The notes under the pieces are model-generated. The model was not told where the DNA came from. It ran no database searches and was given only the letters and a program-made list of their open reading frames with translations. Shown here one piece after another: positions 1 to 22,479 of a DNA stretch of 22,479 nt. The stretch is from an uncultured bacterium (GTDB lineage: Bacteria > Hydrothermota > UBA3073 > NMUJ01): NCBI GenBank assembly GCA_965612795.1, contig CBFDTI010000013.1, positions 1 through 22,479 on the forward strand, read 5' to 3'. The first letter of the stretch is position 1; each line of letters opens with the position of its first letter. A program made the translations under genes and the position numbers.

Positions 1-30
1 ATTTGAAGCCTACCTATGAGGGATTGAAAA
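1..30 (+). CRISPR. Single CRISPR direct repeat, probably the terminal repeat of an array lying left of the window
   Basis: ATTTGAAGCCTACCTATGAGGGATTGAAAA matches the 30-nt GTTT..AGCCTACCTAT.AGGGATTGAAAC repeat family of thermophile type I-B/III systems, with an ATTGAAA(N) 3' handle. No further repeat follows after a spacer-length gap, and no cas genes are in the window. Confidence 0.75.
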
Positions 31-36
31 CAAGTG

Positions 37-63
37 TTGACATTTGAATATCTGAGTTATATC
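37..63 (+). promoter_or_regulatory. Putative promoter for the asparagine synthetase gene
   Basis: TTGACA (37-42), 15 nt, TATATC (58-63); same geometry as other intergenic sites in the window. Confidence 0.5.
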
Positions 64-177
64 AAAACTTGAAATGGTAAAGTTTAAAAAGCCTGTGCTA
101 AATCGCCTTTATAATTTCCTCAATAATAACCCCTAAGATAAGGGGATTTCCTTAGAGTTGAAGAAGGGGGGTCCCTC

Positions 178-1011
178 ATGGAGGAGAAAGTCAAGGGGTG
201 TATAATTACATCGAAGGTGCTCAAATGGGCGAGAAGGTTTCTTGAGGAAAAAGGGTTTATGGAGATACTTCCTCTTATTCTCACAAAATTATCCGACCCT
301 TTATTACAAGTGGAATACGCGAGAGCCCAAATAGGTGATAGAGAATTTCTCCTTACGACAAGTATGATCTTTCAAAAACAGATTTTAATGAATTACTTCG
401 AAAAAATATTCATAGTTTCCCCAAATATTCGGATTGAAAAAGAGTCTCCCCATCATCTTATAGAGTTTGTTCAGATTGATGTGGAAATAAGGAACGCAGG
501 AAGAGAAAGCGTGTTATCCTTTATAGAGGATTTTTTGATTTATATAATTTCAAAAGTTAAAGAGGAGATTCCACACCTTGTAAAAGTATCGGTGCCCAAA
601 AAACCTTTTAAAAGAATTACGGTACTTGAGATGAAAGAGAATTTTGGAGATATGCTGAATTTCTCAAAAAGCATAGAAGAGCCTCACTTTCTTATTGATT
701 TTTTGGAAAAAGAACGAGAATTTTACGATAAAGAAGATCCTGAAAGAAGAGGCATTTTATTGGATTACGACCTTATCTACCCGTTTGGTTTTGGAGAGGG
801 GCTTTCAGGAGGGGAAAGAGAATATGAGTATCACAAAATAGTTGAGAGAATAAGAAGAAAAGGTATCCCTTTAGAGATTTTTAAAGAATATTTAGAATAT
901 GCAAAGGAAGGGTTTTATCCTTCGGCAGGATTTGGATTGGGAGTCGAGAGGCTCGTGAAATACTTGGGAGGGTTTGATGAGATTAAAAAGGCAAGATTTT
1001 TTATTTATTAA
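178..1011 (+). CDS. asnA: Archaeal-type asparagine synthetase A (AsnRS catalytic-domain paralog lacking the anticodon-binding domain)
   Basis: 277 aa class II aaRS core only: motif 2-like SPNIRIEK..HLIEFVQIDVE, REFYD, EGLSGGEREYEY, motif 3 SAGFGLGVERL. No N-terminal OB fold. Purine-rich SD-like GAAGGGGGG upstream. Confidence 0.85.
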   Translation: MEEKVKGCIITSKVLKWARRFLEEKGFMEILPLILTKLSDPLLQVEYARAQIGDREFLLTTSMIFQKQILMNYFEKIFIVSPNIRIEKESPHHLIEFVQIDVEIRNAGRESVLSFIEDFLIYIISKVKEEIPHLVKVSVPKKPFKRITVLEMKENFGDMLNFSKSIEEPHFLIDFLEKEREFYDKEDPERRGILLDYDLIYPFGFGEGLSGGEREYEYHKIVERIRRKGIPLEIFKEYLEYAKEGFYPSAGFGLGVERLVKYLGGFDEIKKARFFIY

Positions 1012-1190
1012 ATCTTACATTATCTTTGCATAAGGTATATATGGCTCGCTTCTTTTTATCAACTGAATATAGCACAACAGAATGGTACCCAACAAACACC
1101 CTGTAACTACAGACCCCATTTTAACATCTTCCCCTCCTTTTATGTAGCTTCAGCGTCCGGCTTCTAATCGAAGAAACGAAACCAGTGCCA

Positions 1191-1221
1191 ATTGAAAGAA
1201 CCTACTTATGAGGGGTGAAAG
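1191..1221 (+). repeat. Degenerate solitary CRISPR repeat-like copy
   Basis: 1201-1214 CCTACTTATGAGGG is 13/14 identical to 9-22 CCTACCTATGAGGG and is followed by GTGAAAG (cf. ATTGAAAA). 5' end ATTGAAAGAA versus ATTTGAAG. Confidence 0.6.
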
Positions 1222-1304
1222 CTAAGATCCGGAGTAGCAAGTAGATTAAACTAAAATTCGGGGGAACGTTGCATTTCGAGCATAAAGCACGATATTAAAA
1301 AGAC

Positions 1305-2702
1305 ATGATGACCGCCAAGCGTAGTGAAGCGGGCGACTTGAGTGGTATCAAACCGCTCCAATACACTCTCATCATCGACATATCGATCGACAATAAGCTC
1401 CTAAAAGCAGAGAGCAGGATAAAGCTGCTGAACGCTGGTGCTGAACCTGTGGATAGATTTCAACTGCTGTTGAATAGAGGGTTGAATGTTACGGCCATCG
1501 AATACGATAAGGGTGACGTATCGTTTACGCAGAGACGGGACGGGTTTACGGATTTAAAGGAAATGGTGGTGAACATTGTTGATGTGCTTCTTGGTAAGCC
1601 ATTGAAGGGTGGCGATACCGTCAGTATGCATGTAACGTATGAGGGTGAAATAAGCAGTTACGAAGATATCTTTGCCTACATAAAGGACAGGATAAGCGAA
1701 GAGTATACGCTTATCAGAACCGATGCTTTCTCGTATCCCATTCTGGGGGTTATGGAGTTCAAGAGACTGATCTCATTAATCCCCCAACAGCGGGTCGGTT
1801 TTGAGCTCAAGGTAAGGGTACCGACGGGATACAAAGTAGCTAATGTTGGTAAACTCTTGAGTTATGTGGAAGCCGATGATAAAGTAACGTTTACCTATGC
1901 AAGTAAGCTACCCAGCTGGAGGATAGACATAGCGGTTTCAGAATTCAACCTGCTATCAGATGAAGAGCTCGACCTACATGTGTTTGCACTTGAAGCCGAC
2001 CATGTACATGCAGAAAGGATCCTACGTGAGTTGATGCGATGTTTGAGGTTTTATAGGGGTTGGTTCGGTGACCCAGGTCGTTGGGCAGGCTACACGGTTA
2101 TAGAGGTACCGGAGGGTTGGGGTAGCCAGGCAGATGTCACTGGGATGCTATTGGAGGCCAAAAGCTTTAGGGATGGACAAAGGGTTGAGTCACTTTACCA
2201 CGAGCTGGCACATCTGTGGAACGTCACTTCTGGTGAGAGGATACCATCCAGGTTTCTTGATGAGGGGTTTGCTACGTATTTACAGCTATTGGCAGTAAGG
2301 GAGTTCTTTGGTGAGGATATATTCAAGGAGAAGCTGGATAAGTTCAGACAACGAGCTGTGAAGATGGCCGAGGATAACCCCATCCTTCTTGAAATCCCGG
2401 TAGCCAGCTACGGTGAACATGGTGCAACTGATGCATCCTATTTCGTGGGTGCATGGATATTATACATTCTACACAGGATTGTAGGGGATAGGTGCTTTAG
2501 AGATACCATCAGAACATTCCTCAAACGCTACAGTAATAAACCAGCAACCTTAGAGGATTTCAAACAAACCGTACTTAATACCTGCGGTACGAAAGTTGAC
2601 AAATTGCTTAACGAATGGCTATTCGGGAACAAAGCCATACAGTACTTAAAGCAGAACACCCCAGTAGAGGAGCTATTGGAAATCTATGGACCCCATATGT
2701 AG
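1305..2702 (+). CDS. M1-like (gluzincin) zinc metallopeptidase
   Basis: HELAH zinc motif followed by FLDEGFATY; SYFVGAWILYILHRIVGD..F resembles the M1 Y-x-K-G..L..L...GD..F segment; N-terminal beta domain; no signal peptide. Confidence 0.8.
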   Translation: MMTAKRSEAGDLSGIKPLQYTLIIDISIDNKLLKAESRIKLLNAGAEPVDRFQLLLNRGLNVTAIEYDKGDVSFTQRRDGFTDLKEMVVNIVDVLLGKPLKGGDTVSMHVTYEGEISSYEDIFAYIKDRISEEYTLIRTDAFSYPILGVMEFKRLISLIPQQRVGFELKVRVPTGYKVANVGKLLSYVEADDKVTFTYASKLPSWRIDIAVSEFNLLSDEELDLHVFALEADHVHAERILRELMRCLRFYRGWFGDPGRWAGYTVIEVPEGWGSQADVTGMLLEAKSFRDGQRVESLYHELAHLWNVTSGERIPSRFLDEGFATYLQLLAVREFFGEDIFKEKLDKFRQRAVKMAEDNPILLEIPVASYGEHGATDASYFVGAWILYILHRIVGDRCFRDTIRTFLKRYSNKPATLEDFKQTVLNTCGTKVDKLLNEWLFGNKAIQYLKQNTPVEELLEIYGPHM

Positions 2703-2747
2703 ATGGATTATATACAGGGGCGGAACCAATAACTGAATGTGGGTGTA

Positions 2748-2933
2748 ATGAACTGTGGGATATTCTTCTGGTTTGTCCTCTCGGTGCTTGTAGGTTGCTA
2801 CTGGGCCAGCAAAGGGCGTAGTTTCATCGGTGGGTTACTGCTCAGTATGTTGCTTTCACCACCTATTGGCTTGATCATCGGTGCAATACTTAAGCCTGAC
2901 ATCGAGGGGGACGACGATGAGCTAGATGGATGA
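2748..2933 (+). CDS. Small membrane protein (start ATG 2748 or GTG 2739)
   Basis: Two hydrophobic segments around KGRS..G.LLS.LLSPPIGLII, with an acidic tail; ends 1 nt from the convergent gene's stop. Confidence 0.65.
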   Translation: MNCGIFFWFVLSVLVGCYWASKGRSFIGGLLLSMLLSPPIGLIIGAILKPDIEGDDDELDG

Positions 2934-2934
2934 C

Positions 2935-3717
2935 TCAATCACCTGCAAGTGGGAACACCACAGCGATGTTGGAGTGTATGATCAGATCAGCCAGCCCACG
3001 TGCATCCGACGAGTACGTACCTGCTATATCGATCGATATATTGGAGCTGAACCAGAACCTTATCCCCACAAGGATTATGTCGAACGGTTCCAGCTTTATC
3101 TCCGGATAGTAAAGGAGCTTCGGTAACCGTCCATATTCGACGATAAGCTTGACGTCTTCCTTGAGCTGCGAGCTCAACCCCAAACTGCCACCAATAAATA
3201 GTGGATGGTTTTCACGTTCTTCACCGGTCTCGTACACGCTGCGCATCCTGTAATCACCGACGAAAAGGTTAAGGTATAACCGATAATCCTCTAACTTGTA
3301 ATTACCCAACAGCGATATTGAGCCGTACTTCATGAAATATGAATACATGCCAGCACCCGCCCATGCACCTGCTTCCCCTGCTTGCAGGTAGTAGCTTTTG
3401 GTTTGCTCACCGAACGGTGACGATTTGAGCATGATGGTTAAATACCGGTGTAGCCGTATCTTGAGTGCGGTCGCTGGTACATTCAGTATGCCACCCATCA
3501 GGTTGGTGAAAAACCCACTTATGCTTAATTCGATCTCACCTATGTCACCGAGACCAAAGTTTATGCTACCGATAAGAAACTTATCCCCAAACCTGTACGT
3601 GGCGCTACCACCTGATATGGATAGGTAACGGCTTGGCAATATATCCGATGTTGGGGTTAAGAACAGGCGTGAAGGTTCATAATTTGTTAACCCAAATAAG
3701 ATGAGCCATCCAACCAT
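2935..3717 (-). CDS. Exported, probable outer-membrane beta-barrel protein (YjbH-like N-terminus)
   Basis: SD AAAAGGGGG before ATG 3717 (better than track start 3819); short hydrophobic N-terminus, LFLTPTSDIL motif, alternating aromatic/Gly beta-strand pattern. Confidence 0.6.
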   Translation of the reverse strand: MVGWLILFGLTNYEPSRLFLTPTSDILPSRYLSISGGSATYRFGDKFLIGSINFGLGDIGEIELSISGFFTNLMGGILNVPATALKIRLHRYLTIMLKSSPFGEQTKSYYLQAGEAGAWAGAGMYSYFMKYGSISLLGNYKLEDYRLYLNLFVGDYRMRSVYETGEERENHPLFIGGSLGLSSQLKEDVKLIVEYGRLPKLLYYPEIKLEPFDIILVGIRFWFSSNISIDIAGTYSSDARGLADLIIHSNIAVVFPLAGD

Positions 3718-3735
3718 ACCACCCCCTTTTAAACA

Positions 3736-3797
3736 AGGATATGTGCAAACATCGTGGGTCAACACAATTCTTGACATTCGGTTTATTTCAGTATAAA
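3736..3797. promoter_or_regulatory. Back-to-back divergent promoters
   Basis: Minus: TTGACC (3762-3757)-15 nt-TATCCT (3741-3736). Plus: TTGACA (3771-3776)-15 nt-TATAAA (3792-3797), 9 nt before the Nudix ATG. Confidence 0.55.
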
Positions 3798-3806
3798 TCA
3801 TAGCAT

Positions 3807-4220
3807 ATGAGGCAACCAAGGCTTACCGTCGATATTATAATTGAATTGCCAGCTGGTATTGTGTTGGTGGAACGCAAGAACCCACCTTATGGTTGGGCGA
3901 TACCGGGTGGGTTTGTCGAGTATGGTGAGACACTTGAAACCTGTGCGATACGTGAGGCAAAGGAAGAGACAGGGTTGGATATCTTCAACCTACGTCAGTT
4001 TCATGCATACTCGGATCCGGATCGTGATCCACGTGGACACACCATCACCGTGGTGTTTATCGCACAGGCAACTGGTACACCACATGCGGCGAGTGATGCC
4101 AAAAACGTGGGGGTATTCACAAAGGATAGCCTACCCGAGAATATAGCGTTCGACCATCGTAGGATACTGGAGGATTATTTCAACTGGAAAACCTACTGTG
4201 AGAGGAGGTTAACCCCCTGA
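3807..4220 (+). CDS. Nudix hydrolase
   Basis: Nudix box [24 protein letters not shown], plus RDPRGH and AFDH motifs. Confidence 0.95.
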
Positions 4221-5668
4221 TGCCTATATTTGAAGGTGAACACGAACGTTCGCGGTTGGAGAAACTCAACCGCTGGAAAGCATTGGGTGTTAACCCCTAC
4301 GCGTATGGGTTTGAGCGTACCCATACGACAGATGAGGTGAAATCTAACTACGAGCAGCTCCATAACGCAGGTACCCAGGTGCGGGTGGCTGGCCGCATAG
4401 TGGGGTTGAGGTTTCATGGTGGTAGTACGTTTGCACATATACAGGATAGGGAGGGTAAGCTACAGATATACCTGAAACGCGATATACTGGGGGAAGATAT
4501 CTATGGTAGGGTGAAGCTACTCGATATCGGCGATATAATAGGGGTGGAGGGTGAGGTATTCACCACGAAGACAGGTGAGATAACCGTGTTAGTACGTAAG
4601 TTCTGGTTGCTGACTAAGTCATTACATCCATTACCCGAGAAGTGGCACGGTCTACGTGATATAGAGTTACGTTACAGGCAACGTTATATCGACCTTATCG
4701 TCAACCCTGACGTCAGACGTATCTTTTGCACCCGTATGCGGATAATTAATGAGATACGTGATTTCCTCAACCAACGTGGTTATATAGAGGTGGAAACCCC
4801 CATACTTCAACCCATATACGGAGGGGCGTTCGCTAACCCATTTGCAACACATTACGAGGCGCTCGACCAACCCGTATACCTGAGGATATCGAACGAACTC
4901 TACCTGAAACGCTTGATAGTTGGTGAGCTTGAGAAAGTTTACGAGATAGGTAGGATGTTCAGGAACGAGGGTATGGATCGGCTACATAATCCTGAGTTTA
5001 CGTCGATCGAAATCTACGAAGCGTATACGGATTATGAGGGGATGATGAGGCTAACAGAGGAGCTGCTCACACATGTTGTACAGAAGGTAAAGGGTAAGCT
5101 CACACTTACGTATCAGGGTAAGGAGATAGATTTCACCCCTCCATGGGCAAGGGTTACGTTTTTTGATGCACTCCACCAGTACACCGGTAAGGATTTCAGC
5201 AAGCTTACAGCGGACGAAATAGTCAGCACCGGCAAGGAGCTCGGCATAAAGGTGCAACCCCACTGGCCACCGGGTAAGGTGTTGGAGAAGCTACTCGACA
5301 AGTATGTAGCACCTAACCTGCAGAACCCTACCTTTATCTACGATTATCCACGTGATATATCGCCGTTGGCGAAATCCAAACGCGATGGCTCCAACCTCGT
5401 GGAGCGGTTCGAAATCTTCATCGCAGGTTTGGAGATAGGTAATGCATTCAGTGAGTTGAACGACCCACAGGAACAGTATCAGCGGTTTGTGGAACAACAA
5501 TCCTACAAAGCTGAGGGCCAGATTATGGATGAAGATTTTATACATGCACTTAAGGTGGGTATGCCACCTACGGGTGGGTTGGGGTTAGGTATCGACCGTA
5601 TCGTGATGATACTTGTGGACGTACCCTCCATACGTGATGTGATGCTATTCCCCCACATGAGGCAATAA
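4220..5668 (+). CDS. lysS: Lysine--tRNA ligase, class II
   Basis: OB fold (VAGRI..R..G), PLPEKWHGLRDIELRYRQRY, FRNEGMDRLHNPEFT, GMPPTGGLGLGIDR; TGATG coupling to the upstream gene. Confidence 0.98.
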   Translation: MPIFEGEHERSRLEKLNRWKALGVNPYAYGFERTHTTDEVKSNYEQLHNAGTQVRVAGRIVGLRFHGGSTFAHIQDREGKLQIYLKRDILGEDIYGRVKLLDIGDIIGVEGEVFTTKTGEITVLVRKFWLLTKSLHPLPEKWHGLRDIELRYRQRYIDLIVNPDVRRIFCTRMRIINEIRDFLNQRGYIEVETPILQPIYGGAFANPFATHYEALDQPVYLRISNELYLKRLIVGELEKVYEIGRMFRNEGMDRLHNPEFTSIEIYEAYTDYEGMMRLTEELLTHVVQKVKGKLTLTYQGKEIDFTPPWARVTFFDALHQYTGKDFSKLTADEIVSTGKELGIKVQPHWPPGKVLEKLLDKYVAPNLQNPTFIYDYPRDISPLAKSKRDGSNLVERFEIFIAGLEIGNAFSELNDPQEQYQRFVEQQSYKAEGQIMDEDFIHALKVGMPPTGGLGLGIDRIVMILVDVPSIRDVMLFPHMRQ

Positions 5669-6846
5669 TGTCGGTGATACTGTTTTTGTCCAAACGCCAT
5701 CTGCTTAAGGGTAGCAGTGTTTTCCACAAGCTTGTTATAGGGGTGGCTGTTGGTGGTATAACGCTGGGGGTGGCTGCCCTTATAGTGGTGCTGTCGGTAA
5801 TGAATGGCTTCCATAAGGAGGTCGAATCACGCATATTGCGGGCGACACCCCATATTATGGTGACACGGTTTTATCACCAACCGATAGGGGATTACCGTAC
5901 ACTTATGGAGAGGGTGCGAAACTTCCACGGGGTGGCGGATGTCGAACCTATTGTCGATTTCAAGGCTATACTGCGTGAGGATGAAAACATGGAGGGTGTT
6001 GTCGTGCAGGGGGTGGTGGAGCCACCTACCTGTACGGTGGTGAGTGGCGATTCTATCCCCGGTGAGGGTATCCTCATAGGTAAAGTACTATCTGACGTGC
6101 TGGGTATATACGTAGGTGATACAGTTGAACTGTGGGGTGTTAAAAGTGGCCAACATGCGCGCTTCTTTAAGAAGCAGCTGACAGTGACTGGTGTGTTCGA
6201 TATGGGGTTGTACGAACCCAATGCATCGTTGACGTTGATATCACTTGGTTCGGCACAGCGGATGCTCGGTATCGGTGATGCGGTCACTCAGCTTAAAGTT
6301 GAGCTCACCAATCCATTCGAGGCACATGAAGTAGCCAAACGTATGCAACGTACGATAGGGTATCCGTACTTCTTTCTCACGTGGATAGATGCGAATGCAA
6401 ACTTGTTTGCTGCACTTAAGCTGGAGAAGCTGACAATGTTTATACTGTTGTTACTCATAATAGTGGTGGCGGCATTCGCAGTTGCTGCTATATTGATGAT
6501 GATGGTGGTACGTAAGACACGTGAGATAGGTGTGCTACGGGCGTTGGGTATGACCAAGGATCGCATACGGCGGTTGTTCATACTTGAAGGGCTATGGCTT
6601 GGTATCGCAGGTGTGGTGTTGGGCAATATTGTTGGGTTATTATTATGCTATCTTCTGGGTAAGTACAGGTTTATACATCTGCCGCCTGAAATTTATAGTA
6701 TACAGTACTTGCCGGTGGCGGTGGAGCCGTTCGATGTATTCTGGGTGTCAGCGCTCACGTTGTTGTTGGCATTACTTGCATCAATATATCCTGCGCAGCG
6801 GGCGGCTTCGTTGATGCCAGCCGAAGCCATAAGATATGCAGAATAG
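5668..6846 (+). CDS. lolE: Lipoprotein-releasing ABC transporter permease LolC/E
   Basis: GITLGVAALIVVLSVMNGF, NLFAALKLEK, KTREIGVLRALG, YPAQRAA..PAEAIRY; typical position after lysS. Confidence 0.92.
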   Translation: MSVILFLSKRHLLKGSSVFHKLVIGVAVGGITLGVAALIVVLSVMNGFHKEVESRILRATPHIMVTRFYHQPIGDYRTLMERVRNFHGVADVEPIVDFKAILREDENMEGVVVQGVVEPPTCTVVSGDSIPGEGILIGKVLSDVLGIYVGDTVELWGVKSGQHARFFKKQLTVTGVFDMGLYEPNASLTLISLGSAQRMLGIGDAVTQLKVELTNPFEAHEVAKRMQRTIGYPYFFLTWIDANANLFAALKLEKLTMFILLLLIIVVAAFAVAAILMMMVVRKTREIGVLRALGMTKDRIRRLFILEGLWLGIAGVVLGNIVGLLLCYLLGKYRFIHLPPEIYSIQYLPVAVEPFDVFWVSALTLLLALLASIYPAQRAASLMPAEAIRYAE

Positions 6847-6854
6847 GAGGTAAT

Positions 6855-8330
6855 ATGAAGCTGAAGTTGGAAAATGTTGACAAAATAAGTGATAAGCTCT
6901 ACAAGGGTAGGGCGAAGGAGTTTACGTTCCGTGTACCGGTTGTTGATGTGATGGATATTCTGTCGAGTTTGGGCAAAAAGCACCTACCGTGGAGTGACCG
7001 CCAAACCATAGGGCCACAACGTGGTATACCGTTGGTAATGTTTGTATCAAAGGATGGGCTTGCACGCTACAGTATAGGGACAATTGAACAGGGGTATGAA
7101 TTTACGCTTGAGGTGAGGTTGGACGAGGCTGCTGCCGAGTATGTGGTAAAATTTGAATACCGTGAACCGACGGAGGTTACTTTCTACGTGGGTGACGAAC
7201 CTGCACATTGGCAAGCGGTAGTCAATGACTATAGGGGATATGTGCGGGTTACGCCGATGAGGGCACCTGCAGCTGCTTATGAACCTACCTTCTGCTCGTG
7301 GTATGGTATACATCATCAGGTTAACCAGAAGTGGTCAATGGATGCGATGAGGTTGATGCATGAACTGGGTGTCAGCACCTACATTATTGATGATGGGTGG
7401 TTCTTCCCCGAAAAAGGTGAATGGGGTAGCTACGTGAAGACAGGTGATTGGCGGGTGGCACACGAGAAGTTTCACAACCTTAACGCTATGGTAGCTGATA
7501 TGCATGCCATGGGGTGTAGGGTATTGTTGTGGATAGCACCGTTTATGGTGGGTAAGGAGAGTAACACGTACAAGAGTATGGCAAAATATCTGCGTGGCCC
7601 TGAGAACCGTCAGGTGAGGTGGTTAACCACCAACGATGAGCAGGCATTGAACCACGTTGTGGATACGTGTGCGAGGTTGATCAATGATTACGGGATGGAT
7701 GGGTTGAAGCTCGACTTTATTGATAGCCTACCTTATGGTGAAGCGAATGGGTTAGGTACTTTCTACGAGAGGTTGAAGTCAATGTTCCCGGATAAGGTAT
7801 TTGAGTTACGTCAGATGTATGCAAATATCTTTGCATCACAGTATGGGATGATATTCCGTGGGGTGGATACGCCATTGGATTACTGGAGTAATTTATCCAA
7901 TATGATACTGTTACGTGCGTTTACACCTGAACCGCCACTACATATGGATTACCTGTACTGGCATTATGATGAGCATGAGGTTAACGTAGCACGCCATATG
8001 ATGGTGAGTATGTTCTTCATACCGACGTTTTCGTTCGATCCCATGAAGTTGAAACCCGCACATAAAGCGATCATCAGAAAGTGGTTGGATTTCTACAACG
8101 AACATCGTGATACGTTGCTTAATAAGGGGTTCAGGGTGCAGAAGTTAAATATTGTCGTGGGTGACAACAGTAAACAGATCGTGGGGTACTTCCAACCCGA
8201 TATCGTTGAGGTAGATGGTGCAGAAATCTACGTGTTGAATGGCAGTGAATCAGAAACTGTGATACTCAAGCGTGAAGGTGAGTACGAACTACATCGTGTA
8301 CCGATAGGTGAGTATAAGGTAGTGAAGTGA
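6855..8330 (+). CDS. Glycoside hydrolase family 36 (alpha-galactosidase-like)
   Basis: CSWY, IIDDGW, LWIAPF, GLKLDF (nucleophile Asp), FRGVD (candidate acid/base Asp); SD GGAGG at 6846-6850. Confidence 0.85.
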   Translation: MKLKLENVDKISDKLYKGRAKEFTFRVPVVDVMDILSSLGKKHLPWSDRQTIGPQRGIPLVMFVSKDGLARYSIGTIEQGYEFTLEVRLDEAAAEYVVKFEYREPTEVTFYVGDEPAHWQAVVNDYRGYVRVTPMRAPAAAYEPTFCSWYGIHHQVNQKWSMDAMRLMHELGVSTYIIDDGWFFPEKGEWGSYVKTGDWRVAHEKFHNLNAMVADMHAMGCRVLLWIAPFMVGKESNTYKSMAKYLRGPENRQVRWLTTNDEQALNHVVDTCARLINDYGMDGLKLDFIDSLPYGEANGLGTFYERLKSMFPDKVFELRQMYANIFASQYGMIFRGVDTPLDYWSNLSNMILLRAFTPEPPLHMDYLYWHYDEHEVNVARHMMVSMFFIPTFSFDPMKLKPAHKAIIRKWLDFYNEHRDTLLNKGFRVQKLNIVVGDNSKQIVGYFQPDIVEVDGAEIYVLNGSESETVILKREGEYELHRVPIGEYKVVK

Positions 8331-9676
8331 TGGATAGGTTCAAACAGCTGCTCAAACCATGGCTACCTTATCTACCTGATAGTGATATTTACCTGGTAGG
8401 CGGTACAGTGCGTGATATTTTGATGGGTCGTGAGCCGAACGATTTCGATTTCGTCATCATCAAGCAGGATGCTGCCACTGTAGCACGTGAATTCGCCCAC
8501 CGTATAAAGGGGGCGTTTGTGGAGCTTGAACCCACCCGTAACGAGTATAGGGTGGTGAAACAACCATATACGTTTGATTTTGTGGGTGCTGACGATCTGT
8601 ACGAGGATCTGAAGCGACGCGATTTCACAGTGAATGCGATCGCCTACTCTGTACGTGAGGGGGAGCTTATCGATATCGTGGGTGGTGTTAGAGATATCGA
8701 ATCGATGTTGTTACGTCCCGTACGGGAGGTGAACCTACGTGATGACCCGTTACGTATATTGCGGGCGTTTAGGTTGCAGGCAGAATATGGGTTTAGGTTT
8801 GAGGAGGGGTTACCTAAGTTACTACGTAAGTATAGGGGGCTGTTGAATAATGTTGCACGTGAACGTATAGGTGAGGAGATGCGCCGTATACTGGCAGTAT
8901 CTGCGGGTAAGGTGATACGTAGGATGGCGGAATATGAGGTGTTGGATGTGGTGTTACCTGAGATTAAGCCGATGCGTGGGTTGCCACATTTTAAGTTTCC
9001 AGTGGGGTCGTTACTGGAACACTCGTTGTGGACGTTGGAGGAGGTGGAACGCTACAGGCCTACACGTGAGTGGGAGGCTAAGTATCTCGATGAGAAGTTA
9101 TGGTTGGTGAAACTTGCTGGTTTGTTGCATGATGTGGCGAAACCACAAACGTTACGTGAGGAAGGTAATGAGGTACATTTCTATGGGCACGATATTATAG
9201 GGGCAAGGATTATCAGGAAAAAGACGAAGGAGGAGCTACGGCTCAGTAATGATGAGACAAAGGTGGTATCCACTATTGTGCGGTTACATATGAGGCCACA
9301 CCTGTTGATGGGCGAACCTGTACTTACACGACACGCTATGTGGCGACTGATACGTGATAGTGAAACTAATATCGTTGGTGTGATGGTTGTCGCATATGCG
9401 GATGGTATAGCATCGGGTGGCCGACAGATAGATAAGCTTAAACGTGTGCGTGATTCAGTGTACGACCTGTATGAGGAGCTACAGAAACCTAAACTGCCAA
9501 GATTGGTGACCGGTTACGACCTTATAGATATGGGGTTGAAACCTGGCCCGATATTCAAGGAGATACTGGGTGAGGTTGAAGAGCTGCAGGTGGAGGGTAT
9601 TATCACCACACGTGAGCAGGCGCTGGAGTATGTCAAAAAGAAAGTTGAGGAGCTCAAAAGCAGTGGTAGAGTTTGA
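8330..9676 (+). CDS. cca: Class II tRNA nucleotidyltransferase with HD domain, probably CC-adding type (start ATG 8330 or GTG 8327)
   Basis: YLVGGTVRD..DFD, EDLKRRDFTVNA, DDPLRILRAFR, ARERIGEE, LLHDVAKP, FYGHD, and C-terminal G.DLI..G.KPGP; flexible loop missing. Confidence 0.9.
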   Translation: MDRFKQLLKPWLPYLPDSDIYLVGGTVRDILMGREPNDFDFVIIKQDAATVAREFAHRIKGAFVELEPTRNEYRVVKQPYTFDFVGADDLYEDLKRRDFTVNAIAYSVREGELIDIVGGVRDIESMLLRPVREVNLRDDPLRILRAFRLQAEYGFRFEEGLPKLLRKYRGLLNNVARERIGEEMRRILAVSAGKVIRRMAEYEVLDVVLPEIKPMRGLPHFKFPVGSLLEHSLWTLEEVERYRPTREWEAKYLDEKLWLVKLAGLLHDVAKPQTLREEGNEVHFYGHDIIGARIIRKKTKEELRLSNDETKVVSTIVRLHMRPHLLMGEPVLTRHAMWRLIRDSETNIVGVMVVAYADGIASGGRQIDKLKRVRDSVYDLYEELQKPKLPRLVTGYDLIDMGLKPGPIFKEILGEVEELQVEGIITTREQALEYVKKKVEELKSSGRV

Positions 9677-9681
9677 ACCAT

Positions 9682-9725
9682 AAACCAGTTGCTATAATTG
9701 ACAGTAGCAAGGTTTCGCTCATATT
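9682..9725 (+). promoter_or_regulatory. Putative yebC-ruv promoter whose -35 sits inside an inverted repeat
   Basis: TTGACA (9698-9703)-16 nt-CATATT (9720-9725); inverted repeat AAACC-ag-TTGCTA-N10-TAGCAA-GGTTT at 9682-9715. Confidence 0.5.
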
Positions 9726-9786
9726 TATTAGAGGATGGTGATTGGGTTACATTCCATAAACGTGGATAGTTTAAACAGGGGGTATC

Positions 9787-10560
9787 ATGTCAGGACATTC
9801 TAAATGGGCACAAATTAAACATAAGAAAGCAAAGGTTGATGCACGACGGGGGCAACTTTTCAGCAAACTTATACGTGAGATAACCATAGCGGCAAGATTG
9901 GGTGGCGGTAACCCCGAGGATAACCCCCGGTTACGTAGCGCTATAGAGGCGGCGAAAGCTGCGAATATGCCCAAGGAAAATATAGAACGTGCAATCAAAC
10001 GTGGTACGGGTGAGCTTGGTGGTAGTGAAGCACTGGAAGAAGTGTATTACGAGGGTTATGGCCCTAATGGAGTGGCGTTACTTGTTAAAGTGGTTACGGA
10101 TAACCGTAACCGTACCACAGCAGCTATAAGGCATGTGTTCTCCAAGTATGGAGGTAACCTCGGTAGTGCGGGTTGTGTGGCGTGGATGTTCCAAGATAAG
10201 GGGTTAATATACATCGACAAAAGTGATGTAGCAGATGAGGATACGTTGTTGGGGTTGGCACTTGAGGCGGGTGCTGAAGATGTGCGTGATGAGGGTGATA
10301 CATTTGCGATAATTACAGCACCACAGGAGCTACATCAGGTGAAGGAGTTTCTCGTCGAACATGGGGTTGGGGTTAGGAGTGCGGAGCTTACAAAGATACC
10401 ACAGAGTACGATAAAGTTGGATGAAGCGACTGCGTTTAAGGTGTTGAGATTGGTGGAGAAGCTTGAGGAGCTGGATGATGTCCAACAGGTATATGCCAAC
10501 TTCGACATACCGGATGAGGTGATGCATAAGATTGCTGAGAGTATGGCTGCAGGTGTATGA
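9787..10560 (+). CDS. yebC: YebC/PmpR family protein
   Basis: MSGHSKWAQIKHKK, YEGYGPNGVA, TDNRNRT, LEELDDVQQVYAN. Confidence 0.97.
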   Translation: MSGHSKWAQIKHKKAKVDARRGQLFSKLIREITIAARLGGGNPEDNPRLRSAIEAAKAANMPKENIERAIKRGTGELGGSEALEEVYYEGYGPNGVALLVKVVTDNRNRTTAAIRHVFSKYGGNLGSAGCVAWMFQDKGLIYIDKSDVADEDTLLGLALEAGAEDVRDEGDTFAIITAPQELHQVKEFLVEHGVGVRSAELTKIPQSTIKLDEATAFKVLRLVEKLEELDDVQQVYANFDIPDEVMHKIAESMAAGV

Positions 10561-11027
10561 GGATTATCGGGGTGGATCCGGGGCAACGTACGGGGTTTGC
10601 TGTCATAGAGGGTGATAAGGTTATTAAGTCAGGTGTTATAGAGATAGGGAAGGTTACATCTTATGAGGGGTTACAGCATATATATGAGGGGATAGTTAAG
10701 GTATTGGATGAAACTACGCCTGATGTATTGGTATGTGAGTCACTGTTTTATCACAAGAACATAAAGTCGTTGGTGAAGCTCGCCGAAACCAAAGGTGTGA
10801 TATGTTTAGCAGCTATCAAGCATGGCATACCGGTGGTAGAGTATACGCCACGTGAGATAAAGCTGGCAATCACAGGTAACGGTAACGCATCAAAGCAACA
10901 GGTACGATATATGGTGGAACAGATATTTGGTATCGAAGTGGATAACGTGCATGTGGCGGATGCATTAGCATCAGCTATATGTCATAGGGAGCGTGAAGCA
11001 CATAATGTTGGATTACGTGAAGGGTAA
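10557..11027 (+). CDS. ruvC: Holliday junction resolvase RuvC
   Basis: IIGVDPG, ESLFY, EYTPREIKLAITGNGNASKQQV, ADALA. Confidence 0.95.
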   Translation: MRIIGVDPGQRTGFAVIEGDKVIKSGVIEIGKVTSYEGLQHIYEGIVKVLDETTPDVLVCESLFYHKNIKSLVKLAETKGVICLAAIKHGIPVVEYTPREIKLAITGNGNASKQQVRYMVEQIFGIEVDNVHVADALASAICHREREAHNVGLREG

Positions 11028-11559
11028 GCTTAAATACAAGGAACGTAACAGGATAGTGGTGGAGGTGTTCAACGACAGCCTCGGTATCGACGTTAAGGTG
11101 CCTGATGACTGGGTAGCTGAGCTGAACGTAGGTGATACGATCTGCGTGTATTTGTATATGATGGTACGTGAGAGTGGTATCGAGCTGTATGGGTTTAGGG
11201 ATATGCGGCAACGTGAGGTGTTCGAAGATATAATATCGGTACCTAATGTGGGGCCAGAAACTGCGATACGGATACTGGCGGAGCTTAGTGTGGACGAGTT
11301 CACCCATATAGTGGGTAGCGGGAACGAGCGTATGTTAGCATCTATTAGGGGGGTAGGTCCTAAGAAGGCGGAACGTATCATATTCCATCTACGTGATAAG
11401 TACAAGGTACCAGAACGGCGTGGTGATTGGGATACTGCGGTGGAGGTGTTGACCAACCTTGGGTTTGAGCGTCAAAAGGTATGGAAAGTGCTGCAGAATA
11501 TCGACTGGAAGGATAAGGATTTAGAAGCTGTCATCAAGGAGGCATTAGCTAAGCTATGA
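11005..11559 (+). CDS. ruvA: Holliday junction branch migration protein RuvA
   Basis: MLDYVKGKL start (ATG 11005 preferred to GTG 10993), VRES..LYGF, HhH motifs VPNVGPETA and IRGVGPKKAERI. Confidence 0.95.
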   Translation: MLDYVKGKLKYKERNRIVVEVFNDSLGIDVKVPDDWVAELNVGDTICVYLYMMVRESGIELYGFRDMRQREVFEDIISVPNVGPETAIRILAELSVDEFTHIVGSGNERMLASIRGVGPKKAERIIFHLRDKYKVPERRGDWDTAVEVLTNLGFERQKVWKVLQNIDWKDKDLEAVIKEALAKL

Positions 11560-12560
11560 GACCTAACATCACACATCCGGGGCGACTTGAGGGTGAGGAG
11601 GCGCTCGAACGTAGCTTACGACCGAAGACATTGGATGAGTTTATCGGTCAGCAGCAGCTTAAGGATAACCTACGTGTGTTTATATCAGCAGCCAAAAAGC
11701 GTAACGAGCCGATCGATCACCTGTTGTTGTATGGACCGCCGGGGTTGGGTAAGACCACGCTTGCACATATTGTGGCAAATGAGTTAGGTACTACTATTTA
11801 TTCGGTGTCAGCACCTGCACTTGAGAAGCCGGGTGATCTGGTGGGCTTGTTGACGAAGTTGGGGCCACGTGATATACTGTTTATTGATGAGATACATAGG
11901 TTGAACCGCGTCATAGAGGAGTACCTCTATTCAGCGATGGAAGACTACAGGATTAGTATAGTGTTGGACAAGGGGCCGAATGCGCGTGCGTTTAATTTGA
12001 GGTTGGCACCGTTCACACTTATAGGGGCGACGACAAGGTCGGGGTTGATATCGTCACCGTTGAGGTCGAGGTTCGAATTCCATCTGCGGGTTAATTTCTA
12101 CCCACCGGAGGAGCTTTGCCTTATAGTTAAGCGATCAGCTAACTTGTTGAATGTGGAGATTGACCACGATAGTGCGATGGAGATCGCCAAACGTGCGAGA
12201 GGTACACCGAGGATAGCTAATCGGTTGCTTAAACGTGTAAGGGATTTTGCTGAGGTGATAGGTGAAGGTAAGATCGATCGCAAGGTTACCGATTATGCGT
12301 TGGAACAGCTAAACGTCGATCCGTTGGGGTTGAACGAAGTGGATCGCGAGATATTGTTGACAATAGTGAAGGATTATCGAGGTGGCCCGGTGGGATTATC
12401 AACGATAGCGGTGAAGGTGGGTGAAACCCCTGACACCATCGAGGAGGTGTTCGAACCTTACCTTATACAGTTGGGGCTTATAAAACGTACACGCCAGGGG
12501 AGGGTAGCAACACCGTTGGCGTACCAGCATTTGGGGTTGGAACCGGGGCGGTTGTTCTGA
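11556..12560 (+). CDS. ruvB: Holliday junction branch migration helicase RuvB
   Basis: LRPKTLDEFIGQ, GPPGLGKTT, FIDEIHRL, GATTRSG, RGTPRIANRLL, GGPVGL. Confidence 0.98.
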   Translation: MRPNITHPGRLEGEEALERSLRPKTLDEFIGQQQLKDNLRVFISAAKKRNEPIDHLLLYGPPGLGKTTLAHIVANELGTTIYSVSAPALEKPGDLVGLLTKLGPRDILFIDEIHRLNRVIEEYLYSAMEDYRISIVLDKGPNARAFNLRLAPFTLIGATTRSGLISSPLRSRFEFHLRVNFYPPEELCLIVKRSANLLNVEIDHDSAMEIAKRARGTPRIANRLLKRVRDFAEVIGEGKIDRKVTDYALEQLNVDPLGLNEVDREILLTIVKDYRGGPVGLSTIAVKVGETPDTIEEVFEPYLIQLGLIKRTRQGRVATPLAYQHLGLEPGRLF

Positions 12561-12563
12561 GCC

Positions 12564-13559
12564 ATGCGTGTAGCAATTGTGTTTGGCAGCAGGTCAGCAG
12601 AACATGAGGTATCTGTTACATCGGCAAAGGGTATATACGGTGCAATAGATAAGACCAAGTACGAGCTGGTGTTGATAAAGATTACCAAGCAAGGTGAATG
12701 GTTAGCTGTGGAGCATCCTGACGCTGATGAGGGGTTACCGGTGGTGATGGATCTGTCACGGTCGCCGGCAAGGTTCAGGATAGGTGAACAGTGGATAACC
12801 ATAGATGTGATATTCCCTGTATTACATGGACCATACGGTGAGGATGGTACAATACAGGGGATGTGTGAAATGGCAGGTATACCGTACGTGGGGTGTGGTG
12901 TAGCTGCATCCGCTATAGCGATGGATAAGGATCTTACCAAAAGGGTGTTACGTGCGAACGGTATACCAGTGTTGGATTGGATAGCGGTTTATAAGCACGA
13001 GAGTATCGACCTGCGTGAGATTGGTGAACGGTTTGGATACCCGCTATTCGTTAAACCGGCGAGGTTGGGCTCGAGTGTGGGTATCACCAAGGTACATTCT
13101 GAGGATGGGCTACGTCCAGCTATAGAGTATGCGTTCGAATACGATAGTAAGATTGTCATCGAGAAGGGGCTCAACCGTCCCAGGGAGATTGAATGTGCGA
13201 TACTGGGTAATGAAGAGCCACAACCGTCGATCTTGGGTGAGGTTATACCAGCACATGAGTTTTATGATTACGATGCTAAATACAAGAGCCCGAAATCGAA
13301 ACGGTTGGTACCGGCACCGTTGAATGAAGATGAAACCCGTACTGCGCAGAGGTTGGCGTTGGATAGCTTCAAAGCTATCGGTTGTCGTGGTATGGCACGT
13401 GTGGATATGTTCTATGTGGATGGTAAGTTTTACGTTAATGAGCTGAACACAATACCGGGGTTTACACCCATAAGTATGTACCCCAAATTGTGGCAAGCGA
13501 CAGGTCTTTCGTACAGCCAGCTTATTGATAGGTTGATTGAATTAGCTCTTGAAGCATGA
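12564..13559 (+). CDS. ddl: D-alanine--D-alanine ligase
   Basis: S.EHEVS, LHGPYGEDGTIQG, GSSVG, FYDYDAKY, NELNTIPGFT. Confidence 0.97.
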   Translation: MRVAIVFGSRSAEHEVSVTSAKGIYGAIDKTKYELVLIKITKQGEWLAVEHPDADEGLPVVMDLSRSPARFRIGEQWITIDVIFPVLHGPYGEDGTIQGMCEMAGIPYVGCGVAASAIAMDKDLTKRVLRANGIPVLDWIAVYKHESIDLREIGERFGYPLFVKPARLGSSVGITKVHSEDGLRPAIEYAFEYDSKIVIEKGLNRPREIECAILGNEEPQPSILGEVIPAHEFYDYDAKYKSPKSKRLVPAPLNEDETRTAQRLALDSFKAIGCRGMARVDMFYVDGKFYVNELNTIPGFTPISMYPKLWQATGLSYSQLIDRLIELALEA

Positions 13560-14665
13560 AGGTATCGATATTTACGGATGCGTATTATCCACAGCCGTCG
13601 GGTGTATCTGAATATGTGCATTATATGGCAACCACCCTTCATGGGCGTGGTTATGAGGTTGAAATTGTTGCACCAAAATATCCAGAAAATGCGGAGATCG
13701 AATTTCCACGTACATATCGTATAGGTAAGGTTATAAGGTTTCGTGGTAACAAGGCTGAAGTTACGTTAGCGTATGGTGGTAATCTGGTGAATGAGATTCG
13801 TAAATATCTCTATCAAGTGCAGCCAGATGTGTTGATACTCAATGGACCGTTTCCACCGAATATATCGTACTGGGGGTTGAAATATTCGGAAGCGTTCAAC
13901 ATAGGTGTGTTCCATACGACTACCTTTAAACAGTACCGTATGGTGGCGGGTGCCTTCCGTAAGGTTTTCGGCCAAACATTTAAAAAGTTACATGTTAAGG
14001 TGGCTGTGTCAAAAACTGCACGTGATACGTTTCAACCTTATATACCGGGTGAGTATCACATCATACCGCCAGGTATCGATTTGCAGCGGTTCAGTTACAA
14101 AAAGCGTAAACCAACAGCGTATCCATCGATACTGTTTTTGGGTAGGTTGGACGAACGTAAAGGGTTGCATATTTTGTTAGAAGCGATGTCAACCGTGAAA
14201 CAGAAGATACCAAGCGTGAAGCTGTACGTGGTTGGCAAAGGTAACGTATCATATTATAAAAATCTGGCATATAGGTTAGATGTTGCGGATGTGGTTGAGT
14301 TTAAAGGGGTTGCCGGGTGGTACGAAGTGCCTGAGTATTACAGTAAAGCGTGGATATACTGTGCACCATCGATAGGTGGTGAGTCGTTTGGTATTGTCTT
14401 ATTGGAGGCGATGGCAGCTGGTGTACCTGTGGTTGCGGGTAGAAATCCTGGCTACGAGCAGGTGATAACTGATGGCAAGAATGGTATATTGGTGGAGCCA
14501 ACCCCAAAAGCTATTGGTGATGCTATAATCAAGTTGATAAAGGATGAGAAATTGCGACATAATCTGTCGATGAATGGGTTAAACTTTGTGCAAAGATTTG
14601 CATGGCCAAACATTTGCGATAAGTTCATACAGCTGTTTAACACCAATGTGGGGTATAACCGCTAA
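13556..14665 (+). CDS. GT4 family glycosyltransferase (PimA-like)
   Basis: YYPQPSGV, FLGRLDERKGL, APSIGGESFGIVLLEAMAAG. Confidence 0.9.
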   Translation: MKVSIFTDAYYPQPSGVSEYVHYMATTLHGRGYEVEIVAPKYPENAEIEFPRTYRIGKVIRFRGNKAEVTLAYGGNLVNEIRKYLYQVQPDVLILNGPFPPNISYWGLKYSEAFNIGVFHTTTFKQYRMVAGAFRKVFGQTFKKLHVKVAVSKTARDTFQPYIPGEYHIIPPGIDLQRFSYKKRKPTAYPSILFLGRLDERKGLHILLEAMSTVKQKIPSVKLYVVGKGNVSYYKNLAYRLDVADVVEFKGVAGWYEVPEYYSKAWIYCAPSIGGESFGIVLLEAMAAGVPVVAGRNPGYEQVITDGKNGILVEPTPKAIGDAIIKLIKDEKLRHNLSMNGLNFVQRFAWPNICDKFIQLFNTNVGYNR

Positions 14666-14708
14666 GTTCTTGAAGCAATTTGCGAGCGTCACGTGTGAGG
14701 TGATAAAG

Positions 14709-15410
14709 ATGAAGGGTGTGCTGTTTGTGATAAGGAGTTGGACAACAATTCTACTTGGTGTATTATTGCAATACGTTGGTATACCGCATTTGATTATTTG
14801 TAGGCGGTTAAGACGTAATCGTACGTTTAGGCTTGGAAATAAAACGTATAAGTACTTTTACCATCGTCACAATACCACGTGGCGTAATGAGCGTGCGGTG
14901 GAGATACCCATAATATGGGATTGGTTAACCCAGTATCGTAACAAGCGTATACTTGAGGTAGGTAATGTGTTATCACACTATTTTGAGGTGAACCATGATG
15001 TGGTCGACCGTTACGAGAGAGGTAAGAATGTGATCAATGCAGATGTGACAGAGTTTAACACCAACAAGAAGTATGATTTAATCATTAGTATTTCTACACT
15101 GGAACATATAGGATGGTTCTGGTATGAAGGGCCACAGAATTACGAAAAAGTAGTCGTAGCTATTGAGAAGCTGAAATCGATGCTCGCAGATGGTGGTAAA
15201 CTGATAGTCACAATGCCTATAGGGTACAATTTTAAGCTCGATGAGCTCATAGATAAAGGTAAGGTAAAATTTACACAAATGTACTGCATGAAACGCATAT
15301 CACGCGATAACCGATGGGTTGAGGCGAGTTGGGATGAGGTTAAGCACATGAAGTATGATACACCATACCCGGGAGCTAACGGGCTCGTGATAGGGGTGAT
15401 CGAAAAATAA
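14709..15410 (+). CDS. Class I SAM-dependent methyltransferase-like protein
   Basis: SD GAGGTG before ATG 14709 (track start 14586 overlaps the GT4 gene); NERAVEIP, ILEVGN, YDLIISISTLEHIG, GGKLIVTMP. Confidence 0.7.
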   Translation: MKGVLFVIRSWTTILLGVLLQYVGIPHLIICRRLRRNRTFRLGNKTYKYFYHRHNTTWRNERAVEIPIIWDWLTQYRNKRILEVGNVLSHYFEVNHDVVDRYERGKNVINADVTEFNTNKKYDLIISISTLEHIGWFWYEGPQNYEKVVVAIEKLKSMLADGGKLIVTMPIGYNFKLDELIDKGKVKFTQMYCMKRISRDNRWVEASWDEVKHMKYDTPYPGANGLVIGVIEK

Positions 15411-15419
15411 CATAAGGGA

Positions 15420-15857
15420 TTAAGCTGTACCGGTTGAGCCAAACCCGGACGTGTCACGTGAGGTGGGTGAAAGGTTGGCTTCTTTGAGGTTAACTTTTAC
15501 TGTTTGATGGATGACAAGTTGTGCGATACGCATACCCTTGCGGATGTGGAAGGTATGTTTGCCTAAGTTGATGAGTATGACTTTGAGTTCACCACGATAG
15601 TCGGTATCTATGGTGCCGGGTGAGTTCAACACTGTAATACCATATTTTGCAGCCAACCCACTACGTGGACGTATCTGTGCTTCGTAACCTTGAGGTAGCT
15701 CAACCGCTATACCAGTGGATACTGTGCGGAATTCGCCTGGTGGTAAGGTGATGTCATCATTCGCGTATAGGTCTAACCCAACAGCGCCTGGTGTGGCGTA
15801 GGTGGGGAGCTTGGCATCTGGTGATAACCGCTGTACCTTAAGCTCAACGGTGGGCAT
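15420..15857 (-). CDS. dut: dUTP diphosphatase (trimeric type)
   Basis: GLDL, IRPRSGLA, GTIDTDYRGE, RIAQL, R...GFGSTG. Confidence 0.97.
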   Translation of the reverse strand: MPTVELKVQRLSPDAKLPTYATPGAVGLDLYANDDITLPPGEFRTVSTGIAVELPQGYEAQIRPRSGLAAKYGITVLNSPGTIDTDYRGELKVILINLGKHTFHIRKGMRIAQLVIHQTVKVNLKEANLSPTSRDTSGFGSTGTA

Positions 15858-15876
15858 TTCGATAAGTTAGTTGTAG

Positions 15877-15949
15877 TGCCCCCAACCGGACTCGAACCGG
15901 TACTACCACCTTGAAAGAGTGGTGTCCTAACCGCTTAGACGATGGGGGC
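15877..15949 (-). tRNA. tRNA-Glu(TTC), no encoded CCA
   Basis: GCCCCCA/TGGGGGC acceptor stem, anticodon arm CCACT-CT-TTC-AA-GGTGG, GGTTCGAGTCC T arm; followed by CTA. Confidence 0.95.
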
Positions 15950-15953
15950 ACCA

Positions 15954-16026
15954 TGGGCCGTGCGGGACTCGAACCCGCGACCCCTGGATTAAAAATCCAG
16001 TACTCTACCAGCTGAGTTAACGGCCC
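15954..16026 (-). tRNA. tRNA-Lys(TTT), no encoded CCA
   Basis: GGGCCGT/ACGGCCC acceptor stem, anticodon arm CTGGA-TT-TTT-AA-TCCAG, GGTTCGAGTCC; followed by TGG. Confidence 0.95.
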
Positions 16027-16038
16027 GCTGTCACAGAG

Positions 16039-16130
16039 CGGAGAGGGGGGGATTTGAACCCCCGGTCCCGCTTTTTAGCGGGACACGCGATTTCCAATCG
16101 CGCTCCTTCACCGGGCTCGGACACCTCTCC
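16039..16130 (-). tRNA. tRNA-Ser(GGA), no encoded CCA
   Basis: GGAGAGG/CCTCTCC acceptor stem with G discriminator, anticodon arm CGCGA-TT-GGA-AA-TCGCG, long variable arm TCCCGCT-AAA-AGCGGGA; followed by CTC. Confidence 0.95.
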
Positions 16131-16140
16131 ATACATTATA

Positions 16141-16167
16141 AATATGGGGCTAAACGGATAGAGTCAA
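16141..16167 (-). promoter_or_regulatory. Putative promoter of the tRNA-dut unit
   Basis: TTGACT (16167-16162)-15 nt-CATATT (16146-16141), 10 nt before tRNA-Ser; a TATAAT also lies at 16140-16135. Confidence 0.55.
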
Positions 16168-16225
16168 CCCAGTTGAATAACAGCTTAATAGCTTATCGAT
16201 AGTCGCTCGTGATAGGGTGCGATAC

Positions 16226-16252
16226 TTGAAGCAATCCGATTTGCGTTATATT
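16226..16252 (+). promoter_or_regulatory. Putative promoter giving a leaderless prfB mRNA
   Basis: TTGAAG-15 nt-TATATT, ending 6 nt before ATG 16259; no SD before that ATG. Confidence 0.5.
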
Positions 16253-16258
16253 TAAAAG

Positions 16259-17324
16259 ATGGGGGTGAAGGAGATTAAGGATAGGTTTGAGAGTTTGCGG
16301 AGGTTTATTTGACCTCGAAGCCAAACGGCAGCGGTTACGTGAGCTACAGGAGAGGTTGAACCAGCCTGACGTATGGCGGTCACCTGAGGCAAGCAGGTTA
16401 TCACGTGAATATAAGGAGTTGATGGAGCTGCTTGACGAGTTTGAGCGGCTCGAACGTGAGGTACGAGATATTGTGGAGCTATCGGAGTTGATGGGTGAGG
16501 ACGAATCGCTGAAACATGAGGTAGATAAGTTGGTGAAACAGCTTGATGAGTTTGAATTAAAAGTTGTGCTATCAGGTGAGTACGATCGTAACGATGCGAT
16601 ATTGAGTATACATCCAGGTGCTGGTGGTACGGAATCGTGTGATTGGGCAGCCATGTTGTTCAGGATGTACGTGAGGTGGGCCGAACGCAAGGGCTATGGG
16701 ATAAAGGTGTTACAGTACGAGCCGGGTGAGGTTGCAGGCATAAAAGCGGTCACCATGCATATATCAGGGCCGTATGCGTATGGGTATTTGAAGGCTGAAC
16801 GTGGTGTACATAGGTTGGTGAGGATATCGCCGTTTGATGCCAGCCGGCGTCGTCATACGTCGTTTGCTGCGTGTCAGGTGTATCCATATATTGAGGAGGA
16901 TCTGGATGTGGAGATCGATGAGAAGGATTTGCGGATAGAGACGTTTCGTGCGAGTGGGCCCGGTGGTCAGTACGTTAATGTTACGGATTCGGCGGTTAGG
17001 GTCACACACATACCTACAGGTATAGTTGTGTCGTGTCAGAGTGAACGTTCACAGTATCAGAACAAGATGACCGCGTTGAGGATACTCAAGATGCGCCTGT
17101 ATCAGTTGAAACGCGAGGAGCAACGTCGTAAGTTGGATGAGCTTAGGGATAAGAGTGATATCGGGTGGGGGTACGAGATACGGTCGTATGTGTTACATCC
17201 GTACAAGTTGGTGAAAGATCATCGTACGGGGTATGAATCGACCAACCCTGACCTGGTGTTGGATGGTGAGATAGATGATTTCATAAGAGCGTACTTGTTG
17301 AAACCCAAAGATGGAAAGGAGTGA
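16259..17324 (+). CDS. prfB: Peptide chain release factor 2, with programmed +1 frameshift (~354 aa)
   Basis: Frame 0 from ATG 16259 reads MGVKEIKDRFESLRRFI then TGA (16310-16312); the +1 frame continues DLEAKRQ... with GAGGTES.DWA, SPF and GGQ motifs. The track's TTG start at 16287 is probably not the real start. Confidence 0.95.
16298..16313 (+). other. RF2 programmed +1 frameshift cassette, variant ATT-TGA-C
   Basis: CGG AGG TTT ATT TGA C: internal SD GGAGG, 3-nt spacer, shift codon, weak stop TGAC; aligns with E. coli AGG GGG TAT CTT TGA C. Confidence 0.85.
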
Positions 17325-18318
17325 TTGGCAGATACTCGACGTTAATATCAACAGGTTGGTTGAGGCGTTACGGGTGTTGGAGGATATCTGTCGGTTTAAG
17401 TATAAGTTGGTACAGGCGGCGAGGGGGTTGAAGTTGTTACGACATGAGGTAACCAGCTGGCGAAGTAAGTTTAGCGATCAGCTGCTACGTAGTAGGTGGT
17501 CGGAAACTGATCTGGGTAGGAAAGATTACGATCTACCGTATGGGGTGGCGAACCTGTGGGAGACGAACTTCAACCGTGCCAAAGAGAGTGTCAGGGTGAT
17601 CGAGGAGCTAACACGTGTGTTGATACCTGAGGATGTGTCACTTGTACGGGGGTGGCGGTTTAAGCTGTACGATATGGAGAAGGAATACCTGAAGAAAGAG
17701 CTTGATCTCAGCTTCTATGCGATTGTGGGTGAGGAGCTGTTCAACCTCGACATCAAGCATGTAGTGGATGTATTCGCCAACGGTGGTGTAACCGCAATAC
17801 AGTTGAGGGTTAAGCAGCTAAGTGACCGCAAGTGCTGGCAGCTGGCGGATGAGCTACATAAGCTGACGGGTGGATATAATATACCACTGATAATCAACGA
17901 TCGTGTCGATATAGCGCTTGCGGTGGATGCTGAAGGTGTACATCTTGGGCAAGATGATATGCCGGCTGATATCGCAAGAAAGCTGTTGGGTTACGGTAAG
18001 CTTCTGGGTGTTACGGTGCATTCGGTGGAGGAGGCTAAGCTGGCAGAGGAGATGGGTGCTGACTACTTGGGGGTGAGCTCACCGTTTGTGTCGAAGACAA
18101 AGGATAAAATCATACTTAAGCCGTCGGAAATACGTGAGATAAAGCAAAACGTGGATATACCAGTTATTGTTGTGGGTGGTGTAAATCTCGACAATGTCGA
18201 GCAGGTGCTATCAATCGGTATCGATGGTGTTGCTGTACATCAGGCGCTGTTCGAACCACCCGATATCGAACAGAACGTTAGGCGATTGGGGGTAAAAATA
18301 TTGAAATTACGTGAATAA
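17311..18318 (+). CDS. thiE: Thiamine-phosphate synthase with N-terminal ThiD2-like helical domain
   Basis: ILDVNINRLVEALRVLEDICRF and NFNRAKESVRVIEE in the N-terminal part; QLRVK, INDRVDIALAVDAEGVHLGQDD, GADYLGV in the TMP synthase domain. Confidence 0.9.
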   Translation: MERSDWQILDVNINRLVEALRVLEDICRFKYKLVQAARGLKLLRHEVTSWRSKFSDQLLRSRWSETDLGRKDYDLPYGVANLWETNFNRAKESVRVIEELTRVLIPEDVSLVRGWRFKLYDMEKEYLKKELDLSFYAIVGEELFNLDIKHVVDVFANGGVTAIQLRVKQLSDRKCWQLADELHKLTGGYNIPLIINDRVDIALAVDAEGVHLGQDDMPADIARKLLGYGKLLGVTVHSVEEAKLAEEMGADYLGVSSPFVSKTKDKIILKPSEIREIKQNVDIPVIVVGGVNLDNVEQVLSIGIDGVAVHQALFEPPDIEQNVRRLGVKILKLRE

Positions 18319-18334
18319 ACGGTCAGCTGTAAGG

Positions 18335-18361
18335 TTGACGTATGTGGGTGTAATATACTTT
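18335..18361 (+). promoter_or_regulatory. Putative promoter of the LVIVD gene
   Basis: TTGACG (18335-18340)-15 nt-TACTTT (18356-18361). Confidence 0.4.
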
Positions 18362-18471
18362 ACAACGATAATATAAGGGGTTACAATTTTTATCTCACAG
18401 GTTCATTAAACATAGATCGGGGTGGCATGATAACAGGCCACCCTAACGAGACGGGATAGAGGGAGGTGAAG

Positions 18472-21400
18472 ATGAGGCTAATAGGTATTTTCATCATATG
18501 TGCAGTAAGCTTGTGGGTGGGGATAATTGAGGCTATTTCGGTTGGATATGATGTCCAGCACATGACGAGCAGTACGGAGGAGGAGTTTGATTCACTCAAC
18601 ATGCGGTTGATGGGTAGGTGGCCGTTTGGACCATCATATGCGGTGGGTATGGATACCGCACGTAATCTGATATTTCTTGGCTCCGGTGGCGGCATTTTTA
18701 TACTTGATTGCAGTAACCCTGAAAATCTGACTTATGTATCAGATATACGTACGATGGGTTTCGTGGAGGATATGTATTATGATGCAGGTACTCAACGGCT
18801 GTATTTGGCAAACGGACCTGCGGGACTGGAAATATGGGATGTGTCGGATGCAACACAACCTGCAAAACTTGGACAATACCAGATAGGGGGGTGGGCTGGC
18901 TACGTTACGGGTGTACATGTTCAGGGTAATTATGCTTATTTAGCAGGTGGTTCATTGTACATCATAGATGTGAGCGACCCGTACAATCCACAAGAGGTAA
19001 GCAGTTATTCGATAGACGGTAGCGTAAATGACGTATATGTGGTGGATAATTATGCTTATGTGACTGATAGGTGGTACATAAGGTTACTGGTTGTGGATAT
19101 CAGTGATGTTAATCAGCCACAAGTTATAGGTCAGTGTGGTGTAAATGGTGCAGCAGTACATCGTGTATGGGTTGCAAACAACTATGCATATGTATGTGCC
19201 TGGAATTTATATGGAATAGGGTTACAAGTTGTAGATGTTGGGCAACCCAACAGTCCACAAGTTGTTAGCTCATGCAATACACGTGGTGCAGCATTTGGTA
19301 TATACGTAAAGGGAATTTATGCTTATGTAGCGGCTGAACGTGGTTTACGTGTTATAAATGTGGGCAACCCCACAACTCCATATGAAGTGGGTTGCTACAA
19401 TACAAGCGACCGTGCCTATGACGTATGTGTAGCAGCAGGATATGCATATGTAGCGACTGAGCGTGCTGGGTTACGAGTTATGGATGTTGGTGAGCCAAGC
19501 TATCCCAGTGAGGTTGGTCACTATGATACACCAGGGCATGCCAAAGCCGTGTATGTGAGAGATAATTATGCTTATGTTGCAGATGGCGATTCTGGGATAA
19601 GGATCATTGATGTTAGTGAATTGAGTAATCCTCATGAGATTGGTCACTGTGATGCACCAGGTGCATCGGACGTATTTGTTGTCGACACGCTTGCGTATGT
19701 TGCATGTGGTAACTTTCGTATCATAAATGTCAGTGATTTAACAAATCCGTACGAAGTGGGACAGTTTGCATTCGGTTACGATAACTATGCAACCGGTGTA
19801 CAGGTTATTGATACCATTGCATATGTTGCATGGGGGCCTGTAGGGTTGGTGATTTTAAACGTTAGTGAGCCAACAAGCCCATCATTAATAAGTACATGTT
19901 CGACGGCTGATTGGCTACTTGATGTACGTGTGGTGGGTGATCACGCTTATGTGGCGGATAGGTTTGGTGGGTTGAGGATTATCGATGTGAGTGATCTCAC
20001 AAATCCGGAGGAAGTTGGTCATTACGTGGCACCTGCTGGGTGTGCTGAAAAAATCTATGTCGTTGGCAATTATGTATACATAGCTTATGGTGGAGGTGGC
20101 CTACGTATTGTGGATGTTAGTGACCCAACCAATCCACAAGAAATAGGTTACTTGCAAACGTCAGGTAATGCATCTGATGTATTTGTGGTTGGAAACTACG
20201 CATATGTGACACAAACATATTGTTATGATGGGTTGCTGATTGTTGATGTGAGTGACCCCACCAGTCCGCAATTGGTTCATGGTTATGAAACTGCCGCATG
20301 GACATATGATGTATACTGTAGTGGGGGTTATGCTTATCTTGCAGAAGATTGGGCAGGTCTAAGGATCTTAGATGTTAGTGAGCCAACTGCACCGATGGAG
20401 ATTAGTTGCTACTACGGTAATACGCCACATTATGCCACATGTGTACAGGTGGTGGATAATTACGCTTATATAGCAGATGGTGAAGCTGGCTTACGTATCG
20501 TAGATGTTAGTGATGTAACATATCCACAGGAGGTAGGGTATTACGATACGATAGGGTTCTCAGAGTGGGTGCATGTTGTGAACAATTATGCTTATGTAGC
20601 GGATGGTGATGCCGGGTTACGTATCGTAGATGTGAGTGAGCCAACCAACCCACAAGAAATCGGACATTACAACACACCAGGTTATGCCGAAGCAGTATAT
20701 GTTGCAGGTAATTACGCGTATGTGGCGGATGGTGATTCCGGCCTACGTATTATAGATGTGAGCGATCCATACAATCCATACGAAGTGGGTCACCACAAAG
20801 TAACATTCCGATACGCTGCTGGTGTTTATGTAAGTGACGACTATGCTTATGTTACGTATAGGGATGATGGATTGCGAATCATAAATGTTAGTGAGCCAAC
20901 CAATCCACAACAGGTGGGTTACTTCGCCATGTCCGATGCATATGGTGTATATGTTGTAGGGGATTACGCATACGTGGTGGGATGCTGGTATGGGTTAAGT
21001 ATCGTGGATGTGAGCGATCCAACGAACCCAGAGGAGATAGGGTGTTGGGATGAGCCAAACACACCATGTGGCATATACGTAGTGGATGATTACGCATATG
21101 TTAGTAATGTATCGCCAGCAACCATGTGGATCATAGATGTTAGTGAGCCAACAGAACCAGAAGTTGTAGGTTACTACAAGTACTATGGAAGGGACTATTG
21201 TGACAACGGTGTGCAGGCAGGAATATACGCTGTAGGAAGTTATGTATATTTACCCATGGGCAAATACGGTTTACATATTCTCGAAAATCAACTCATTGGT
21301 GTTGCAGAGCAAGCTTGTACATTTTATATTAAAACGATGATGGAACGTGGTGTGGTGAAATTCGTCATACCACAGGGATATGCGGTGGATATATCGATCT

Positions 21401-21543
21401 ATGATGTGATGGGTAGAAAGGTTGCCAACATCAAAGGTGAGAATGAGCTCATATTCAGACCCAAAGCCGGTGGTGTGTACTTCTGGGTGGCAGAAACAGA
21501 GTCAGGTGCTAAAATCAAAGGCAAGATTGTGATAGTACGGTGA
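18472..21543 (+). CDS. Secreted LVIVD-repeat beta-propeller protein with T9SS type A-like C-terminal sorting domain
   Basis: SD GGAGG 5 nt before ATG 18472; signal peptide; ~21 repeats of ~43 aa (V.V.gnYAYVAdg..GLRIiDVSdPtnP.EVG.Y); tail ISIYDVMGRKV...GVYF...KIVIVR. Confidence 0.88.
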   Translation: MRLIGIFIICAVSLWVGIIEAISVGYDVQHMTSSTEEEFDSLNMRLMGRWPFGPSYAVGMDTARNLIFLGSGGGIFILDCSNPENLTYVSDIRTMGFVEDMYYDAGTQRLYLANGPAGLEIWDVSDATQPAKLGQYQIGGWAGYVTGVHVQGNYAYLAGGSLYIIDVSDPYNPQEVSSYSIDGSVNDVYVVDNYAYVTDRWYIRLLVVDISDVNQPQVIGQCGVNGAAVHRVWVANNYAYVCAWNLYGIGLQVVDVGQPNSPQVVSSCNTRGAAFGIYVKGIYAYVAAERGLRVINVGNPTTPYEVGCYNTSDRAYDVCVAAGYAYVATERAGLRVMDVGEPSYPSEVGHYDTPGHAKAVYVRDNYAYVADGDSGIRIIDVSELSNPHEIGHCDAPGASDVFVVDTLAYVACGNFRIINVSDLTNPYEVGQFAFGYDNYATGVQVIDTIAYVAWGPVGLVILNVSEPTSPSLISTCSTADWLLDVRVVGDHAYVADRFGGLRIIDVSDLTNPEEVGHYVAPAGCAEKIYVVGNYVYIAYGGGGLRIVDVSDPTNPQEIGYLQTSGNASDVFVVGNYAYVTQTYCYDGLLIVDVSDPTSPQLVHGYETAAWTYDVYCSGGYAYLAEDWAGLRILDVSEPTAPMEISCYYGNTPHYATCVQVVDNYAYIADGEAGLRIVDVSDVTYPQEVGYYDTIGFSEWVHVVNNYAYVADGDAGLRIVDVSEPTNPQEIGHYNTPGYAEAVYVAGNYAYVADGDSGLRIIDVSDPYNPYEVGHHKVTFRYAAGVYVSDDYAYVTYRDDGLRIINVSEPTNPQQVGYFAMSDAYGVYVVGDYAYVVGCWYGLSIVDVSDPTNPEEIGCWDEPNTPCGIYVVDDYAYVSNVSPATMWIIDVSEPTEPEVVGYYKYYGRDYCDNGVQAGIYAVGSYVYLPMGKYGLHILENQLIGVAEQACTFYIKTMMERGVVKFVIPQGYAVDISIYDVMGRKVANIKGENELIFRPKAGGVYFWVAETESGAKIKGKIVIVR

Positions 21544-21655
21544 AAAATTTGATGAAACGGTAATATCTGGATGTGAACGATGGTAAAGTGGTCATTTTGA
21601 GATACATGAGCTGGATTTTAGTCTCTAAGCTTATCTACAAAGGAAATCGAATAGA

Positions 21656-21682
21656 TTGACTTTTCACAGGGTTACTTATAAA
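21656..21682 (+). promoter_or_regulatory. Putative promoter, near-leaderless
   Basis: TTGACT-15 nt-TATAAA, 8 nt before ATG 21691. Confidence 0.5.
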
Positions 21683-21690
21683 TGAGTACG

Positions 21691-22479
21691 ATGGGTGTAG
21701 TAACATTGGGATTCCTTATGGCTATTACTATTCAATGGAGCCCACCGGAAACCATGCCTCTTGGTGTACTCATGGGAGTTTCATATCTTGCGGTTGATAG
21801 CAATGGTGTGCTGTTTTGTGCTGTTGATACATCGTGCAGAACCAATGCGTATCTGTTGAAATACGATGGTGATACATGGAGCTTATATAATATCACAAAT
21901 GAAACAGGTGAGGGTAACGGTTGCTGGCAGGGTATTGAAGTTGATAGTATGAATAGATTGCATGGGTTATGGACTGATCTATTCTGTTGGAAACACTGTA
22001 TTTTCTGTGACGATTCGGTTGTTAAGATAGATACAATACCTGGAAGTATAGGGCGTGGTGGTGGTTATGCTGACATTACAGTCTTTAGGAATAAAGTTTT
22101 TGTATGTTTCAACGACCTAAATTGGAGTATGTTCCTGTCTGTGTTTGATGGCGATAGCTGGTATACTATTGAAGCACCCTATCAGAACGTTGCAAACCCA
22201 CAGATAGGGTGTGATACTGCAGGTCGGTTGCATATTGTGTGGACTGATAAGATAGCTGAAGTGCTTAAATATACGGTTTACGATGGTGAATGGCATGACC
22301 CCGTGAGCTTACCTCCTGGACACCCAGATACAGGCAGAGTATGGGGTGAAGGAGTAGAGATGAGGGTTGATAGATTAGGTAGAGTTCATGTAATGTGGAA
22401 TGAGCGGTTTCAAGGTGTATCAGAATACTGGTACGGGTGTTATGCAGATGGTGAGTTTTATAAGAAATTTTTGACACGT
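21691..22479 (+). CDS. Secreted beta-propeller-like repeat protein, 3'-truncated by the window (absent from ORF track)
   Basis: Open for 263 codons to the window end: MGVVTLGFLMAITIQWSPPE...; repeats VDSNGVLFCA, VDSMNRLHGLW, CDTAGRLHIVW, VDRLGRVHVMW and YDGDTW/FDGDSW/YDGEW. Confidence 0.8.
   Translation, partial: MGVVTLGFLMAITIQWSPPETMPLGVLMGVSYLAVDSNGVLFCAVDTSCRTNAYLLKYDGDTWSLYNITNETGEGNGCWQGIEVDSMNRLHGLWTDLFCWKHCIFCDDSVVKIDTIPGSIGRGGGYADITVFRNKVFVCFNDLNWSMFLSVFDGDSWYTIEAPYQNVANPQIGCDTAGRLHIVWTDKIAEVLKYTVYDGEWHDPVSLPPGHPDTGRVWGEGVEMRVDRLGRVHVMWNERFQGVSEYWYGCYADGEFYKKFLTR

What the first reader, a model, noticed from the sequence alone, without database searches (positions are those of the whole stretch)
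16259..16313. Non-canonical RF2 frameshift: ATT-TGA-C instead of CTT-TGA-C
Seen: the cassette is otherwise intact (GGAGG, 3-nt spacer, TGAC, +1 continuation into DLE), but the shift codon is Ile ATT, and the stop follows only 17 codons of an apparently leaderless mRNA. Known: the site is almost always CTT (occasionally TTT), because tRNA-Leu(GAG) re-pairs on UUU via G:U. Inference: tRNA-Ile(GAU) would have to re-pair on UUU with a U:U mismatch at codon position 1, implying a different efficiency or set-point of RF2 autoregulation in an essential gene.
Basis: partly seen in the sequence, partly recalled or inferred. Interest (0 to 1): 0.7.

Follow-up and report, generated by a model that had tools for sequence, protein, structure and literature searches.

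The report
Release factor 2 frameshift on ATT
The gene for release factor 2 in this uncultured marine bacterium keeps the classic self-regulating +1 frameshift site, but the slippery codon is ATT (isoleucine) instead of the nearly universal CTT, and a whole sister family in the same phylum does the same.

Summary
Window 16259-16313 reads ATG, 17 codons, GGAGG-TTT-ATT-TGA-C, and the +1 frame continues as a full RF2 of 354 aa (TIGR00020, 487.8 bits against a cut-off of 370). The A at 16307 is not an error. The cassette is unchanged in contigs of four other runs and in a second species of the genus, and in 13 strain variants of the protein.

ATT is not unique to this genome. I read the site in 125 genomes of the phylum, and 108 have a frameshift: 86 CTT-TGA, 5 CTT-TAA, 16 ATT-TGA and 1 GTT-TGA. 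The ATT and GTT sites outside this genome all lie in one family, f15. In 11 of its 15 ATT genes no +1-frame start codon could bypass the shift.

The papers I could read name only CUU_U and rare UUU_U for prfB. AUU-UGA and GUU-UGA are known only from eukaryotic antizyme.

Best reading: a working autoregulatory +1 shift in which tRNA-Ile(GAU) moves from AUU to UUU. Efficiency and set-point are untested. The leaderless mRNA is not shown.

Verdict: new variant of a known kind, interest 0.6.

The parts
16259..16312 (+). ORF1 of prfB (0 frame): ATG, 17 codons, then TGA. It encodes MGVKEIKDRFESLRRFI, the N-terminal helix segment of RF2.
   Evidence: The peptide aligns colinearly with N-termini of in-frame RF2 homologues. 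The genome search matches to in-frame relatives begin at query residues 2-4.
16261..16265 (+). G-run with a length polymorphism (5 G in the window and X2; 4 G in X3, X5, X16 and G002). With 4 G the ATG is out of frame (ATG GGG TGA).
   Evidence: table 4 (1 letter left out at 16261 in 3 of 4 runs). (G002 alignment).
16265..16267 (+). GTG, the only ORF1 start codon that is in frame in all strains seen (15-codon ORF1).
16299..16303 (+). Internal Shine-Dalgarno-like GGAGG, 3 nt upstream of the shift codon.
   Evidence: The 16S 3' end of the genome carries ...GGATTACCTCCTTT. All 17 non-CTT sites of the phylum have a GGAGG core at this spacing.
16304..16306 (+). Spacer / E-site codon TTT.
   Evidence: The same spacer is found in CTT relatives of the same class (GGGAGG TTT CTT TGA).
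16307..16309 (+). Shift codon ATT (Ile) in place of CTT. With T 16310 it forms the slippery A-TT-T.
   Evidence: Unchanged in X2, X5 and X16 contigs and in G002 and in 13 protein variants.
16310..16313 (+). RF2-specific stop TGA followed by C (weak stop context).
   Evidence: No tRNA with anticodon UCA among 46 tRNAs. TGA ends 386 of 933 long ORFs.
16311..17324 (+). ORF2 of prfB (+1 frame): GAC CTC GAA ... to stop TGA 17322-24. This is the body of RF2 (PCRF and RF-1 domains, SPF and GGQ motifs visible).
16287..16289 (+). TTG in the +1 frame, 8 codons upstream of the shift. This is the rival start used by public gene calls (345-aa product MRVCGGLFDLE...).

Best explanation
This is the single prfB gene of the genome. 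It is expressed by a programmed +1 ribosomal frameshift that autoregulates RF2, as in the classical system, but the P-site codon is AUU instead of CUU.

Proposed steps:
1. Ribosomes translate the short ORF1.
2. [quoted passage not shown]
3. If RF2 is plentiful it terminates there.
4. If RF2 is scarce, GGAGG pairs with the anti-SD of 16S rRNA 3 nt upstream. Peptidyl-tRNA-Ile(GAU) then leaves AUU and re-pairs on the overlapping UUU. A35:U and G34:U are kept, and U36:U is a mismatch at the first codon position.
5. GAC is read next and full-length RF2 is made (...RRF-I-DLEAK...).

Shown here: the gene identity, the cassette and its conservation; the homology of ORF1 to RF2 N-termini; and the presence of the tRNAs, the anti-SD and TGA as a stop.

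Inferred: that the shift happens, that it works by P-site re-pairing, and that RF2 level controls it.

The same solution (GGGAGG TAT ATT TGA N) is fixed in family f15 of the phylum, probably by a separate C-to-A change. One member of that family has GTT. So the natural rule for prfB looks like NUU_UGA rather than CUU_UGA.
For: Gene and cassette:
- prfB identity: TIGR00020 487.8 bits against a cut-off of 370. It is the only RF2 in a 99.48%-complete genome; the other hit is RF1-like at 38% identity.
- Cassette anatomy.

Not an error:
- The cassette is identical in G002, a second species of the genus.
- No difference is listed in 16258-16363 other than the G-run, in contigs of X2, X3, X5 and X16 from four studies.
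- 13 of 13 aligned strain variants keep ...VCGGLFDLE, which fixes GTTTGCGGAGGTTTATTTGAC.

ORF1 is coding in the 0 frame:
- It aligns with N-termini of in-frame homologues, and the shift position is L, I or V in all 26 rows.
- Matches to in-frame relatives start at query residues 2-4.
- The one substitution seen in the overlap (R2K in P0010) would be GAG>GAA, silent in ORF1. That reading is my inference from the protein.

Lineage evidence that ATT works:
- 15 of the 16 f15 genomes examined have ATT TGA and 1 has GTT TGA.
- f15 RF2 N-terminal parts are only 45-95% identical to each other, median 65%.
- 11 of the 15 have no ATG, GTG or TTG in the open +1 frame upstream of the shift.

Translation apparatus:
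- One tRNA-Ile(GAU), one tRNA-Leu(GAG) and no UCA anticodon.
- The anti-SD is present, and SD-like sequences before starts are common.
- TGA is the most used stop, 386 of 933 long ORFs.

Precedent: AUU-UGA and GUU-UGA are natural +1 shift sites of antizyme mRNAs (PMC1874602, passages read).
Against: - No direct evidence of frameshifting. No protein, ribosome or reporter data exist for an uncultured organism.
- In E. coli, CUU_U was 'by far the most efficient' of 32 tested shift codons (PMC5009743, passage read). I could not read the primary paper to see the AUU value.
- tRNA-Ile carries A37, and the t6A genes tsaC and tsaD are present. A bulky modification next to the mismatched position is therefore expected.
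- In this genome a +1-frame TTG with AAGGA 6 nt upstream exists and is conserved in the strain variants.
- No 3' structure that might compensate was found: the fold of 16310-16400 has z = -0.69.
- Independence of the two ATT lineages is not proven. AU tests do not reject one clade: p = 0.557 on 137 columns and p = 0.186 on full length.
Confidence: 0.8

Rival explanations
1. Bypass by internal initiation. RF2 is made from TTG 16287 in the +1 frame (345 aa, MRVCGGLFDLE...). ORF1 with its ATT-TGA is then a decayed or merely regulatory upstream ORF, and no frameshift is needed.
For: TTG 16287 is in the open +1 frame with AAGGA 6 nt upstream. Public gene calls use it: the 345-aa product is in the collection with 29 cluster members, while the fused 354-aa product is not. 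The TTG is kept in 13 of 13 strain variants.
Against: - The product would replace a conserved N-terminal helix segment with 8 unrelated residues, whereas ORF1 in the 0 frame encodes that segment.
- SD, spacer, NTT, TGA and C are all retained at the canonical spacing. In-frame prfB genes of relatives have lost the stop, and the literature says they lose the SD and the slippery sequence.
- 11 of 15 ATT genes in f15 have no +1-frame start at all.
- A +1-frame start codon upstream of the shift is also seen in 16 of 91 canonical CTT genes, so its presence means little.
- The strain variants are 98-100% identical, so conservation of the TTG is uninformative.
Confidence: 0.08
2. The frameshift occurs, but not by P-site re-pairing. 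With a first-position mismatch, tRNA-Ile stays near AUU and the incoming Asp-tRNA reads GAC out of frame. This would be A-site occlusion or out-of-frame decoding, driven by SD-anti-SD tension and slow termination.
For: U36:U1 cannot pair, and for GTT in G036 C36:U1 cannot pair either. All 17 non-CTT sites have a full GGAGG core at the 3-nt spacing, whereas CTT sites in the phylum tolerate weak or absent SDs: 11 of 86 have no match of 3 or more to the SD consensus.
Against: All natural variants seen keep -UU_U (CUU, AUU, GUU here; UUU in L134, and in the literature). That is what re-pairing of anticodon positions 34 and 35 predicts, and what an out-of-frame A-site model does not require. The 17 sites represent only two lineages, so the SD association is weak.
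Confidence: 0.1
3. Artefact or pseudogene. The A at 16307 is a sequencing or assembly error, or prfB is decaying in a reduced genome.
For: The genome is a 128-contig assembly of 1.42 Mb. G002's copy is visibly mis-assembled, with duplications and deletions.
Against: The same base is seen in contigs of four runs from four studies, in G002 and in 13 protein variants. ORF2 is intact and scores well above the prfB cut-off. This is the only RF2 in the genome, and TGA is its commonest stop. ATT is also fixed across a divergent family.
Confidence: 0.02

Closest known systems
Canonical prfB (RF2) autoregulatory +1 frameshift, CUU_UGA_C with an internal SD (E. coli and most bacteria)
   Same: The same gene and the same ORF1/ORF2 architecture. 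An SD-like GGAGG lies 3 nt upstream of the shift codon. The stop is RF2-specific UGA followed by C, and the +1 codon is UUU after the shift. Literature.
   Different: The P-site codon is AUU, read by tRNA-Ile(GAU) rather than tRNA-Leu(GAG). The first-position G:U wobble after the shift becomes a U:U mismatch. The tRNA has A37 (t6A expected) instead of G37 (m1G), from the tRNA sequences. tRNA-Leu(GAG) is still encoded here and in 15 of 20 f15 genomes, so the change is not forced by loss of that tRNA.
UUU_UGA variant of the prfB site (21 of 8,164 RefSeq genomes, Aquificota and Gammaproteobacteria; PMC12421855)
   Same: A natural replacement of CUU by another NUU codon, with the SD, spacing and TGA retained. 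One such site was seen here in a metagenome contig (L134).
   Different: UUU_U re-pairs perfectly in the +1 frame. AUU_U and GUU_U cannot pair at the first position.
Antizyme (OAZ) +1 frameshift sites AUU-UGA (flatworms) and GUU-UGA (some fungi, algae, crabs); PMC1874602
   Same: Identical shifty-stop heptamer logic (NUU_UGA, +1) and an autoregulatory sensor function.
   Different: Eukaryotic. The sensor is polyamines, not a release factor. The stimulators are 5' elements and 3' pseudoknots, not an SD. The gene is unrelated.

Membership tests
prfB programmed +1 frameshift (RF2 autoregulation cassette) | The gene encodes class-I release factor 2 | tested here: met
   TIGR00020 487.8 bits against cut-off 370; RF1 models score below their cut-offs. 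PCRF and RF-1 domains present.
prfB programmed +1 frameshift (RF2 autoregulation cassette) | A short ORF1 ends in an in-frame RF2-readable stop (TGA, rarely TAA), and the body of the gene lies in the +1 frame | tested here: met
   TGA at 16310-12. One four-base step restores a 354-aa protein.
prfB programmed +1 frameshift (RF2 autoregulation cassette) | An internal Shine-Dalgarno-like element 3 nt upstream of the shift codon, with a matching anti-SD in 16S rRNA | tested here: met
   GGAGG 16299-16303, spacer TTT. 16S 3' end ...ACCTCCTTT.
prfB programmed +1 frameshift (RF2 autoregulation cassette) | Slippery sequence CUU_U (shift codon CTT) | tested here: not met
   ATT at 16307-09. The -TT_T part is kept.
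prfB programmed +1 frameshift (RF2 autoregulation cassette) | Weak stop context (C after TGA) | tested here: met
   C at 16313. In f15 ATT sites the fourth base is A in 11, C in 2, G in 1 and T in 1 of 15. One search counts 16 sites including this window.
prfB programmed +1 frameshift (RF2 autoregulation cassette) | The ORF1 peptide is the true N-terminus of RF2 (homologous to in-frame RF2s) | tested here: met
   Alignment of 26 N-termini. Matches from query residues 2-4 in in-frame relatives.
prfB programmed +1 frameshift (RF2 autoregulation cassette) | TGA is a stop codon in the organism and RF2 is needed | tested here: met
   No tRNA with a UCA anticodon among 46. 386 of 933 ORFs of 200 aa or more end in TGA (a crude ORF count).
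prfB programmed +1 frameshift (RF2 autoregulation cassette) | Frameshifting actually occurs and responds to RF2 level | not testable with these tools
   Needs a reporter assay, in vitro translation or proteomics.
Shifty-stop NUU_UGA +1 sites of antizyme type | AUU or GUU in the P site directly before UGA, with a +1 shift to UUU | tested here: met
   Sequence only. Compared with the passages of PMC1874602. This is a resemblance of mechanism, not homology.

The most novel reading that the evidence does not exclude
Candidate phylum WOR-3 holds prfB recoding sites in which the P-site tRNA cannot pair at the first codon position after the shift: AUU_U in two lineages and GUU_U in one. If these shift efficiently, prfB recoding needs only the -UU_U core plus a strong SD, and the near-universal C is an optimisation rather than a requirement. 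Alternatively, these lineages have a lineage-specific adaptation of the ribosome, of tRNA-Ile/Val, or of the RF2 set-point that makes mismatch slippage efficient.
Probability: 0.3. Interest if true: 0.75.

Novelty: new variant of a known kind. Interest (0 to 1): 0.6.

Why it matters
The CUU_UGA_C site of prfB is the textbook example of a hyper-conserved recoding signal. A 2025 survey of 12,753 RefSeq genomes named only TTT as an exception, and a 2016 review says the same.

Natural AUU_U and GUU_U sites, fixed over family-level divergence in an uncultured phylum that RefSeq-based surveys do not cover, matter in three ways:
- They show that the first base of the slippery codon is not absolutely constrained.
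- They give natural test sequences for the debate between P-site re-pairing and out-of-frame A-site decoding.
- They expose an annotation gap. Public collections hold only a truncated 345-aa TTG-start product for this gene, so pipelines that expect CTTTGA will mis-call prfB in these lineages.

Tried and rejected
- Loss of tRNA-Leu(GAG) as the cause of the switch: rejected. It is present in G000 and in 15 of 20 f15 genomes (pattern search, ARAGORN). The five without a hit are 73-95% complete.
- Loss of t6A37 modification, which would loosen AUU pairing: rejected. TsaC/Sua5-family and TsaD genes score over their cut-offs in 5 of 5 genomes tested, G000 and four of f15.
- A compensating 3' RNA structure: none. 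The fold of 16310-16400 has z = -0.69, and 48 of 200 shuffles fold as well.
- Avoidance of CTT-TGA at ordinary gene ends in G000, as a sign that CUU_UGA but not AUU_UGA is shifty there: weak and threshold-dependent. Counts are 0 versus 8 (p = 0.024) at 200 aa or more, 4 versus 15 (p = 0.16) at 100 aa or more, and 0 versus 4 (p = 0.14) at 300 aa or more. Dropped.
- A sigma-70-type promoter that would place a transcript start at the ATG (leaderless mRNA): 0 sites.
- Proving two independent origins of ATT with RF2 trees: not achieved. The best trees place G000 with its own class (SH-aLRT 91) and f15 with f10 (94), and need 2 changes. The AU tests do not reject one clade (p = 0.557; p = 0.186).
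- Close relatives from metagenome contigs and genome contigs: the scans returned only distant RF2s, mostly Lachnospiraceae. I used them as an outside sample: 0 ATT or GTT among about 141 frameshift sites in 160 loci. That figure includes 14 CTT sites that my filter had put under 'none'.
- RNA run X16: its contig covers the gene but does not show transcription or the frame used.
- Papers not obtainable: Curran 1993, Baranov 2002, Sanders and Curran 2007 and a guessed id.
- The FSscan supplement was not searchable.
- Table S1 of PMC12421855 has no column for the slippery codon; I saw part 1 of 221.

Full report
OBSERVATION

It reads ATG 16259, GGG, GTG 16265... CGG AGG TTT ATT TGA C.
- GGAGG lies at 16299-16303.
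- The spacer TTT is at 16304-06.
- ATT is at 16307-09, TGA at 16310-12 and C at 16313.

The 0 frame gives MGVKEIKDRFESLRRFI* and is closed by TAA one codon before the ATG. Reading ATTT as a single step gives an uninterrupted 354-aa protein, P0001, in which only I17 is read otherwise.

P0001 is RF2. It scores 487.8 bits on TIGR00020 against a cut-off of 370, over residues 4-346 and profile positions 2-352 of 353. The RF1 models stay below their cut-offs. Pfam finds PCRF and RF-1.

The genome G000 has 1,423,495 bases in 128 contigs and is 99.48% complete. It holds this one RF2 and one RF1-like gene at 38% identity.

IS THE A AT 16307 REAL?

Yes, on four lines of evidence.
- A second species of the genus (G002, about 89-97% identical DNA over the aligned pieces) has the identical GCGGAGGTTTATTTGACC.
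- Nineteen public runs from 16 studies hold the stretch.
- I laid four of those runs from four studies. Nothing differs between 16258 and 16363 except the length of a G-run, while the same contigs differ from the window at 7 (X2), 12 (X5) and 37 (X16) other places. Bridging pieces are listed for X2, X5 and X16. For X3 only depth is shown.
- Thirteen strain variants of the +1 ORF product from public collections all read ...VCGGLFDLE, which fixes the cassette letters.

- In X3, X5 and X16 and in G002 the G-run has four Gs, not five. ATG 16259 then reads ATG GGG TGA and is out of frame with ORF1. The start that is in frame in every strain is GTG 16265, giving 15 codons.
- The upstream part of that frame is open in G002 but is not conserved as coding in the window.
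- 'Leaderless' has no support. The promoter scan found nothing, and no transcript 5' end was seen.

RELATIVES

I searched the phylum's 272 genomes with P0001, and 250 have an RF2 match at E <= 1e-80. I read the site in 125 of them: G000, 29 loci and 95 regions.

| Site | Genomes |
|---|---|
| CTT-TGA | 86 |
| CTT-TAA | 5 |
| ATT-TGA | 16 |
| GTT-TGA | 1 |
| In frame (no shift) | 16 |
| Cut by a contig end | 1 |

- Not read: 28 rows that look in-frame, and 101 matches that the call did not list.
- Apart from G000 and G002, every ATT site lies in family f15. That is 15 of the 16 f15 genomes with the gene, across five genera, all with GGGAGG TAT ATT TGA N. The sixteenth (G036) has GTT TGA C.
- f15 RF2 N-terminal parts are 45-95% identical to each other, median 65%. 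The variant has therefore been kept through substantial divergence.
- In G000's own class the frameshifted genes are all CTT: eight in f4 (one of them CTT-TAA) and one in f7, typically GGGAGG TTT CTT TGA. The rest of the class (f2, f3, f5, f6) is in frame.
- f42, listed near f15, has CTCGGGAGGTAT CTT TGA, which is the f15 cassette with C.
- These patterns suggest two separate C-to-A changes.
- The trees favour two origins but do not prove them. The full-length tree puts G000 with its class (SH-aLRT 91) and the f15 pair with f10 (94). The AU tests do not reject a single clade (p = 0.186; p = 0.557 on 137 columns).
- One member of the phylum (L086) is 100% identical to a record titled candidate division WOR-3 (L283).
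- In an outside sample of 160 RF2 loci, strongly biased to Lachnospiraceae, I found no ATT or GTT among about 141 frameshift sites. One site was TTT TGA C (L134).

FRAMESHIFT OR BYPASS?

For the frameshift:
- ORF1 in the 0 frame encodes the segment that in-frame RF2s have at their N-terminus. The 26 aligned N-termini are colinear, and the shift position is L, I or V throughout.
- The matches to in-frame relatives begin at query residues 2-4.
- In f15, 11 of 15 ATT genes have no ATG, GTG or TTG in the open +1 frame upstream of the shift. There the shift is the only route to a full N-terminus.

For the bypass:
- G000 does have TTG 16287 in the +1 frame with AAGGA 6 nt upstream. Public gene calls use it: the 345-aa product is on record and the fused 354-aa product is not.
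- However, 16 of 91 canonical CTT genes have such a start codon too.
- The one substitution seen in the overlap (R2K in the +1 frame) would be silent in ORF1. That is my inference from the codons.

I put the bypass at about 8%.

MECHANISM

- ATT can be read here only by tRNA-Ile(GAU). The genome has one such gene and three CAU tRNAs.
- After a +1 move onto UUU, A35:U and G34:U are kept and U36:U is a mismatch. With CUU and tRNA-Leu(GAG) that position is a G:U wobble. This step rests on established knowledge plus the tRNA sequences.
- The other stimulators are all in place: GGAGG at the canonical 3-nt spacing, an anti-SD in 16S, TGA-C, and TGA in use as a stop. No UCA tRNA was found, and 386 of 933 long ORFs end in TGA.
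- All 17 non-CTT sites keep a full GGAGG core, whereas CTT sites in the phylum include weak or absent SDs. These 17 sites represent only two lineages.
- Three ideas for why ATT is tolerated failed. tRNA-Leu(GAG) is retained, the t6A genes are present, and no 3' structure was found.

LITERATURE

- PMC12421855 (outline, sections 5, 6 and 18, and passages read). Of 12,753 RefSeq genomes, 8,164 have the frameshift. CTTTGA is 'present in nearly every' motif, the named exceptions are 21 TTTTTGA genomes, and TAA is the stop in 1.4%. 'ATT' and 'AUU' occur 0 times in the main text. Its Table S1 has no slippery-codon column; I saw part 1 of 221.
- PMC5009743 (passages read). CUU_U is highly conserved, UUU_U occurs in a small minority, and of 32 variants tested in E. 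coli CUU_U was by far the most efficient.
- PMC1874602 (passages read). AUU-UGA and GUU-UGA are natural antizyme shift sites, and none of 259 frameshifted RF2 genes had UUU.
- A full-text search pairing prfB with AUU UGA, ATT TGA, AUUUGA, ATTTGA or AUU U found one paper holding prfB and one of those strings, and its title is unrelated to frameshifting. A second search added nothing.
- The primary mutagenesis papers and ARFA could not be read, so an earlier mention of AUU in prfB cannot be excluded.

VERDICT

- This is a genuine prfB recoding site of the classical kind with a non-canonical P-site codon. It is fixed in this genus and, as ATT or GTT, in a whole family of the same candidate phylum.
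- It is a new variant of a known kind.
- Whether it shifts less efficiently or sets a different RF2 level is open.

Noticed in passing
window 16259-16267: A G-run length polymorphism. With four Gs (X3, X5, X16, G002) the sequence reads ATG GGG TGA, a two-codon mini-ORF whose TGA overlaps the GTG start of ORF1 (GTGA overlap). This could couple ORF1 initiation to another RF2-read stop. That idea is untested.
   Followed up: partly
L010 (G015); L078, L098, L099, L100 (f27); L128, L140, L206, L211-L213, L220, L224, L230: prfB sites with CTT TAA instead of CTT TGA: 5 of 108 in the phylum and 9 in the outside sample. This matches the 1.4% TAA class reported in PMC12421855.
   Followed up: partly
L060, L064, L069, L070, L077 (f26); L081, L091, L097 (f9 g13): Canonical CTT TGA A sites with no recognisable SD upstream (TTAGAC TAT or ATTTCC TAT), or only GCGGCA. 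The SD seems dispensable in some lineages of the phylum.
   Followed up: no
L023 (G036), site GGGAGG TAT GTT TGA C: The GTT variant creates an ATG in the +1 frame (T ATG TTT GAC) one base after the SD. The spacing looks too short for initiation, but it is an odd coincidence.
   Followed up: no
L134 500-640: A metagenome contig whose RF2 is 58% identical to this one has ...CGG AGC TGT TTT TGA C. This is the rare UUU_U variant, with an off-consensus SD spacing.
   Followed up: partly
window 16287-17324: Public protein collections hold only the 345-aa TTG-start product of this gene (29 cluster members, some with L as first residue) and not the frameshift product. One member is named only 'hypothetical protein' or 'release factor domain-containing'.
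   Followed up: yes
window 17311-18318: The next ORF (335 aa) starts at ATG 17311 and overlaps the last 14 bases of prfB. I did not analyse it.
   Followed up: no
window 15876-16130, minus strand: Three tRNA genes, Glu(UUC), Lys(UUU) and Ser(GGA), lie directly upstream of prfB on the opposite strand. The prfB upstream region is therefore a short divergent intergenic stretch of about 130 nt.
   Followed up: no
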